NCBI GenBank assembly: GCA_965207065.1
Contig: OZ242260.1
Location: 2,016,001-2,080,000 of the forward strand
Reading direction: 5' to 3'
Source of the DNA: a bacterium
GTDB lineage: Bacteria; UBA8248
Length of the DNA stretch: 64,000 nt
In this document: positions 1-64,000 of the stretch, one piece after another
How the letters are laid out: the number at the start of each line of letters is the position of its first letter
Numbering within the stretch: the stretch's first letter is position 1
The notes under the pieces: model-generated
What the model was told of the DNA's origin: nothing
What the model saw: only the letters and a program-made list of their open reading frames with translations
Databases searched by the model: none
Made by a program: the position numbers and the translations under genes

Positions 1-79
1 CCCCAATCTCGGGCAGGGGGAATTCCTGTAAGCTGATTTTCCCTGGCGTCTCTACGACGGCTGAAACCTCATGCGTCAT
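1..79 (-). CDS. N-terminus of a probable zinc-dependent (MDR) dehydrogenase, running off the window edge
   Basis: Manual translation MTHEVSAVVETPGKISLQEFPLPEIG with GGAGAAGG upstream of ATG at 79; resembles MDR N-termini; only 26 codons visible; not in the ORF track. Confidence 0.5.
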   Translation of the reverse strand, partial: MTHEVSAVVETPGKISLQEFPLPEIG

Positions 80-109
80 GGCCTTCTCCCGTAAATCGTT
101 TGCGCCGCG

Positions 110-766
110 TTAATCGGTGTCGAACTTCTGAGCGAGGCGGGGGAAGAGGTCGCGCATCGATTCTCCCTGGGCGATGCGTCCTTTCACCTCGTTTTCGATG
201 TCCCGGATCCGGGTGACCTGCCGCTTCACCTTTTTCAGAGCGCTTTGCGGAACGACGGCCACGCCGTCGATATCCGCGACGACCATGTCGCCTGGTTCCA
301 CTCGGACCCCGCAGCAGGTGACGGGGGCGTCTTTCGCCACGACTTCCAGGCGCTTCGGAAAAGCCAGGCTCCACACCGATTTGCTGAACACGGGGAAATC
401 GAGGTCCCGGAGGGCTTCGAGATCGCGCGTCGCTCCGTCGATCACGCAGCCAAGGGCGCCGCGCCGTTTGCAGACGCTGCTCGCGCCCCCGCCCCAGACG
501 GCCAGGGGAGAGCTCGCCGCGTCGACGACGACCACCGAGCCCGCGGGAACTTCTTCCACGGCGTCATAGAGGCTGAAAAGGGCCTTGGCGCCCGGGTTTC
601 GCACCGGCGCGAACACCATGGTGGCGGCCGGTCCTGCGAACCTTGGATAAGTCTCGGGCGCGTTGGGCCGGGGGCCTTCCATGATGAGATTGAGCCCCAG
701 GGCCGTGGCGGCGTCGCCGAGCGTGGCCGTCTCGACGTCTGAGAAAAACACTGCGTCCGAATCCAT
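110..766 (-). CDS. RraA family / HMG-aldolase-like protein
   Basis: TATLGDA, FAGPAATM, WGG, GCVIDGATRD and GDMVVADIDGVAVVP motifs; AGGAG precedes ATG at 766, so I shortened the ORF-track start. Confidence 0.85.
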   Translation of the reverse strand: MDSDAVFFSDVETATLGDAATALGLNLIMEGPRPNAPETYPRFAGPAATMVFAPVRNPGAKALFSLYDAVEEVPAGSVVVVDAASSPLAVWGGGASSVCKRRGALGCVIDGATRDLEALRDLDFPVFSKSVWSLAFPKRLEVVAKDAPVTCCGVRVEPGDMVVADIDGVAVVPQSALKKVKRQVTRIRDIENEVKGRIAQGESMRDLFPRLAQKFDTD

Positions 767-824
767 GCGGGTCTCCTTTGAAGAAATCCGTACATTACGG
801 TGTTTCTGCACGAATGTCCGCCTT

Positions 825-910
825 GAAACACACCTGAAACAAAGCATCACGTAACAAGGTGGCAACATAACTTTTACGCAAAGGAAACACATATTTAAAA
901 TTATGGAAAC
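825..910 (+). promoter_or_regulatory. 11-bp-phased pentamer array (GlnR-box-like) upstream of nirA
   Basis: GAAAC 825 and 836; then GTAAC 851, GCAAC 862, TTTAC 873, GAAAC 884, TTAAA 895, GAAAC 906. Confidence 0.7.
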
Positions 911-1016
911 CACCGACCCGCCTCCCGTCTGCTATTCATACTCCCGGTGAGGGAGATGAGCATGGTCTCCACCAGGGTTTGTGCTTCAGGTTTCATCGAC
1001 TCGGGAGAGAAATCAG

Positions 1017-2528
1017 ATGCGGGCGGTTTCGGATCAGAAAATCAACAAAATCGAGGAAATCAAGGCGGAGAAAGACCCCTTCGACATCGCCGGAGAAATC
1101 GCGCGATTCGCGAACGAGGGTTGGGAAGCGATTCCGGATGACGACAAAGAGCGGTTGAAGTGGCGCGGGGTGTTTTTCCGTAAGCAGACGCCCGGACACT
1201 TCATGATGCGGCTTCGCTCCTCGAACGGCTTGATGAATTCCGAGCAATTCCGCGTCATCGCCCGCATCAGCGATGAGTTCGGTCCAGGCCATGCGGACAT
1301 CACCACGCGCCAGCAGATCCAGTTGCGCGGAGTGGCGATAGACCGGGTGGAGGAAATCTGGCGAAGACTCGAAGACGTCGGCCTGCATTCGCGTCAGACT
1401 GGAATGGACAACATCCGCGGCATTATGGGCTGTCCCGTTGCAGGCCTGACCCCAAAAGAACTCTTCGACGCATCGGCTGTCGTCAGGCAGTTCGATGAGA
1501 TCATCGTAGGCAACCGCGAATTCACGAACCTGCCGCGCAAGTTCAACGTCACGATCACGGGATGTTGCGAGAATTGCACGCACGGCGAGGCTCAGGATAT
1601 TTCTCTCACTCCCGCTTTCAAGGAGATGGGTGGGGAAAAGATAAAAGGCTTCAACGTCGCCGTGGGCGGGAAGATGGGTTCGGGCGGATACACGGTCGCC
1701 ACGCCGCTGGACGTCTTCGTCCTGCCCGAGGAGGCGGCCGAATTGTGCGCGAACATCACGCGCGTTTTCAGAGACAACGGCTCTCGCGGCAACCGCAAGA
1801 AAAACCGCCTTGCGTTTCTGATTCAGGAGTGGGGAGCGGAGAAATTCCGCACAGAACTGGAGAACCGGACGGGCTCTCCACTCGTCACCGCAGGTGAAGA
1901 CGCCAGGGACAAGAAGGCCAAGAATCCCCATGTGGGCATCTTCCGGCAAAAGGAAGCCGGGCTGAATTACGCGGGTCTCGTGGTTCCCGTCGGGCGCATC
2001 ACCTCCCGGCAACTCTTCGAGGCAGCGCGTCTGGCAGACGACTACGGAAGCGGGGACATCCGCCTCACGCCGTTTCAAAACATCATCATCGCGGGGATCC
2101 CCGACGCCAGGGTGGGCGATTTCACACAAGAGCCGCTTCTGAAAGAGCTTCGCTACGACCCGCCCGAGGTGATTCGCGGAATGGTGAGCTGCACGGGCAT
2201 CGACTACTGCCACTTCGCCACCATCGAAACCAAAGAACACGCGATTGAGCTCGGAAAGCAATTGGAGAACCAGGTGGGGCAAACCTTGCCCGTGACTATC
2301 CACTGGTCTGGATGCCCCAACGCCTGCGGGAACCACGCCGCGGCGGACATCGGCCTGCTCGGCAAGAAGGCGCGCCGGGGCAAGGAGGTCGTCGACGCAG
2401 TAGACGTGTTCTTGAAGGGAAAGACCGGCCCGGACTCAAAAGTCCCCCAAAAACTTCTGGAGAACGTGCCGTGTGACGAACTACCGGAACTGTTGTCCCG
2501 GGTCGTTCCGTATATCACGAGAAAATAA
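1017..2528 (+). CDS. nirA: Ferredoxin-nitrite reductase (siroheme, 4Fe-4S)
   Basis: FMMRLR, ITTRQQIQ, NLPRKFN, SCTGIDYC and SGCPNAC motifs; operon with nitrate transporter and nitrate reductase; GGGAGA before ATG 1017. Confidence 0.9.
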   Translation: MRAVSDQKINKIEEIKAEKDPFDIAGEIARFANEGWEAIPDDDKERLKWRGVFFRKQTPGHFMMRLRSSNGLMNSEQFRVIARISDEFGPGHADITTRQQIQLRGVAIDRVEEIWRRLEDVGLHSRQTGMDNIRGIMGCPVAGLTPKELFDASAVVRQFDEIIVGNREFTNLPRKFNVTITGCCENCTHGEAQDISLTPAFKEMGGEKIKGFNVAVGGKMGSGGYTVATPLDVFVLPEEAAELCANITRVFRDNGSRGNRKKNRLAFLIQEWGAEKFRTELENRTGSPLVTAGEDARDKKAKNPHVGIFRQKEAGLNYAGLVVPVGRITSRQLFEAARLADDYGSGDIRLTPFQNIIIAGIPDARVGDFTQEPLLKELRYDPPEVIRGMVSCTGIDYCHFATIETKEHAIELGKQLENQVGQTLPVTIHWSGCPNACGNHAAADIGLLGKKARRGKEVVDAVDVFLKGKTGPDSKVPQKLLENVPCDELPELLSRVVPYITRK

Positions 2529-2561
2529 ACACGCCGGACCAAGCCAAAAAAGGAGACAGAA

Positions 2562-3908
2562 ATGGATTTTGCGAACAAAGCGACTCGAATCCGCCTCACC
2601 GACTTCAAGACCCCGCAGATGCGAGCTTTTCACGTGACGTGGTTCGCCTTCTTTCTATGCTTTTTCGGCTGGTTCGGCATCGCGCCGCTCATGGCGGTCG
2701 TACGCGAGGAATTGCTACTCACGAAAGCGCAAATCGGCAATACCATCATCGCCTCGGTCGCCATCACGGTTCTGGTGCGGCTGCTCATCGGCCCCTTGTG
2801 CGATCGCTACGGGGCGCGGCTTGTCTACTCGGCGCTGCTGGTTCTGGGTTCCATACCCGTCATGGGAATCGGCCTCGCCAACAGCTACGAGACCTTTTTG
2901 CTCTTCCGCCTCGCCATCGGGGCCATCGGCGCTTCGTTCGTCATCACGCAATACCACACCTCGGTCATGTTCGCGCCCAACTGCGTGGGAACCGCCAACG
3001 CCACGACCGCCGGGTGGGGGAACCTTGGCGGGGGCGTCACGCAGATGGCCATGCCGCTGGTGTTCGCGGCGGCCCTCACCTTCGGCGCGGATAAATTCCT
3101 GGGCTGGCGTCTGGCCATGGTCGTTCCCGGAGTCGCGCTGTTCCTGACGGGTATCGCCTACTATTTCCTCACCCAGGACGCGCCGGACGGCAACTATAAG
3201 GAGCTTCGCGAACGCGGCGAGATGGAGCCGGCCAAGGGTTCGGGGTGGACGTCGTTCAAACTCGCGGCGAAAGACTACCGCGTGTGGGCGCTGTTCATCA
3301 TCTACGCGGCCTGTTTCGGCGTGGAACTCACCATCAACAACGTCGCCGCCCTTTATTATTTCGACCACTTCAAGCTGGACATCAAGACAGCCGGTCTCAT
3401 CGCGGGTCTTTTCGGACTCATGAACATCTTCGCCAGAACGCTGGGCGGCGTGTTTTCCGACAAAATTGCTGTACGAGGCGGCCTCAAGGGCCGAGTCTGG
3501 TTCATGGGTATCGTTATATTTCTCGAAGGAATCGCGCTCATGATTTTCGCGAACATGGAGACGCTGTTGTTAGCGGTTCCGGCGATGATCATCTTCAGCC
3601 TGTTCGTTCAGATGGCGGAGGGGGCCACCTATGGCATCGTTCCCTTTATGAATAAAAAGGCGTTGGGCGCGGTGGCCGGTATCGTGGGCGCAGGCGGAAA
3701 CGCGGGCGCCGTGGCGGCCGGCTTCCTGTTCCGCGCCGAGGGTCTGACGACGCAGGAAGCCCTTTTCTACTTGGGCGCGACGGTGGCGGCCTGTTCCGTC
3801 CTGGCGCTTGCGGTGCAGTTCACACCCGAAGTGATCGCCCGGGAGAAAGAAGCCCTGGCGGCTGCGCTCAACGAGAGGGAGCAAGTGGGTATGCGCCCGG
3901 CAGCCTAG
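2562..3908 (+). CDS. narK: MFS nitrate/nitrite transporter (NNP/NRT2 type)
   Basis: MRAFHVTWFAFF, nitrate signature AGWGNLGGG, second signature GIVGAGGNAG; about 12 hydrophobic segments. Confidence 0.92.
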   Translation: MDFANKATRIRLTDFKTPQMRAFHVTWFAFFLCFFGWFGIAPLMAVVREELLLTKAQIGNTIIASVAITVLVRLLIGPLCDRYGARLVYSALLVLGSIPVMGIGLANSYETFLLFRLAIGAIGASFVITQYHTSVMFAPNCVGTANATTAGWGNLGGGVTQMAMPLVFAAALTFGADKFLGWRLAMVVPGVALFLTGIAYYFLTQDAPDGNYKELRERGEMEPAKGSGWTSFKLAAKDYRVWALFIIYAACFGVELTINNVAALYYFDHFKLDIKTAGLIAGLFGLMNIFARTLGGVFSDKIAVRGGLKGRVWFMGIVIFLEGIALMIFANMETLLLAVPAMIIFSLFVQMAEGATYGIVPFMNKKALGAVAGIVGAGGNAGAVAAGFLFRAEGLTTQEALFYLGATVAACSVLALAVQFTPEVIAREKEALAAALNEREQVGMRPAA

Positions 3909-4017
3909 GGCGGACGACCTGTATCCCGGTCATGAGGAATGCGCAGTCGGCATCGCGGGCTGCGTCTTCCCTTGCCGCTCGACGATGAACGCGTTTTGAA
4001 GTGTGGGAGTGCAACGT

Positions 4018-6162
4018 ATGGATGTGGATGAGATAGACGAATCAATCCGTTCGGGCAAGGCGGTGTGTCCTTACTGCGGCGTGGGGTGCGTCATCACGGC
4101 CAAAGTGCGCAATAACAAGATCATCAAAATCGGGGCCGATAAGGATCAGGCGCCCAATTTCGGCATGCTGTGTCCAAAGGGCGCTTATCTGAAAGAAGTA
4201 TTCGATGAATCGGGAAGACTCAAATACCCCTTGATTCGCCGCCACCGGGGCATGGCGCCGACCCGCGTTTCCTGGGAGGAAGCCATCGACTTCGCCGCGG
4301 TAAGACTCCTAGAGATACAAAAGGAACACGGGCGGGACAGCGTCGGATTTTATGGATCCGGTCAACTCGACACCGAGGCGTCCTATCTTTTCACGAAAAT
4401 CTTCAAGGGCTATCTCCAGACGAACAACATGGACACCAACAGCCGCCTGTGCATGTCGAGCGCGGTGGCCGCCTATACGCAATCCTTCGGTTCCGACGCG
4501 CCTCCGACGTGCTACGACGACATCCAGCACGCCGAAGTCATCCTCATCATCGGCGCGAACATGGCGGAGAACCACCCGGTTCTTTTCCAGATGATCCGCA
4601 AACGCCGCGTGAAGGGCGGAAACGTGCGGGTGGTCGTCGTCGATCCGCGCTCGAACCCCACAGCGGAGTTCGCGGATGTCCACATACGCCTGGCGCCGGG
4701 AAGCGACGTGGCGTTTCTGCAACTCCTTTCCAAGAGACTCCTGGGAATCGGCAGGATGGATGCGCCATTCATCAGAAGGCGAACGGAGGACTTTTCCTCA
4801 TACGCCGCGCATCTCAAAGCGCTGGATGAAGAAGTCCTCCTCAAGACGTGCGATATCCACCCCGCCCGGGTCGACGAGATGGTGGAATATCTTACGACGC
4901 CTTGCAGACTGCTCAGCTTTTACTGTCAGGGGACGAACCAGAGCACCCAAGGCGTGGAGAAATGTCTGGCGCTTCAGAATTTACACCTCCAACTCGGAGA
5001 GATCGGGAAAAAAGGGGCGGGCCCGTTCTCGTTGACGGGCCAGCCCAACGCCATGGGTGGACGCGAGGTGGGTTACCTGTCTCACCAGTTGCCCGGCCAT
5101 CGCCTCGTAGCGAACGATGCGCACCGCGCCTACCTGGAAGGCGCCTGGGGAATCCGGCCGGGGGGCATCTCGACCGAGCCGGGCCTGACGGCCGTGCCCA
5201 TGTTTCAGGCGGCGGCGGAGGGAGCGATTCGCGCCATGTGGATAGCCGCGACGAACCCCGCCGTCACCATGCCGGACGTCAAAGTAGCGCGCGAGGGTCT
5301 CAGGCGGGCGGAACTCGTCATCGTGCAGGATTGCTATTTCCCGACGGAGACAGCGGAGTTCGCGGACGTTCTCCTGCCCGTCGCGCAATGGGGCGAGAAG
5401 GAAGGGACGATGACGAACAGCGAACGCCTCGTCGTGCGGAGTGAGAAGTTTCTCGACCCGCCGGGCGAGGCGATGCCCGATTGGTGGATCGCATCGCAAA
5501 TCGCCGGGGAAATGGGTTTCGATGGATTCGACTTCGCCTCCCACGAGGATGTCTGGAACGAGTTCCGCCGCCTCACCGCAGGCACGTCCTGTGATATGGC
5601 GGGGATGACGGACGAGCGGCTGAGGCAAGCCCCCATGCAATGGCCGTGTCCCCACCCGAGGCATCCTGGCACGCCGAGGCGCTATCTGAGAGGCAGGTTC
5701 GCGACTGAATCCGGCCGGGCGAAGTTCATGCCCTGCGTCCACAAGCCGCCGGATGAAGCCGCAGACGCCCAATATCCCATGACCCTCACCACGGGCCGTG
5801 TGGCCCAGCACTGGCATACGGGGACGCGCACAATGAAGGTGCCCCAACTCGTCAGCCAGGAGCCCGAGCCGTTCATCGAGATTCATCCCGATGACGCCGC
5901 CCGCCACCGCGTGAAAGAGGGAGAATGGATTTTCCTCATCGGTCGCAGGGGAAGAACATACGCCCGCGCCAGATACACGAGCCGCATCCGGCGGGGGCTT
6001 CTCTTCATGCCGATGCACTGGGGCGAGTCGTTCCATCCCGAGACGAACGTGAACCGCGTCACCAACCCCGCGCTCGATCCGGTATCCCACCAACCGGAAC
6101 TCAAGTGCTGCGCCGTGCGCATCGAGCGCGAGGAGAAACGCGCTTCACTCACTCCGGTTTAA
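4018..6162 (+). CDS. narB: Assimilatory nitrate reductase catalytic subunit (Mo-bisPGD)
   Basis: CPYCGVGC..C cluster motif, DTNSRLCMSSA, SLTGQPNAMGGRE, TTGR..HWHT, DPVSHQPELK; alternative GTG start at 4003. Confidence 0.9.
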   Translation: MDVDEIDESIRSGKAVCPYCGVGCVITAKVRNNKIIKIGADKDQAPNFGMLCPKGAYLKEVFDESGRLKYPLIRRHRGMAPTRVSWEEAIDFAAVRLLEIQKEHGRDSVGFYGSGQLDTEASYLFTKIFKGYLQTNNMDTNSRLCMSSAVAAYTQSFGSDAPPTCYDDIQHAEVILIIGANMAENHPVLFQMIRKRRVKGGNVRVVVVDPRSNPTAEFADVHIRLAPGSDVAFLQLLSKRLLGIGRMDAPFIRRRTEDFSSYAAHLKALDEEVLLKTCDIHPARVDEMVEYLTTPCRLLSFYCQGTNQSTQGVEKCLALQNLHLQLGEIGKKGAGPFSLTGQPNAMGGREVGYLSHQLPGHRLVANDAHRAYLEGAWGIRPGGISTEPGLTAVPMFQAAAEGAIRAMWIAATNPAVTMPDVKVAREGLRRAELVIVQDCYFPTETAEFADVLLPVAQWGEKEGTMTNSERLVVRSEKFLDPPGEAMPDWWIASQIAGEMGFDGFDFASHEDVWNEFRRLTAGTSCDMAGMTDERLRQAPMQWPCPHPRHPGTPRRYLRGRFATESGRAKFMPCVHKPPDEAADAQYPMTLTTGRVAQHWHTGTRTMKVPQLVSQEPEPFIEIHPDDAARHRVKEGEWIFLIGRRGRTYARARYTSRIRRGLLFMPMHWGESFHPETNVNRVTNPALDPVSHQPELKCCAVRIEREEKRASLTPV

Positions 6163-6319
6163 TCTCCGGGTACTCTGCTGCTTCTCCCTAAAGATTCGAC
6201 AACACCGGAAGCCGTTCCGCTTTCACTCGAAACCCTTTGTCTGGACTTTGTCCGTACACGGGAGCCGGGTGAACAAACCTCCCCGTTCGGGCTAAGATGA
6301 GGCCATCGGCCACGTCTTT

Positions 6320-8356
6320 ATGAACGGGGAATCCATGTACCGGGAAATTAGCGGGGAAATAGACCCCATAACCCTGGAAGTCATCAACGAGTCCTTCGTC
6401 GCCGTCGTCCGGGAGATGCGCGCGAACATGGTGCGCACGGCGTATTCCTCCATCATCTACGAGGGGCACGATTTCTCCTGCGTGCTCGTGGACGGCGAGG
6501 GCCAACTCGTCGCCATGGCGGAGGACAACCCCGTCCACATCTTCCCGGTGCCGATGGAAGTCGGCCAGATGCTGGAGCGGTTCAGGGGCGATATCCACCC
6601 GGGCGACGTTTTCATCCACAACGACCCCTATACGGGCGGAACGCACCTGAACGACGTGGCGATCATCTCGCCCCTGTTCCATGGCGGGGAAATGGCGGTC
6701 TACCCCGTCGTCCGCGCCCACTGGGGGGACGTGGGCGGCACGACGCCGGGGAGTATTTCCGGGAAGAACACCGAGATTCTCCACGACGGGGTGCGTATTC
6801 CCATTTTAAGGATCATCGAGAAGGGGAAGCTCAACGAGGGGATTCTCGACCTTCTCCTGCACAACATGCGGGTTCCCGAGGAGCGGCGCGGGGATTTCTT
6901 CGCCATGCTGGCCACATGCCATACCGCTCACAAGCGGCTGGATGAGCTGGCCGCGAAATACGGTTGGGGCGTCATCCTCGCCGCGAAGGATCGCCTCCTC
7001 GAACGCGCCGAAACCTCCATGCGGCGCAGAATCGCCGCCCTGCCCGACGGGGAATCCACTTATGAGCATTTCATGGATCACGACGGGCATTCGCTCACGC
7101 CGATACGCATCCGTGTAAGAGTCGAGAAAACGGGTGATGAGCTGATAGTTGATTTTCACGGAACCGACCCGCAGACGAAAGGGGCCTACAACGTGGGTCC
7201 CGCCATGGCTCCATCCGCTGCTTTCAGCGTCATCAAGGCGTTCCTGGACCCCAAAGGCGCTATCAACCACGGGGCCTTTCGTCCGCTCAACATCGAGGTC
7301 GAGCCCGGCTCGCTGCTATCGGCGCGATATCCGGCGAGTTGCGCGGGCTCGATGGAAGTGAGCCACGCCGTGGTCTCCGCTTTGATCGGCGCCACAGCGC
7401 GCTTCGCGTCAGAAGTCGTGACGGGCGATCTCAAGGGCACGTCGAACCACGTCTATATCGGAGGGCGGGATGCGCGAAACGGGGAGCCGTTTCTCTTCTA
7501 TGAGTTTCCGGCGGGCGGCACGGGCGGCTTCGCCGAGAGCGACGGCAACAACGCCACGCGCAATTTCACGGAAGGGGACTTCGCCTCCATTCAATCGGTC
7601 GAGGTCATCGAGCAGGGCCAGCCGCTCAGGATAAGGGAACTCTCCCTGCGTGCGGATTCGGGCGGAGCCGGCGACCACAGAGGCGGGCTGGGCCTGCACC
7701 GCGAGGTGGAGGTACTGGCCGAGAACGCGCTGCTCTCGATTTCCTCGGATAAGAACGTCATCCCGCCCTTCGGCGTCCTCGGCGGCGGGCCGGGGAAGCC
7801 CAACGGCTTCAGTGTCGCGCGGGGAGGGGAGACCCTGGCGCCTTCCGAGACGCCGGGAAAGGCTGCGGGTTTTCCGCTTGAGCGGGGCGACGTTTTCGTC
7901 ATGGAGACCTCGGGCGGCGGCGGTTTCGGCGACCCGTTTCAGCGGGATATCGAGTCGGTTCTCGCCGACGTGCGTGCGGGCTATGTGAGCGTGGAGGGAG
8001 CGAGGGAGGAATACGCCGTCATCGTGCAAGACGGCGCCCTGGATGAGGAGGCCACGCAAGCGCGCAGGCAGGCCGCCCGGGCGGCGAGGCGCGCGGTGAC
8101 TCTCGTTCACAGAGATGAAAAAGCCCGCGAAGATTCCCGCCGCAGGTGCTATATGAATCCAGCGACGATGGCGGGGCGGGGTCTTCACGAAGGGGGTCTG
8201 GTCGAGTTGCGCGGTAAGTGGGGGGTGCCGCTTCGCGCATGGATGGAAGCGGACGATGCGCTGCCCGAGAACGCGGCGGGTCTGGGCGCAGACGGGTTGG
8301 CCATACTCGACGCCGAAGCGGGAGACGGCGTCTTTCTATCTCCTGTGGTCATGTAA
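6320..8356 (+). CDS. Hydantoinase B / 5-oxoprolinase family subunit with C-terminal extension
   Basis: IDPITLEVI, RTAYSSII, HNDPYTGGTHLND, HWGDVGG, DSGGAG..RGG, SGGGGFGDP. Confidence 0.9.
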   Translation: MNGESMYREISGEIDPITLEVINESFVAVVREMRANMVRTAYSSIIYEGHDFSCVLVDGEGQLVAMAEDNPVHIFPVPMEVGQMLERFRGDIHPGDVFIHNDPYTGGTHLNDVAIISPLFHGGEMAVYPVVRAHWGDVGGTTPGSISGKNTEILHDGVRIPILRIIEKGKLNEGILDLLLHNMRVPEERRGDFFAMLATCHTAHKRLDELAAKYGWGVILAAKDRLLERAETSMRRRIAALPDGESTYEHFMDHDGHSLTPIRIRVRVEKTGDELIVDFHGTDPQTKGAYNVGPAMAPSAAFSVIKAFLDPKGAINHGAFRPLNIEVEPGSLLSARYPASCAGSMEVSHAVVSALIGATARFASEVVTGDLKGTSNHVYIGGRDARNGEPFLFYEFPAGGTGGFAESDGNNATRNFTEGDFASIQSVEVIEQGQPLRIRELSLRADSGGAGDHRGGLGLHREVEVLAENALLSISSDKNVIPPFGVLGGGPGKPNGFSVARGGETLAPSETPGKAAGFPLERGDVFVMETSGGGGFGDPFQRDIESVLADVRAGYVSVEGAREEYAVIVQDGALDEEATQARRQAARAARRAVTLVHRDEKAREDSRRRCYMNPATMAGRGLHEGGLVELRGKWGVPLRAWMEADDALPENAAGLGADGLAILDAEAGDGVFLSPVVM

Positions 8357-8402
8357 GCCGTGCGGATATTCCGGGATTATATTCGATGCTTGACGAAGAT
8401 GA

Positions 8403-9029
8403 TTATTGTCTTTGAAGCAGAACCTGCAAGGCCTCGGTCGACTCTCTGCCTTGCGCTACAGTAAGTCGAAGGGCTTCGCTGGATTCTCTGCGTTCTTTTC
8501 TGCCTTCCTCGATGAAATCCCGGAACGCCGACCGTGACTCCCTGGTTTCTTCGATGAGTGTACTCAGAGCTTCGCTGGATTCTCTGCGCTGTTCCCTGCC
8601 TTCCTCTATGAATTTTCTCCAGGCTTCGCCGGATTCTTTGCGTTCTTTTTTGCTTTCTTCGATGAAATCCCGGAACGCCGACCGTGACTCCCTGGTTTCT
8701 TCGATGAGTGTACTCAGAGCTTCGCTGGATTCTCTACGCTGTTCCTTGCCTTCCTCTATGAATTTTCTCCAGGCTTCGCCGGATTCTTTGCGTTCTTTTT
8801 TGCTTTCTTCGATGAAATCTTTGAATGCCGCCCTGGATTCCCTGCCTTCCTCGATGAGTTCCCTAAGCGCCGCGGAATTTTCGTCCTGTTGTTTGGATCG
8901 GACCCAGTTGCCCCAGAGCATAGCGGCGATCCCACTGCCTATCAGGAGGCATTGCAACCCTCCGACGATAGCGACAACCCAGATATTCAATTCCATTAAT
9001 GCTAATGATGCTGCTTGAAATTCCGTCAT
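8403..9029 (-). CDS. Hypothetical protein: N-terminal TM segment plus E/R/K-rich tandem coiled-coil repeats
   Basis: GAGGAG upstream of ATG 9029; hydrophobic N-terminus; 50-aa duplication built from IEE-containing subunits. Confidence 0.7.
   Translation of the reverse strand: MTEFQAASLALMELNIWVVAIVGGLQCLLIGSGIAAMLWGNWVRSKQQDENSAALRELIEEGRESRAAFKDFIEESKKERKESGEAWRKFIEEGKEQRRESSEALSTLIEETRESRSAFRDFIEESKKERKESGEAWRKFIEEGREQRRESSEALSTLIEETRESRSAFRDFIEEGRKERRESSEALRLTVAQGRESTEALQVLLQRQ
8511..8819. repeat. 150-bp tandem duplication (2 near-identical copies) inside the hypothetical gene
   Basis: GATGAAATC recurs at 8511, 8661 and 8811; the intervening blocks are almost identical. Confidence 0.9.
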
Positions 9030-9263
9030 TTTCCACGCTCTCCTCAAGGACTCGAGTTTATCTTTCGGGTCCTCTGGAACGATCGTACAATAAAATCATA
9101 TCGTTTTACGGCGATTGTTTCAACTTGATCTTGGCGGGATTGGGCGTCATATTCCACCAGAAAATTCAACTGGAAGGCGAGTAATCTCCCAAGAACCTTT
9201 GGATGGCTCACGAACCCATGTATCATCGTCCTTTGCATCTTCTTTAACAGGAAGGCTGCTTCA

Positions 9264-11288
9264 TTGAGTCTCGTCGGCATAGACACCGGAGGAACCTTCA
9301 CCGACCTCGTTTTCTACGATGAGGACGAGAAGCGAATAGAGGTTTCCAAGATTCCCACGCTTCGCGGGAGAGAAGACGCCGTTTTTCTCGAAGGCGTCGA
9401 GAGTCTCGACCTCTCCGGCATCGAGCGGATCACGCACGGCACCACCGTCGGCACCAACGCGATACTCGAAGGCGCGGGCGCGCGCACCGCTGTCTTGACG
9501 ACGCGCGGCTTCCGCGACGTTCTGGAGATTGGCCGGACGCAGCGCCTCGTTCCCCAGAGCCTGTTCGACCCGAAATTCATCCGGCCCAGGCCTATTGTTC
9601 CCCGAGAGATGCGGCTCGAAATCGAAGAGCGCGCACTGGCCGATGGGCGGATAGAAGTCCATGTGGGAGAAGCGCAGGTCGAGGAGCAGGCCGAACACTT
9701 GAAGCGCCTGGGCGCGGAAGCCCTCGCCATCTGCTATCTGCACGCCTACGCCAATGGAGAGAACGAAAAGCGTACGGCGGTGTATCTCGAGAAATTATTG
9801 CCTGAGGTCTATCTCTCCCTCTCCCACGAGGTCGTGCCCGAATACCGCGAGTTCGAGCGTTTCTCCACGGCGGCCCTGAACGCCTATCTCGGCCCCAAGA
9901 TCAAGAACTACATCGGCCGCCTGGAGGAGGCGCTTAAAGATAAGGGATGCAGCGCGCCCCTTTTTATTATGGCTTCTGGCGGCGGGATGCTCGACGCGGA
10001 GCGGGCGGCGCGGTACCCCGTTCGCACGATACTCTCCGGTCCTGCGGGCGGCGTCGTAGGCGGGGTGTCGGTCGCGGAGTCGATGGGTCTCGATCACCTC
10101 ATCACCTACGACATGGGAGGCACCAGCACGGACGTATGCCTCATCCGCGATCGCCGGCCTATCGTCAGCACGGAGAACACCATCGGCGCGTATCCGCTCA
10201 AGACCGCCCAACTTCAGATCAACACTGTGGGCGCAGGCGGGGGGAGCATCGCCTGGCGCGATGAGGACGGCGCGCTTCACGTGGGGCCAAAGAGCGCGGG
10301 CGCGCGCCCGGGGCCGGCCTGTTACGGGTTCGGCGGCGAGGAGCCGACGGTGACGGACGCGAACGTCGCCCTCTCGCGCATCGGGCCGCGCACCCAGCTG
10401 GCCGGAGGGCTGGAACTCCACCCCGAAAAGGCGGTGAGCGCTCTCGAATTGCTGGCCGGGGAGATGGGGATTTCAGGCGCCGTTTCAATGGCGCGCGGGG
10501 TGATCGACCTCGCCGTCATGAGGATGGTGAGTTCGATTCGCGAGATTTCCATCGAGCGCGGCTTCGACCCGAGGGAGCACACTCTGCTCGCCTACGGGGG
10601 CGCGGGGCCGCTGCACGCCGCCCTGATAGCGAGGGAGCTCTCCATGTCGAGCGTCGTCGTGCCGCGCTTTCCGGGGAATTTCTCCGCCGTCGGTCTTCTC
10701 ATGGCGGACGCCGTGCAGGAGAACGTCGGGACGTGCTTCGTTGCTTTGGAAGATGCGCAGGAAAGCGCTCTCGGTCACATTTTCGAGAATCTTGAAGCTC
10801 CCTGCGCCGAGCAGTTGCGCGGGGCCGGATTGAGTGAAATCGAGACGTTCCGTTTCGCAGACGTCCGCTATGTCGGACAGGCGTTCGAACTCACGATTCC
10901 GGTCCCTGAATCGAAGGGCTGGCTTGAGGCACTGGGCGGGGATTTCCACACCCGCTACGAGGCGCGCTACGGACATTGCCATCCGGGCGACCCTCTGGAG
11001 ATCGTGAACCTGCGGGTGCGGGTCTCGGGCATGGTGGACAAGCTCAAGTGGGTGAAAGTGGAAAATCCCGGAGGCGGGCTGAATGACGCGCTGGTGGAGC
11101 GCAGATGCGTCGTGTTCGAGGAGGAAGTTCCCGATTGTCCCGTATACCGGCGCGATTCCCTCCCTTCGGTCACGGAAATTGGCGGACCAGCAGTAATCGA
11201 GGAATACGGCTCGAATACCCTCGTACCCCCCGGCTGGACAGCGAGTCAGGACGCCTGTGGACATCTTCACCTGAGCGCATCGGGCTGA
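9264..11288 (+). CDS. Hydantoinase A / 5-oxoprolinase family ATP-binding subunit
   Basis: GIDTGGTFTD, HGTTVGTNA, SGPAGG, DMGGTSTD, GAGGGS, PTVTDAN, YGGAGPLH; TTG start. Confidence 0.92.
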   Translation: MSLVGIDTGGTFTDLVFYDEDEKRIEVSKIPTLRGREDAVFLEGVESLDLSGIERITHGTTVGTNAILEGAGARTAVLTTRGFRDVLEIGRTQRLVPQSLFDPKFIRPRPIVPREMRLEIEERALADGRIEVHVGEAQVEEQAEHLKRLGAEALAICYLHAYANGENEKRTAVYLEKLLPEVYLSLSHEVVPEYREFERFSTAALNAYLGPKIKNYIGRLEEALKDKGCSAPLFIMASGGGMLDAERAARYPVRTILSGPAGGVVGGVSVAESMGLDHLITYDMGGTSTDVCLIRDRRPIVSTENTIGAYPLKTAQLQINTVGAGGGSIAWRDEDGALHVGPKSAGARPGPACYGFGGEEPTVTDANVALSRIGPRTQLAGGLELHPEKAVSALELLAGEMGISGAVSMARGVIDLAVMRMVSSIREISIERGFDPREHTLLAYGGAGPLHAALIARELSMSSVVVPRFPGNFSAVGLLMADAVQENVGTCFVALEDAQESALGHIFENLEAPCAEQLRGAGLSEIETFRFADVRYVGQAFELTIPVPESKGWLEALGGDFHTRYEARYGHCHPGDPLEIVNLRVRVSGMVDKLKWVKVENPGGGLNDALVERRCVVFEEEVPDCPVYRRDSLPSVTEIGGPAVIEEYGSNTLVPPGWTASQDACGHLHLSASG

Positions 11289-11306
11289 ATTGTATTAAGG
11301 ATCCCC

Positions 11307-12272
11307 ATGAACGAAGCGGTGAAATACGGATACGGCTACGGAATGCAGCCGGGGGATGTCCCCACTCATTCCGATTTTCTGGGCTTCATCGAGAAGGTGG
11401 AAGGAGCGGGCTTCGATTCTTTCTGGATGGACGATCACATCGCGTTTCGCGGCAATTTCCTGGAAAGCCTCGCCGCTCTCGCCGCCGCTGCGGCCAGAAC
11501 CGAGCGCATCGTTCTCGGAAGCCTTGTGTATCTCCTGCCTTTGAGACGCCCCGCCATTGCGGCGAAGGCGGCGGCCACGGTGGATTACCTGAGCGGGGGC
11601 GGGCGCTTCATCTTCGGTGTGGGCGTAGGCGGTGAGGAAGAGAAGGAGTTCGAGGTTTGCGGCGTGCCCAAGACGGAGCGCGGCGCGCGCACGGATGAGG
11701 CGATCGAGGTGTTGCGCAAGTTGTGGTCGGGAGAGGCCGTGAGTCACGAGGGGAGATACTTTCGATTCTCGGATGCGCGGCAAAGCCCACCGCCCGCAAG
11801 TCCGGGCGGCCCGCCGATCTGGGTGGGCGGCAGGAGCGAGGCCGCGCAAAGGCGTGCTGCTCTACTGGCGGACGGCTACGCGCCTTATCTGTATTCTCCC
11901 TCTCGATATGAGAAGGCCTTGAGCCAGATTCACCGTTTCGCTGCGGAGGCGGGATGCGCGCTCGACGACCCGCAAAGACCCTGGACACCCGCGCTTCACC
12001 TGTTCATAAATATGCGCGAAAAAGAAGACGAAGCGCTCGATGAGGGTGCGAGGAATCTCTCGATGCGGTATGGGATGGATATGCGCGAGGCGGCGAAGAG
12101 ATACCTGCTCCACGGCTCGGTTGCGCGTTGCACCGAGCGAATCGGTGCGTACCGGAAGGCGGGCGTCCGGCACTTCATCTTCAAGGCGGCGGCGTCCGCA
12201 GGTGAGGAGGCGGAACATATGATGCGGCTGGCAGAAGAACTCCTGCCCGAGGTGAAGCGCCATGCCGGCTGA
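11307..12272 (+). CDS. LLM-class (luciferase-like) flavin/F420-dependent oxidoreductase
   Basis: GFDSFWMDDH, AAAARTERI, D.LSGGGRF..GVG, PPIWVGG. Confidence 0.88.
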   Translation: MNEAVKYGYGYGMQPGDVPTHSDFLGFIEKVEGAGFDSFWMDDHIAFRGNFLESLAALAAAAARTERIVLGSLVYLLPLRRPAIAAKAAATVDYLSGGGRFIFGVGVGGEEEKEFEVCGVPKTERGARTDEAIEVLRKLWSGEAVSHEGRYFRFSDARQSPPPASPGGPPIWVGGRSEAAQRRAALLADGYAPYLYSPSRYEKALSQIHRFAAEAGCALDDPQRPWTPALHLFINMREKEDEALDEGARNLSMRYGMDMREAAKRYLLHGSVARCTERIGAYRKAGVRHFIFKAAASAGEEAEHMMRLAEELLPEVKRHAG

Positions 12273-13932
12273 GGCAAGCGGGCACGTCGATACATTCGCG
12301 CGGGACAACCTGCCGCCGAGATCACTCTGGCCGGAGATGGACTACGGCGTTCTGCCGGAGCTTGCAGCCTATCCGGCGCGAATCAATGCAGGCGCCGTTC
12401 TCATCGACGAGATGGCCCAGGGCGCGCAGGCCGAGCGTCCTGCGATTTATTTTGGTGAGGCGCTTTGGAGCTACCGCGCGCTATTGGAGAACGCGGGCCG
12501 CATTGCCTCCGTGCTGACGGAGCGGTTCGGCCTCGTGCCGGGTAATCGCGTGCTTCTGCGCGCCTCGAACCATCCCACCCTCGTGGCCGCGTGTCTCGCC
12601 GTCTTGAAGGCGGGCGGAGTCGTGATTCCGACCATGCCCGTCATGCGCGAGCGAGAACTGTCCTACGTGCTGGGTAAAGCGCAGGTCGGTTTCGCCATTT
12701 GCGACGAAAAACTGAGCGAGGACTTGCTCGCCGCTGCCAGATCTTCCGAATCCCTGGAACACGTCGTCTTGTTCGGGGCAGATGAGCCGGAGGGCCTCGA
12801 AGCCTTGATGGCCGAAGCCTCGCCCAAATTCCCGAACGCCGATACGGCGGCGGACGACGTGGCTCTCATCGGTTTCACCTCGGGCTCCACCGGTACGCCC
12901 AAAGGCACGGTGCATTTCCACCGCGACCTGCTCGCCGTTGCGGATACGTTTCCCAAATACCTCTTCGGTCTGGGGCCTGATGACGTCGTATGCGGCAGCC
13001 CGCAGATCGCCTTTTTGTACGGGTTTTGCGCCTTCATCACCGACGCCTTGCGCTTCGGGGCCTCTTCGGCTCTGCTCGAGCGGGGTACGCCGCGCGACCT
13101 GCTCGAAGCGGTCGAGAGATACAAGGGGACGGTGTGCTTCAGCACGCCATCGGGCTACAAGCAGATGCTCGACATTGCAGACGGATACGACCTCGGCAGC
13201 CTGCGCGCCTGCATCGCGGGGGGAGAGCCGCTCGAGCCTTCGGTGTTCCGGGAATGGCGCGAGCGAACGGGGGTTTCGATCATCAACGGCCTCGGCATCT
13301 CGGAGCTTTTGCACATATTCATCTCGGCAAGCGGTGCGGATATTCGCCCCGGCAAGATAGGCCGCGCGGCGCCCGGCTACGAGGTGCGCGTGGTGGATGA
13401 GGAGATGCGCGACACGCCGCCCGGCGAGGTGGGGCAGATGATCGTCAAGGGCCCCACCGGGTGCCGCTACCTCGATGACCTCGAGCGCCAGCGGAACTAC
13501 GTGCGGGACGGCTGGAACATGACGGGCGACCTCTGCCGCGTGGATGAGGAAGGGTACATCTCCTTCGAGGCGCGAACCGACGACATGATCAACACCGGGG
13601 GATACAACGTCTCGGGCCTGGAAGTCGAGGCCGTGCTGCTTGAACACGCAAAAGTGCGCGAGTGCGCGGTGGTCGGCTCGCCGAACGCAGAGCGCGGGGA
13701 GATCGTGAAGGCCTTCGTCGTTCTCACGGGAGGCGCAGGAGCAGGTTCTGAACACGCACAGGATGCGTTGGTCCAGGAGCTTCAGGATTTCGTGAAAGCG
13801 CAACTCGCGCCCTATAAATACCCGAGAGCGATGGAGTTCCTGGAATGCCTGCCCTTGACAGCCACTGGCAAGATACAACGGGGCGCACTTCGGAAGCTGG
13901 AAAAAGAGCGCGCGGAGGATGGGGCGGACTGA
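12262..13932 (+). CDS. Aromatic acid-CoA ligase, 2-aminobenzoate-CoA ligase-like
   Basis: N-terminal HVDTFARDNLPP typical of aminobenzoate-CoA ligases; AMP-binding FTSGSTGTPKG; APYKYPR; TGKIQR. Confidence 0.82.
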   Translation: MPAEASGHVDTFARDNLPPRSLWPEMDYGVLPELAAYPARINAGAVLIDEMAQGAQAERPAIYFGEALWSYRALLENAGRIASVLTERFGLVPGNRVLLRASNHPTLVAACLAVLKAGGVVIPTMPVMRERELSYVLGKAQVGFAICDEKLSEDLLAAARSSESLEHVVLFGADEPEGLEALMAEASPKFPNADTAADDVALIGFTSGSTGTPKGTVHFHRDLLAVADTFPKYLFGLGPDDVVCGSPQIAFLYGFCAFITDALRFGASSALLERGTPRDLLEAVERYKGTVCFSTPSGYKQMLDIADGYDLGSLRACIAGGEPLEPSVFREWRERTGVSIINGLGISELLHIFISASGADIRPGKIGRAAPGYEVRVVDEEMRDTPPGEVGQMIVKGPTGCRYLDDLERQRNYVRDGWNMTGDLCRVDEEGYISFEARTDDMINTGGYNVSGLEVEAVLLEHAKVRECAVVGSPNAERGEIVKAFVVLTGGAGAGSEHAQDALVQELQDFVKAQLAPYKYPRAMEFLECLPLTATGKIQRGALRKLEKERAEDGAD

Positions 13933-13948
13933 CGCATCATGCAGGCTT

Positions 13949-13982
13949 CACCGCCAAGGCGAGTTTCGCCCGGTGGTTTTTT
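13949..13982 (+). terminator. Probable intrinsic terminator
   Basis: CACCG..GGCGA/TCGCC..CGGTG stem followed by a T run just after the CoA ligase stop. Confidence 0.55.
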
Positions 13983-14066
13983 GTTCATCCGCAGAAATTC
14001 CGGTAGCGTCTCACTTTGAAAACAGGAACATCACAAAGGCGGGAATGAAACCGGCGGGTTCCGGCA

Positions 14067-14261
14067 TCAGCCTCCGGTTCGCTCGATGAGCTTCATTAGG
14101 GCAGTATGATTGTCGTTCAGGGTCTTCATGTTCTCTTCATGCTTTCGCTCGGAATCCACGGCTCTTGCATCGGTTCCTTTTCGCATCGCCCTAATTCCGT
14201 AAAATATCACTCCGAGGCCGATGTATTGCCCGATGAGGCTGTAGGATTCATACGAGGTCAT
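14067..14261 (-). CDS. Small (64 aa) single-TM protein, related to the N-terminus of 8403..9029
   Basis: GGAGAAAGG upstream; shared MTx[YF][EQ]xxSL, GIxAMxxGxxxR and NxxALxxLIE pattern. Confidence 0.65.
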   Translation of the reverse strand: MTSYESYSLIGQYIGLGVIFYGIRAMRKGTDARAVDSERKHEENMKTLNDNHTALMKLIERTGG

Positions 14262-14500
14262 GCGCCTTTCTCCACCTCTTCGCCGCGCCGTTTTCGACCG
14301 TCACTTTGCGTCCGTCCGGCCTTTTCCGTCCATCGGGGTCCGTAGCCGTTTCGCTTCCCCCCGTTGACAGAATACCAAAGTCTCATAAGGTTTCGTATGG
14401 TGTCAAGACTATATTTGAACGAACAATAAAAAATACTCTGCCCGCGGCCGATAACTCCGGACGTCCCCATTCGCACGGAGAGTCCGCCAAGCGCCGTCGC

Positions 14501-14715
14501 CGTCATTCCGGCGCAGGTTGGAATGACGAATGAGGCGAAAAAGATCCGGGTGGACGGACGGATGGTAGGGACAGGCCTCCGTGCCTGTCCTGACGCCCCG
14601 ACAAAGGACAACCACGGAGGGTTGTCCCTACGGGGCAATCCCGTCTATGGCCATGCCCGGGTTCGTCATTACGGCGTCGGACCCGACCGATGCGGAAGGG
14701 TATGCCGGAATGACG
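14501..14715. repeat. Cluster of GTCATT..GGAATGAC hairpin repeats flanking a GTAG-type REP doublet
   Basis: CGTCATTCCGGCGCAGGTTGGAATGACG at 14501-14528; GTAGGGACAGGC..GCCTGTCC and GGACAACC..GGTTGTCCCTAC at 14565-14631; CGTCATT..CCGGAATGACG at 14664-14715. Confidence 0.75.
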
Positions 14716-14734
14716 AAAAAAGCCGCACTGTTTC

Positions 14735-14762
14735 GTAGGGACAGGTCGCGACCTGTCCCTAC
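14735..14762. repeat. 28-bp perfect palindrome, GTAG-family REP
   Basis: GTAGGGACAGGTCGCGACCTGTCCCTAC; identical copy at 18248. Confidence 0.9.
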
Positions 14763-15131
14763 AGTCCCCTCCCTGATCTGCTCCATACCCCGAATCACGA
14801 AATCAGGGCTTTTCAACAGCCCCCATCCGGGACGGGCTGACGCTTCCAGCCCCGTTGGTGGTTACGCCGTACGCTTCGTGGTTCTTTGCGGTCATGCCGG
14901 GAATCCTGTATAGGCTTCCTGAGTCTTGCGGCGGCTTTGGCAAACATGGTATTCTTTTCGCTCTTCATCATAAAATCATAAAGTTTCTTTCGGTATTGTC
15001 TTGTTGCGAGCAGGAGGAATCGAAGGAAAGTCATATCTTCCCGGTACACTGAGTGCGCCCCGCTCTTGGGGCGTTGATTGAGTCCATGACGCAAGCCGCG
15101 CATCCTGCGGCCCAGAGGGGAGGCTGAAATC

Positions 15132-16178
15132 GTGGAAACCAGAACGTACGTACGGGGTCTCATCTTCAAATCGGTATTGGCGGTTATCCTGGGAGTGGCG
15201 CTCGTCTTCACGGCCGCCACGCCATCGGAATCTGCCGTCAAGCGGGTCGTCATCACCCAGGCGGTCGAGAGTCTCGCCTTCGTCAGCAACTACGTGGCGC
15301 GCGCGAACGGCTACTTCGCAGAAGAGGGGCTGGCCGCAGAGGTTATCTCCACGCGGGGCGGCGGGCCGGACATCAAGGCCAATCTCGCAGGCCAGGCGGA
15401 TTTCTCCATCGCGGCGGGCACCTACCAGATCAACGCCGTCAAGGCGGGCGGCGCCCTCATCGCGGTGATGAGCTGCCTGAACCGCAGCATCGTCAACTCC
15501 GCCATCCGCAAGGACGTGGCGAAGAAGCTCGGCATCACCGCCAAGACGCCCTACAAGGAAAAGATCAAGAAACTGAAGGGCCTGACCGTGGGCGCCACGC
15601 GTCCCGGCGCGCTCACCTACAACCAGGGCGAATACTGGATCCGCCAGGCCGGCTACACCCCTCAGAAAGAGGTGAAGCTCATCGGCGCGGGCGCGGGCCC
15701 GGTGCTCATCGCCGCGCTTCAGCGCGGCAAAATCGATGTAGCGATCCAGACGATTCCCGTGCCGGAGACGGCCATATTCAAGGGCATCGGCATTCCCTTC
15801 GTCACGAACTCGGCGGGCGAGGACCCGGAGATGGACCAGTTCATGATGGAGGTCCTGCTCGTGCGGCCCGAATACGCGAAGAAAAACCCCGAGACCGTCC
15901 GCAAGGTGGTCCGGGCGCTTCTCAAGGCCAACAACTGGATCAACAAGCACACCGCCGAGCAGATTCGCGAGAAAATTCAGCTTTACTTCGCCAAGACCGA
16001 CAAGCGGCTGCTGCGCACCAGCATCGCGGCGGTGAAGAAGGCCGTATCGCTGGACGGGAAAGTCACCCAGCGTGCGGTGGACATCACACAGAACCTGCTC
16101 ATCGCGGCGGGCAAGCTCAAGAAGGCGTTCCCGAGGAGCACCCTCGTCACGGACGAGTATCTGCCCGGCAAGATGTGA
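15132..16178 (+). CDS. ABC transporter substrate-binding protein (SsuA/TauA/NMT1 family)
   Basis: Signal peptide; YVARANGYFAEEGL; LKGLTVG; AALQRGKID; upstream of TauB/TauC-like genes. Confidence 0.85.
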   Translation: METRTYVRGLIFKSVLAVILGVALVFTAATPSESAVKRVVITQAVESLAFVSNYVARANGYFAEEGLAAEVISTRGGGPDIKANLAGQADFSIAAGTYQINAVKAGGALIAVMSCLNRSIVNSAIRKDVAKKLGITAKTPYKEKIKKLKGLTVGATRPGALTYNQGEYWIRQAGYTPQKEVKLIGAGAGPVLIAALQRGKIDVAIQTIPVPETAIFKGIGIPFVTNSAGEDPEMDQFMMEVLLVRPEYAKKNPETVRKVVRALLKANNWINKHTAEQIREKIQLYFAKTDKRLLRTSIAAVKKAVSLDGKVTQRAVDITQNLLIAAGKLKKAFPRSTLVTDEYLPGKM

Positions 16179-16255
16179 ACTTACACTTCCGACTCTGAAA
16201 ACCGCCGGGGAGGGGCTTTTGAGAGCCTGTCCCCGGCGGCGGAGATTCATGCGCC

Positions 16256-17059
16256 GTGCCTCCAATTCTCTCGATCAAGAACCTGCATAAGGAATTCTTC
16301 TCGCGTGGAAACCGCGTGATCGCCGTCGATGATATGAGCCTCGAGATCGAAGACGGCGAGTTCATCACCATCGTGGGACCGAGCGGGTGCGGGAAGTCCA
16401 CGCTGCTGAACTGCATTATCGGGCTGGTGCACCCCACCTCGGGCACCATCATGTACAAGGATAGAAAGCTGCACGGCATCAATACCGATATCGGCTACGT
16501 GCCGCAGTCGGACTATCTCTACGCCTGGCGCACGCTCATCAACAACGTCGCCTTCCCGCTGGAAATGCGGGGCGTCGACCAGAAGACCAGGCACGAAAAG
16601 GCCCGCGAGTTGATCCAGCGCGTCGGCCTCGCGGGGTTCGAGGATCACTACCCCCACGAACTCTCGGGCGGAATGCGCCAGCGGGCCAACATCATACGCA
16701 CTCTTATATACGACCCGGAAGTCATCCTGATGGACGAGCCCTTCGGGCCGCTCGACGCCCAGACGCGCATTATCCTTCAGGATCAGTTGTTGAAACTCTG
16801 GCGCGAGGCGCGAAAGACCGTGATATTCATCACGCACGACCTCGTCGAGGCCATCGCCCTGGCTGACCGGGTCGTCGTCATGACGAGCCGGCCCGGCAAG
16901 CTCAGGAGCGTCACCGAAGTAGACATTCCGCGTCCGCGAGACGTGTTCACCATCCACAGCAAGGAGGAGTTTCGGCAGACCTACGATCAGCTGTGGCAGG
17001 AATTGCGCGAGGAGGTCCAGCGCAGTGAAGATTGGATGAAAAACGGGTCCGCGAGTTAG
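16256..17059 (+). CDS. ABC ATP-binding protein (TauB/SsuB-like)
   Basis: GPSGCGKST, LSGGMRQR, ILMDEPFG, THD. Confidence 0.92.
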   Translation: MPPILSIKNLHKEFFSRGNRVIAVDDMSLEIEDGEFITIVGPSGCGKSTLLNCIIGLVHPTSGTIMYKDRKLHGINTDIGYVPQSDYLYAWRTLINNVAFPLEMRGVDQKTRHEKARELIQRVGLAGFEDHYPHELSGGMRQRANIIRTLIYDPEVILMDEPFGPLDAQTRIILQDQLLKLWREARKTVIFITHDLVEAIALADRVVVMTSRPGKLRSVTEVDIPRPRDVFTIHSKEEFRQTYDQLWQELREEVQRSEDWMKNGSAS

Positions 17060-17085
17060 AGCGAGCGGATGAGAAGGAGACTCCC

Positions 17086-18186
17086 ATGGTCGACATGATC
17101 GATAAAGAGGCGAGCGAGGACAAGGGATCGAGTGAGGCGGCACAGACCACCCATGAGGCTAACGGCCGCGTCAGGATTCCCAAGCTGGGCGAGATCCTCC
17201 TGACGATTCCCCTGCCGGGCGTACCGCAACTCTGGCGGGGCGATTACCTGATTGGCTCGCTCTTGTTGTTCCTCACGGCGGCCGGCTACATGATGTGCTC
17301 CGTCACGGGCATGTTATTCCACGCCATCGCCTTCGTTGACGTCTCCATATCGAGGACCGGGCGCTTCATCAAGAACCAGAAGTTGCGCATGTTCGTCTAC
17401 CGGGCCTCATTCGCGGGCGGCTTTCTGGCGATGTGGGAGCTCAGCGCCTGGGAGATCGGCCCCAAACAGTGGCTCTGCGTGGACCCGTTCTGGTTCGGCT
17501 CGCCCCTGCGCGTCATGAGCTATATGGTGGAGATTACGCTTTCGGGCAGCGTGTTCGTCGATACCTGGACGACGATGTACGAGGCCTTCCTGGGCTATAT
17601 CCTGGGCGCCGCTCTCGGCATCGCGCTCGGCTTCATTCTGGCGCGGCTGGAAACCCTGGCCGAGATACTCGACCCCTTCATCGTCGCGGTGAACGGCATC
17701 CCGCGCGTGGCGATGGCGCCGATTCTCATCATCTGGTTCGGTATCGGGGTGGAATCGAAAATCGTGCTGGCGGTGAGCCTGGTGCTCTTCTTGACCTTCA
17801 TGAACACCTACTCGGGCCTGAGGGGCGTGGACCCCAACCTGAAGAACCTGGCGCAGGTGATGGGCGCGAACGAGATGCAGGTTCTCTGGAAGGTCACGCT
17901 GCCCGCCGCGATGCCCTGGATACTCACGGGCCTCAAGATAGGCGTTCCGTTCGCCATCATCGGGGCCATCCTGGGCGAGTTCATGGCGGCGAGCAAGGGG
18001 CTGGGCTTCATGATCCAGCACACGAGCAACCTGTTCAACATCGCGGGCTCGTTCGCGGGCCTCATCCTCCTCATGTTCATCGTGCTCATCGCCAACACGG
18101 CGGTGAACTGGCTGGAGCGCTATCTGTTGCGCTGGCGGCCCAAACAGCAAGCCGCAGGCGAAGGCGGCGCAACGGAGGTGTATTAG
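17086..18186 (+). CDS. ABC permease (TauC/SsuC-like) with N-terminal extra membrane segment
   Basis: NGIPRVAMAPILIIWFGIG, EAA-like MGA..KVTLPAAMP, GEFMAASKGLG; AAGGAG before ATG 17086. Confidence 0.88.
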   Translation: MVDMIDKEASEDKGSSEAAQTTHEANGRVRIPKLGEILLTIPLPGVPQLWRGDYLIGSLLLFLTAAGYMMCSVTGMLFHAIAFVDVSISRTGRFIKNQKLRMFVYRASFAGGFLAMWELSAWEIGPKQWLCVDPFWFGSPLRVMSYMVEITLSGSVFVDTWTTMYEAFLGYILGAALGIALGFILARLETLAEILDPFIVAVNGIPRVAMAPILIIWFGIGVESKIVLAVSLVLFLTFMNTYSGLRGVDPNLKNLAQVMGANEMQVLWKVTLPAAMPWILTGLKIGVPFAIIGAILGEFMAASKGLGFMIQHTSNLFNIAGSFAGLILLMFIVLIANTAVNWLERYLLRWRPKQQAAGEGGATEVY

Positions 18187-18247
18187 GGTTTCCGGGTTTT
18201 CTAAAAACCCAGGTCTGTCGGGATAATCTTTCTTTCTCTGAAACTGC

Positions 18248-18275
18248 GTAGGGACAGGTCGCGACCTGTCCCTAC
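18248..18275. repeat. 28-bp perfect palindrome, GTAG-family REP
   Basis: Identical to 14735-14762; lies between convergent genes. Confidence 0.9.
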
Positions 18276-18355
18276 CGTGTGTTAGCCCTGCAATGTATGA
18301 CATGGGCGGGCACGGTTGAACTTTCCTCTTCGGGAAGTTCGACGTCCCTACACCC

Positions 18356-19144
18356 TCATGCGCCCTTGTTCACCGGCGGGGTGACGCCGATTTCACCGCG
18401 CATCAAACGGCGGAAGGCGATGCGCCGCCGAATGTCGCGCGAGACGGCGCTCACGACGCGCCGCCACGTCACGTACAGTACGCCGTCGTCGCGCATGTGT
18501 TCTTTGCGCGCGAGTCTGCGGGCGCGCTCGATCTGGGAATCGTCCTGCTCATCGTGAGAGACGACGGGCGGGTCGATGTAAAACACGTTCAGCCCGTTCT
18601 CCCAGAAACGGGATAACGCCTGGTCGATTTCGCGCATCATCATGGGCGTGTTCTCGAGAAAATGGCGGGCCGCCTCGCGGGTGATGACGTAGCCTTCGCT
18701 GCCGTAGTCGGAGTAGCGCACCCGCCCGACCCGGTGTCCCGTATCGAGGCGCTCGCAGGGGATGAAGGTTCTGGGCGAGCGCCGGTTCAGCTTCACGACG
18801 TCGAAAGCGAAGGGCCTGCGCTCCAAGGCGTCGAGCACCTCGGGCAGGTCCGCCGACAGCCCGGCGTCGTCCTCGAAGATCGCCGCCGTTTCCGGACCGT
18901 TCTCCACGATCTCCCGCATCACCTGACGCTGGCTTATCCAGTTGGCGATGGAACCGTCCGCCTGAGGCCAGAGGCCCAGCCGCCGCCTGGTTTCCCTATC
19001 GACCTGTGCGTAATGCTCGGGGGTGAGTTCTTTAGCATCGAGGGCAGGATGAAACGTCGCTTCCAACCCCAGCGACTCGAACTGCTCCTCCATCCGGCGG
19101 CGGCGCTCCACGGCCCTGGCGATATTGATGACGAACGCTTTCAT
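18356..19144 (-). CDS. Glycosyltransferase family 25
   Basis: FVINI.RAVERR, IFEDDA, GYVITREAAR, ID..L. Confidence 0.85.
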   Translation of the reverse strand: MKAFVINIARAVERRRRMEEQFESLGLEATFHPALDAKELTPEHYAQVDRETRRRLGLWPQADGSIANWISQRQVMREIVENGPETAAIFEDDAGLSADLPEVLDALERRPFAFDVVKLNRRSPRTFIPCERLDTGHRVGRVRYSDYGSEGYVITREAARHFLENTPMMMREIDQALSRFWENGLNVFYIDPPVVSHDEQDDSQIERARRLARKEHMRDDGVLYVTWRRVVSAVSRDIRRRIAFRRLMRGEIGVTPPVNKGA

Positions 19145-19218
19145 GGTCGGGTCCCCTCGTGGTGGCGAATTTTTTCAATTCTCCGCCGGACGATTCAGAC
19201 GCATATCCCCTCGCATGT

Positions 19219-20415
19219 TCAAAGCACTCGGCGAGCGCGGCGCTCGCGCACCAGGTCGAGAATCAGTCGCTTATACTGATCGACCGAGGCGTCGAAGGAG
19301 AACTCTTGCGCCCTGGCGAGCAACGCCTCCTTCTCCGGCGGGGAATCGAGAACACGCTCCATGGCCGCCGCAAGCGCAGAATCATCCCCCACGGGAACGA
19401 GCGGGCCGAAGCGCCCGTTATTTAAAATCTCCGCCGGACCTGAAGGGCAGTCCGTGCTGACGCAGGGACAGCCGCACGCCATCGCCTCGATCAGGACATT
19501 GCCCAATCCTTCATTCCTGGACGAGAGAACGAACAACGTGGCGCGGCTCATGAAGGCGTAGGGGTTCGAGACCCAGCCGGGCAGGGAAACATTCTCTTGA
19601 AGCCCCAATTTGCGGATCAACTTCTCCAGCCGCTGTCTCCAGCTACCTTCCCCCAGAATGATCAGGCGGACATCGCGATTCCGGGAAACCTGCCGAAACG
19701 CCCGCAACAAGGTCGGGTAATCCTTGACCCGCGCCAGCCGTCCGGCAGCCAGTATAACCGGGGGGCCATCGTCGGACATCCAGGGGTGTTCGGGAACGTC
19801 GCGAGCCAGCTTGGTGATTTCCTCAGTGTCAGCCGGATTGTAGATTCGGGAAATTTTTACGCGGGGGAATTCGAGATTAGTAGATAGATTGTCGGCGACG
19901 CCATCGGACACGGTGACGAGCCGATCAGCCATAGGAAACAAGATCGAGTAGAGGCTGCGAAACCTCCGCTTTCTGTTAATGAGTACGCTATGGATAGTTG
20001 GGATTACTACCGGTCCCAGCCTAGAGAAACAAATAGCGAGCAATGCCGCTGATTTCGCTCTTGGAAGCGAGGGAAGGACGCAGTCCGGCTGCTCTGCGTC
20101 GATATAGGCGGCCATAGAGCGGGCGTCCTGCAACAATCTTCTCCGTAAAAACTTGAGAATCCTATAACCAAAGCGCCGTACTAGATGGATGCGGTCGTGA
20201 ATGTCATGTATCGGTCCTGGTTTCAGTTCAATCAGGCGAGCCTCGGAGGGCATTTCATCCGCAAGCGTGTCTATTTTTTCGAAAACGAGAATATCTACAC
20301 GATACCCTCGCTCAATCAGTCCACGCGCCAGTTTCAGCACTGAGCGTTCCGCACCGCCGCCGCCCAAATGAGGAATGGCGAGGGCGATTCGCAGGGGTTT
20401 ATCAGGATCGTTCAT
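19219..20415 (-). CDS. Glycosyltransferase family 4
   Basis: LGGGGAER, AGRL..KD, FVLSSRNEGLGNVLIEAMACG, TDCPSGPAE. Confidence 0.92.
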   Translation of the reverse strand: MNDPDKPLRIALAIPHLGGGGAERSVLKLARGLIERGYRVDILVFEKIDTLADEMPSEARLIELKPGPIHDIHDRIHLVRRFGYRILKFLRRRLLQDARSMAAYIDAEQPDCVLPSLPRAKSAALLAICFSRLGPVVIPTIHSVLINRKRRFRSLYSILFPMADRLVTVSDGVADNLSTNLEFPRVKISRIYNPADTEEITKLARDVPEHPWMSDDGPPVILAAGRLARVKDYPTLLRAFRQVSRNRDVRLIILGEGSWRQRLEKLIRKLGLQENVSLPGWVSNPYAFMSRATLFVLSSRNEGLGNVLIEAMACGCPCVSTDCPSGPAEILNNGRFGPLVPVGDDSALAAAMERVLDSPPEKEALLARAQEFSFDASVDQYKRLILDLVRERRARRVL

Positions 20416-20513
20416 TTCTGGTTTTCCGATCACCAATTGCCGAGAAGCAATGCTCTTTCGAACTGCCGATAGACGTCACCCCAGAGTCTTGATTCACACC
20501 GTCTTGTTTCTGC

Positions 20514-21311
20514 TCACCCTGAAACGCCGCCGTTCCTGGCGCTCCTGACCTTGCGAGAGAAATATACGCGCTTGAGCGCCTCTTCTCTAAGATTACTGAG
20601 CGCGCGGCGCCCCAGTTTCAAAAAATTCCGTCTCGGCCGGGAAACCGCCGCCTCCTGAAGGAAAGAGTGGCCGCCTGTCTCGTTTCCATCGAATACGACG
20701 GGCGTTTCCAGGGAAAAAACTTCCATTCCGTTTTCCCAGTATGCGTGCAACGTATGATCGATCTGATGTACGATTCTCGGACAATTTTTCAGAAAGCGGC
20801 TTGCTCCTTTTTTCGAGACCACGTAACTCTGCGTCCCCCAGTCTGAAAATTTGGTGATGCCCAACCGAGTGTCCGCATCGACTCTCTTGAGCGGCGCAAA
20901 GGGTTTGTCCGTCCTGTTTCGATGCAGAAAAACGAAGTCGAATCCCCAGCCCGAGGCGTAGAGCCGCGCAAGGGCTTCGAGAGCGCCCCCGATTTCAGGC
21001 GCGAGAGTTACGTCGTCCTCGAAGACGGCGACGAGTTCATCCTCTCCCGCCGCGACGACACCGAGCGCCTTTCTGTGGCTCAGGTGGCAGGCGATCATGC
21101 CGTCCGAAAGCGGGCGACGACCCTCCCGGTCGCGGGATTTCCTGTCCACGAGGGCCCAATCTTCCTCATTCAGTTCGCGCCAGTCCGTGGCGTCGAATAT
21201 CTCGAATTCCATGCCCAAAGCCTCGAACTGCTTGCGCATCGCCTCGCGCCGGGTCTCTGCACGCAACAGGTTGATGACAATGCACTTCATCGTATGAGGC
21301 GCAATATCCAC
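20514..21311 (-). CDS. Glycosyltransferase family 25
   Basis: VINL.RA..RR, AC.LSH, VFEDDV, SYVVSKKGA. Confidence 0.85.
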   Translation of the reverse strand: MDIAPHTMKCIVINLLRAETRREAMRKQFEALGMEFEIFDATDWRELNEEDWALVDRKSRDREGRRPLSDGMIACHLSHRKALGVVAAGEDELVAVFEDDVTLAPEIGGALEALARLYASGWGFDFVFLHRNRTDKPFAPLKRVDADTRLGITKFSDWGTQSYVVSKKGASRFLKNCPRIVHQIDHTLHAYWENGMEVFSLETPVVFDGNETGGHSFLQEAAVSRPRRNFLKLGRRALSNLREEALKRVYFSRKVRSARNGGVSG

Positions 21312-21651
21312 CGTTTCATCCCTTTACTCCGATTTGTTCGACGGTTCCGTGAGGTATTTCGTGGAATTTTTTCATCGCTTCCCCTCGGCCGGCTCCATTC
21401 CATCTCCGTGGGCGATGGTAGCATTTCTTCGCTTGCGTGGTAACGAGGGGGTGCGGGAATCGGCGGGCTGGAGCATCTGATGCACCGGTGGACAGGGCCC
21501 GCATCTCCCCGCAAGCTCTTCGCCACCCGCATCCGCCGCGACCGCCCCGGCCGCATCCCGAAAATCCGGGATGGATTCTCATGCCGAAATGAGTGATAAT
21601 AGGGCCTTCCAAAATCAGGGACATTATCTTTTCCAACCTGGAGGAAAGCAG

Positions 21652-22626
21652 ATGAAAACGTGCCGTACCTTGAGCTTCATTCTGATAGCTGTATTCGCTG
21701 CCGCATTGCCGCTGCAATCCGCTTCGGCCGCCTATCCCGAAAAGCCGATTCAGTTCATCATTCCCTTCGGCGCGGGTGGCGGAGCGGACATCGAGGGGCG
21801 CCTGCTCGCCAAGGGCATGGCGAAAGAACTCGGCGTTCCCGTGGTGGCCATCAACAAGCCGGGCGCCGGCGGCGCCGTGACCTACACCTTCGTCAAGAAC
21901 TCCAAGCCGGACGGCTATATCGTGGCCTGGAACTCCACCTCCGTCCTCACCTCCACGAACATCGGCAACGTGCCGTGGGGCTATCAGGAACTCGACCATA
22001 TCGGGCGGGTGCACTTCCAGCCCCTGGTGGTGGCGGTGAACGCCAAGTCGAAATGGAAGACGGCCAAGGATTTCGTGGCGGACTGCAAGAAAAAGCCGAA
22101 CACGCTCAAAATCGGCCACGCGGGCACCGGCAGCACCACGCATCTCACGGCGGTTATTTTCTCGAGCATGACGGGCTGTAAGGCCATACTCGTCCCCCTG
22201 GGCGTCAAGCGGCGCAACGCGGCGCTTCTGAGCGGCGAGGTCGACGCCATGGGTGCGCCTCTCACGGGGGCGATTCGCCTGGCGAAAGCGAACAAGTTCC
22301 GCATCATCACCCACATCACGGGCAAGCGGAACCCGGCCATCCCGGACGTGCCGACCATGAAGGAAATGGGCCACGACATCGACTTCGACCATTTCCGCGG
22401 CCTCAGCGTGCCGAAGGGAACGCCTGCCGCGGTGAAGGCGAAACTCGTCGACGCCATGAAAAAGGCAGCCAACTCGGCGGCTTTCAAGAAACTGGCCAAG
22501 ACGAAGGGCTTCACGATCGACCCGAGCGGGCCGGAAGAGTTCGGCAAAATGCTCGCCAAGCGTGACAAGATTGTCGCCGACATCATGAAAGCCACTGGAG
22601 TATACAAGTCCAAGACGAAGAAATAA
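21652..22626 (+). CDS. tctC: Tripartite tricarboxylate transporter substrate-binding protein (Bug/TctC)
   Basis: Signal peptide, YPEKPI..IIPFGAGGGAD, NKPGAGG, PDGY, PDVPT; GGAGG before ATG 21652. Confidence 0.9.
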   Translation: MKTCRTLSFILIAVFAAALPLQSASAAYPEKPIQFIIPFGAGGGADIEGRLLAKGMAKELGVPVVAINKPGAGGAVTYTFVKNSKPDGYIVAWNSTSVLTSTNIGNVPWGYQELDHIGRVHFQPLVVAVNAKSKWKTAKDFVADCKKKPNTLKIGHAGTGSTTHLTAVIFSSMTGCKAILVPLGVKRRNAALLSGEVDAMGAPLTGAIRLAKANKFRIITHITGKRNPAIPDVPTMKEMGHDIDFDHFRGLSVPKGTPAAVKAKLVDAMKKAANSAAFKKLAKTKGFTIDPSGPEEFGKMLAKRDKIVADIMKATGVYKSKTKK

Positions 22627-22651
22627 TCGCGCCAATCGCGTGACACACGGG

Positions 22652-22690
22652 GGCCGCCTCTTCCAAGGAGGGGGCGGCCTTCGTTTTCTT
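22652..22690 (+). terminator. Hairpin / partial terminator between tctC and tctB
   Basis: GGCCGCCTCTTCC / GGAGGGGGCGGCC stem followed by a T-rich tract. Confidence 0.6.
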
Positions 22691-22721
22691 ACCGTTTTCA
22701 TCTCCTTCGGACGGATTCGGA

Positions 22722-23204
22722 ATGGGACCCAGAAACATAGTCGGCGGGGTGGTCATATTCGGATTAACGCTCTACTACGGCGGCCTCGCCACCCTGCTTC
22801 CCAAGCGCACCACGACCGACGCGCCGGGACCCCATTTTTTCCCCTATTTGATCACTATTTCGATACTCGCCCTCTCCGCGATGCTCATCTTCCAGGGGGT
22901 GAGGGGGCTTAAGGGCTCAAACGGCCTCGCCGACCTGAGGCCCGAAAGACCTTCTTCGAACGAGAATTTCAGCATCGCCCGCGCAGCGGCCGGCCTGCTG
23001 CTAACGGGACTTTATTTTTTCGCGCTTTCCTTATTCGGGTTCTTCTGGTCCACGCCCGTCTTCTTCGGCGCTCTCATGTGGGTGACGGGCGAGCGCCGCC
23101 CGCTGGTTCTCCTGGGACTTGCGATTGCCGTTCCCATGTTCTTGTTCTTCCTGTTCCGCGACCTGTTTCAGCTTCCCCTGCCAAGGGGAAGTTATTTCGG
23201 ATGA
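22722..23204 (+). CDS. tctB: Tripartite tricarboxylate transporter small membrane subunit
   Basis: PGPHFFP, about 4 TMs, C-terminal F..LPLPRG; position between tctC and tctA. Confidence 0.85.
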   Translation: MGPRNIVGGVVIFGLTLYYGGLATLLPKRTTTDAPGPHFFPYLITISILALSAMLIFQGVRGLKGSNGLADLRPERPSSNENFSIARAAAGLLLTGLYFFALSLFGFFWSTPVFFGALMWVTGERRPLVLLGLAIAVPMFLFFLFRDLFQLPLPRGSYFG

Positions 23205-23210
23205 CGCCAT

Positions 23211-24719
23211 ATGAATGGTGACTTGCTACAGGGGTTCTACCTCGCCCTTGCGCCGACGAGCATTCTGGCCACCGCTCTGGGCGCTCTGCACGGCCTCATA
23301 TGCGGGATGATGCCGGGGCTTACGACGAGCGCGGGCATCATCATCCTGTTTCCGGTCACTTTCATCCTGGAGCCGACGACCGCCGTGGCGCTCCTGCTGG
23401 GCGTCTTCGCGGGCGGTATGACGGGGGGGAGCTTCGCCGCCATTCTCATCAACATCCCCGGCTCGCCGTCGGCCTCGGCCACCACGATGGACGGATTCCC
23501 TCTTACCCAGAAGGGAGAAGCCGGGCGGGCGCTGGGCGTTTCCATCGTATCGAGCTTCACCGGCGGTCTTTTCAGTTTCTTCTGCCTGCTGCTCATCGCT
23601 CCACAACTCACGAAAGTGGCTCTTCAGTTCCGCGCGGCCGACCTGTTCGGGCTGGTCTTCTTCGGTATGTCCGTCATATCCGCCTTCGCGGCGAAATCGC
23701 TCGTGAAGGGTCTTTTGTCCACTTTTCTGGGCCTCATGATCGTGACGGTGGGGATGGACCCCCTCGTGGGGACGGCGCGCTTCACCTTCGGGGACGCGAA
23801 CATGCTCGCGGGTATCCACTTCATCGCTGCTCTCGTGGGCCTGTTCGCGATTCCGGAGATAGTGGCGAACCTGGCGGAGGGGAACATACGTTCGGTCGCC
23901 TCGAAATTCGGCCGCGTGTTTCCGAGTTGGGAGGACATCAAGAAAATCCGGCTTCCGGTTGCCATCGGCTCCATCGTGGGCACATTCGTCGGCATCCTGC
24001 CGGGAGCGGGCGGTCCGATAGCCGTTTTCGTGAGCTACGACTACGCCCAGAAAATCAGCAAGGAGCCGGAGCAATTTGGAAAGGGCTGTGTGGAGGGAGT
24101 GGCCGCGCCCGAATCGGCGAACAGTTCCATCGCGGGCGGGGCGCTCATTCCCATGATGACGCTGGGGATTCCGGGCGACCCGATAACCGCTATCCTCATC
24201 GGCGCCTTGCTGGTGCACGGCATGGCGCCGGGGCCGCTTCTTTTCGTGGAGCAGGGGCCTTTTGCGTTTTCCGTGCTCTTCTCGTATTTCATCGCGATTT
24301 GCAGTACGGCGACGGTCGCGTTCCTGGGCTTGAGGCTTATCGTGAAACTGCTGACCATACCCCGCTCGCTCCTTTTGCCGATTATCGTTGCCCTGTGCGT
24401 GTTGGGGACGTATGCGCTGAGGAATTCTTTCTTCGACATCTACGTCATGTTCTTCTTCGGTCTCGTAGCGCTATCGTTCAAGTGGCTCGATATCCCGGTT
24501 GTTCCCATGCTGCTTGCGCTCGTGCTGGGGCGGCAACTCGAGGAGCACATGCGGGTCGCCCTCGCCGCATCCAAAGGCGATGTTTCGATTTTCTTCACTT
24601 CTCCGTGGTGTCTGGTTTTCCTCTGCCTTTCAGTGGTCTCTTTTACCTGGCCGTTCTTTCTCGAGTGGAGAGTCAAGAAAAAAGCGCTCAAGAAGGCGTC
24701 CGAGCCTTCCTCGGCATAG
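23211..24719 (+). CDS. tctA: Tripartite tricarboxylate transporter large membrane subunit
   Basis: GMMPGL, ILINIPG.P, TMDGFP, GILPGAG, APESAN, TLGIPGD. Confidence 0.92.
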   Translation: MNGDLLQGFYLALAPTSILATALGALHGLICGMMPGLTTSAGIIILFPVTFILEPTTAVALLLGVFAGGMTGGSFAAILINIPGSPSASATTMDGFPLTQKGEAGRALGVSIVSSFTGGLFSFFCLLLIAPQLTKVALQFRAADLFGLVFFGMSVISAFAAKSLVKGLLSTFLGLMIVTVGMDPLVGTARFTFGDANMLAGIHFIAALVGLFAIPEIVANLAEGNIRSVASKFGRVFPSWEDIKKIRLPVAIGSIVGTFVGILPGAGGPIAVFVSYDYAQKISKEPEQFGKGCVEGVAAPESANSSIAGGALIPMMTLGIPGDPITAILIGALLVHGMAPGPLLFVEQGPFAFSVLFSYFIAICSTATVAFLGLRLIVKLLTIPRSLLLPIIVALCVLGTYALRNSFFDIYVMFFFGLVALSFKWLDIPVVPMLLALVLGRQLEEHMRVALAASKGDVSIFFTSPWCLVFLCLSVVSFTWPFFLEWRVKKKALKKASEPSSA

Positions 24720-24854
24720 AAGCGCGTCGCCCGCCGGGAGATGGAGAGAACGAACGGACACGGGAAATCCTTTGTGATGGAAGAAGAGGCCGTGCAAATG
24801 AAAATTACGCAAACGCCAATGTCCGGTTCTTGAGAGAAGGGAGAGCAACGAGCC

Positions 24855-25991
24855 ATGAAGCGGAGCACCCAAAGAATACTCACGACCCACACGGGAAGCC
24901 TGCCACGCCCTCAGGAAGTGGTCGATCTGTTGCTGGCCCAGGAGGAAGGCGGCGCGGATTCCGACGCGTTCGAGGCCGCCGTGGCGCGCGCCATTAATGA
25001 CGTCGTGGAAAAACAGGCGGCGGCGGGAATCGACGTCATCAACGACGGCGAGCAAGGCCGGCCCGATTACACCTCCCACGTCAAGCACAGGCTGACGGGC
25101 TACGAGGGGCCGAGTTCGCCCCCGCTCGGCACGGGAGAGGAAGGTTTCCCCGAACTCTCCGATATTCTCTCCCAATTCGCCTCCCCCCTCCAGAACCGTC
25201 CGGCCTGCTCAGGCCCGGTGGGCTGGAAGGACTGGCCCGCCGCCCAGGCGGACATCGAGCGCGCGAAGAGCGCCTTGGGCCGCACCGATACGGAAGAAGC
25301 GTTCATGACTTCTCCCTCGCCGGGCCAGATTTCGCGCTACCTCAGGAACCTCTACTACCCGAGTGAAGAGGAATACATATTCGCGCTCGCAGAGGTGATG
25401 CGACGCGAATACGAGGCGATTGTGGATGCGGGCCTGCTCCTGCAACTCGACTGCCCCGACTTGGCGCTGAGCCGCCACACCGTGTTTCGCGATTTGAGCC
25501 TCGCGGATTTTCGCAAGGAAATCGAGATGCACGTCGAAGCCCTGAACCATTCGGTACGGAATATCGCGCCCGAGCGCATGCGCATGCACATCTGCTGGGG
25601 CAGCACGCTGGGGCCGCACCATGAGGACGTTCCGATCAAGGACATCATTGACATCGTGCTCAAGGGAAAGCCCTGCGCCGTCTCGTTTCCCGGCGCGAAC
25701 CCCCGCCACGGCCATGAGTGGAAGGTATGGCGCGAAGTCGATTTGCCGGAGGGCAAGAGCATCATCCCCGGCGTGATCGATTCGACCTCGAACTTCGTGG
25801 AGCACCCCGAACTGGTGGCGGAGCGCATCGTGAACTACGCCGAGGCGGTGGGCCGCGAAAACGTGATAGCCGGCGTCGATTGCGGCTTCGGCACCTTCGC
25901 CGGCCGCGTCCAGGTGGACCGCCGCATCGTGTGGATGAAGATGGCCTCTCTCACAGAGGGCGCGGCCCTTGCGTCTGAAACGCTCTGGTAG
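24855..25991 (+). CDS. Cobalamin-independent methionine synthase II family (single-barrel MetE-like / EaCoMT-like)
   Basis: ILTTHTGSLPRP, NDGE, LQLDCPDL, HICWG, ANPRH, EHPELVA, DCGFGTF. Confidence 0.85.
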   Translation: MKRSTQRILTTHTGSLPRPQEVVDLLLAQEEGGADSDAFEAAVARAINDVVEKQAAAGIDVINDGEQGRPDYTSHVKHRLTGYEGPSSPPLGTGEEGFPELSDILSQFASPLQNRPACSGPVGWKDWPAAQADIERAKSALGRTDTEEAFMTSPSPGQISRYLRNLYYPSEEEYIFALAEVMRREYEAIVDAGLLLQLDCPDLALSRHTVFRDLSLADFRKEIEMHVEALNHSVRNIAPERMRMHICWGSTLGPHHEDVPIKDIIDIVLKGKPCAVSFPGANPRHGHEWKVWREVDLPEGKSIIPGVIDSTSNFVEHPELVAERIVNYAEAVGRENVIAGVDCGFGTFAGRVQVDRRIVWMKMASLTEGAALASETLW

Positions 25992-26011
25992 GCGCTTCCA
26001 GAAGCTATCCT

Positions 26012-27396
26012 CTATTCGGCCACTGTGTGGCGGATGAGTGTTTCCGCCTTCTGTTGCGCTTCCAGCGTGCGGCAGGTTTCGATGATTTCCTGATAGCGAT
26101 TCTCCGGTATGGGAAGACCGGGGGCGATACCCCCGGTGCGGTTCGCGAGTTCATCGAAGCTGAAGATGAACTCCCGACCGGTGGCCTGTCTGGTGAAGAC
26201 GCCTCTTTCTTTGGTGTAGATGCTCACCCTAGGGGCGAAAAGACCCATCTCGCGGGAGGGGATGATTCTCACGCGCTTCATCATCTCGAGCACCTCGGGT
26301 GGATCGTCCTGGCCTGGGGGCTTGTTCAGAAGCGGATAGCCGCGCTCCACGACGCCGAAGGCCGCGTAGTAATGCGTTCCGCCCGGGCGCGGTTCGCCGT
26401 CTTCTCTGCGGTTCGCGAAGGCGGGGCTCGGGTATTGGGTCTCCAGCCAGTTCACTTCCGTCTCCACGCGCACGACTTCTTCGGGGCGAATGTCGTTCTC
26501 TTCGCAGAGGCTCGCCGTCACGTCGATGTGGGCGAGGTTGTAGCCCGAGGCGGAATAGATACGGAACAGCGTTTCGAGAAAAAGCCACTCCTCCCCGAGA
26601 CCCTCGGTAATCTTATCCAGGCTCGTTTTCGTATCGCCCGTGAAGCTGTAGGTCAGGCGTCCTTCGTTGTTGCCTGTGTAGGCGTGATAGAAGCCGGCTT
26701 CTCCCTCCAGCACCGTCTCCCCGCCGATGTGACCCCGCTCGGCGAGGTCCGCCGCCAGGAGAGCGTTTCGCACGGCGCCTCCCTCCCTCAGCGCCTGCCC
26801 CCGCTGCGCGGGCCTTCCAGATTTCCGCTCGCGAGACTCGCGCAGAGCGCAATCGCGCTGTTCATTTGCTCCTCGTCCAATCCCATGATTTTCCCGGCGG
26901 CGACGGCGGCCCCGAAAATCCCGAAGACGGGCCCCGCGTGAAAACCGCGCGACATCACCGTGGGGATGAAGTCCGACGCCAGACGCTCCATGACCTCATA
27001 GCCTGCGGCGACGCCCGTCAGGAATTCCTCGCCCGAGGCTCCCCGCGCTTCCGCAGCGGCGAGGGCGGCGGGAATGATGCTGGTGCCCGGGTGGGTGAGC
27101 ATGCGGAAGGTATCCCACTTGCCGCCCGCCAGGGCCATCTCGGAGTTGGCGAATGCTGCGCCCCCTTTCGTCGCCATGGCCCCTTTCACCATGATGGTCG
27201 CGCCGTTACGGACACCCGCTTCTTCTTCTGTGATGAAGGCGACGGCCCTCCGCCCGTCTTCAGTTCGAGACCCCAGAAGTGCGGAGCCGATGGCTTGTAA
27301 TGTGACGCCCCTGGCGCGATCGACGACTTGCGCCGGCAGATCCTCGAAGCGAAGCCCCGCCGCCCACCTTGCGAGTCGGCGGCTTATGGACGGCAT
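26012..27396 (-). pseudogene. MmgE/PrpD family gene split by a single-base frameshift near 26795
   Basis: 5' part (L.FEDLP..VV, HPG..IIPAAL, GYEV, RGFH) stops at 26788; the 3' part continues in another frame (LREGGAVRNA..LEGEAGFY). Confidence 0.75.
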
Positions 27397-27501
27397 CTTG
27401 CCGGCCTCCTCGAAGGTGTGGGATGTGTCCTGAAATGTAGGAGTTGCCCGGCATCCGGGGGGTGGATAGCGGAAATTTTGGTCATGAAGTAGCCAATCCT
27501 C

Positions 27502-27577
27502 GAAACATGGGCGAAACAAAACAGAAACGACAATTTAACCGAACCGCAAGATTCCCGTAAAGAAACCTCTTTATATT
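27502..27577 (+). promoter_or_regulatory. 11-bp-phased pentamer array plus -10 element upstream of urtA
   Basis: GAAAC 27502, 27513, 27524; TTAAC 27535; GCAAG 27546; GTAAA 27557; TATATT 27572. Confidence 0.75.
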
Positions 27578-27668
27578 TCTATCCTGTCATCGAAGATATT
27601 CAGTGTTCAATTTTTCTGGCTGCGCGAGGCGGCCGCTTCAACACAGAAAAGAAGGGGAGATTGAGAGA

Positions 27669-28997
27669 ATGAAGAGCAAGAAGAAGTTAATGAGCGCGGA
27701 AAAGCTGTCCCGCAGAAAATTCCTGAAGAAAGCTGGAGCGATGGGGCTCGGCGCGGCGGCGATGAGCACGCTCCCGTTCCCGAACGTGATTCGGGCGGCG
27801 GAACCCATCAAAATGGGTATTCTGCATTCTCTGAGCGGAACCATGGCGATCAGCGAGGTTTCGCTGCGCGACGTGGTCATGATGGCCGTGGAGGAGATCA
27901 ACTCGGCGGGCGGCGTGATGAAGCGCCCCATCAAGCCCGTGGTTGTCGATCCGGCGTCTGACTGGGATTTGTTCGCCGAGAAGGCGAAGCAGCTTCTCCT
28001 GAAAGACAAGGTGGACGTGACGTTCGGCTGCTGGACCTCGGTGAGCCGGAAATCCGTTCTTCCCGTATATGAGAAGAACAACGGCCTTCTCTTCTACCCG
28101 GTGCAGTACGAGGGGGAGGAGTGCTCGAAGAACGTCTTCTACACGGGCGCGACGCCGAACCAGCAGTTGATTCCCGCAGCGGACTACATGATGAGCGAGG
28201 ACGGCGGCGGGTTCAAGAAGTTCTACCTGCTCGGCACCGACTACGTGTTCCCGCGCACGGCGAACAAGATACTCCGGGCCTTCCTGCTGGCGAAGGGCGT
28301 ACCGGCCTCGAACATCATGGAAGAGTACACGCCCTTCCATCACCAGGATTACCAGACCATCGTGGGCAAGGTGAAATCGTTCGCCTCGGGCGGCGACGCC
28401 GCCGTGCTCAGCACCATCAACGGTGACAGCAACGTGCCCTTCTACAAGGAGTTCGCGAACCAGGGCCTGCGCTCCGAAGACGTGCCCATCATGGCGTTCA
28501 GCGTGGCGGAGGACGAGCTTCGCGGCATGGACTCGAAATCGCTCGTCGGGCACCTGGCCGCCTGGAACTACTACCAGTCGATCGACACGCCGCAGAACAA
28601 GAAGTTCGTGAAGAATTTCAAGACCTACTGCAAGAAAATGGGCCTGCCGGGTGGCGCCAGCCGCGTGACGGACGACCCCATCGAGGCGGCCTACCTCGGC
28701 GTCTACATCTGGAAGCAGGCGGTGGAGAAAGCGGGCACCACGAAGGTGGACGACGTCCGCAAGGCGGCTTACGGCATGGGCTTCGAGGCGCCGGGCGGAT
28801 TCAAGAAGATCGACGAGAAGAACCACCATCTGCACAAGCCCGTGCTCATCGGGGAAATCCTCAAGAACGGGCAATTCGAAATCGTCTCGCAGACGAAGGG
28901 CCTCGTGAAGCCCGAACCATGGAGCAAGTACACGAGTCCGGACAAGAGCTGTGACTGGGTAAATCACCAGGGTACATATAAGAAGACGACGACCTAG
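27669..28997 (+). CDS. urtA: Urea ABC transporter substrate-binding protein with Tat signal
   Basis: SRRKFLK; ILHSLSGTMAISE; GCWTSVSRK; FYPVQYEG; DYVFPRTAN; NGDSNVPFY. Confidence 0.95.
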   Translation: MKSKKKLMSAEKLSRRKFLKKAGAMGLGAAAMSTLPFPNVIRAAEPIKMGILHSLSGTMAISEVSLRDVVMMAVEEINSAGGVMKRPIKPVVVDPASDWDLFAEKAKQLLLKDKVDVTFGCWTSVSRKSVLPVYEKNNGLLFYPVQYEGEECSKNVFYTGATPNQQLIPAADYMMSEDGGGFKKFYLLGTDYVFPRTANKILRAFLLAKGVPASNIMEEYTPFHHQDYQTIVGKVKSFASGGDAAVLSTINGDSNVPFYKEFANQGLRSEDVPIMAFSVAEDELRGMDSKSLVGHLAAWNYYQSIDTPQNKKFVKNFKTYCKKMGLPGGASRVTDDPIEAAYLGVYIWKQAVEKAGTTKVDDVRKAAYGMGFEAPGGFKKIDEKNHHLHKPVLIGEILKNGQFEIVSQTKGLVKPEPWSKYTSPDKSCDWVNHQGTYKKTTT

Positions 28998-29006
28998 TCG
29001 CAAGAA

Positions 29007-29046
29007 CCGCCCGGGGGGAGCCGCGCCGCGGCTCCCCCATGGGCGG
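29007..29046 (+). other. Strong GC hairpin between urtA and urtB (possible mRNA stabiliser or attenuator)
   Basis: CCGCCC-GGGGGAGCCGCG / CGCGGCTCCCCC-GGGCGG inverted repeat. Confidence 0.5.
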
Positions 29047-29104
29047 CCCAAAAAAAGAATATGTGAATCGCAAATACCGGCCAGAATACGGCGAAGGAGG
29101 GGGT

Positions 29105-30835
29105 ATGCAGCAAGCCGGCGTTAGTGCGATTCCGCGTGGAGGGTCGGCGAGAGCATTCATATCTCGCGTCCTTATTCTGGTTTTCGCGCTCGGCTTTGGT
29201 TTGGCCGCAAGGGGAGAAGCGCAAACCGAATCATTTTCACCGGCCATCCAGGCGGAAATCGCGCAGTTAGGATCGAAGAACAGAAAGAAAAGAAGACGCG
29301 CTGCCCTCGGTCTCGCGAAGCGCCTCGAGCCAAAGCTGCTACCCCTTCTTTTGGCGCTTCGCGAGGGCAGCCTTTATCGCTGGCAGCCTGAATCGGGCGA
29401 GGCCCGGTTCGTCATCGGCGGAGACGCCGTGACGCGCGGGGATGAAGAATACGTTCCCCTCTTCTCGATTCACGGGAAAAAACCTCTCACCTCCCCGGAC
29501 GGGAATCCCTTTTTCGTTATCGAGGGAAAGCTCAACAAGATTCGCGCGGGCAGAAGAATCCGCCGCGCCATCAAACCCTATCTCAACCAGCTGCAAAGCT
29601 CGGCGCAACTCTACTCCGCCGACCCGAACGTACGCCGCGCGGCGGCGACGCGTATGGCGAGGTTGGGGGATAAAAACCTGATCCCGCTGCTCGACAAGGT
29701 ACTGAAGAGCGAAACCCACTGGCTGGGACGTCATGCGCTCATCGAGGCGAAGGCGCTGATAGGGCTCAAATCGCCGAGTCCAGAAGACAGGCGCTCGGCC
29801 GCCGCCGTGCTCGGTGAGGTTCATGGGCTGAACGCCGTCTCACAACTCAAGCGCCTGGCGGATAAGGACGCCGACCCCGCCGTGCGGGCGGCATCCAGCG
29901 CTGCCATCAAGGAGATAGAGGGCTATCTGAACTGGACCGCGACTATCGACACCTTGTTCCGGGGCTTGAGCCTGGGCTCGATCCTGTTGCTGATGGCGCT
30001 GGGGCTGGCCATCGTCTTCGGCCTCATGGGCGTAATTAACATGGCGCACGGGGAACTGATGATGCTGGGCGCCTACGCCACCTTCATCATCCAGGGCGTC
30101 TTTATCTCTTATATGCCGCAAAATTACTTTGGCTGGTATTTCATCCTGGCGCTACCCGTCGCTTTTCTGGCTTCGGCCCTGATGGGCTATCTCATGGAGA
30201 TTTCCATCATCCGTTACCTGTACGGCCGGCCGCTAGAGACGCTGTTGACCACCTGGGGGATCAGCCTGATTCTCCGGCAAGCCGTCCGCCAGGTGTTCGG
30301 CGCGCAGAACGTGGACGTGAAATCCCCCGAATGGCTGAGCGGGGGGTATCACCTGATGGTCGGCGTCCAGTTTCCCTTTAACCGCATGTTCATCATCGCG
30401 CTGGCCGTCTTCTGCGTGGCGGGCACGTATCTGTTCCTGTTCCGCACGCGAGCGGGTCTGCGGATTCGCGCCGTCACCCAGAACCGGGGCATGAGCACCT
30501 GCCTGGGCGTTCCCTCCCGTCGCGTGGATGCGGGCACGTTCGCCTTCGGCGCGGGGCTGGCGGGCATGGCGGGCGCGGCCCTGAGCCAGGTGGGAAACGT
30601 GGGGCCCGACCTGGGGCAGAACTACATCGTGGATTCGTTCATGGTGGTGGTGACGGGCGGCGTGGGCAAGATTCTGGGTACCATCGTGGCGGGCTTCGGC
30701 ATCGGCGGCATGAACAAGATGCTCGAGCCTGCGATGGGCGCGGTGTTCGGCAAGGTGGTGATTCTGGTTCTGGTGATCCTCTTCCTGCAAAGAAGGCCGG
30801 AGGGGCTGTTCGCCATCCGCACGAGAGGGGCTTGA
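29105..30835 (+). CDS. urtB: Urea ABC permease with N-terminal HEAT-like periplasmic domain
   Basis: FGLMGVINMAHGE, YGRPLETLL.TWG, RAVTQNR, DSFMVVV; GGAGG before ATG 29105. Confidence 0.93.
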   Translation: MQQAGVSAIPRGGSARAFISRVLILVFALGFGLAARGEAQTESFSPAIQAEIAQLGSKNRKKRRRAALGLAKRLEPKLLPLLLALREGSLYRWQPESGEARFVIGGDAVTRGDEEYVPLFSIHGKKPLTSPDGNPFFVIEGKLNKIRAGRRIRRAIKPYLNQLQSSAQLYSADPNVRRAAATRMARLGDKNLIPLLDKVLKSETHWLGRHALIEAKALIGLKSPSPEDRRSAAAVLGEVHGLNAVSQLKRLADKDADPAVRAASSAAIKEIEGYLNWTATIDTLFRGLSLGSILLLMALGLAIVFGLMGVINMAHGELMMLGAYATFIIQGVFISYMPQNYFGWYFILALPVAFLASALMGYLMEISIIRYLYGRPLETLLTTWGISLILRQAVRQVFGAQNVDVKSPEWLSGGYHLMVGVQFPFNRMFIIALAVFCVAGTYLFLFRTRAGLRIRAVTQNRGMSTCLGVPSRRVDAGTFAFGAGLAGMAGAALSQVGNVGPDLGQNYIVDSFMVVVTGGVGKILGTIVAGFGIGGMNKMLEPAMGAVFGKVVILVLVILFLQRRPEGLFAIRTRGA

Positions 30836-30841
30836 TACGTT

Positions 30842-32005
30842 ATGCCGGGTGAAACTCTGGTGGACAGGATGGAGAAAAAGGTCGGCGGCGTCATTCTCGT
30901 GATCGCGGCGTTCTGGTTCATCGTCGCGATGCCCTCGCTGAACGCCTTCGGGACGCCGGGCTCTTTCTTCCACGTCTCGGATTTCACGCTCAACCTGTTC
31001 GGAAAATTCCTGGCCTATGCCATTCTGGCGCTGGGCCTCGATTTGATATGGGGCTACACCGGCATCCTGAGCATGGGCCACGGGGTATTCTTCGGCCTGG
31101 GCGCCTATTGCATGGGCATGTACCTCACGCTCGAGATCGGCGGCGAGGGGGTCTACCAGAGCAAGCTGCCCGACTTCATGGTCTGGAACCAGGTGAAGGA
31201 GCTGCCCCTTTTCTGGAAGCCGTTCCACTCGTTTTTCTTCACCACGCTCGCGGTCGCGCTGGTGCCGGGCGCGCTGGCGGCCGTCTTCGGTTTTCTCGCA
31301 TTCAGGACGCGGGTCCGCGGCGTGTACTTCGCCATCATCACGCAGGCGCTGGCGCTCTCCGCCTGGCTCGTCTTCAACCGCAACGAGGTGAACCTGGGCG
31401 GCACGAACGGCCTCACCAACTTCAAGAAGGTGCTCGGCTTCACGCTCACGGAAGTGTCCACGCAGCGGGGGCTATACATCGTAACCGCGCTTACGCTTTG
31501 CGGCGCGTACCTGCTCTGCCGCTGGATAGTGAAATCACGCGCCGGGAAGATTCTTCTGGCGATCCGGGACGCGGAGAACCGCGTGCTCTACTCGGGCTAT
31601 ACACCCGCGAACTACAAGGTGTTCGTCTTCTCCGTATCCGCCATGCTGGCGGGGGTCGCCGGCGCGTTGTACGTGCCCCAGGTGGGCATCATCACCCCCG
31701 GGCGGATCGGCGTGCTTCCCTCCATCGAGATGGTCATCTGGGTGGCGGTCGGCGGGCGGGGGTCGCTCATCGGCGCCGTCATCGGCGCTATCGGGGTGAA
31801 CTGGGCGCGGAGCTACCTCACGTCGAGTTACCCGGATTACTGGCTCTATTTCCTGGGCGGCATATTCGTCCTGGTCGTTCAGTTCTTTCCGGACGGAATC
31901 CTCGGCGTGGTGCGCGATGCGCCACGCAAGCTGGAAAGATGGATCCGACGAAAAGAGCGCGTGGCGGCGGATGAGAATCTCGCAGCCTTGCGCAGCGAAG
32001 GCTAG
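30842..32005 (+). CDS. urtC: Urea ABC permease
   Basis: DLIWGYTGILS, LPDFMVWN, GVYFAIITQAL, SIEMVIWVAVGGRG. Confidence 0.93.
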   Translation: MPGETLVDRMEKKVGGVILVIAAFWFIVAMPSLNAFGTPGSFFHVSDFTLNLFGKFLAYAILALGLDLIWGYTGILSMGHGVFFGLGAYCMGMYLTLEIGGEGVYQSKLPDFMVWNQVKELPLFWKPFHSFFFTTLAVALVPGALAAVFGFLAFRTRVRGVYFAIITQALALSAWLVFNRNEVNLGGTNGLTNFKKVLGFTLTEVSTQRGLYIVTALTLCGAYLLCRWIVKSRAGKILLAIRDAENRVLYSGYTPANYKVFVFSVSAMLAGVAGALYVPQVGIITPGRIGVLPSIEMVIWVAVGGRGSLIGAVIGAIGVNWARSYLTSSYPDYWLYFLGGIFVLVVQFFPDGILGVVRDAPRKLERWIRRKERVAADENLAALRSEG

Positions 32006-32013
32006 GGGAAAAC

Positions 32014-32781
32014 ATGACGCTGACATCGAAAAGCATACTCTATATGGAGGACGTGTTCGTCGTCTTCGACGGTTTCAAGGCGTTGAACGAGCTCAACTTC
32101 AGCATGGACAGGGGGGAGCTGCGCTGCGTCATCGGTCCGAACGGGGCGGGAAAAACCACCCTGCTCGACGTCGTGACGGGCAAGGTGAAGCCGGATTCCG
32201 GGCGGGTGGTATTCAAGGAGAAAACCAACCTCGCGCGGATGCGCCAGGAAGAGATATCGAACGCAGGCATCGGCAGAAAATTCCAGACGCCGACCATTTA
32301 TGAGAACCTCACGGTGCGCGATAACCTCGAACTCTCCGTGAAACAGGACAAGAAGGTGACCTCGCTTCTTTTCGGCGGGGCCACGGCCGAGGCGCGGGAG
32401 CGGGTGGAGGAAACGCTCGACGTCATCGGACTCACGTCCAAGAGCAACTGGCGGGCCGGCCTGCTGGCCCACGGCGAAAAACAGTGGCTCGAAATCGGCA
32501 TGGTGGTGGTGCAGGACCCGGATCTCCTGCTCGTCGACGAGCCCGTGGCCGGTATGACGGACAGGGAGACGGATAAGACGGCGGCGCTTTTGCGGCGCAT
32601 CGCCGAGCATCGCTCGGTTCTCGTCATCGAGCATGACATGAAATTCGTGCGGGAGATCGCCGAGCGAGTCACCGTGCTTCACGAGGGCGCCGTAATATGC
32701 GAGGGTTCCATCGATCACGTGCACAAGGACGAGCGGGTCATCGAACTCTATCTGGGCAGGGGAAGCGAGGAACATGCTTAG
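32014..32781 (+). CDS. urtD: Urea ABC ATP-binding protein
   Basis: FDGFKALN, GPNGAGKTT, GIGRKFQ.P, HGEKQWLEIGM, DEPVAGM. Confidence 0.93.
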   Translation: MTLTSKSILYMEDVFVVFDGFKALNELNFSMDRGELRCVIGPNGAGKTTLLDVVTGKVKPDSGRVVFKEKTNLARMRQEEISNAGIGRKFQTPTIYENLTVRDNLELSVKQDKKVTSLLFGGATAEARERVEETLDVIGLTSKSNWRAGLLAHGEKQWLEIGMVVVQDPDLLLVDEPVAGMTDRETDKTAALLRRIAEHRSVLVIEHDMKFVREIAERVTVLHEGAVICEGSIDHVHKDERVIELYLGRGSEEHA

Positions 32782-33469
32782 GGTTGAGGAACTCCACGCC
32801 TACTACGGCGAAAGCCACATTCTGCGTGGGCTCGACATCGAGGTTGGCCCCGGCGAGATTGCCGGCATCATCGGCAGAAACGGCATGGGCAAGACCACGT
32901 TCCTGAAATCCATCGTTGGTCTGCTCAAGCCCAAAGCGGGAAAAGTCGAATTCCTGGAGAGCGACATTACTGCTTCGAGACCCGAGGCGCGCGCGAGGAT
33001 GGGTGTCGCCTACGTCCCCCAGGGGCGGGAGATTTTTCCGCAGCTCAGCGTGCACGAGAATCTACTGCTGGGGCTGGAAGCCCACCCCGACCGCCCCCGG
33101 AGGTATGACGAGGGCGTTTTCGAGCTTTTCCCCGTTTTAAGGGAAATGCTCGGACGAAAGGGAGGGGTGCTGAGCGGCGGACAGCAGCAGCAACTCGCCA
33201 TCGCCCGCGCCCTGGTGAGCGAACCCAAGCTCCTGTTGCTCGATGAGCCGACCGAGGGCATTCAGCCCTCCATCATCATGGACATCGAGAGCGTTCTTTG
33301 GAAGATCAAGGAACGCGGCGACGTGGGCATCATCCTCGTGGAGCAGTACCTGGAGTTCGCCTGGCGGCTCTCGGATCGATATTACGTGATGGAAAAAGGG
33401 GAATTCACGGCCACCGGACAAGCGCAGGGCGAGTGCGACACAGCGCTGCTCGACCGCCTGACCGCGTAG
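32774..33469 (+). CDS. urtE: Urea ABC ATP-binding protein
   Basis: [43 protein letters not shown]. Confidence 0.93.
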
Positions 33470-33503
33470 CCGCCCGCAGGAGTTTTTTGACAGGAGGCAG
33501 GCG

Positions 33504-33809
33504 ATGCATCTGACACCGAGGGAGCAGGAGAAGCTCCTCGTTTTCGTTGCGGCGGAGTTGGCGCGCGCGCGCCGCGCGCGCGGCCTCAAGCTCAATTACC
33601 CCGAAGCCGTCAGCATCATCACGGCGGAGGTGCTCGAAGGCGCGCGCGACGGGAAATCCGTGGCCGAGCTGATGCGCTACGGCGCGACGATTCTCGCGCG
33701 AGAGGACGTCATGGAAGGGGTGCCCGAGATGATCCACGAGGTGCAGGTCGAGGGCACGTTCCCCGACGGCACCAAGCTCGTAACGGTGCATGACCCGATA
33801 CGAGGCTGA
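33504..33809 (+). CDS. ureA: Urease gamma subunit
   Basis: [35 protein letters not shown]. Confidence 0.97.
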
Positions 33810-33819
33810 AGGAGAGCGC

Positions 33820-34191
33820 ATGATACCCGGCGAATATATTCTGGCGGACGGCGTGATCGTCCTGAACGAGGGGCGCGAAACCGCCTCGCTCATCGTGGCG
33901 AACCGAGGCGACAGGCCCATCCAGGTGGGTTCCCACTTTCATTTCTTCGAGGTGAACCGCCTGCTCGATTTTGACAGGAAGGCGGCTTTCGGCATGCGGC
34001 TGGACATTCCGGCGGGAACGGCGGTGCGCTTCGAACCCGGCGATGAGAAGGAGGTGACGCTCGTCGCCTTCGCGGGCGCGCGCACCGCCATGGGGCTGAA
34101 CGCGCTGACGGAGGGCGCGCTCGATTCGGCCGCCGTGCGCGAGGGCGCACTCGAGAAAGCCCGCGCCGAGGGCTACGGGGGGACGGACTGA
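33820..34191 (+). CDS. ureB: Urease beta subunit
   Basis: [34 protein letters not shown]. Confidence 0.97.
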
Positions 34192-35903
34192 TGGCTTTTC
34201 GCATGGACAGGCGCGTCTACGCCGACATGTTCGGCCCCACGGTGGGGGACAAGGTGCGCCTCGCGGACACCGATCTCTTCATCGAGGTCGAAGAAGACCG
34301 CACCGTTTACGGCGATGAGTCGAAATTCGGCGGCGGCAAGGTCATCAGAGACGGCATGGGGCAATCCCCCACCGAGACGCGTGAGGCCGACGCGCTCGAC
34401 CTGCTCATCACCAACGCGCTGATCCTCGACTACTGGGGCGTGGTGAAGGCGGATGTGGGAATCAAGGACGGGAAGATTGTCGGGGTTGGCAAGTCGGGCA
34501 ATCCGCACCTGATGCAGGGGGTGGACATGACGGTCGGCGCCGCGACGGAGGTGCTGGCAGGCGAGGGGATGATACTCACCGCAGGCGGCATCGACACCCA
34601 CATCCACTTCATCTGTCCCCAGCAGATTGACGAGGCGCTCTCCTCGGGCGTCACCACCATGTTCGGCGGGGGAACCGGCCCCGCCACGGGCACGAACGCC
34701 ACCACCTGCACCCCGGGCGCGTGGAACATCGCCCGGATGCTCCAGGCGGCGGAGGCCTACCCCATGAACCTGGGATTCCTGGGCAAGGGAAACGCATCGC
34801 GTCCGGAGCCTCTTATCGAGCAGATCCGCGCGGGCGCGGTGGGGCTGAAACTCCATGAGGACTGGGGAACCACGCCCGCGGCGATCGATTGCTGCCTCGG
34901 CGTGGCGGAGGATATGGACGTGCAGGTGTGCATCCATACCGATACGCTCAACGAATCGGGCTTCGTCGAGACCTCCATCGCCGCGTTCAAGGGCCGGACC
35001 ATCCACACCTACCACACCGAAGGGGCGGGCGGTGGCCATGCGCCCGACATCATCCGCGTGTGCGGGGAGGCGGGCGTGCTGCCCTCCTCGACGAACCCCA
35101 CGCGGCCCTTCACGGTGAACACGGTGGACGAGCATCTCGACATGCTGATGGTGTGCCACCACCTGGACAGCAAGATTCCAGAGGACGTGGCCTTTGCCGA
35201 GTCGAGGATCCGCGCGGAGACCATCGCGGCGGAAGACATTCTTCACGACATGGGCGCGTTCAGCATGATGGGTTCGGACTCGCAGGCCATGGGCCGTGTG
35301 GGCGAGGTGGTCATCCGCACCTGGCAGACGGCGGACAAGATGAAGCGACAGCGCGGCGCGCTGGCCGAGGAAAGCGGCGCCAACGACAACTACCGCGCCA
35401 GGCGCTACGTGGCGAAATACACCATCAACCCCGCGATTGCACACGGGATTTCCGATTACGTCGGCTCGATCGAAGTGGGCAAGATGGCGGACATGGTGCT
35501 CTGGAAGCCCGCCTTTTTCGGCGTGAAGCCCGAAGTCGTGGTGAAGGGCGGCTTCATCGCCCACGCGGCGATGGGCGACCCCAACGCCTCCATCCCAACA
35601 CCGCAACCCGTTCTGGGTCGGCCCATGTTCGGTTCGATGGGGAAAGCGGTCGGCCCCACTTCCTACACCTTCGTCTCAGGGGTGGCGGCAGAGGATCGAT
35701 TGGGCGACGCGCTGGGTCTGGGCAAGATCGTGGCGCCCGTCTCGAACTGCCGCTCAATCGGCAAGAAAGACATGAAGCTGAACGATGCCCTGCCCGATAT
35801 CGAGGTCGATCCCGAAACCTACGTGGTGAAGGCGGACGGGGAGACGCTCACGTGCGAACCCGCCGAGGTGCTCCCCATGGCGCAGCGGTATTTTCTTTTC
35901 TAG
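34191..35903 (+). CDS. ureC: Urease alpha subunit
   Basis: [61 protein letters not shown]. Confidence 0.98.
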
Positions 35904-35912
35904 GAGGCGGCG

Positions 35913-36356
35913 ATGATCCTCGTCGAAGAAATACGGGGCAGGCTCTGCGCCGATGAGAGCAGGCGCGTCGAGCGCGTGGCTCTGGGCTGGGAGGACAGGC
36001 TCAGGAGCCGCCAGCGGGTGCGCACCGATACCGGCACCGAACTCGGCGTTAAACTGCCGACCGGACAGCCTTTGAAGGAAGGCGACGTTCTATTCGAGGA
36101 TGGGGAGTGCGTGGTGGTCGTCGCCGCGATCCCAGAAGACGTGCTCGTCCTCTACGCGGATTCACCCACCGAGATGGGCCGCCTCTGCTACCAGGTGGGA
36201 AACCGTCACGCGCCGATCTGCGTTCAGGACGGCCGCGTCCTCACACCCTATGACTCCGTGCTGGAGGCGTATTTCGTCAAGATGGGCGTCAGATGCGAGA
36301 AGGCGAAAGAACCCTTCACGCATGATTTCGGCGCCTTTCACTCTCATCACCATTAG
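35913..36356 (+). CDS. ureE: Urease accessory Ni chaperone
   Basis: GNRHAP motif, His-rich C-terminus, operon position. Confidence 0.9.
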   Translation: MILVEEIRGRLCADESRRVERVALGWEDRLRSRQRVRTDTGTELGVKLPTGQPLKEGDVLFEDGECVVVVAAIPEDVLVLYADSPTEMGRLCYQVGNRHAPICVQDGRVLTPYDSVLEAYFVKMGVRCEKAKEPFTHDFGAFHSHHH

Positions 36357-36359
36357 AAG

Positions 36360-37040
36360 ATGAGTGCCTACCGGCTCCTCCAGATATCCGATTCCGCGTT
36401 CCCGCGCGGGGCTTTCGCCCATTCCTACGGTCTCGAAACCTACGTAGCGGAAGGAAGCATCGCCTCTGCGGCGGAGCTCGAGGAATTCATCGCTTCCGTC
36501 CTGCGCCACGGCGCCGCGACGCTGGACGGCGTCTATCTGCGCGAGGCTTATTTAACGAAAAAAGAGGATGATCTCCCGAAGATCATGGCGCTCGACGCCG
36601 CCTACGACGCCGCGCGGCCCGTCAAATCGCTGCGCGATGCGAGCAGGAGCGTGGGCCGTCAGTTCCTGCGCACGGCGCGGGGCTTCATCGAGGATACTTT
36701 GCTGGACGAGCTGGATGAGGAGGCAAGGCGGGAGCGGACTTTAGGCCACTACCCGATAACGCTTGGCTGCGTCGCAGAATCCTTAGGCCTGGCTTGTGAA
36801 GAGGGCCTCGAATCGCTTTGCTATGGCGTCGTATCCGGCCTGGTTTCCGCCGCCGTGCGGCTGGTTCCGCTCGGCCAAACCGAAGGCCAGCGCGTCATCT
36901 CGAACCTGGAAGGCGAAGTGCGCGAGGCGGTAGAGATCGCGACGGCGCTTTCTCTGGAGGATGCTCATTCCTGGGGGCCGGGGCACGAGATACGCGCCAT
37001 GACGCACCGGAGACTTCACACGCGCTTGTTCGTTTCTTGA
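36360..37040 (+). CDS. ureF: Urease accessory protein
   Basis: [31 protein letters not shown]. Confidence 0.92.
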
Positions 37041-37051
37041 GGAGGATAACG

Positions 37052-37669
37052 ATGATGGATAAGGCGCCCGTAAAGATAGGCGTGGGCGGGCCGGTGGGAT
37101 CGGGCAAGACCGCCCTGGTGGACAGGCTGTGCAAGCGGATGCGCGACAGGTACGCCATCGCCGTCGTGACGAACGACATCTACACGAAAGAGGACGCGGA
37201 GTTCCTGACGCGCAGCGGCGCGCTCTCGCCCGAGCGAATCTCAGGCGTGGAGACGGGCGGGTGCCCGCATACGGCGATCCGCGAGGATATCTCCCTGAAC
37301 CGCGAAGCCATGGAGATACTCGCCCGCGATTTCCATCCGCTGGACATCATTTTCGTGGAGAGCGGGGGCGACAACCTGGCCGCCACTTTCAGCCCCGAAC
37401 TCGTGGACGCGTCGATCTACGTCATCGACGTGTCGGCGGGGGACAAGATTCCCCGAAAGGGCGGCCCCGGCATCACGCGCTCGGAACTCCTGCTGATCAA
37501 CAAGATAGACCTGGCGCCTCTCGTGGGCGCGAGTCTCGAAGTAATGGACCGAGACGCGAAGAAGATGCGCGGCGAGCGCCCGTTTCTGTTCACCAACCTG
37601 AAAGCCGAACAGGGTCTCGATGAGGTGATCGGCTGGATCGAGCGCGAACTCCTCTTCGTGGAGGCCTGA
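37052..37669 (+). CDS. ureG: Urease accessory GTPase
   Basis: [39 protein letters not shown] before ATG 37052. Confidence 0.96.
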
Positions 37670-38526
37670 TGCCGCTCTTAAGCGCAAGCGCGCCCTCCCG
37701 CGTGGGACGCCACGGCGTCGCTCTCGCAAAATTCAAGCGTGTGGGGGAGCGGACGTATCTCGCGGATTCATTCTTCCGGGTGCCCTTGCAGTTGATGCGC
37801 CCCAATTATCCCGAAGGGGAGGCGCCTGCCCACATGACGCTCATCAATCCGACGGGCGGGCACGTGGGCGGCGACGTTCTGGAACTCGAAATCGCGCTCG
37901 ATGAGGGAGCGCGTGTTTTGTGGACGACGCAGGGGGCCACCAAGGTCTACAAGAGCCTGGGCGAGCCTGTGACGTCGACGACGAAAATCGAGATGGGCGA
38001 GGGGAGTGGCCTCGAGCTCCTGCCCGACCCGATCATTCCCTATAAAGATTCCATCTACGCGCAGGAGACGGAAATCTCCATGGCCGAGGGAGCAAGGCTG
38101 CTTTACGGGGAATCGCTCTACCACGGCCGGGTCGCCTCGGGCGAGCATTTTGATTATTCGTCCTTGAGACTCAAGCTGCATGTCGACTATGGGGGCGCGC
38201 CCCTCTTGCGCGACGTAATGGAGGTGAAGCCTGAAGAATCAAACCCCGAGCGGATGGGCCTGTTCGAGCCGTATCCTTATCTGGGTTCTTTCTACGTCGC
38301 AGGCGGGGCGGATGAGGCGTTGAACCACATCGCGGAGCAGGTCGAATCCCTGCTGGCGGGAGCTTCCGGCCTTGCGGGCGGCTGCACGCGGCTCACAGGC
38401 CCCGGCGCGCTCGTCCGCTGGCTGGCGGATTCGCCCGAAGTCATGAGAAAAACCCATTTCGAGATATGGGGCATTGCCCGAAAAACGCTTTTCGGCCGGG
38501 AGGCGACGCCGCTCAGAAAGTTCTAG
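37669..38526 (+). CDS. ureD: Urease accessory protein UreD/UreH
   Basis: NPTGG..GGD, TTQGATKVY, PDPIIP; last gene of the urease operon. Confidence 0.9.
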   Translation: MPLLSASAPSRVGRHGVALAKFKRVGERTYLADSFFRVPLQLMRPNYPEGEAPAHMTLINPTGGHVGGDVLELEIALDEGARVLWTTQGATKVYKSLGEPVTSTTKIEMGEGSGLELLPDPIIPYKDSIYAQETEISMAEGARLLYGESLYHGRVASGEHFDYSSLRLKLHVDYGGAPLLRDVMEVKPEESNPERMGLFEPYPYLGSFYVAGGADEALNHIAEQVESLLAGASGLAGGCTRLTGPGALVRWLADSPEVMRKTHFEIWGIARKTLFGREATPLRKF

Positions 38527-38566
38527 CGGAGGGCTGAGAGCGTTTCCGCTCACCGAAGAATGAAGT

Positions 38567-39526
38567 CTATTCGACGCGCTGCCTGTTGGCGCCGAATGAG
38601 CCTACGATTTCGCCGCGTTCGAAGACGCCCACGGCGCCGGCATGGTCCTCACCAATGAAGCGTCCCTGAATGTAGTCCTCGCTTCCGGTCGACTTTTCCC
38701 CGAATGCGCCGCCGTGGAGCGGAACGTTCTCCCAGGGCGGGATGCTCCTGCCTTCCAGCCTGGCGCTGGTTTCGTGATCCCGGAGATTGTTGAAAACGAC
38801 GTCGACCGCCGGATTGGCGAGGTCGTCGATGTCGAGCGTCGCATCGCCCCGCACGAACTGGCCGCGGGTCACCTGGTCGCTCACGTCCACGCCGATCATC
38901 ACCCCTTTCCATGTGGCGGACATATCCTGTCGGGCCGTCGGCGCCGTGGTACTCGCCACGCCGAGGGCGCTGGAGTCGAAGACGTCGCCCGGCCCCACGG
39001 GCCGGCCCTGCCCATCCCTGATCGTCAGGGTTGTCCGGTTGACGAAGAAAGCGCCCTCTTCGAGCCAACCGCCGTAAAACCTTGCGCTGAACGCCCTTTC
39101 TCCGGTACGCAGACCGAAGCCTTCTACGAGCGGGACGCCGCGAACGGTTTCTGTCTGCGGCTTGAGCGTCAGGGAATCCTTCAAACGCTCTGCGAAATGT
39201 TTGCCGCCGAAGTCGGAGCGTGGGTCGCCGAGGGCGCGCGCCAGCGCAGCATCCAGACCCTCGGAAGTCGGGCTTACGGCGCAGACCACGCCTTCGCATT
39301 TGGTGAAGGTGCGCGACGATCCTCCATCGAAGCGAAACACGCGCTGATCGCTTGCAAGCACCGTGGTGGAGGATTCCACCCTTGCAATCGTGCCGAGCCT
39401 GACCTGCTGCGACGTTCGTTCGGTATCGAATTCCATCGACGCCATGTTTTCCCGACTCCCGGCGCCGCAACCGGAAAGGAGGAGCATCGCGGCTATCGCA
39501 ATCAACGCGGCTGTGGTGCGCATCAT
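38567..39526 (-). CDS. Lipoprotein with C-terminal TbpB-like beta-barrel
   Basis: Lipobox LSGC; ATWKG.M.G; GRF.G..H....GVF....GSFGA C-terminal pattern; AGGAG before ATG 39526. Confidence 0.7.
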   Translation of the reverse strand: MMRTTAALIAIAAMLLLSGCGAGSRENMASMEFDTERTSQQVRLGTIARVESSTTVLASDQRVFRFDGGSSRTFTKCEGVVCAVSPTSEGLDAALARALGDPRSDFGGKHFAERLKDSLTLKPQTETVRGVPLVEGFGLRTGERAFSARFYGGWLEEGAFFVNRTTLTIRDGQGRPVGPGDVFDSSALGVASTTAPTARQDMSATWKGVMIGVDVSDQVTRGQFVRGDATLDIDDLANPAVDVVFNNLRDHETSARLEGRSIPPWENVPLHGGAFGEKSTGSEDYIQGRFIGEDHAGAVGVFERGEIVGSFGANRQRVE

Positions 39527-39753
39527 CCGTCTCTCCTTGTAATTCCTCGCATCGGCGGCCTTTCGCATTTGCGCCTCTGACCGCCTCCGCCAAGGCGATG
39601 CGCTCACGTTCCGTCGTGAATCGCCCGAAGAGGAGCCGGCGGGCAAGAGCGGACACCGAGCATGCCGAACCCATCCGAAGCAGGTCTCGCCCCGGCCCTT
39701 GGTGGCATTATATGAAGCGTCGTCGAGGAATTCACGGAAAAAGATCCCCTCAC

Positions 39754-39869
39754 GGGGGCTGTTGAAAAAGCTCCGATGAACGAGAGTTTGACATGAGCGA
39801 GGAGCGATCGATCGTGTTTTGGCAGGGACAGGTTGCGACCTCGGACAGGCACAGCGGCCTGTCCGCTAC
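39754..39869. repeat. Repeat mosaic: IS-end-like GGGCTGTTGAAAAA, one inverted 24-bp unit, and partial REP hairpins
   Basis: GGGGCTGTTGAAAAAG 39755-39770; reverse complement of 39773-39796 is TCATGTCAAACTCTCGTTCATCGG; GCAGGGACAGGTTGCGACCT 39822-39841. Confidence 0.65.
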
Positions 39870-39974
39870 GTTGAACAATTCGATGATCGGGATTACCTCC
39901 CCTCGAGGGGGTTTTCGGTGGCCCCCGAACTCCGGCTCGTGCGGGCTTGCTCGCTCTTATGCGCCGGCGGGCTG

Positions 39975-40997
39975 CTACTCCGCTGTGCGGTGGAAATGGG
40001 GGAGGACTTCCTCACCGAGCAGCCGGATCGCGTTCATTATCTTGGCGTGATCGAGACCCGGAAACTGCATGCGGAAGTGCATGGAGGTCGTTCCGAGTTC
40101 ATCCCGGTATCGTTCGATCTGGCGAATGCAGTCATCCGGCGACCCCAGAATGAATCGCCCCCGTAGATTTTCCGTCGCTTCCGCGCCCCGCTGCACCGGT
40201 TTGCCATCGTCGTCCACCAGGTGGCCCCAATCGAGATACTCCTGGTAGTTGTAGAGCATGGGTTCGCGCGCCTCCTCCCATGCCTGCTCGCTCTCTTCGG
40301 CCACGTAGGCTTCGCGCCTTAAGGGGAACTCCACACCGGACGCGTCCTTCCCGGCTTCGGCCAGTGCGTCGAGATAGACCTGTTTCCGCTCCTTGAGCAA
40401 TTTAAGCGGGGTGACCGGATCGGCGAGCCATGCGTCGCCCATGCGCGCGGCGCGGCGGACCGCGGCGGGCAGCTTGGCCCCCACCCAGATGGGCGGGCAG
40501 GGCTTCTGCTCAGGCCGGGGCATGAGGGTGACGTCCTCCATGGGAAAGCAGGGGCCCGGATGCGTCAAGCCGCGCTCCGTCAACAACCGGCGAACCAGCC
40601 CCAAAGACTCCTCGAAGCGGGCGGCCCTATCCTCGAAGGGGACGCCGAATGCCGCGAATTCCTCCCGCCTGTAGCCGAGCCCCACCCCCAGTACGAAGCG
40701 GCCCTTGGACATGATGTCCAGCACCGCGGCGTCCTCGGCCACCGCCAGCGGGTGATAGAAGGGGAGGAGGAGGACGCAGGTGCCGATCCGCATCTTCTCC
40801 GTCCGGGTGGCGATGCCGGCGGCGGTCACCATGTTGGAGGGGAAATAGCCGTTGTCCTCCACCATGTGGTGTTCGCTCGTCGTCACCATGTCGAAGCCGT
40901 ACTTCTCCGCCAGGGCGATCTGCTCCAGCGAATTGTGATAGGCGCCCACCCAGTCACCGGTGCGGGACTGATAGCTGTAGTGCAAGGCGAATTTCAT
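39975..40997 (-). CDS. LLM-class flavin-dependent oxidoreductase
   Basis: GFD....SEHH, HPLAVAEDAA.LD..SKGRF.LGVGLGYR, PPIWVG. Confidence 0.9.
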   Translation of the reverse strand: MKFALHYSYQSRTGDWVGAYHNSLEQIALAEKYGFDMVTTSEHHMVEDNGYFPSNMVTAAGIATRTEKMRIGTCVLLLPFYHPLAVAEDAAVLDIMSKGRFVLGVGLGYRREEFAAFGVPFEDRAARFEESLGLVRRLLTERGLTHPGPCFPMEDVTLMPRPEQKPCPPIWVGAKLPAAVRRAARMGDAWLADPVTPLKLLKERKQVYLDALAEAGKDASGVEFPLRREAYVAEESEQAWEEAREPMLYNYQEYLDWGHLVDDDGKPVQRGAEATENLRGRFILGSPDDCIRQIERYRDELGTTSMHFRMQFPGLDHAKIMNAIRLLGEEVLPHFHRTAE

Positions 40998-41009
40998 CGA
41001 TCCATCCTC

Positions 41010-42404
41010 CTACAGGGCGACTTCGGGCTTGCCGCGCGGAACAAACTGCCCGTAGCCCGGCTCTTGCACGAGTTCCCCGTCCCGGAGGAGCGGCTTTCCG
41101 CGCAGGAGGCTATGCTCCAGTCTGCCGCTGAGCTCCCACCCCTCGAAGAGCGAGTAGTCGGAATTCGTGTGCTGCCCCGCCGCCGTCACGGTTGAGCTCC
41201 CTTCGGGGTCGATAACGACGATGTCGGCGTCGGAGCCGACCCCGAGCGCGCCTTTCTGCGGGTAGAAGCCCAGGGTGCGCGCCGGGTTCTCGCTCGTGAG
41301 CTGTACGAGGCGCTCGACCGAAATCCGCCCGCGGGCGACGCCCTCGCTGTAGAGAACCGGAAGGAGGGTCTCGATGCCGGGCGCGCCGAAGGGAGACTGG
41401 GTGAAGGGCGGGTCGTTCTTCTGCGCCCGGGTGTAGGGGGCGTGATCGCTCCCGACGAGGTGGATCCATCCATCCTGGACCCCCTTCCACAGAGCGGAAA
41501 TGTCCGCCTCCTCGCGCAGCGGAGGCGCCACCTTGGCCGGCGCTCCCATCTCCCGCACGGCCTCACCCGTCAAGGTCAGGTACTGCGGGCAGGTTTCCAC
41601 GACGATATTCTTCCCGGCGGCCAGCCCGCGCCGCGCCTCATCGAGGGCCAGTTCCGCCGTGAGGTGAACGATGTAGAGCGGGCAGCCCGCCAGATCCGCC
41701 AGGTGGATCGATTTCGCGACCGATGAGGCCTCAAGCTCCGGCGGGCGTGAGTATTCCTGGAAATCGGCGCCGTCCATTCCGGCGTCGAAGGCCTTGTTCT
41801 CCAGGTAGTCGATGACAGGACCGTTTTCGGCGTGGACGAGCACGGTGCCCCCATGACGCCCCACGATTTCGAGCGCCGCGTAGAAGTATTCGTCCGGGAT
41901 GCAGCGGCCGCGGCCCCGCTTCTTATAGCCCATCATGACCTTGAAGCTCGTGACGCCGCCCTCGATGGCCCTGGGGATCTCGGCGAGGTAGTCGAAGTCC
42001 TCGAATATCCAGGCGTGCAGCGAGAAGTCGACCACGCTCCCCGCTTCGCCCTCCTCGCGGATGCGATCCAAAGTGTTGAGCATGGTCTCGTTCTCCTCGC
42101 CCGTGGCGAAAACGACCATGGTCGTGACGCCTCCGTGCGCGGCGCTGCGCGCAACGTCGGCCAGGGAATCGATGTGGTTCGAATACGCCCGGCAATGGAC
42201 GTGGGGGTCGATGACGCCCGGAAGAACGAGCTTGCCCGGCACATCCAGCACTTCATCGGCGGCCGGCATGCTCTCGGGCGCGCCCACGCAGGCGACCTTC
42301 CCGTCCCGGACCCCGAGAGCAGCCTCCTGGCGGCCGTGACCGGAGACGACCGTGCCGCCCGTAACGAGCAGGTCGAGTGGTTTCTGATGGGAACTGTCAG
42401 TCAT
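41010..42404 (-). CDS. Cyclic amidohydrolase (dihydropyrimidinase/allantoinase/dihydroorotase family)
   Basis: PGVIDPHVH, GGVTT, SFK, VHAEN, ETCPQYL, PPLR, SDHAP, KG.L..GSDAD. Confidence 0.9.
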   Translation of the reverse strand: MTDSSHQKPLDLLVTGGTVVSGHGRQEAALGVRDGKVACVGAPESMPAADEVLDVPGKLVLPGVIDPHVHCRAYSNHIDSLADVARSAAHGGVTTMVVFATGEENETMLNTLDRIREEGEAGSVVDFSLHAWIFEDFDYLAEIPRAIEGGVTSFKVMMGYKKRGRGRCIPDEYFYAALEIVGRHGGTVLVHAENGPVIDYLENKAFDAGMDGADFQEYSRPPELEASSVAKSIHLADLAGCPLYIVHLTAELALDEARRGLAAGKNIVVETCPQYLTLTGEAVREMGAPAKVAPPLREEADISALWKGVQDGWIHLVGSDHAPYTRAQKNDPPFTQSPFGAPGIETLLPVLYSEGVARGRISVERLVQLTSENPARTLGFYPQKGALGVGSDADIVVIDPEGSSTVTAAGQHTNSDYSLFEGWELSGRLEHSLLRGKPLLRDGELVQEPGYGQFVPRGKPEVAL

Positions 42405-42614
42405 GAAATCCTCCCTGGCAGGCAGCCGCCTGTGTCGATACAGGCAGTCGCTTCACGCCCGCTCCAGATTTATGAAATTACCCGTCCATGAAGCGGTAAT
42501 TGAGTCTTGAGCCTTCCGTTGATTTTGAAGGAGCATATCATAAAATCCGCGCGGGTCGCCCGTGAGCGGAGCTGATCGTCGGTCTGCGGCCTCAAACCAT
42601 TTGTAAGTCATTAC

Positions 42615-42643
42615 TTGACAAATCTGTCTCTTCCCGTTAGCTT
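42615..42643 (+). promoter_or_regulatory. Sigma70-type promoter of higBA
   Basis: TTGACA (42615) -17 nt- TAGCTT (42638); imperfect inverted repeat TTGTAAGT..ACTTGACAA overlaps the -35. Confidence 0.7.
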
Positions 42644-42649
42644 GCGCCC

Positions 42650-42928
42650 ATGATTCGGAGCATTCGGCATAAGGGTCTTCGGGATTATTGGACGAGGGGG
42701 CGGGCGAGGGGCCTGAACGCCGATTGGATTCGAAAGTTGCGGCGAATTCTCTCGACTCTGGAGGCCGCCGAGAGGCCGGAGCAGATGAACTATCCCGGCT
42801 CATATTTTCATCCGTTAAGAGGCGATATGGCGGGGCGCTACGCCGTTCGCCTGAGCGCCAACATGCGCGTCACTTTCGGGTGGGACGACGACGGCGCAAC
42901 GGACGTAGACATAGAGGATTACCACTGA
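42650..42928 (+). CDS. higB: HigB (RelE/ParE superfamily) toxin
   Basis: MIRSIRHKGL, H.L.GD..G.YAVR...N.R.TF, DIEDYH. Confidence 0.92.
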   Translation: MIRSIRHKGLRDYWTRGRARGLNADWIRKLRRILSTLEAAERPEQMNYPGSYFHPLRGDMAGRYAVRLSANMRVTFGWDDDGATDVDIEDYH

Positions 42929-43233
42929 TGATCGAGAGACACCCTTCCATCGACCCGGCGCATCCGGGAGAAATCCTGCGCGAGGACGTACTGCCTGCGC
43001 TCGGGGTGAGCAAGACGGCGGTGGCCACGGCCCTAGGCATATCCCGGCAGACGCTCTACGACATCCTGAACGAAAAGCAGCCGGTCACCGCCGAGATGGC
43101 GGTCCGCTTCGGCAAGCTCTTCGGCAACGGTTCGGGCTTCTGGGTCAACCTCCAGCGCAACCACGATCTGGCGCGCGCGGAGCGCTCGGTGGACGTAAGC
43201 GGAATACCGACGCTCGAAGCGAAGGGTGCTTAG
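42928..43233 (+). CDS. higA: HigA antitoxin (HTH)
   Basis: P.HPGEILRED, LGISRQTL, VTAEMAVR, FW.NLQ; TGATG overlap with higB. Confidence 0.92.
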   Translation: MIERHPSIDPAHPGEILREDVLPALGVSKTAVATALGISRQTLYDILNEKQPVTAEMAVRFGKLFGNGSGFWVNLQRNHDLARAERSVDVSGIPTLEAKGA

Positions 43234-43245
43234 GATGCGGTAGTG

Positions 43246-43273
43246 GCAGGGACATGTCGCGACCTGTCCCTAC
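43246..43273. repeat. GTAG-family REP palindrome (2 mismatches to the 28-mer)
   Basis: GCAGGGACATGTCGCGACCTGTCCCTAC. Confidence 0.85.
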
Positions 43274-43367
43274 GAAAGGCGTAATTGCTCTCTCTTCGGT
43301 CGTGTCAAACCCTCGTTTATCGGGCCTGTTGAAAAACCCCTTTCGGGTCGAGTCAAACCGCTCCGCC

Positions 43368-43510
43368 GTCATTCCGGCGAAAGCCGGAATCCAGAGCCGA
43401 TGAGGATCAACATGAGCCGGTGTTTCATGTTCACACCACTCAGATGGGAAAAAGCGAAGAACAAAGACGAAAAGACAAAATCCCTGGATTCCGGCATACG
43501 CCGGAATGAC
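43368..43510. repeat. Inverted doublet of GTCATTCCGGC..GCCGGAATCCAG hairpins (REPIN/MITE-like)
   Basis: GTCATTCCGGCGAAAGCCGGAATCCAG 43368-43394 and CTGGATTCCGGCATACGCCGGAATGAC 43484-43510. Confidence 0.8.
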
Positions 43511-43646
43511 GGTGGTCTATCTCGATCGATGAGGAAGAGAGTATGGGCCGTTCGCGAACGGCCCATAGGGGTAAACCTCGACAAAGTTTGCGAACCGCAA
43601 CTGCAATCCAGTCGCGTCGTCCGACCCGCTTAAGTTCCGCCTGCCC

Positions 43647-45959
43647 CTACAACGGGCCGAAGTCGGGCGGGGGGATGCGGCGCTTCGAGGCCGCCTCGTA
43701 GGTCGAGGCGATCCGCAGCAGCACGTCCTCCCTGCCGGGTTCGGCGCGGAACACGAGCGAGAACGGCAGGCCGGGTTCTGGGATGGTGGTGGCCTGGTCG
43801 TTGTGGGCGGAGATGAACCGCGTCCCGTCCTCGCTCAGTTCGAAAACGGGGTCATAGGTCGTGCGCACGTAGCCCGCCGGCACGAGCACTTCGGTAAGTC
43901 CTGCGTTCGGCCCGCTTTGCGATTCGGGCCGGGAGTTGAGCAGGAGGCCGGGCTGTACCGCGCCGCCGATGATGGCGGGCGGGAACGGCGTGTGCAGGCG
44001 CACGAGAGCGTCGAGCTTGTTCTCCAGTATCACCATCATGTCCACGCGGCGCAGCAGTTCGCGCAGCATGATGCGCTCGTTCACCCCCTGGCGGCCCCCG
44101 TGGGGATTGCGCGGGTCTGCGACTTCCTCCCAGTTTTTGAAGGCGGCGCGATGGTCGTCGCCCCAGAACTTGGAGCGTTCGTTCAGCTCCGGAAATCCCG
44201 TGATGGTCTCTGCGAACCCGCGCTCCTTCCAGTCCTCCGCACGGCGCGATAGGTACTGGTGGATGTGGTAGCGGAACGTCATGGCGAGTTCCTGCTGCTG
44301 TACGGTGGGGAGGTCGAGGTTGACCGGCTGCTCGATTCTGCCCTCGCCCATGTCGAGCATGTAGTCGATGGGCTGCATATCGCCCGAGCCGAAGACGACG
44401 CCCGGTGCGAACTCGGTGGGGACGATGGCTTCGGCGAACTCGGTGAAGAGCGGTTCGCCCTCGGGCGTGAGACGGAACATGATGTCCGGCATGAAGACGG
44501 GGATGAGCCTGGCGAGCGCGCGGCGGAAATCCGTCTTCATCGTCTCGATCTCGGGGTCGCCCGCCCAGAGCGGGTCGGTGGATTCGAGGAGTTTCGCCCC
44601 GAGTTTTTGGCCGAGCACCTCATTAATCTCCCGGCCTGCCGCGTTGACGATAGGCTCTTCCGACTTCGAGCCCCTCGGATACACCATGGACTCGCGGATG
44701 ACCCCGATACGCACGCCTTCGAGCGCGCCCGCCTCCCCGCTCGTCTTGATGTGCGACGCGTAAGGCGTATCCAGGACGGAGGAGCGCGGCACCGTGGTGA
44801 ACGGGTCGCGCGGGTCGTAGTAGCCGTTCACCGGGTCCTTCAGGGAGTCGAGCACTTTTGCGCAATCGGCGAGTGATTTCGTGATGATGCCGCTCCTGTC
44901 GCAGTAGATGTCCGCGCCGATGGCTCCGCCGTCGAAGCCGAGCATCGCCTTGTGCGGCAGGATGAGCGCGACGGCGTTGTGGTTCGACGGTCCCCGGCAG
45001 GAGGCCCTCGTCTCCTCGCCCAGGCTCGCCATCACCATGTTGGTGCTCACCGAGAGGGCGGAGCCGGAACTCGAACCCAGTGAGGCCGCGCGCGTGGTGT
45101 CGTAGGGGTTCGAGGGGTTTCCGCCCCACGTGCTGCGCTGGTAGCCCAGGACGGAGGGCAGCACCTTATCGGGCGCGTGCCGCCCGCCCGGATCGCCCGC
45201 GCGCCCGTTGTATTCGGTGCTCACGGCCTTGGCGAAGATGATGGCGCCCTTGTTCCTGAGCTGTTCGACGAGAATGTGGTCGCGCGCGGGAAAATCGATG
45301 TCATAAGCCGCGTCGCCCCCGCCGGTGGAGCGCATGTCCTTCGTGTCGAAGGGGTCCTTGAAGGAGAAGGTGACCCCATACATCGGCATTTTTTCGAGGT
45401 CGGGGTCGGCGCCGTATTCGGCGTCGAGTTCCGCCGCGCGCTCCAGCGCGTCGGGGTAGTGGCGGAAGACCTCGCACATGGGCGGCGCGCCCGGGGGCAG
45501 GGGGCCTTCTGCGGGATGCCTGTCGAAATCGCCCTTGCACGTTACGGAGCGCTCGCCGCGAATGTTCAGGGTGGCGAGGGCGTTCACCTGGCCCGCGTTC
45601 GGGACTCCGACGATCATGCCGTATTGCTGCTCGACTTCCGGGTCGGACGCCGTATCCTCCATGCGCCCGAACTCGAGGGGCGGCCCTGCGTATTTATCCA
45701 GATCGGGCAGGTAGTCGGTCGCCTTCACCGTCTCCGTCGGAAACTTGATAGGCGAGCCGCCGCGCATCGTACCCCTGGCTTCGGGGACGGGCGCGCCGTC
45801 TTCGGTGACCAGCATGCTGGAGACACCGTTGTACGCGCGAACGCGCTCCAGGTAGCGCTCCACCACTTCGACGCATGTGGCGTGGCCCTCGCGAATCGCC
45901 GCGTGCAGATCCTCGATGCTCGCTTCTTCCAGGCGGAACGCCCCGCTCTTATCCTCCAT
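43647..45959 (-). CDS. Large amidase-signature family protein (770 aa)
   Basis: FKDPFDT, GAIIFAK, NPYD, GSSSGS, GEET.ASCRGP, YEAAS.RR.PP. Confidence 0.85.
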   Translation of the reverse strand: MEDKSGAFRLEEASIEDLHAAIREGHATCVEVVERYLERVRAYNGVSSMLVTEDGAPVPEARGTMRGGSPIKFPTETVKATDYLPDLDKYAGPPLEFGRMEDTASDPEVEQQYGMIVGVPNAGQVNALATLNIRGERSVTCKGDFDRHPAEGPLPPGAPPMCEVFRHYPDALERAAELDAEYGADPDLEKMPMYGVTFSFKDPFDTKDMRSTGGGDAAYDIDFPARDHILVEQLRNKGAIIFAKAVSTEYNGRAGDPGGRHAPDKVLPSVLGYQRSTWGGNPSNPYDTTRAASLGSSSGSALSVSTNMVMASLGEETRASCRGPSNHNAVALILPHKAMLGFDGGAIGADIYCDRSGIITKSLADCAKVLDSLKDPVNGYYDPRDPFTTVPRSSVLDTPYASHIKTSGEAGALEGVRIGVIRESMVYPRGSKSEEPIVNAAGREINEVLGQKLGAKLLESTDPLWAGDPEIETMKTDFRRALARLIPVFMPDIMFRLTPEGEPLFTEFAEAIVPTEFAPGVVFGSGDMQPIDYMLDMGEGRIEQPVNLDLPTVQQQELAMTFRYHIHQYLSRRAEDWKERGFAETITGFPELNERSKFWGDDHRAAFKNWEEVADPRNPHGGRQGVNERIMLRELLRRVDMMVILENKLDALVRLHTPFPPAIIGGAVQPGLLLNSRPESQSGPNAGLTEVLVPAGYVRTTYDPVFELSEDGTRFISAHNDQATTIPEPGLPFSLVFRAEPGREDVLLRIASTYEAASKRRIPPPDFGPL

Positions 45960-46217
45960 GACGCATCCTTTCGTATCCTCTCGTGTCGGCTCGCCCCGTC
46001 CTGAGGAGGGAGCGGCATCCGGTATCAGTCGATGCGGGAATACTATGGGCGAGGCGCGGTTTTGGCAACGGCGGGAGGAGAAAATGAGGGGGATGGATAC
46101 GAGAAAACGCTCCCGCGTCGCGCCGGTTCGAACGGGGAACGATGGCCGGAACGCTCATTACCGCATCTGGCGGGATTGATTATCTTCGGGTGATTCCCGC
46201 CATCGACCGACTTACCG

Positions 46218-46293
46218 GAAACATTCGGGAAACAATCCCGAAACCCCTATTTAACGATCGCGAAACCCACAAGACACGTATGGCTCATATCCT
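46218..46293 (+). promoter_or_regulatory. 11-bp-phased pentamer array plus -10 element upstream of the Dpp-type ABC operon
   Basis: GAAAC 46218, 46229, 46240; TTAAC 46251; GAAAC 46262; GACAC 46273; TATCCT 46288. Confidence 0.8.
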
Positions 46294-46400
46294 GATGAAT
46301 GTAGCAATGGGGCGGCAGCGTTCTTTCGGCTCGAATCTTCACCTACATGGAACATTTTCCCCGCAACCCGCGTCGCCGGGCGCAACGAAGGAGATGAGTG

Positions 46401-48062
46401 ATGAACCAGAACGCACCGGATAACAAGCAGGTCAAACGCCGTGATTTTCTGAAAATAGGAGCAGGCGCCGCCGCCGGGGCGGGGCTGTTGCCGCTCCTGA
46501 AATACCTGCCCGCCGAAGCGGCAGCGGGCCGCGACACGCTCGTGGTCGTGATCGGAAACGGCCCCAACAGCATGGACATCCACAGGAAGGGAACCAACCG
46601 TCCGAGCTACCAGGTCGCCGTGAACATCTACGACCGCCTCGTCACCTATGGGCGCAAGAAGCTGCCCGACGGCAACGTCATGTACGACTACCAGAAGATA
46701 GAACCGGAACTGGCGGAATCCTGGAGCTTTGCGCCCGACGGCATGTCCGTCACCTTCAAGATTCGCAAAGACGCCAGGTTCCACGACGGAAAACCCGTCA
46801 CCGCCCATGACGTGAAATGGTCTTTCGACCGCGCGGTCTCGCTCGGCGGTTTCCCTGCCGTGCAGATGAAGGCGGGTTCGCTCATCAAGCCCGAGCAGTT
46901 CGTCGCCGTGGATCAGCACACGTTCAAAATCAATTTCATCCGCAAGAGCAAACTCACGCTGCCCGACCTGGGCGTTCCCGTGCCTCTCATCATCAATTCG
47001 GCGGCCGCCAAGGCCAAGGCCACGAAGAGCGACCCGTGGGCGACCGAGTATCTGCATAAAAACCCGCAAGGGGGCGGGGCCTTCAAGCTGGGGCGTTGGA
47101 AGCCCGGCCAGCAGACCGTTTACGTTCGCAACGATGCGTGGAAGTCGGGCCCTCTGCCCGGCGTGAAGCGGGTGATCATACGCGAGGTGGCGTCCGCCTC
47201 CACGCGCCGCGCCCTCCTGCTGCGGGGAGACGCCGACGTGTCCCTCGATCTCCCGCCGAAGGACACCAAGGAACTCACGAGCAACAAGAAACTCAAGATC
47301 GCAGGAGTCCCCATCGAGAACTGCATCCACGCCGTCGGGCTGAACCTGAACTTCAAGCCCTTCGCCGACGTGCGGGTCCGCCAGGCGATGGCCTACGCCA
47401 TGCCTTACGAGAAGATATTCAAGGCGGCGGCCTATGAGCGCGGCCTGCCTCTGTGGGGAGCGAAATCACCCGATCCCGCCGGCACGCTGTGGCCCCAGCC
47501 GTTCCCCTACGACACCGACCCGGCCAAGGCGAAAGCCCTGCTCAAGGAGGCCGGCTACGCGAACGGGTTCAAGGTCACGCTGTCGTTCAACCTGGGACTC
47601 GCCTACTGGACGGAGCCGACGGCGCTTCTCATCCAGGAAGGGCTCGGGAAGGTGGGGATTGAAGCGAAGCTCGACAAGATCCCCGGTTCGGGCTGGCGGA
47701 CGAAGGCGCTCGTGGAGAAGAAGCTGGCGATGCACCTCAAGAACTTCGGGGGCTGGCTGAATTACCCTGAGTATTATTTCTTCTGGGCCTACCAGCCCAA
47801 GCGCCTGTTCAACTCGATGAACTACGACAACCCGAAGCTGAACAAGCTGGTGGACGAGACCCTGCACATGCCGGTGGGCAGCCCCGGCTACGCGGAGCGC
47901 GTCAAGTCGTTCATCAAAATCGCCTTTGAGGACGTTCCCCTCATCCCGCTCTGGCAGCCCTATCTCGATGTCGCCATGCAAAAGCACGTCGAAGGTTACG
48001 AATACTGGTTCCACCGTCAACTCGACGTGAGGTCGTTCAAGAAATTGCCGAAACAGGCCTGA
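46401..48062 (+). CDS. Dpp/Opp-family ABC substrate-binding protein with Tat signal
   Basis: KRRDFLK; PELAESW; FHDG.PVTA.DV.WS; D.RVRQA. Confidence 0.92.
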   Translation: MNQNAPDNKQVKRRDFLKIGAGAAAGAGLLPLLKYLPAEAAAGRDTLVVVIGNGPNSMDIHRKGTNRPSYQVAVNIYDRLVTYGRKKLPDGNVMYDYQKIEPELAESWSFAPDGMSVTFKIRKDARFHDGKPVTAHDVKWSFDRAVSLGGFPAVQMKAGSLIKPEQFVAVDQHTFKINFIRKSKLTLPDLGVPVPLIINSAAAKAKATKSDPWATEYLHKNPQGGGAFKLGRWKPGQQTVYVRNDAWKSGPLPGVKRVIIREVASASTRRALLLRGDADVSLDLPPKDTKELTSNKKLKIAGVPIENCIHAVGLNLNFKPFADVRVRQAMAYAMPYEKIFKAAAYERGLPLWGAKSPDPAGTLWPQPFPYDTDPAKAKALLKEAGYANGFKVTLSFNLGLAYWTEPTALLIQEGLGKVGIEAKLDKIPGSGWRTKALVEKKLAMHLKNFGGWLNYPEYYFFWAYQPKRLFNSMNYDNPKLNKLVDETLHMPVGSPGYAERVKSFIKIAFEDVPLIPLWQPYLDVAMQKHVEGYEYWFHRQLDVRSFKKLPKQA

Positions 48063-48111
48063 AGCCGGCTCGCAGCAAAGCTGGGCGTCCTTTGAAGGGG
48101 GGGACGAATTG

Positions 48112-49137
48112 ATGAAAGGCGATTCCCTATTCCTGATCGGCCGGCGTCTCCTCCAGGCGGCGCCGGTCGTGATGGGGATCATCGTGGTGACGTTTATCCT
48201 GACGCGGGCCTTGCCGGGCGATCCGGCGGTGTTCTTCGCCGGGCCTGCGGCGGATGAGAAATCCATCGCCGAGATTCGCGCCTCTCTGGGACTCGATAAA
48301 AGCTGGCCCGAACAATTCTGGGTCTACCTCCAGAATCTCGCGCATGGTGATCTGGGCAAATCCATCAGCACGGGCCAACCCGTCATCGAAGAACTCGCCA
48401 CACGGCTTCCGGCTTCGCTCGAACTCACGTTCATGGGCTTGTTTCTCGCCGTCGCCATCGCCATCCCCCTGGGAATACTGGCGGCCACGCGGCCCAATTC
48501 ACTCATCGATCACCTCTGCCGTCTCGTTGTGACCATCGGGGTTTCGCTGCCCACCTTCTTCACCGGCTTGTTCCTCGTCTATATCTTCTATTTTCTGCTG
48601 GGGCTCTCGCCCGCTCCGCTCGGACGCCTGGGCATCATCCACATCGCTCCCGATCACGTCACGGGCTTCTACCTGATCGACAGCCTCATCGCGGGTGATC
48701 TCGAGGTATTCAGGGCATCATTCTCCCAGATGATTCTCCCCGCCTCGACTCTGGGAATCTTCGCCCTGGCCCCGCTCGCGCGGATGACGAGGGCCGCCAT
48801 GCTGGGGGTTCTGTCGAGCGACTTCGTTCGCACGGCGCGGGCGAGCGGCCTGTCACGCCGGACGGTGCTGTGGGTCTATGCCTTTCAAAACGCCATTCTC
48901 CCCGTCCTCACCACGCTCGGCATGGTGTTTTCTTTTTTGCTGGGAGCGAATGTTCTGGTGGAGAAAGTCTTCGCCTGGCCGGGCATCGGTTCGTTCGCCA
49001 TCGAGGCCCTCATCGCCTCGGACTACGCCGCCGTGCAGGGTTTCGTTCTGGCCATGGCGTTGATGTACGTGCTCCTGAACCTGGCGATCGACATCCTCTA
49101 TACGGTGGTCGATCCGCGGATCGGGCTGGAAGGCTGA
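48112..49137 (+). CDS. Dpp/Opp-family ABC permease (DppB-like)
   Basis: LPGDP, GDLG.S, RLPASLEL, DFVRTARASG, VEKVFAWPGIG, DPRI. Confidence 0.92.
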   Translation: MKGDSLFLIGRRLLQAAPVVMGIIVVTFILTRALPGDPAVFFAGPAADEKSIAEIRASLGLDKSWPEQFWVYLQNLAHGDLGKSISTGQPVIEELATRLPASLELTFMGLFLAVAIAIPLGILAATRPNSLIDHLCRLVVTIGVSLPTFFTGLFLVYIFYFLLGLSPAPLGRLGIIHIAPDHVTGFYLIDSLIAGDLEVFRASFSQMILPASTLGIFALAPLARMTRAAMLGVLSSDFVRTARASGLSRRTVLWVYAFQNAILPVLTTLGMVFSFLLGANVLVEKVFAWPGIGSFAIEALIASDYAAVQGFVLAMALMYVLLNLAIDILYTVVDPRIGLEG

Positions 49138-49141
49138 GTGC

Positions 49142-49987
49142 ATGAAAGCCCACATGCAGCACCTGCGCTACGTGATGGGTGAGAATCCGGTCACGTTTTT
49201 CTCCTTCATCCTTTTCTTCCTGCTGATGGCTCTCGGTTTGTTCGGCCCCTGGATTGCACCCTACGACCCCCTCGCCAGTGACACGGCCAACGCCCTCAAG
49301 CCGCCCACGTGGGCGCATCCGTTCGGCACGGACAATCTGGGGCGGGACGTTTTCAGCCGCGTTATTACGGCCACACGGCTCGACCTGGCGATATCGGTGG
49401 CGGCCGTTTCGCTCTCCTTCGTCGCGGGAAGCGTCGCCGGCGTTTGCGCGGGCTACTTCGGAGGGGTGACGGACAAACTCATCAGCCGCCTCACCGACAC
49501 CATCATGGCGTTTCCCCTTTTCGTGCTGGCCATGGGCATCGTATCGGCCCTGGGAAATACGATCGAGAACATCGTCTATACCACGGCCGTCATCAACTTC
49601 CCCTTCTATGCGCGCGTGGCGCGGGCCGAGGCGAATTCACGCCGCGAGGCGGGGTTCGTGGAGGCGGCGCGCCTTTCAGGAAACGGGCACGGGCGGATTC
49701 TGCTCTTCCACATGGGGCCCAACATCATGCCGCCGATGATGGTTCAGATTTCGCTGAACATGGGTTACGCCATACTGAATGCGGCGGGACTCTCCTTCAT
49801 CGGCCTCGGCGTCCGGCCCCCGACGCCCGAGTGGGGGATCATGGTGGCCGAGGGCGCGAAGTTTATCGTTTCAGGCGAGTGGTGGCTGGCCATCTTCCCC
49901 GGAGCCGCCCTGATGCTCGCCGTGCTGTGCTTCAACCTTCTGGGTGACGGCCTTCGAGACCTGATCGACCCGAGAATGAGGACGTGA
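49142..49987 (+). CDS. Dpp/Opp-family ABC permease (DppC-like)
   Basis: HPFGTD.LGRD, FVEAA, LSFIGLG..PP.PEWG, FNLLGDGLRD. Confidence 0.92.
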   Translation: MKAHMQHLRYVMGENPVTFFSFILFFLLMALGLFGPWIAPYDPLASDTANALKPPTWAHPFGTDNLGRDVFSRVITATRLDLAISVAAVSLSFVAGSVAGVCAGYFGGVTDKLISRLTDTIMAFPLFVLAMGIVSALGNTIENIVYTTAVINFPFYARVARAEANSRREAGFVEAARLSGNGHGRILLFHMGPNIMPPMMVQISLNMGYAILNAAGLSFIGLGVRPPTPEWGIMVAEGAKFIVSGEWWLAIFPGAALMLAVLCFNLLGDGLRDLIDPRMRT

Positions 49988-50958
49988 TGGAATCCCGGAA
50001 CCCGCTTCTGGTCGTCGAGGATCTCTCGCTCGAATTCCGCACACGCACCGGCGTCGTCAAGGCCCTCGAGAACGTCAGTTTCCAGATCGAAAAGGGACAG
50101 ACGGTCGGCGTCGTCGGCGAGAGCGGCTCGGGAAAGTCCGTGATGTCTTACGCCATCATGGGAATCTCGGACCCGGCGGCGAGAATCACCTCGGGCCGGA
50201 TAGTTTTCGGGGGCATCTCTCTGTTCGAGAAGTCCCAGCAAGAGCTACAGGAAATGCGAGGACGTGAGCTCTCCATGATCTTCCAGAGCCCGAGAACGGC
50301 GCTCAATCCCATCCGGACCATCGGAAGACAACTCGAGGACGTCATCTATCGACACAGCAGCTTCCGCGGCCGGCAGATTCGCGCGCGCGCACTCGATCTG
50401 CTCAACCAGGTCCGCATCCCGGACCCTGAGAAGCGCTACCGCGCCTACCCGTTCGAACTCTCCGGCGGCATGTGCCAGCGCGTGATGATAGCGATCGCCA
50501 TCTCCTCCAACCCATGGCTCCTGATAGCGGACGAACCCGTGACGGGCCTGGACGTCACGACACAGGCGGTGATCATGGACCTCATCCAGGACGCGGCGCG
50601 TGAGAGAAACATGGGAACGATCCTCATCACACACGACCTGGGGCTCGCTGCGGAATACTGCGACAAGATAATCGTCATGCACTCGGGGCACGTCGTCGAA
50701 GTGGCCGATACCGAACACCTGTTCATGCGTCCGCGGCATCCCTACACGGCGAAACTCATCGGGGCCACGCCGAATGCGAGCAGAGACCTCGCCGCGCTTT
50801 CTTCGATTCCCGGCAACCTGCCGGACCTGCGCGCGGAACTCCCGGTTTGCCGCTACAGCGAGCGGTGCGAACGCTTCGCCCGGGATTGCCTGGAGTCCCC
50901 GCTTCCCCGCCTGGGAACGGGAGCCGGCCATCTCGTCGCCTGCCGGTATCCTCTCTGA
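49987..50958 (+). CDS. Dpp/Opp-family ABC ATP-binding protein (DppD-like)
   Basis: GESGSGKS, LSGGMCQR, ADEP, HPYT, C-terminal Cys cluster. Confidence 0.92.
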   Translation: MESRNPLLVVEDLSLEFRTRTGVVKALENVSFQIEKGQTVGVVGESGSGKSVMSYAIMGISDPAARITSGRIVFGGISLFEKSQQELQEMRGRELSMIFQSPRTALNPIRTIGRQLEDVIYRHSSFRGRQIRARALDLLNQVRIPDPEKRYRAYPFELSGGMCQRVMIAIAISSNPWLLIADEPVTGLDVTTQAVIMDLIQDAARERNMGTILITHDLGLAAEYCDKIIVMHSGHVVEVADTEHLFMRPRHPYTAKLIGATPNASRDLAALSSIPGNLPDLRAELPVCRYSERCERFARDCLESPLPRLGTGAGHLVACRYPL

Positions 50959-52016
50959 TGGCTCTGCTCCAAATCGTCGACCTCATGAAGAAGTTCCCGA
51001 TCCGCCGGAGCGGAGCGGTGGGAAGGGTCTGGAATTCGCTGCGGGGCACGGGGGACGAAGAACGAGGCGAGGCGGGCTATCTCCATGCCGTGGACGGCGT
51101 GACATTCTCGATACAAGCGGGGGAGAGCGTCGGCCTCGTCGGCGAGTCCGGCTGCGGGAAGTCCACTCTCGCCCGCCTGATCGCCCGCCTGCTGGACCCG
51201 ACATCGGGCGCCATCGCCTTCGAGGGCAGGAACATCGGGGGGATTCCGGCGGGCCGATTCATCCAGGGCGAGATGCGCCGGAAAATCCAGATGGTGTTCC
51301 AGGACCCGACGGAAAGCCTGAATCCCGGGTTCACCACTTTTCGGGCGATTGCCGATCCGCTCTTGCGCCTGGGCGGGATGCGGCGCGGCCCCGGGTTGAG
51401 AATGCGCGTGGAGGAACTCTGCGAGCTGGTGGGTCTCGCGCCGGAGTTCCTGGGCCGGTACCCGCATCAACTCTCGGGCGGACAGAAGGCGCGGGTCGGA
51501 ATCGCCCGCGCGATAGCCCTGGACCCCTCTCTCCTGGTTCTGGACGAGCCCACCTCCGCCCTTGACGTTTCGGTTCAGGCGGTCATCCTGCATCTTCTCG
51601 AAGATCTGAAGAGCCGCCTCGGGATGAGCTACCTGTTCGTCTCCCATGACCTGAACATCGTCCGGCTGCTCTGCCAGCGGGTTCTGGTGATGTACCTAGG
51701 CAGGATTGTGGAGGCCGGGCCCACCGGGGAAATCCTGCACCGCCCGCGCCATCCCTACACTCGGGCGCTCCTCTCCGCCATTCCCGCCATCGACACGACA
51801 GAGCGCAGCGAGCGTGTGCGATTGACCGGCGAGCCGATGAGCCCCGTCGACCCCTCCCCGCAGGTCTGCCGGTTTTACAGCCGGTGTCCCCAAAGAGAAG
51901 AGAGGTGCCGACAGGAAATGCCGGTGCTGACGCCTTATCCCGGCGGCGTCGAGACCGCCTGCCATTTCCCGCTGGAGAAACAGGGGAATGCCGGGACGCG
52001 AACGGTGGTTTCCTGA
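50958..52016 (+). CDS. Dpp/Opp-family ABC ATP-binding protein (DppF-like)
   Basis: GESGCGKST, LSGGQKAR, LDEPTSALD, HPYT, C-terminal Cys cluster; ATG overlaps the upstream stop. Confidence 0.92.
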   Translation: MALLQIVDLMKKFPIRRSGAVGRVWNSLRGTGDEERGEAGYLHAVDGVTFSIQAGESVGLVGESGCGKSTLARLIARLLDPTSGAIAFEGRNIGGIPAGRFIQGEMRRKIQMVFQDPTESLNPGFTTFRAIADPLLRLGGMRRGPGLRMRVEELCELVGLAPEFLGRYPHQLSGGQKARVGIARAIALDPSLLVLDEPTSALDVSVQAVILHLLEDLKSRLGMSYLFVSHDLNIVRLLCQRVLVMYLGRIVEAGPTGEILHRPRHPYTRALLSAIPAIDTTERSERVRLTGEPMSPVDPSPQVCRFYSRCPQREERCRQEMPVLTPYPGGVETACHFPLEKQGNAGTRTVVS

Positions 52017-52239
52017 GCGGCGCAGGCGGGGCGGGACGGGCGCGCAACGGGGGTCAATCACTCGCCGGCCGCGTTTGACCTGCATCCCCACGAACGCGTT
52101 TGCGTCGGCGGGTTTATCGGGGCGCCGCCATCGAGCCGGGGGCGCATTCGCCCGCATTTCCCTTTCGCGCGGATTCAGGGGATTCCGGTATCATGGCGGA
52201 GCCCGCCGCTTCGCTCCCGGATACGGAAACCCTCCCCGG

Positions 52240-52437
52240 TCGGGTCAAACGCTCGCTCCTCGCTCGCGTGAAACCCTCCCTCATCGGTCGCGTGAAACCC
52301 TCCCTCATCGGTCGGGTGAAACCCTCCCTCATCGGTCGGGTCAAACACTCGCTCATCACTCGCGTGAAACCCTCCCTCATCGGTCGGGTCAAACACTCGC
52401 TCATCGCTCGCGCGAAACCCTTCCTCATCGGTCGGGT
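52240..52437. repeat. Tandem array of eight 24-bp units in two sequence variants
   Basis: Units start at 52240, 52264, 52288, 52312, 52336, 52360, 52384, 52408; A = TCG[CG]GTGAAACCCTCCCTCATCGG, B = TCGGGTCAAACACTCGCTCATC[GA]C. Confidence 0.95.
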
Positions 52438-52747
52438 TTTATATCCGAAAAATTCGATAAATATAGATAAATTCAGATAAATTCACGGGGTTTTTCGATA
52501 AATTATCGAGGGGAAATGCGGGGAATTGCGGTGCCCGGATGCGGGCAGATGCGCATGCGAAAACCGGCTCCGGCGGCCGGGTCCCGCCGCGGAATCCGGG
52601 CGCAGGGGAATTCTGTCATGACTCTTGCGTTCCCCGTTGACGGCAAATGCGCGGAATTGCGGGCGGGTGCGGTGGAGATGGGCGTTAATTTCGCGAATCG
52701 GCGGTTTTATCGTAGAATCGGGGCGGTTTTCTTGGTTAAGGAGCGCC

Positions 52748-53830
52748 ATGAACGTCACCAGACGCCGCTTGCTGCAGGTTGCGGGGCGAGTCGCGCCCCT
52801 GGCCGTGGTCGGAATCCCGCGCGACGCGCAGGCCTCGATGATGGGCCGCCTGTTCGACTGGCTGAACAGCCGTCCCGTCGAGACGCCCAAGCCCGGAGAG
52901 GGCATCCTCGAGTTCGCCGCGCGCGTGGTTCCCGAAGTCACGGCGAACGATAAATTCTACGTGCAGAGCATCGGCCATTCAGCGCCCAAGCTCTCCCGCC
53001 GGGAATGGCGATTGAAGGTCAAGGGTGAAGTAACCGAGCCTCTTTCAATTGCTTGGGCGGAGTTGAGCGCGCTCAGACAGGAGAAAACCTGGGCGACGAT
53101 GACCTGCATCGGAAACCCGGTGGGCGGCGGGCAGATTGGGAACGCCTTGTGGGAGGGAGTGCCGCTCACGACCCTCCTTGAGCGCTCCGGCGTGGAGGAA
53201 AACGTTCGCCGCTCGGTCTCCGCGAGGGTGATTTTTCGCGCGGCGGACGGATACCATGACGCCATATCTATCGAGCAGGCATTCGATTCGAGAACGCTTC
53301 TTTGCACCCGTATGAACGGGGAAATTCTTCCCCGGGATCATGGCGCTCCGCTCAGACTTCTATTGCCTGGGACTTACGGCCTCAAGAACGTCAAGTGGAT
53401 TGAATCCATTGAGATTACGACGAAGGGCCATGGCGGCTATTGGCAAAGGAGAGGCTGGTCGGATGAGGCGATTGTGGAGACGCTCAGCCGGTTCGAGGCT
53501 CCCAGAAGGCGCGTGGAGGTCCGGGCGGCGGAAGTCTGGCTCGTGGGCTCCGCTTTCGCGGGGGAGCGGGGAATCCACAGGGTGGAAGTGACTTATGGAC
53601 AGGGGAAGTATTCTCGGCCCTGGGCGCCCGCATTGCTCAAAAAGCCCCTGGGACCTCTCGCCTGGAGCCTCTGGGCGTTTCCCATGCGCTTTGCGGAAAA
53701 CGGATTCTATCCTGTGACGGTGCGGGCCATGGATGGGGCAGGAGAAGTTCAGACGGATGAGATTTCGGATCCACAACCCGGCGGGTCGACAGGGCGGATG
53801 GGACTCAGCATCTATGTGAAAGGGTTGTAG
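52748..53830 (+). CDS. Tat-exported sulfite oxidase family molybdoenzyme
   Basis: TRRRLLQ Tat motif; TMTCIGN..GNA.WEGV; MNGE.LP.DHG.PLR; YG.KNVKW; GYW..RGW; C-terminal VRA.D Ig-like domain. Confidence 0.88.
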   Translation: MNVTRRRLLQVAGRVAPLAVVGIPRDAQASMMGRLFDWLNSRPVETPKPGEGILEFAARVVPEVTANDKFYVQSIGHSAPKLSRREWRLKVKGEVTEPLSIAWAELSALRQEKTWATMTCIGNPVGGGQIGNALWEGVPLTTLLERSGVEENVRRSVSARVIFRAADGYHDAISIEQAFDSRTLLCTRMNGEILPRDHGAPLRLLLPGTYGLKNVKWIESIEITTKGHGGYWQRRGWSDEAIVETLSRFEAPRRRVEVRAAEVWLVGSAFAGERGIHRVEVTYGQGKYSRPWAPALLKKPLGPLAWSLWAFPMRFAENGFYPVTVRAMDGAGEVQTDEISDPQPGGSTGRMGLSIYVKGL

Positions 53831-53850
53831 GCGAAACAAGGTGATTTATG

Positions 53851-53888
53851 AAAAAACCCCGCCGGGTGACCGGCGGGGTTTCATTTTT
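53851..53888. terminator. Bidirectional intrinsic terminator
   Basis: A-tract, CCCCGCCGG/CCGGCGGGG stem, T-rich tract, between convergent genes. Confidence 0.8.
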
Positions 53889-53903
53889 CAGCGAAAGTGC
53901 TAC

Positions 53904-54962
53904 TTAACGGCGTTTACCGCCCACGATGTTCGTTGCGCGTTTTTGGCGCTTGATCATCCAATTCTTGGGCGCCTCGATGCCGCTTCGATCCAGAATGTCG
54001 AGGTTGTGCTGGTAGGCCATGTAGTTCTTGATGTAGCTGAGCGTGCCGCCGCGATGAGGCGCGCCAGGGGGCTGCCGGCCTTCGATCAGGTCGATCACGT
54101 TATAGACGGCTTCTTTCGCCATGGCGATCTGCTCGGCCAGGACAGCCGCATGCACCCAGCCGTCACGAATGTCTTTCTCGATGCCGACGACGAGGTTGTG
54201 CGTCACGATCTTGATCTGGCCGGGTTTGTAGCCGGCCGCTTTCACGGCGTCCACCGTACCGCGGGCGATGAGCGTCGCCCAGGGGTAAATGCCTTTTACG
54301 TCCGGGTGTTTCTTGAGCAGGTCCTCCGCCGTCTGGTATGCATGCTGCACGTTGGACTTGGTGAATTCCTTGGCCACAACCTTGATTTTCGGATAGTGGC
54401 TCAGGTAGTCCTCAAACCCTTTGGCCATGGAGGTCACCATTTCGATGCCGCTGGGTCCGGGCAGCATCATGACTTTGCCCTGGTAGTTGATGGCGTGGGC
54501 CATGGTGGCGCCGATGAGAAGGCCCAATTCATAGCTGTTTTTCATGACGCGGTTTTTGACGCGAGCGCTGTCGAGGTCGATGTTGTCCACGACGACCTTG
54601 ATGCCCTTGTCCATCGCCTTGTGTACAGCGTTCACCATGCCTTTGGTGCTGATCGGGCAGATGATCATCCCGTCGTACTTCGCCGCGATGATGTCCTCCA
54701 CGTGGGCCACCTGCTTGGGCAGGAACTCGTAGCCGCCCGCGTCGAACATGGTCACGGTCACGCCGGCGTCTTTTGCCGCCTGGACGCTGCCGTACCATTT
54801 CGAGAAGAAATAGGGGTCGACGCCGTTCGGCACGACGACGGCGATCTTGTATTTCTTTTTCGCCTTCACCCGGGCGTCAGCGTCCGGGGCCGCCGCCATC
54901 GACACAAACAAGAATGTGACGACGGAAGCGAGAATCATGAAAGAGCGGAACAGTTTTTTCAT
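53904..54962 (-). CDS. Sugar-type ABC substrate-binding protein (RbsB-like)
   Basis: Signal peptide; DPYF; Q...VED.IA...DG.II.P; HPDVKGIY; end of an RbsA/RbsC-like operon. Confidence 0.85.
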   Translation of the reverse strand: MKKLFRSFMILASVVTFLFVSMAAAPDADARVKAKKKYKIAVVVPNGVDPYFFSKWYGSVQAAKDAGVTVTMFDAGGYEFLPKQVAHVEDIIAAKYDGMIICPISTKGMVNAVHKAMDKGIKVVVDNIDLDSARVKNRVMKNSYELGLLIGATMAHAINYQGKVMMLPGPSGIEMVTSMAKGFEDYLSHYPKIKVVAKEFTKSNVQHAYQTAEDLLKKHPDVKGIYPWATLIARGTVDAVKAAGYKPGQIKIVTHNLVVGIEKDIRDGWVHAAVLAEQIAMAKEAVYNVIDLIEGRQPPGAPHRGGTLSYIKNYMAYQHNLDILDRSGIEAPKNWMIKRQKRATNIVGGKRR

Positions 54963-55051
54963 CTTGAATCTCCTCCTCGCAGAATGGGTTTCACGGACGA
55001 AGCGCTCTCCTCCGCGAAAGGGAAAAATTGACTACCCTATGAACATATTTT

Positions 55052-56047
55052 CTATTCCCGCCGCTTGCGGGAACTCAAAACAACTGCCGTAATAAGTAAA
55101 ACGCCTACCACTACCTCCCGGGCGAATGTGCCTACACCCAGGAGTATGAGGCCATTGAGCAAAAATGTCAGGAACAGCGTCCCGATCACTGCTTGCGTCA
55201 CGCCGCCCTCGCCGCCATGGAACGTCGTGCCCCCCACCACGGTGGCCGCCAATGACTGGAATTCAAGCTGAAATCCAGCGAGGCCGTTTGTGGCCGGGAG
55301 TCTCGCCAGGTAAAGGAACGATGTAATGCCTACGCAGATGCCGCTGATCAAATAGCAAATCAGTTTCACCTTGCCGGTGTCTATGCCTGAGAGACGCGCG
55401 GCCTCTTCGTTCCCGCCGGTCAAATAGATTGCCCGGCCGAGCACTGTTCGTTTCGTCAGCAAATAGAGAATGATGAAAAAGAAAATCGCGATGAACAGCG
55501 TGCCGGGAATATGAAAGAAATCCGTGAGGCCGATGGTTTGCAGAATATCTTTTTGCTCGCCTGTGAATTGATGAATGGTGCGTCCGCCCGTGAATACCAA
55601 AGCGATGCCGGCGCAGATGAAAAGCATACTCAAGGTGACGATAAAGGGCTGTATCTTTACGCGGCCCACGAGGTAGCCATTGATAAAACCGAACATCGTC
55701 GCCATTCCGATTCCCATCAACACGCCCACGGCCAGGCCGAAGTCCAGTATGCCCTGCGCCATCACCACACTTGAGAGGCTGAGCAAGGACCCTTGACTCA
55801 AATCGATGCCTGAGACCAGGAGCACCATGCTTTGTCCGGCGACGATGAAGAACAGCAGAGAAGCGTTTCTGAGTTGGTTGGTCAGGTTATGGGCTTCGAT
55901 AAAGTTGTTCACGTAGCCCATCAACTGGAGAATGTAAAATATGAGCATCATCATGATGAACACGACGAGCAAACCATATTTCTCGTAATTGAACTTGGCC
56001 AATAAGGAGGCAGAAGGTCTGACAGGAGCCTCCGCTACATTCGCCAT
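55052..56047 (-). CDS. Sugar-type ABC permease (RbsC-like)
   Basis: GIDLS.GS, PFIVTL, GGNEEAARLSGI, AATVVGGT..GG.G. Confidence 0.9.
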   Translation of the reverse strand: MANVAEAPVRPSASLLAKFNYEKYGLLVVFIMMMLIFYILQLMGYVNNFIEAHNLTNQLRNASLLFFIVAGQSMVLLVSGIDLSQGSLLSLSSVVMAQGILDFGLAVGVLMGIGMATMFGFINGYLVGRVKIQPFIVTLSMLFICAGIALVFTGGRTIHQFTGEQKDILQTIGLTDFFHIPGTLFIAIFFFIILYLLTKRTVLGRAIYLTGGNEEAARLSGIDTGKVKLICYLISGICVGITSFLYLARLPATNGLAGFQLEFQSLAATVVGGTTFHGGEGGVTQAVIGTLFLTFLLNGLILLGVGTFAREVVVGVLLITAVVLSSRKRRE

Positions 56048-56062
56048 GATTTATTATCTCCC

Positions 56063-57076
56063 TTAGTTTTTTTGCTCACGCAGGGTGCTCACCCAGATTG
56101 AAGCGAGAATCACCAAGCCGACAACTATCTGTTGCCGGTAGGTATCGATTCCCATGATGTTCAGTCCGTTCACCAGGAATATGATCAGGAAAACACCCAG
56201 CGTCGTACCTAACACGCCGCCTCGCCCGCCAAAAATATGCGTGCCGCCGATGATGGTCGCTCCGATTGACTGGAGCAGTTGATCGCCACCGCCCAGTCTC
56301 GGTTCGCCCGCCGCGCTCACACTTGCTGAAAGAAGAAGGCCCGCGAAACCACACAAAAGTCCACCTATGCCGAAAATGGCGATCTTCATGGCGGGAAAGT
56401 TGATGCCTGCGGAAATCGCTGTTTGTTCGTTTCCGCCCAAGGCGTACACATAAGTGCCAAAACGGGTGTATTTGAGCAGATACCACATGGCGCCAAGCGC
56501 GATGAGTATCCAGATGAAGGTGAAGGGGATGGGACCCAGGTTTCCTTTGGCCAAAAGGACATAAGCATCTTCGACGTGTTTGGGCAAAGTTGCGCCCTCG
56601 CGCGCGCCCCCCATTTGAAGGCCGCCGGTCCAAAGCTGGGCCGCGCCGCTGCCGATAAATAGCATTCCCAATGTCGCGATGAACGGCTGCACTCTTGCCA
56701 CTCCGACGAAAAACCCATTGATGACGCCGCACAGCAGACCGATGCCGAGGCCGGCGATGAGGCCAACGAAAAACCCGAAGTGCAGCATCGCGCTCCAGGC
56801 CATGACGCTCACCACGCTCATGATGGAGCCTTGTGAAAGATCAAATCCTGCTGAAATGATGACCAAAGTTTGGGCATAGGCTATGAAAAAGAGCCATGCG
56901 TCACGGCGCACTACATTCACAAAGTTTTCGAGGGTGAGGAAATTTTCGGTCGCGAAAGTATAGAAAATCATCAAAACTATGAAAGCGGAAATGAGGAGTA
57001 AGCGCTCAAATGGAATATCCTTGACAGAATACCCCAGGATGAGTTTCTCATTTCCCGTTGAAGCTGCGGCGCTCAT
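56063..57076 (-). CDS. Sugar-type ABC permease (RbsC-like)
   Basis: GFDLS.GS, PFIATLG, T.FG..VYALGGNE, IIGGT..GGRG. Confidence 0.9.
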   Translation of the reverse strand: MSAAASTGNEKLILGYSVKDIPFERLLLISAFIVLMIFYTFATENFLTLENFVNVVRRDAWLFFIAYAQTLVIISAGFDLSQGSIMSVVSVMAWSAMLHFGFFVGLIAGLGIGLLCGVINGFFVGVARVQPFIATLGMLFIGSGAAQLWTGGLQMGGAREGATLPKHVEDAYVLLAKGNLGPIPFTFIWILIALGAMWYLLKYTRFGTYVYALGGNEQTAISAGINFPAMKIAIFGIGGLLCGFAGLLLSASVSAAGEPRLGGGDQLLQSIGATIIGGTHIFGGRGGVLGTTLGVFLIIFLVNGLNIMGIDTYRQQIVVGLVILASIWVSTLREQKN

Positions 57077-57098
57077 TCAATCTACCTCCAAACGCGGA

Positions 57099-59057
57099 TC
57101 AATCCGCGGTCATGGCGTAGCGCAGAATGCCTTCCTGCGTTGCTTCGTTTCTGCCGATATCTGCTGTGAGTTGTCCTTCCCTCATCACCAGAATGCGGTC
57201 GCTCATTCCAAGAATCTCGGGCAGTTCACTCGAGATCATCATTACCGCGGCGCCGTCTTTGGCAAGTTGCAGCATCTGCGAGTGAACTTCGAATTTTGCG
57301 CCTATGTCTATTCCGCGAGTCGGCTCATCAAAGATGAGTACATTCGCGCGTCTGAAGAGCCATTTGGCGAGAACGACTTTTTGCTGATTGCCGCCTGACA
57401 GGAAGCGTATTTGCGTCTCCTGATCCGGCGTCATGATTTTTAGCTGATTGATGTGTTCATCTACGAGATCTTTTTCCATGGTCAAGTTGAGCAGCCACCG
57501 TTTAATGAGGCGGCGGAGATTCGCGCTTGTGGTGTTAAAGGCGACCGAGAGAACCTGGGTAAGGCCCTGGGTTTTCCTGTCCTCGGGCAATAGCCCCAGC
57601 CCGCGTCGTATGGCCAAGGTTGGAGTCCACTTGCGCTCATAGGTAAGGATTGTCAAGAATCGAATCAGAACCATAGCGACGCCACCCCAGATCATGACCC
57701 ATTCGAGAACGAAATTCTGAGTGAACAGACTCGTAATGACCATCGCACCTATCGCGAGGGCGTACCAGCTTGCGAAGTCGATGACCAAGGTGCGCCAATG
57801 ATACTGCCGCTCCATAAACCAGAGACCCGCTTGCCGTAAAACGACCAACCCGGCGGCGACGATATAGGGGGTGGGGCCGTTCGGTATATTGTACAACGGT
57901 CCGCCGATGATCCATTCATAAAACCACTTGCCACTGAATAGCGGTGGCGGTGAATTCATGTTGAGCGTGACGGGATCGTAAATTCCCTGAAAAATTACGG
58001 TGAACAAGGGCAAAGCCATAATTAAGACAACCACGTCCAAGATGGCCATCCAGAGCGGATAGTGGGGGAGATTTTGTATCTCTTCTTTTTCTTTTGTCGC
58101 ACGAGTCATCTCTACGGTGCCGCTATCAACGGGATCCGCACCCATTACGGCCCGCGCCACTTCTGTTCTCCCTGCCCCTACGAGACCCGAGAGGCCGACG
58201 ATTTCTCCATAGTGGAGGTCGAAGTTGATGTCTTCGAATACGCCGTTTCGGGTGAGTCCACGCACCCGCAAAGCTACTTCTCCATGTTCACGGGGTGTCC
58301 AGGGGAATTTCTCATCAAGTGTGCGCCCCACCATCTGCGTGATCAGGAAATCGAGTTCCACCTCTTTGACTTCCCACGTGCCCATATATTCCCCGTCGCG
58401 CAGGACGGTGACGCGATCTCCAATCTCGTGGACTTCTTCAAGGCGGTGGGAGATGTAAATGATGCCGACACCGTGTTCTCGCAACCGGTTGACGGCCTTG
58501 AAAAGTTCCTCGATTTCATGCCCGCTCAGAGAAGAAGTGGGCTCATCCATCACCAATATTTTGCAGTCAAATACAAGAGCCCGGGCGATCTCCACCATTT
58601 GCTGATCCGCGACGCTTAGAGAGCGGACCGGCGCGTTGACGTCGATTTTCGCGTCCAGGCGCTCCATGATTGCGCGGGATTCTTGCTCGACTCTAGCCCA
58701 ATCCACACGCTTCATGATGCCAGGCAGTACCGGTTCACGACCCAGGAAGATGTTTTTGGCCACGCTCAGATCAGGCACCAGGTTCAGTTCCTGGTAGATG
58801 ACGCTGATTCCCAAATCGCGCCCGGTTCTGGCGTCGGGGATAATGGTGGGTGTTTCGCTAATCTCGATTTGGCCTGAGTCGGCGTGATACATGCCTGCCA
58901 ATATTTTGATGAGTGTGGATTTTCCGGCCCCGTTTTCACCCAACAGAATGTGAATTTCGCCCTCGGCGAGATCGAAATCAACTTCTTTGAGCGCATGAAC
59001 GCCCGGAAAGGATTTGTCGATTTCCATCATTCTGAGCAAGTTCTTGGATTCAGGCAC
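57099..59057 (-). CDS. Sugar-type ABC dual-domain ATPase (RbsA-like) with an internal membrane insertion
   Basis: GENGAGKST, MDEPT, SHRL, GLVGAGRTE, PEDRK, LSGGNQQKV, DEPTRGID; 652 aa against roughly 500 aa for typical RbsA. Confidence 0.92.
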   Translation of the reverse strand: MPESKNLLRMMEIDKSFPGVHALKEVDFDLAEGEIHILLGENGAGKSTLIKILAGMYHADSGQIEISETPTIIPDARTGRDLGISVIYQELNLVPDLSVAKNIFLGREPVLPGIMKRVDWARVEQESRAIMERLDAKIDVNAPVRSLSVADQQMVEIARALVFDCKILVMDEPTSSLSGHEIEELFKAVNRLREHGVGIIYISHRLEEVHEIGDRVTVLRDGEYMGTWEVKEVELDFLITQMVGRTLDEKFPWTPREHGEVALRVRGLTRNGVFEDINFDLHYGEIVGLSGLVGAGRTEVARAVMGADPVDSGTVEMTRATKEKEEIQNLPHYPLWMAILDVVVLIMALPLFTVIFQGIYDPVTLNMNSPPPLFSGKWFYEWIIGGPLYNIPNGPTPYIVAAGLVVLRQAGLWFMERQYHWRTLVIDFASWYALAIGAMVITSLFTQNFVLEWVMIWGGVAMVLIRFLTILTYERKWTPTLAIRRGLGLLPEDRKTQGLTQVLSVAFNTTSANLRRLIKRWLLNLTMEKDLVDEHINQLKIMTPDQETQIRFLSGGNQQKVVLAKWLFRRANVLIFDEPTRGIDIGAKFEVHSQMLQLAKDGAAVMMISSELPEILGMSDRILVMREGQLTADIGRNEATQEGILRYAMTAD

Positions 59058-59301
59058 GGGACCTCGCTTCCAAGTAAGGTAATATAGCTCCCAACTAAAT
59101 GGGCGAACGAATGCGTACCATCACCCATCAAATTTGTAAAGCTGCAGTTTTTTAGGACTAACCTAAACCTTATCGGGGATGGGATTGTTTATCGATACGA
59201 AAATTTTCAGGAAATGTTCAATGAGACAAATCATTTCATCAATGACATGCTATAATTCTAACTTGCGTGTCTTAACGCTATAGTTCTTGAGGGCTTTTTG
59301 A

Positions 59302-59565
59302 ATGCGCTATCTTAAAATGTTGGGGATCTTTGTTTTCTTTCTGATGAGCATGTCTAGTGCATTTGCCGAGGAAACTAGTAGTGAAACCGATGCGTGTCTT
59401 GTCACGCTTTACAACTATCCTGCCGACACGACTCAGTACGGTGTTTCGAAGAAAACGCTACCCAAAAGGTCCTTGGTTCTGGAAAAGAATAAGCGGGCAA
59501 GCAAGACCAGCGAGAGTATCCATTCACGGATGAGCCTTTCCCAGGAACGCCCAGGCGATAAATAA
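59302..59565 (+). CDS. Small hypothetical secreted protein
   Basis: Signal-peptide-like MRYLKMLGIFVFFLMSMSSAFA; TGCTATAAT extended -10 about 50 bp upstream; no recognised domain. Confidence 0.4.
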   Translation: MRYLKMLGIFVFFLMSMSSAFAEETSSETDACLVTLYNYPADTTQYGVSKKTLPKRSLVLEKNKRASKTSESIHSRMSLSQERPGDK

Positions 59566-59598
59566 ACTTTTGTTCGGATATTGTCTGCGCACGAACCC

Positions 59599-60207
59599 TT
59601 AACTGTCGATGACGCTTCGGTATTCGGCGGACGGGGTATGTTGTGCCGGCCAGTCCATGCCGTCTTCAAATCGCGCGAGGACGCTCGCGTGACGCGCAAA
59701 GCCGCCCTCCAGCAATGCGACGGAGACGATTTCCACGATCGCCGGCTCGTCGAAGCCATGCTCGCGCAGCGCCTGGAACTCTTCGTCGCTCATTTGTTCG
59801 TTGAGCGTGAGTTTTCTGGCCACGCGGAAAACCGCTTTTTCCGCTTCGGGCAAATCCGCATTTTCAAAGTCATGGAGTTTTTCCACTTCATACTCGTCGA
59901 GTTCCATGCGGTGGATGAGGTCGGTTTTGTGGAAATTCACGCAGCGTGGACAGTCCGAGGCGACTGCACAAACCATGGCGATGCGATTGGTCAACTCGCG
60001 TGAAATGTGGCCGTCCAAAACTTCGAGACGTTTCTGCAGTTCCCAGAATCCCCTCAAAAGGCCCGGTACGTGGGCGAAAAACCCGAACAAAGGTCCCAGC
60101 CAGCGCGGGTCTTTTAACCGGCATATTTCGTCATAAATCTGTGATACTTCACCTTCGGCTTCATCGGGTTTTACGAGATGAAATGTCTCAAAACCGGATG
60201 TGCTCAT
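59599..60207 (-). CDS. AhpD/carboxymuconolactone decarboxylase family (peroxidase-related) protein
   Basis: CPRCVNFH (CxxC..H) motif, L..AEKA, LREHGF...IVEI. Confidence 0.8.
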   Translation of the reverse strand: MSTSGFETFHLVKPDEAEGEVSQIYDEICRLKDPRWLGPLFGFFAHVPGLLRGFWELQKRLEVLDGHISRELTNRIAMVCAVASDCPRCVNFHKTDLIHRMELDEYEVEKLHDFENADLPEAEKAVFRVARKLTLNEQMSDEEFQALREHGFDEPAIVEIVSVALLEGGFARHASVLARFEDGMDWPAQHTPSAEYRSVIDS

Positions 60208-60295
60208 TTTTTCTCCCGGGAATGAATTTTCAGATGTGGGTGAGGTTCAACTGTAACATTATTGTAATTGTTCATGGCAAGCATGATAAGCCAAG

Positions 60296-60326
60296 AAAAA
60301 CCCCCCGCCGAAGCAGGGGGTTTTTT
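60296..60326. terminator. Intrinsic terminator downstream of the TAXI gene
   Basis: AAAAACCCCCCGC-CGAA-GCAGGGGGTTTTTT. Confidence 0.75.
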
Positions 60327-60342
60327 AAGGGCTAGGTGTTGC

Positions 60343-61314
60343 TTACATCATGCCCGATTCTTTCCAGTAACGAGCCGCACCCGGGTGAATCTTGAGTTTC
60401 TTCATGCCGCGAAGGCCGGTCTTTTTGGTGACGAACTTTCCGGTCGGGTGGTATTTGGTGATTTGCTTGTGATTGTCATACAGGGCTTTGACGATCCCGT
60501 ATGCGTTGTCGTTGCTCATTACGCTGTTGGTCATCAAAGTCCACATCTGACCCCAGCTTACGACGTCTTTTTTGTATCCGGGAATGGAGCCGGCGGTCAC
60601 GACATCGCGCACGATGCCTGCTTCGTTCGTAGCCAGTGCTTTGATGGTGGCTTCATCCGGACCAAAGAAATGAAGTTTGCCGGAAAGCGTGCGCGCGAGT
60701 TCCATGTACACAGGTGCGGGAACGTTCGCGTTCAGAAAGAAAAATCCCGCGTCCACTCTTTCGTCTCTGATAGCGGCTGCATTCTGGGGATTGTTGAAGA
60801 ACTCTTTTTTCGCATTCACGCCACTGTGTTTAAGCGCAAGCTGCGTCACGATATAAATGGAACCCCCGCGACCGCCGACGACAAATCTTCTTCCTGTGAG
60901 GTCGGACCATTTTTTAATTCCGGAGGTTTTGAAGGTCGTATAGACAGTCGTCAATGGGTATAGGGCCCCTAACGCCAGCACGTCTTGAGGTTTCTTGAAT
61001 GGTTTTCTACCCGTTTGCCCCCACGAAACGGCAGGCGCAGTGGCCATGCCTATGCGGAATGGCTGCATCTTGTTCTTTTTCTGCAGGGTTCGGACATTTG
61101 CGGTCGAACCGCCGGTAATGGATGCAGCCACCGAAATCTTTCCGCCCGAGTTATCCGTGATGACTTTACCCATTGCGGTTCCAATCTCGAAGGTTGCGCC
61201 GCCGGGCTGGGACGTTCCCAACAGTATTTTGGCTGCGTCCGCCGCCGGGGCCGTGCCGATAACCAAGGCAAGGCCTGCTGCCAACGTAATCAGCCGAAGT
61301 GTGGATTTCCTCAT
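60343..61314 (-). CDS. TAXI family TRAP transporter solute-binding protein
   Basis: Signal peptide; GT..PGG; TGGS.AN; DL.G.R; HPGAARYW.E.G. Confidence 0.9.
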   Translation of the reverse strand: MRKSTLRLITLAAGLALVIGTAPAADAAKILLGTSQPGGATFEIGTAMGKVITDNSGGKISVAASITGGSTANVRTLQKKNKMQPFRIGMATAPAVSWGQTGRKPFKKPQDVLALGALYPLTTVYTTFKTSGIKKWSDLTGRRFVVGGRGGSIYIVTQLALKHSGVNAKKEFFNNPQNAAAIRDERVDAGFFFLNANVPAPVYMELARTLSGKLHFFGPDEATIKALATNEAGIVRDVVTAGSIPGYKKDVVSWGQMWTLMTNSVMSNDNAYGIVKALYDNHKQITKYHPTGKFVTKKTGLRGMKKLKIHPGAARYWKESGMM

Positions 61315-61584
61315 TTGAATCTCCTTTGGAGGTAGTGAAAATTACTTGCTGTTTCGATTTTATATGTCGAAACTCATGAAAAATGCCGGCCCTTTACTTT
61401 GAGTTGATGCCACTATAATAAAGCAAAACGATGTGGTTTGGTCAAGCATGGGAAATGTAAGGTGAATTAAGAATTGTAGTGAGTCACTGGCGGAACAATC
61501 AGGCAATCCGTTAGAATGGGATAATTCATATATAGTTTTATCTATCGATGAAGGTTTTTCCATAGTGGAGAAGGAAGGAGAAAC

Positions 61585-64000
61585 ATGACTACTGAATCAG
61601 AACCCACCCAGTCGGCTCCTCTCGTAAGGGCTCTGGTTTTCATCACCTCCTGGCTGTGCGTACTCTCGGGTTTGTACCACATATCCGCAGTCTATCTGCG
61701 GCCTTTACCGGGTGAGATGCACCCCAACATGCACATGCTGTTGGCCTATACCATTCTCCTCATCGGCGGCGCCGGGGCGATGCCTCAGATATATGGGGAT
61801 AAAATTCGCAAATTGAATTTTCTTCCCGTTCTGTACCTATTGTCTTTGATTCCCGCCGTTATTTTCTATTACTTCGTATATGAGATGGGAGAGGGTTGGT
61901 CTGATGCGAGTGTTTGGTGGGTTTATGCGCTCCCGTTCGCTATATGGATAGCGATGATGGTTGTGGAGAAGTCATGGCTTGCGCTTTTTCTCTGGTTTTT
62001 GGGCTTAGTTCCTGCGCCCATACTGTTCTGGTATTGGGATTATTTGCCAGAAAGCACGCATGAGCCCACCTTTTGGTGGCTGATAATCGCATGCTCCGCC
62101 ATTCCCACGATGTGGACCTTGTTCGCGGTTTTCTTCAGGCCTGCCGAAGGGGTGAAAAAGGCGGGTGTTTTTCTCGTTATATTTTTCGTAGCGCTTGTTC
62201 TAATCGGATGGCGGGTAAGTTTATGGGCCGGGCAAAGCGATGATGTGAGAAGCGCTTTTTACCTCTGGCCGGTAGTCGTACTCGCTTTTCCTCTTTTCTG
62301 GGCGAAAAGACGCATCAAAGAGGTATTTGAAGAATTCCCGGCACACCCTTTTCCGGCTGGTTTCACGATTGGCCTGAACGCCGGGATGCTCTTTTTCGTG
62401 GCGACTGCGTGCCTCTACCTGTTCTACTACCACGAAGAGATGGTAGACCGCCCGGGCGCTCCGACGATTGGCGATGCTCGCGTCGGCTTCGTCATGCTCG
62501 TCGTCGCTATCGAATTGACGAGGCGTTGTTTCGGGCCTCCCCTGCCAACATTGGCGGTTATTGCTTTCGTCTATGGGATTTGGGGCAATTTGTTCGCACC
62601 TCCTTTCGGGCATGGTGGCCATACATGGCTCGAACTTCAAGCGAAACTATCGACGGACTTTATCGGTGGCGTATTGGGCTTTTTGGTCGTCATTTCGGCG
62701 ACCTTCATCATCATGTTCCTTATTTTAGGAGCGTTTCTGCATGAATCGGGCGCAGGCCGTTTTTTCGTGAATTTCGCTTTAGGTCTGTTCGGGAAAATGC
62801 GAGCTGGCGCCGGTCTCGCCGCTGTGGGGTCGAGCGCGCTCATGGGTACGGTGTCGGGCAGCGCATCAGGCAACGTCGTGACCACCGGCACATTCACGAT
62901 TCCCCTGATGAAGCGAATCGGGCTGAGTCCACACATTGCCGGAGCGGCGGAAGCGGCGGCCAGCAGCGGGGGGCAGATCATGCCGCCTGTCATGGGGGCG
63001 GGCGCCTTCATTATGAGTGAACTCATCGAAGTGCCGTATTTCCAGCTTATCGGATACGCCACCATACCGGCCATCTTGTATTTCACCATCGTGGGGATCA
63101 ACATCCACTTTGCGGCCGGTGCGCTTAACATCCAGCCGTTGCCTACTAACGAAATTCCGAGTTGGAGGGTGGAACTCAGAAACGGATGGTTCTATCTCGT
63201 GCCCCTGGCGTTTTTGGTCTACTTCCTTTTTCAAGGCAGAACGCCAGTCTTTGCGGGCGTCATGTCGGTTTTCATCATGGTGGGCATCTGGTTTTACCGG
63301 AACGTGGCGGAATTCCTGGGTACGATGAGGAGGGGTGATAAGACAATCGCAGATGATGTATTCGTTTTTGTGCCTGTTCTGTTTTGGGTTTTCGCATTTT
63401 TCTTATACACGTTGCTCACGGTTTTCGAGTTGGGTTTCGGATTACCGTTGGGGATATATGAAAAGCCGACTTGGGGCGGGGCGATAAGGGCTGCTCTGTC
63501 TATGGGTGTCGTCGGATTTGTTCTGGCGAGTGTTTTCGCTCGCAAGTTCTCCTGGGTGCGTGAATTCTGGCGCGAGACAGAAAGCAACTGGCTCGCCATC
63601 TTCCCAATCACAATATTGGGTTTGTGGGTGGCGTTCGGCTGGTCTTCCGGCGTGGCGGGAGCCGCCCTCGTGCTTGCCCTGTTGTGTGTATGGTCCGTTT
63701 CCAGGGGCAATGGAGCGCAACCCACTACGACAATACCCTGGTATTTTGTCATGATTTGGGTGGGTGCATATTACGTGCAAAAAGGGATTTATGCGCTTGT
63801 CCCAGCGATAGCGAATTTCGGCGAATGGTTCGTTCCCTTCGGGTTCATCTATGACGGCCTGATCTTTTTCGGGTTGGCAGTGATTGTCCAGAGAGTCATA
63901 TTTTCATTCGGCTCGCAAGAATCCGAGGCCGATGGCCCGACGCCGAGCGTAAAGCAGGTGTTGGCTGTATCCTGCAATCCGTTTACCTATTTACAGCGCG
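61585..64000 (+). CDS. TRAP 4TM/12TM fused permease, truncated by the window edge and absent from the ORF track
   Basis: Manual translation from ATG 61585 (AGGAG upstream) reads open toward the edge: IELTRR..G.PLP, GAFL..SGAG, GTVSGSASGNVVTTGTFTIPLMKR, EAAASSGGQIMPPVMGAGAF; divergent from the TAXI gene. Confidence 0.9.
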   Translation, partial: MTTESEPTQSAPLVRALVFITSWLCVLSGLYHISAVYLRPLPGEMHPNMHMLLAYTILLIGGAGAMPQIYGDKIRKLNFLPVLYLLSLIPAVIFYYFVYEMGEGWSDASVWWVYALPFAIWIAMMVVEKSWLALFLWFLGLVPAPILFWYWDYLPESTHEPTFWWLIIACSAIPTMWTLFAVFFRPAEGVKKAGVFLVIFFVALVLIGWRVSLWAGQSDDVRSAFYLWPVVVLAFPLFWAKRRIKEVFEEFPAHPFPAGFTIGLNAGMLFFVATACLYLFYYHEEMVDRPGAPTIGDARVGFVMLVVAIELTRRCFGPPLPTLAVIAFVYGIWGNLFAPPFGHGGHTWLELQAKLSTDFIGGVLGFLVVISATFIIMFLILGAFLHESGAGRFFVNFALGLFGKMRAGAGLAAVGSSALMGTVSGSASGNVVTTGTFTIPLMKRIGLSPHIAGAAEAAASSGGQIMPPVMGAGAFIMSELIEVPYFQLIGYATIPAILYFTIVGINIHFAAGALNIQPLPTNEIPSWRVELRNGWFYLVPLAFLVYFLFQGRTPVFAGVMSVFIMVGIWFYRNVAEFLGTMRRGDKTIADDVFVFVPVLFWVFAFFLYTLLTVFELGFGLPLGIYEKPTWGGAIRAALSMGVVGFVLASVFARKFSWVREFWRETESNWLAIFPITILGLWVAFGWSSGVAGAALVLALLCVWSVSRGNGAQPTTTIPWYFVMIWVGAYYVQKGIYALVPAIANFGEWFVPFGFIYDGLIFFGLAVIVQRVIFSFGSQESEADGPTPSVKQVLAVSCNPFTYLQR

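Follow-up and report, generated by a model that had tools for sequence, protein, structure and literature searches.

The 64,000-nucleotide window of Nitrospinota DNA that we analysed carries a gene for an ABC importer ATPase in which the second nucleotide-binding domain (NBD2) is interrupted by a 159-residue insert, and this insert very probably folds as a four-helix membrane module. ABC importers are modular: their ATPase subunits are soluble and bind, on the cytoplasmic side, to membrane subunits that are separate proteins. A membrane module nested in an NBD fold, as predicted here, would break this rule and would imply that an entire membrane domain can be accommodated in the hairpin behind the Walker A helix. 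Judging from the sequences and literature searched, a four-helix segment inside the NBD of an importer ATPase appears to be found only in one Nitrospinota group, and no published precedent was found.

A CUT2-type ATPase with an insert in its second nucleotide-binding domain

The ATPase gene (Table 1) starts with a GTG codon at position 59057, with ATG at residues 10/11 as alternative starts. Pfam, NCBIfam and an alignment with six insert-less relatives all identified two fused ABC NBDs in one chain, as in CUT2 ATPases. Pfam ABC_tran matched the protein at 8.8e-48 in three stretches, one of which lies in NBD1. The NCBIfam CUT2 models span its full length, each split into two stretches, with scores of 548.5 bits for AraG (cut-off 689), 510.3 for XylG (cut-off 699), 509.8 for RbsA (cut-off 745) and 472.2 for MglA (cut-off 828). 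Because the ATPase falls under every substrate-specific cut-off, it can be assigned to the broad CUT2 family only and no sugar is assignable.

Table 1. Features of the ATPase gene, its insert and the neighbouring genes, with positions in the window.
Feature	Residues	Positions	Strand	Basis
Tandem-NBD ABC ATPase gene, CUT2/RbsA-AraG-like	652 aa	57099..59057	-	Single ORF
NBD1	about 8-250	58308..59036	-	Direct reading; Pfam stretch 23-175
NBD2, N-terminal part	255-317	58107..58295	-	Translation; alignment with insert-less relatives
Insert, 159 codons	318-476	57630..58106	-	Translation; alignment with insert-less relatives
Cytoplasmic N-linker	318-334	58056..58106	-	AF2 helix 319-328; conservation
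Predicted TM1	335-357	57987..58055	-	Kyte-Doolittle maximum 2.67; AF2 helix 335-356 (insert-only model: insert residues 18-39)
Predicted periplasmic loop 1	358-396	57870..57986	-	Conservation; dN/dS
Predicted TM2	397-415	57813..57869	-	Kyte-Doolittle 1.23; AF2 helix 396-415
Cytoplasmic loop 2	416-422	57792..57812	-	Conservation
Predicted TM3	423-445	57723..57791	-	Kyte-Doolittle 1.78; AF2 helix 421-445
Predicted periplasmic loop 3	446-451	57705..57722	-	Conservation; dN/dS
Predicted TM4	452-472	57642..57704	-	Kyte-Doolittle 2.02; AF2 helix 451-475
C-linker (473-476) and remaining NBD2 (477-652)	473-652	57102..57641	-	Direct reading; alignment
Permease 1	337 aa	56063..57076	-	BPD_transp_2 1.2e-25; beside ATPase in 21/21 related loci
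Permease 2	331 aa	55052..56047	-	BPD_transp_2 3.7e-32; 21/21 related loci, one cut by contig end
Periplasmic sugar-binding protein, signal peptide	352 aa	53904..54962	-	Peripla_BP_4 7.7e-42
G+C-rich hairpin, 12 bp		53854..53881	.	Consensus scan alone

Walker A, Walker B and H-loop of NBD1 are all consensus and its signature motif is deviant (LSVADQQ); 51% of the NBD1 columns are invariant among 45 unique orthologues. Ahead of the insert, NBD2 comprises its initial strands, a Walker A in which Arg replaces Lys, helix 1 and the opening strand of the hairpin (TVEM). The part that follows the C-linker has EDRK instead of a Q-loop, an LSGGNQQK signature, a Walker B and a Ser for the H-loop His. The Walker A Arg, EDRK and H-loop Ser are common to the aligned insert-less relatives, and the nucleotide site around NBD2's own Walker A is non-consensus by direct reading. 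Read directly, both NBDs have an intact Walker A, Walker B and signature, in line with the initial annotation, which had described intact ATPase motifs on either side of the insert.

The insert occupies the turn of a beta-hairpin in NBD2, the one that comes next after the Walker A helix; it is preceded by the strand ...DSGTVEM and followed by WTPTLAIRRG...EDRK. It translates into 159 residues without a stop. In the six insert-less relatives (497-513 aa, 50-59% identity) this turn comprises 7-8 residues, which bears out the earlier count of about 159 extra in-frame codons inside NBD2. Its G+C content (0.46-0.56) is the same as that of the flanks.

The operon partners are of the CUT2 kind, and the gene order ATPase-permease-permease-binding protein is kept in 21/21 related loci. 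The binding-protein gene was detected in 20 of these, the remaining locus stopping at a contig end, and the best solved relatives of the binding protein are CUT2 monosaccharide binders (about 1e-20). Neither permease is truncated, and each matches BPD_transp_2 over its whole length, so the module is additional to a complete permease pair, as had been proposed from the presence of both genes. The hairpin, which lies between the convergent genes encoding the binding protein and a molybdopterin oxidoreductase, likely represents the end of the operon.

Genomic support, distribution and relatives of the insert

The source genome is a closed single contig of 4.48 Mb with one copy of the insert-bearing gene. 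Both junctions are bridged by a 13.6-kb contig from another run, with 9 differences in 2301 nt, and also by a 2.8-kb contig from a third study. Orthologues that retain the insert, without internal stops, were found in 27 of the 51 genomes of the phylum, and a protein-database search returned 21 insert-bearing proteins. The length of 159 aa is kept with 0 gaps in 26/26 orthologous frames; one genome of the 27, G049, has a frame change near residue 533 that divides the gene. The closed genome, the junction-spanning contigs and the recurrence in 27 genomes exclude a misassembly, which the initial annotation had named among the possible refutations. Median dN/dS was 0.116 for the insert versus 0.047 for the flanks (230/325 pairs). 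At the level of sequence, the insert is thereby established as real, translated in this frame, fixed in length and under purifying selection.

The insert is limited to one transporter lineage, which covers three genera of one Nitrospinota family. Near-identical sequences of this Nitrospinota group were found in runs labelled sponge metagenome. Contigs from RNA libraries, which may contain DNA, cover parts of the gene and also fall within the insert, but none of them bridges either junction by at least 31 nt on both sides, and they are no proof of transcription. Joints in run X4 with sides of 20-26 nt were cross-matches to ABC genes of other organisms and were disregarded. A search for mobile-element footprints gave short chance repeats only, none of them at the junctions.

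No Pfam or NCBIfam family matched the insert at E <= 0.1, a phmmer search against 1.84 billion representatives of all lengths returned its own cluster only, and the ESM Atlas gave no usable match. A profile of 25 inserts was used to search for a free-standing form among proteins of 87-279 aa, and 0 of 3227 candidates scored. Foldseek of the insert-only model (mean pLDDT 58) against the PDB gave nothing at E <= 0.001 (best 2.8), and given the low confidence of this model a shared fold is possible. The best Z in a wide VIA-align search with the same model was 8.6, within helical-bundle noise (about 13 according to the tool's own note). This best row was an Insig-type bundle (6m49_A; rmsd 3.4 over 108 residues) and is no evidence of kinship; a mycobacterial Insig homologue (4xu4_A) reached Z 6.0, below chance level for helical bundles. 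An origin of the insert as a duplicated permease segment was rejected (hhalign probability 0.1-0.2%).

Among the best 120 of 7994 relatives, 99 measure 496-523 aa and no other inserted form was found, while remoter CUT2 ATPases with inserts are possible. The only other long protein in this set (P0025, 759 aa) consists of three NBD-like parts and has no hydrophobic insert. A scan of 100 NBD-matching ORFs in the source genome returned 4 with a Kyte-Doolittle segment of at least 1.6 between NBD-aligned pieces; several such segments in an unaligned gap occur only in the target, and each of the other three has a single, borderline segment, which lies in the aligned core. No close CUT2 ATPase relative was found among solved structures, and a literature search, chiefly at title and abstract level, found no published account of membrane helices nested in an NBD. 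The initial annotation had likewise failed to recognise the architecture. The insert would represent a membrane domain that is restricted to one lineage, lacks a detectable ancestor and is held fixed by strong selection in this Nitrospinota group.

The nearest insert-less system among the best 120 of 7994 relatives belongs to the same family (P0059, 502 aa, genome G012). Its ATPase is 58% identical to the target over residues 7-315 and 63% over residues 475-649, and its gene order is alike (ATPase, two permeases, binding protein). It has no insert, and its permeases are only 36-40% and its binding protein 39% identical to those of the target, indicating that P0059 belongs to a related system and not to the same transporter minus the insert. 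A form intermediate between P0059 and the inserted ATPase was not found.

Predicted topology and selective constraint

Hydropathy was calculated according to Kyte-Doolittle with a 19-residue window and a threshold of 1.6. This threshold was exceeded only within the insert, in three segments (around residues 330-361, 423-451 and 449-473); one further segment of the insert, residues 396-414, peaked at 1.23, and the highest value outside the insert was 1.04. Four long helices were placed in the insert by AF2 (Table 1), with low confidence in the full-length model (pLDDT 30-45) as well as in the model of the insert alone. Both ends of the insert must be cytoplasmic because both run on into NBD2. 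By direct reading, the 28 residues placed on the cytoplasmic side contain 7 Lys/Arg and the 45 placed on the periplasmic side contain 1. Hydropathy, Lys/Arg distribution and AF2 helices agree with each other and with the earlier reading of four hydrophobic stretches as a multi-pass membrane module, and make it very probable that the insert folds as four TM helices and has its two ends on the cytoplasmic side. With this fold the ATPase would be an integral membrane protein, and about 45 highly constrained residues, those of loops 1 and 3, would be on the periplasmic face.

The cytoplasmic N-linker consists of a charged predicted short helix followed by an invariant PHYP motif, and contains 3 Lys/Arg (direct reading). 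Predicted TM1 holds an invariant Asp341. The predicted periplasmic loop 1 is rich in Pro and aromatic residues and includes an invariant WFYEW motif; its sole Lys is found in 36% of the sequences. Predicted TM2 is weakly hydrophobic and carries an invariant Arg408-Gln409 pair, and the short cytoplasmic loop 2, with 2 Arg, shows the lowest conservation in the insert (0/7 columns invariant). An invariant Asp427 is present in predicted TM3, an invariant TQNF motif in loop 3 (4/6 columns invariant), and predicted TM4 has an invariant Glu452 at its outer edge and an invariant Arg466 within. Asp341, Arg408, Asp427 and Arg466 amount to one invariant charge per predicted helix, each 5-7 residues from the cytoplasmic end. 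These four intramembrane charges probably pair up and hold the helix bundle together; given the low confidence of AF2 across the insert in either model, bundle and pairing are not established.

Invariant columns among the 45 unique orthologues make up 49% of loop 1, 67% of loop 3, 17-39% of the helices and 0% of the cytoplasmic loop. Pooled dN/dS was 0.051 for the periplasmic loops, 0.197 for the TM helices, 0.082 for the cytoplasmic linkers and 0.052 for the NBDs. The periplasmic loops are therefore constrained like the ATPase core and more than the helices, which argues against a mere anchor.

The known CUT2 ATPases (TC 3.A.1.2: RbsA, AraG, XylG, MglA) resemble the target in their two fused NBDs and their BPD_transp_2 and Peripla_BP_4 partners, but they are about 500 aa long and have 7-8 residues in the hairpin turn, where the target has 159 with four predicted TM helices. 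A soluble peripheral subunit of about 500 aa is thus not an adequate description of the target, which has 652 aa and carries hydrophobic segments and four predicted helices inside NBD2. A review (PMC4245157) describes the core TMD and NBD subunits of importers as individual chains. Membrane helices and NBD also share one polypeptide in fused TMD-NBD ABC transporters (ABCB1 and MsbA-type exporters), but there a terminal six-helix translocation domain is located before or after an uninterrupted NBD. The target does not fit this fused class, since its four predicted helices are nested in the NBD2 fold and its translocation domains are encoded by separate genes. NBD1 of CFTR contains a regulatory insertion that is short, soluble, disordered and eukaryotic, showing that inserts in the peripheral NBD beta-subdomain are tolerated and can regulate activity. 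The CFTR insertion differs from the present insert in position and contains no membrane module.

Candidate functions of the insert

Tentatively, we favour the possibility that the insert is an integral accessory element and not a passive tether, and that it presents a conserved periplasmic surface to the permeases or to the binding protein. The module would sit alongside the permease pair and hold NBD2 at the membrane, and its conserved periplasmic surface would touch the outer loops of the permeases or the docked binding protein. Such a protein would be a natural construct with its motor bound covalently to the bilayer and a conserved surface displayed on the opposite side, and contacts of the periplasmic loops with binding protein or permeases would constitute a new link between ATP turnover and the delivery of substrate. 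When the insert was modelled in complex with both permeases, the score was 0.00 in both runs (mark 0.32), which speaks neither for nor against binding. We consider it unlikely that the strongly constrained periplasmic loops of such a membrane-spanning ATPase touch the docked binding protein or the ligand and signal via the bundle directly into the NBD2 beta-subdomain, next to the non-consensus nucleotide site; if true, this loop-to-NBD2 signalling would give an ABC importer a second route across the membrane, bypassing the permease coupling helices.

It is somewhat unlikely that the four helices are a passive anchor that merely keeps the ATPase near the permeases, for example when permease binding is weak, with loops that have no partner. 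An anchor would agree with the hydrophobic, four-pass character of the insert (hydropathy, AF2) and with a C-linker of only about 4 residues, as a result of which NBD2 would be held near the bilayer. E. coli RbsA reportedly associates with RbsC in a nucleotide-dependent manner, which also counts in favour of an anchor. However, an anchor requires hydrophobicity and not a particular sequence, while the periplasmic loops are as constrained as the NBDs and more constrained than the helices; moreover, the four intramembrane charges are invariant, and one helix would suffice as a tether. The initial annotation had suggested an ATPase tethered by an insert that acts as anchor, sensor or channel component: the resemblance to a membrane module holds, but a mere anchor is countered by the constraint on the loops.

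An autonomous sensor or regulator, which would sense an ion, protons, membrane potential, a lipid or a small molecule and gate ATP turnover via NBD2 independently of the permeases, is distinctly unlikely. The invariant Asp341, Arg408, Asp427 and Arg466 within the predicted helices and the conserved outer loops are consistent with sensing, and the insertion adjoins the non-consensus nucleotide site, a plausible point of regulation. The charges are, however, explained equally well by structural salt bridges, the insert has no similarity to known sensor domains in the Pfam, NCBIfam, ESM Atlas and fold searches, and the module was never found apart from the transporter operon.

Very unlikely is an extra wall of the translocation path, in which the helices would associate with the permease heterodimer so as to line the channel or gate it. 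In favour of such a wall, the insert is co-inherited with distinct permeases (36-40% identity with their counterparts in the nearest insert-less system, versus 58-63% for the ATPase), but both permeases are complete, the insert is unrelated to them in the profile comparison, and by dN/dS the helices are under weaker constraint than any other part of the insert. That the insert is an assembly chimera, a mobile-element remnant or neutral junk in a loop is extremely improbable: like de novo or junk sequence it has no relatives elsewhere, but it is contained in a closed genome and in independent contigs across the junctions, is kept without indels in 27 genomes of three genera at a dN/dS of 0.12, lacks junction repeats and equals its flanks in G+C.

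The ATPase gene, its operon and the site of the insert

We analyzed a CUT2-type tandem ABC ATPase gene which lies upstream of two permease genes and a binding-protein gene (see table). The predicted ATPase is matched in three stretches by the Pfam model ABC_tran (8.8e-48) and in two stretches each by the NCBIfam models for fused sugar-importer ATPases AraG (548 bits), XylG (510), RbsA (510) and MglA (472). These four scores are all below the curated cut-offs, and the protein misses every substrate-specific cut-off in NCBIfam. Its ATPase domain content, motifs and operon place it in the broad CUT2 ATPase family, but it does not fit the description of the usual CUT2 ATPase, a soluble subunit of about 500 amino acids. 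The order ATPase, permease 1, permease 2, binding protein is kept in all 21 operon loci compared, of which one is without the last gene and two have a cut gene, each explained by a contig end.

Coordinates of the operon, the insert and neighboring features in the window
Feature	Position	Strand	Basis or remark
ATPase gene, 652 codons, one open frame	57099-59057	-	ORF reading
Insert, ATPase codons 318-476	57630-58106	-	Alignment
Permease gene 1, BPD_transp_2	56063-57076	-	Pfam; directly downstream of ATPase gene
Permease gene 2, BPD_transp_2	55052-56047	-	Pfam
Binding-protein gene, Peripla_BP_4	53904-54962	-	Pfam
Strong hairpin after binding-protein gene	53854-53881		
Low-G+C intergenic stretch upstream of ATPase gene	59058-59400		
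Only nearby sigma-70 match, just upstream of that stretch	59609-59580		Consensus scan
396-codon open frame antisense to binding-protein gene	53841-55031	+	His/Asp/Arg-rich
Molybdopterin-oxidoreductase gene, sulfite-oxidase-like	52625-53830	+	Oxidored_molyb, 1.4e-41
Gene with weak match to carboxymuconolactone-decarboxylase/AhpD-like family	59599-60207	-	7.8e-4, below cut-off
TAXI-type TRAP transporter, binding protein	60343-61314	-	NMT1_3, 1.7e-41
TAXI-type TRAP transporter, fused membrane protein	61585-63999+	+	DctM

The initial annotation had claimed a long in-frame insertion within the second ATP-binding domain (NBD2), and the translation is indeed free of stops over 159 residues. In six insert-less CUT2 ATPases (50-59% identical, 497-513 amino acids) that were aligned with the protein, 7-8 residues connect the strand following the NBD2 Walker A helix to the conserved (S/T)PxDAI...EDRK segment, and the 159-residue stretch takes their place. 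The alignment thereby places the insertion point in a beta-hairpin turn of the peripheral beta-subdomain of NBD2. Soluble insertions in NBDs, such as the regulatory insertion of CFTR, show only that this subdomain tolerates inserts. By direct reading, NBD1 matches the consensus in its Walker A, Walker B and H-loop motifs but has a deviant signature (LSVADQQ). In NBD2 the signature is consensus-like (LSGGNQQK), but the Walker A Lys is replaced by Arg, the Q-loop Gln by Glu and the H-loop His by Ser. Because these deviations are common to the insert-less relatives, they are a family trait. Given the head-to-tail arrangement of NBD dimers in general, the insert is adjacent to the non-consensus nucleotide site.

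Genuineness, distribution and novelty of the insert

Misassembly, which the initial annotation had named as a possible source of the insert, is excluded. The genome forms one contig of 4,476,866 bases, in which the insert occurs once, and in a comparison of contigs from four public runs the whole gene and both junctions were spanned by a 13,617-nt contig of another run (9 differences over 2,301 bases) and by a 2,764-nt contig from a different study (34 differences). The insert has a G+C content of 0.46-0.56, the same as its flanks, and no repeats marking the junctions were found. The gene has near-identical counterparts in public runs from 10 studies, a number of which are labeled sponge metagenome, which hints that the lineage lives in sponges.

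A whole-genome search across the phylum identified the insert in 27 of 51 genomes, all within one family, and no match had a stop inside the insert. Not counting the window's own genome, the carriers make up 21/22, 4/5 and 1/1 genomes of three genera and none in 12 other genera. Two genomes of the carrier genera are without the insert: one is 79% complete, and the other, at 97% completeness, has no match to the ATPase at E <= 1e-30 either. One carrier locus (L025; G049:C539:4571-6536, in a 540-contig assembly) has a frame change near residue 533, splitting the gene into pieces 6-533 and 533-652, either a pseudogene or a sequencing error. Another genome has, besides a complete operon on a different contig, a second, partial ATPase copy (G050:C91:4312-4905) covering the first 200 residues with 80% identity.

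A word-indexed search with residues 315-490 returned 21 proteins, 64-88% identical over that region, 18 of which are 643-670 amino acids long; those that bear a name are labeled Nitrospinota or 'bacterium'. A phmmer search with the insert alone, covering 1.84 billion cluster representatives without a length limit, matched one protein, the representative of its own family, and a profile built from 25 inserts had no hits in proteins of 87-279 amino acids. The best 120 of 7,994 relatives found with residues 1-317 comprise 20 members of the insert family, 99 proteins of 496-523 amino acids and one, the metagenomic protein P0025, of 759. P0025 is a CUT2-like ATPase with three NBD-like parts and without a hydrophobic stretch; its second NBD is seemingly cut short and followed by another complete motif pair, which reflects either a partial triplication in nature or a chimeric assembly. 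The nearest insert-less ATPase (P0059, genome G012) shares 58-63% identity, and the gene order of its operon is the same. The permeases, however, are only 36-40% and the binding protein 39% identical, so it is a related system and not the same transporter minus the insert.

The architecture, which the initial annotation had not recognized, has no Pfam or NCBIfam match for the insert at E <= 0.1, and full-text literature searches, in which subscription journals are poorly covered, yielded no paper that describes membrane helices within an NBD. A search of solved structures returned no close CUT2 ATPase relative. Exporters with fused TMD and NBD are arranged differently, as here it is the NBD itself that encloses the helices, and separate genes encode the translocation domains. 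A review describes the core TMD and NBD subunits of importers as individual chains (PMC4245157). In the window's own genome, 100 ORFs match an NBD profile, and several hydrophobic segments inside an NBD occur only in the target ATPase. The insert is genuine, conserved and restricted to one lineage, and it makes this ATPase an as yet undescribed variant of a well-known machine.

Predicted membrane character, selection and possible role

The proposal of a membrane-embedded ATPase is supported by hydropathy, predicted helices and Lys/Arg distribution, with the second predicted helix only weakly hydrophobic. Kyte-Doolittle values (19-residue window) exceed 1.6 only inside the insert, in three segments (2.67, 1.78 and 2.02); a further segment, second in sequence order, reaches 1.23, and the maximum elsewhere in the ATPase is 1.04. 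AlphaFold2 predicted long helices at 335-356, 396-415, 421-445 and 451-475 and a short helix in loop 1, the first periplasmic loop, with low confidence (pLDDT 30-45 over the insert when the full-length protein is modeled; mean 58 for the insert alone). The number of passes must be even since both insert ends run into a cytoplasmic domain. Lys and Arg number 7 in the 28 residues assigned to the cytoplasm versus 1 in the 45 assigned to the periplasm, which fits the positive-inside rule for the predicted topology. Each predicted helix has one invariant charge (Asp341, Arg408, Asp427, Arg466), 5-7 positions from its cytoplasmic end, and together these may form a balanced salt-bridge layer in a compact predicted bundle. 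The C-terminal linker to NBD2 is only about four residues long, so NBD2 would be held near the bilayer if the helices are in the bilayer.

Selection was analyzed on 26 of the 27 carrier loci, L025 being dropped for its frame change, and in all 26 frames the insert is 159 residues long without gaps. The median dN/dS (Nei-Gojobori; 230 of 325 pairs, flank dS 0.1 to 1.5) was 0.116 in the insert, compared with 0.047 in the flanks. Pooled over 228 pairs by predicted location, dN/dS was 0.051 in periplasmic loops, 0.197 in membrane helices, 0.082 in cytoplasmic linkers and 0.052 in NBD flanks. Among 45 unique orthologues, invariant columns make up 49% of loop 1, 67% of loop 3 (the second periplasmic loop), 48-59% of the NBDs, 17-39% of the helices and 0% of the short cytoplasmic loop.

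We tentatively favor that the insert is an integral accessory element. It would lie beside the permease pair and fix NBD2, and its periplasmic surface may make specific contact with the outer loops of the permeases or with the docked binding protein. A passive anchor seems doubtful, as a plain tether is expected to be selected for hydrophobicity and not for loop sequence, and it is in its outer loops that the insert is most constrained. An autonomous sensor that gates ATP turnover is clearly unlikely, and an extra channel wall is less probable still. That the insert is junk or an artefact can hardly be credited.

Sequences surrounding the operon

Upstream of the ATPase gene, the intergenic stretch with G+C down to 0.37 against a genome mean of 0.59 is probably the promoter and regulatory region of the operon; a consensus scan gave no convincing sigma-70 site within it. 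The antisense open frame looks like a shadow frame of the binding-protein gene on the opposite strand. The fused membrane protein of the adjoining TRAP transporter is longer than 805 amino acids and extends beyond the window end, and its DctM match begins only at residue 303, behind a Trp-rich multi-pass N-terminal extension.
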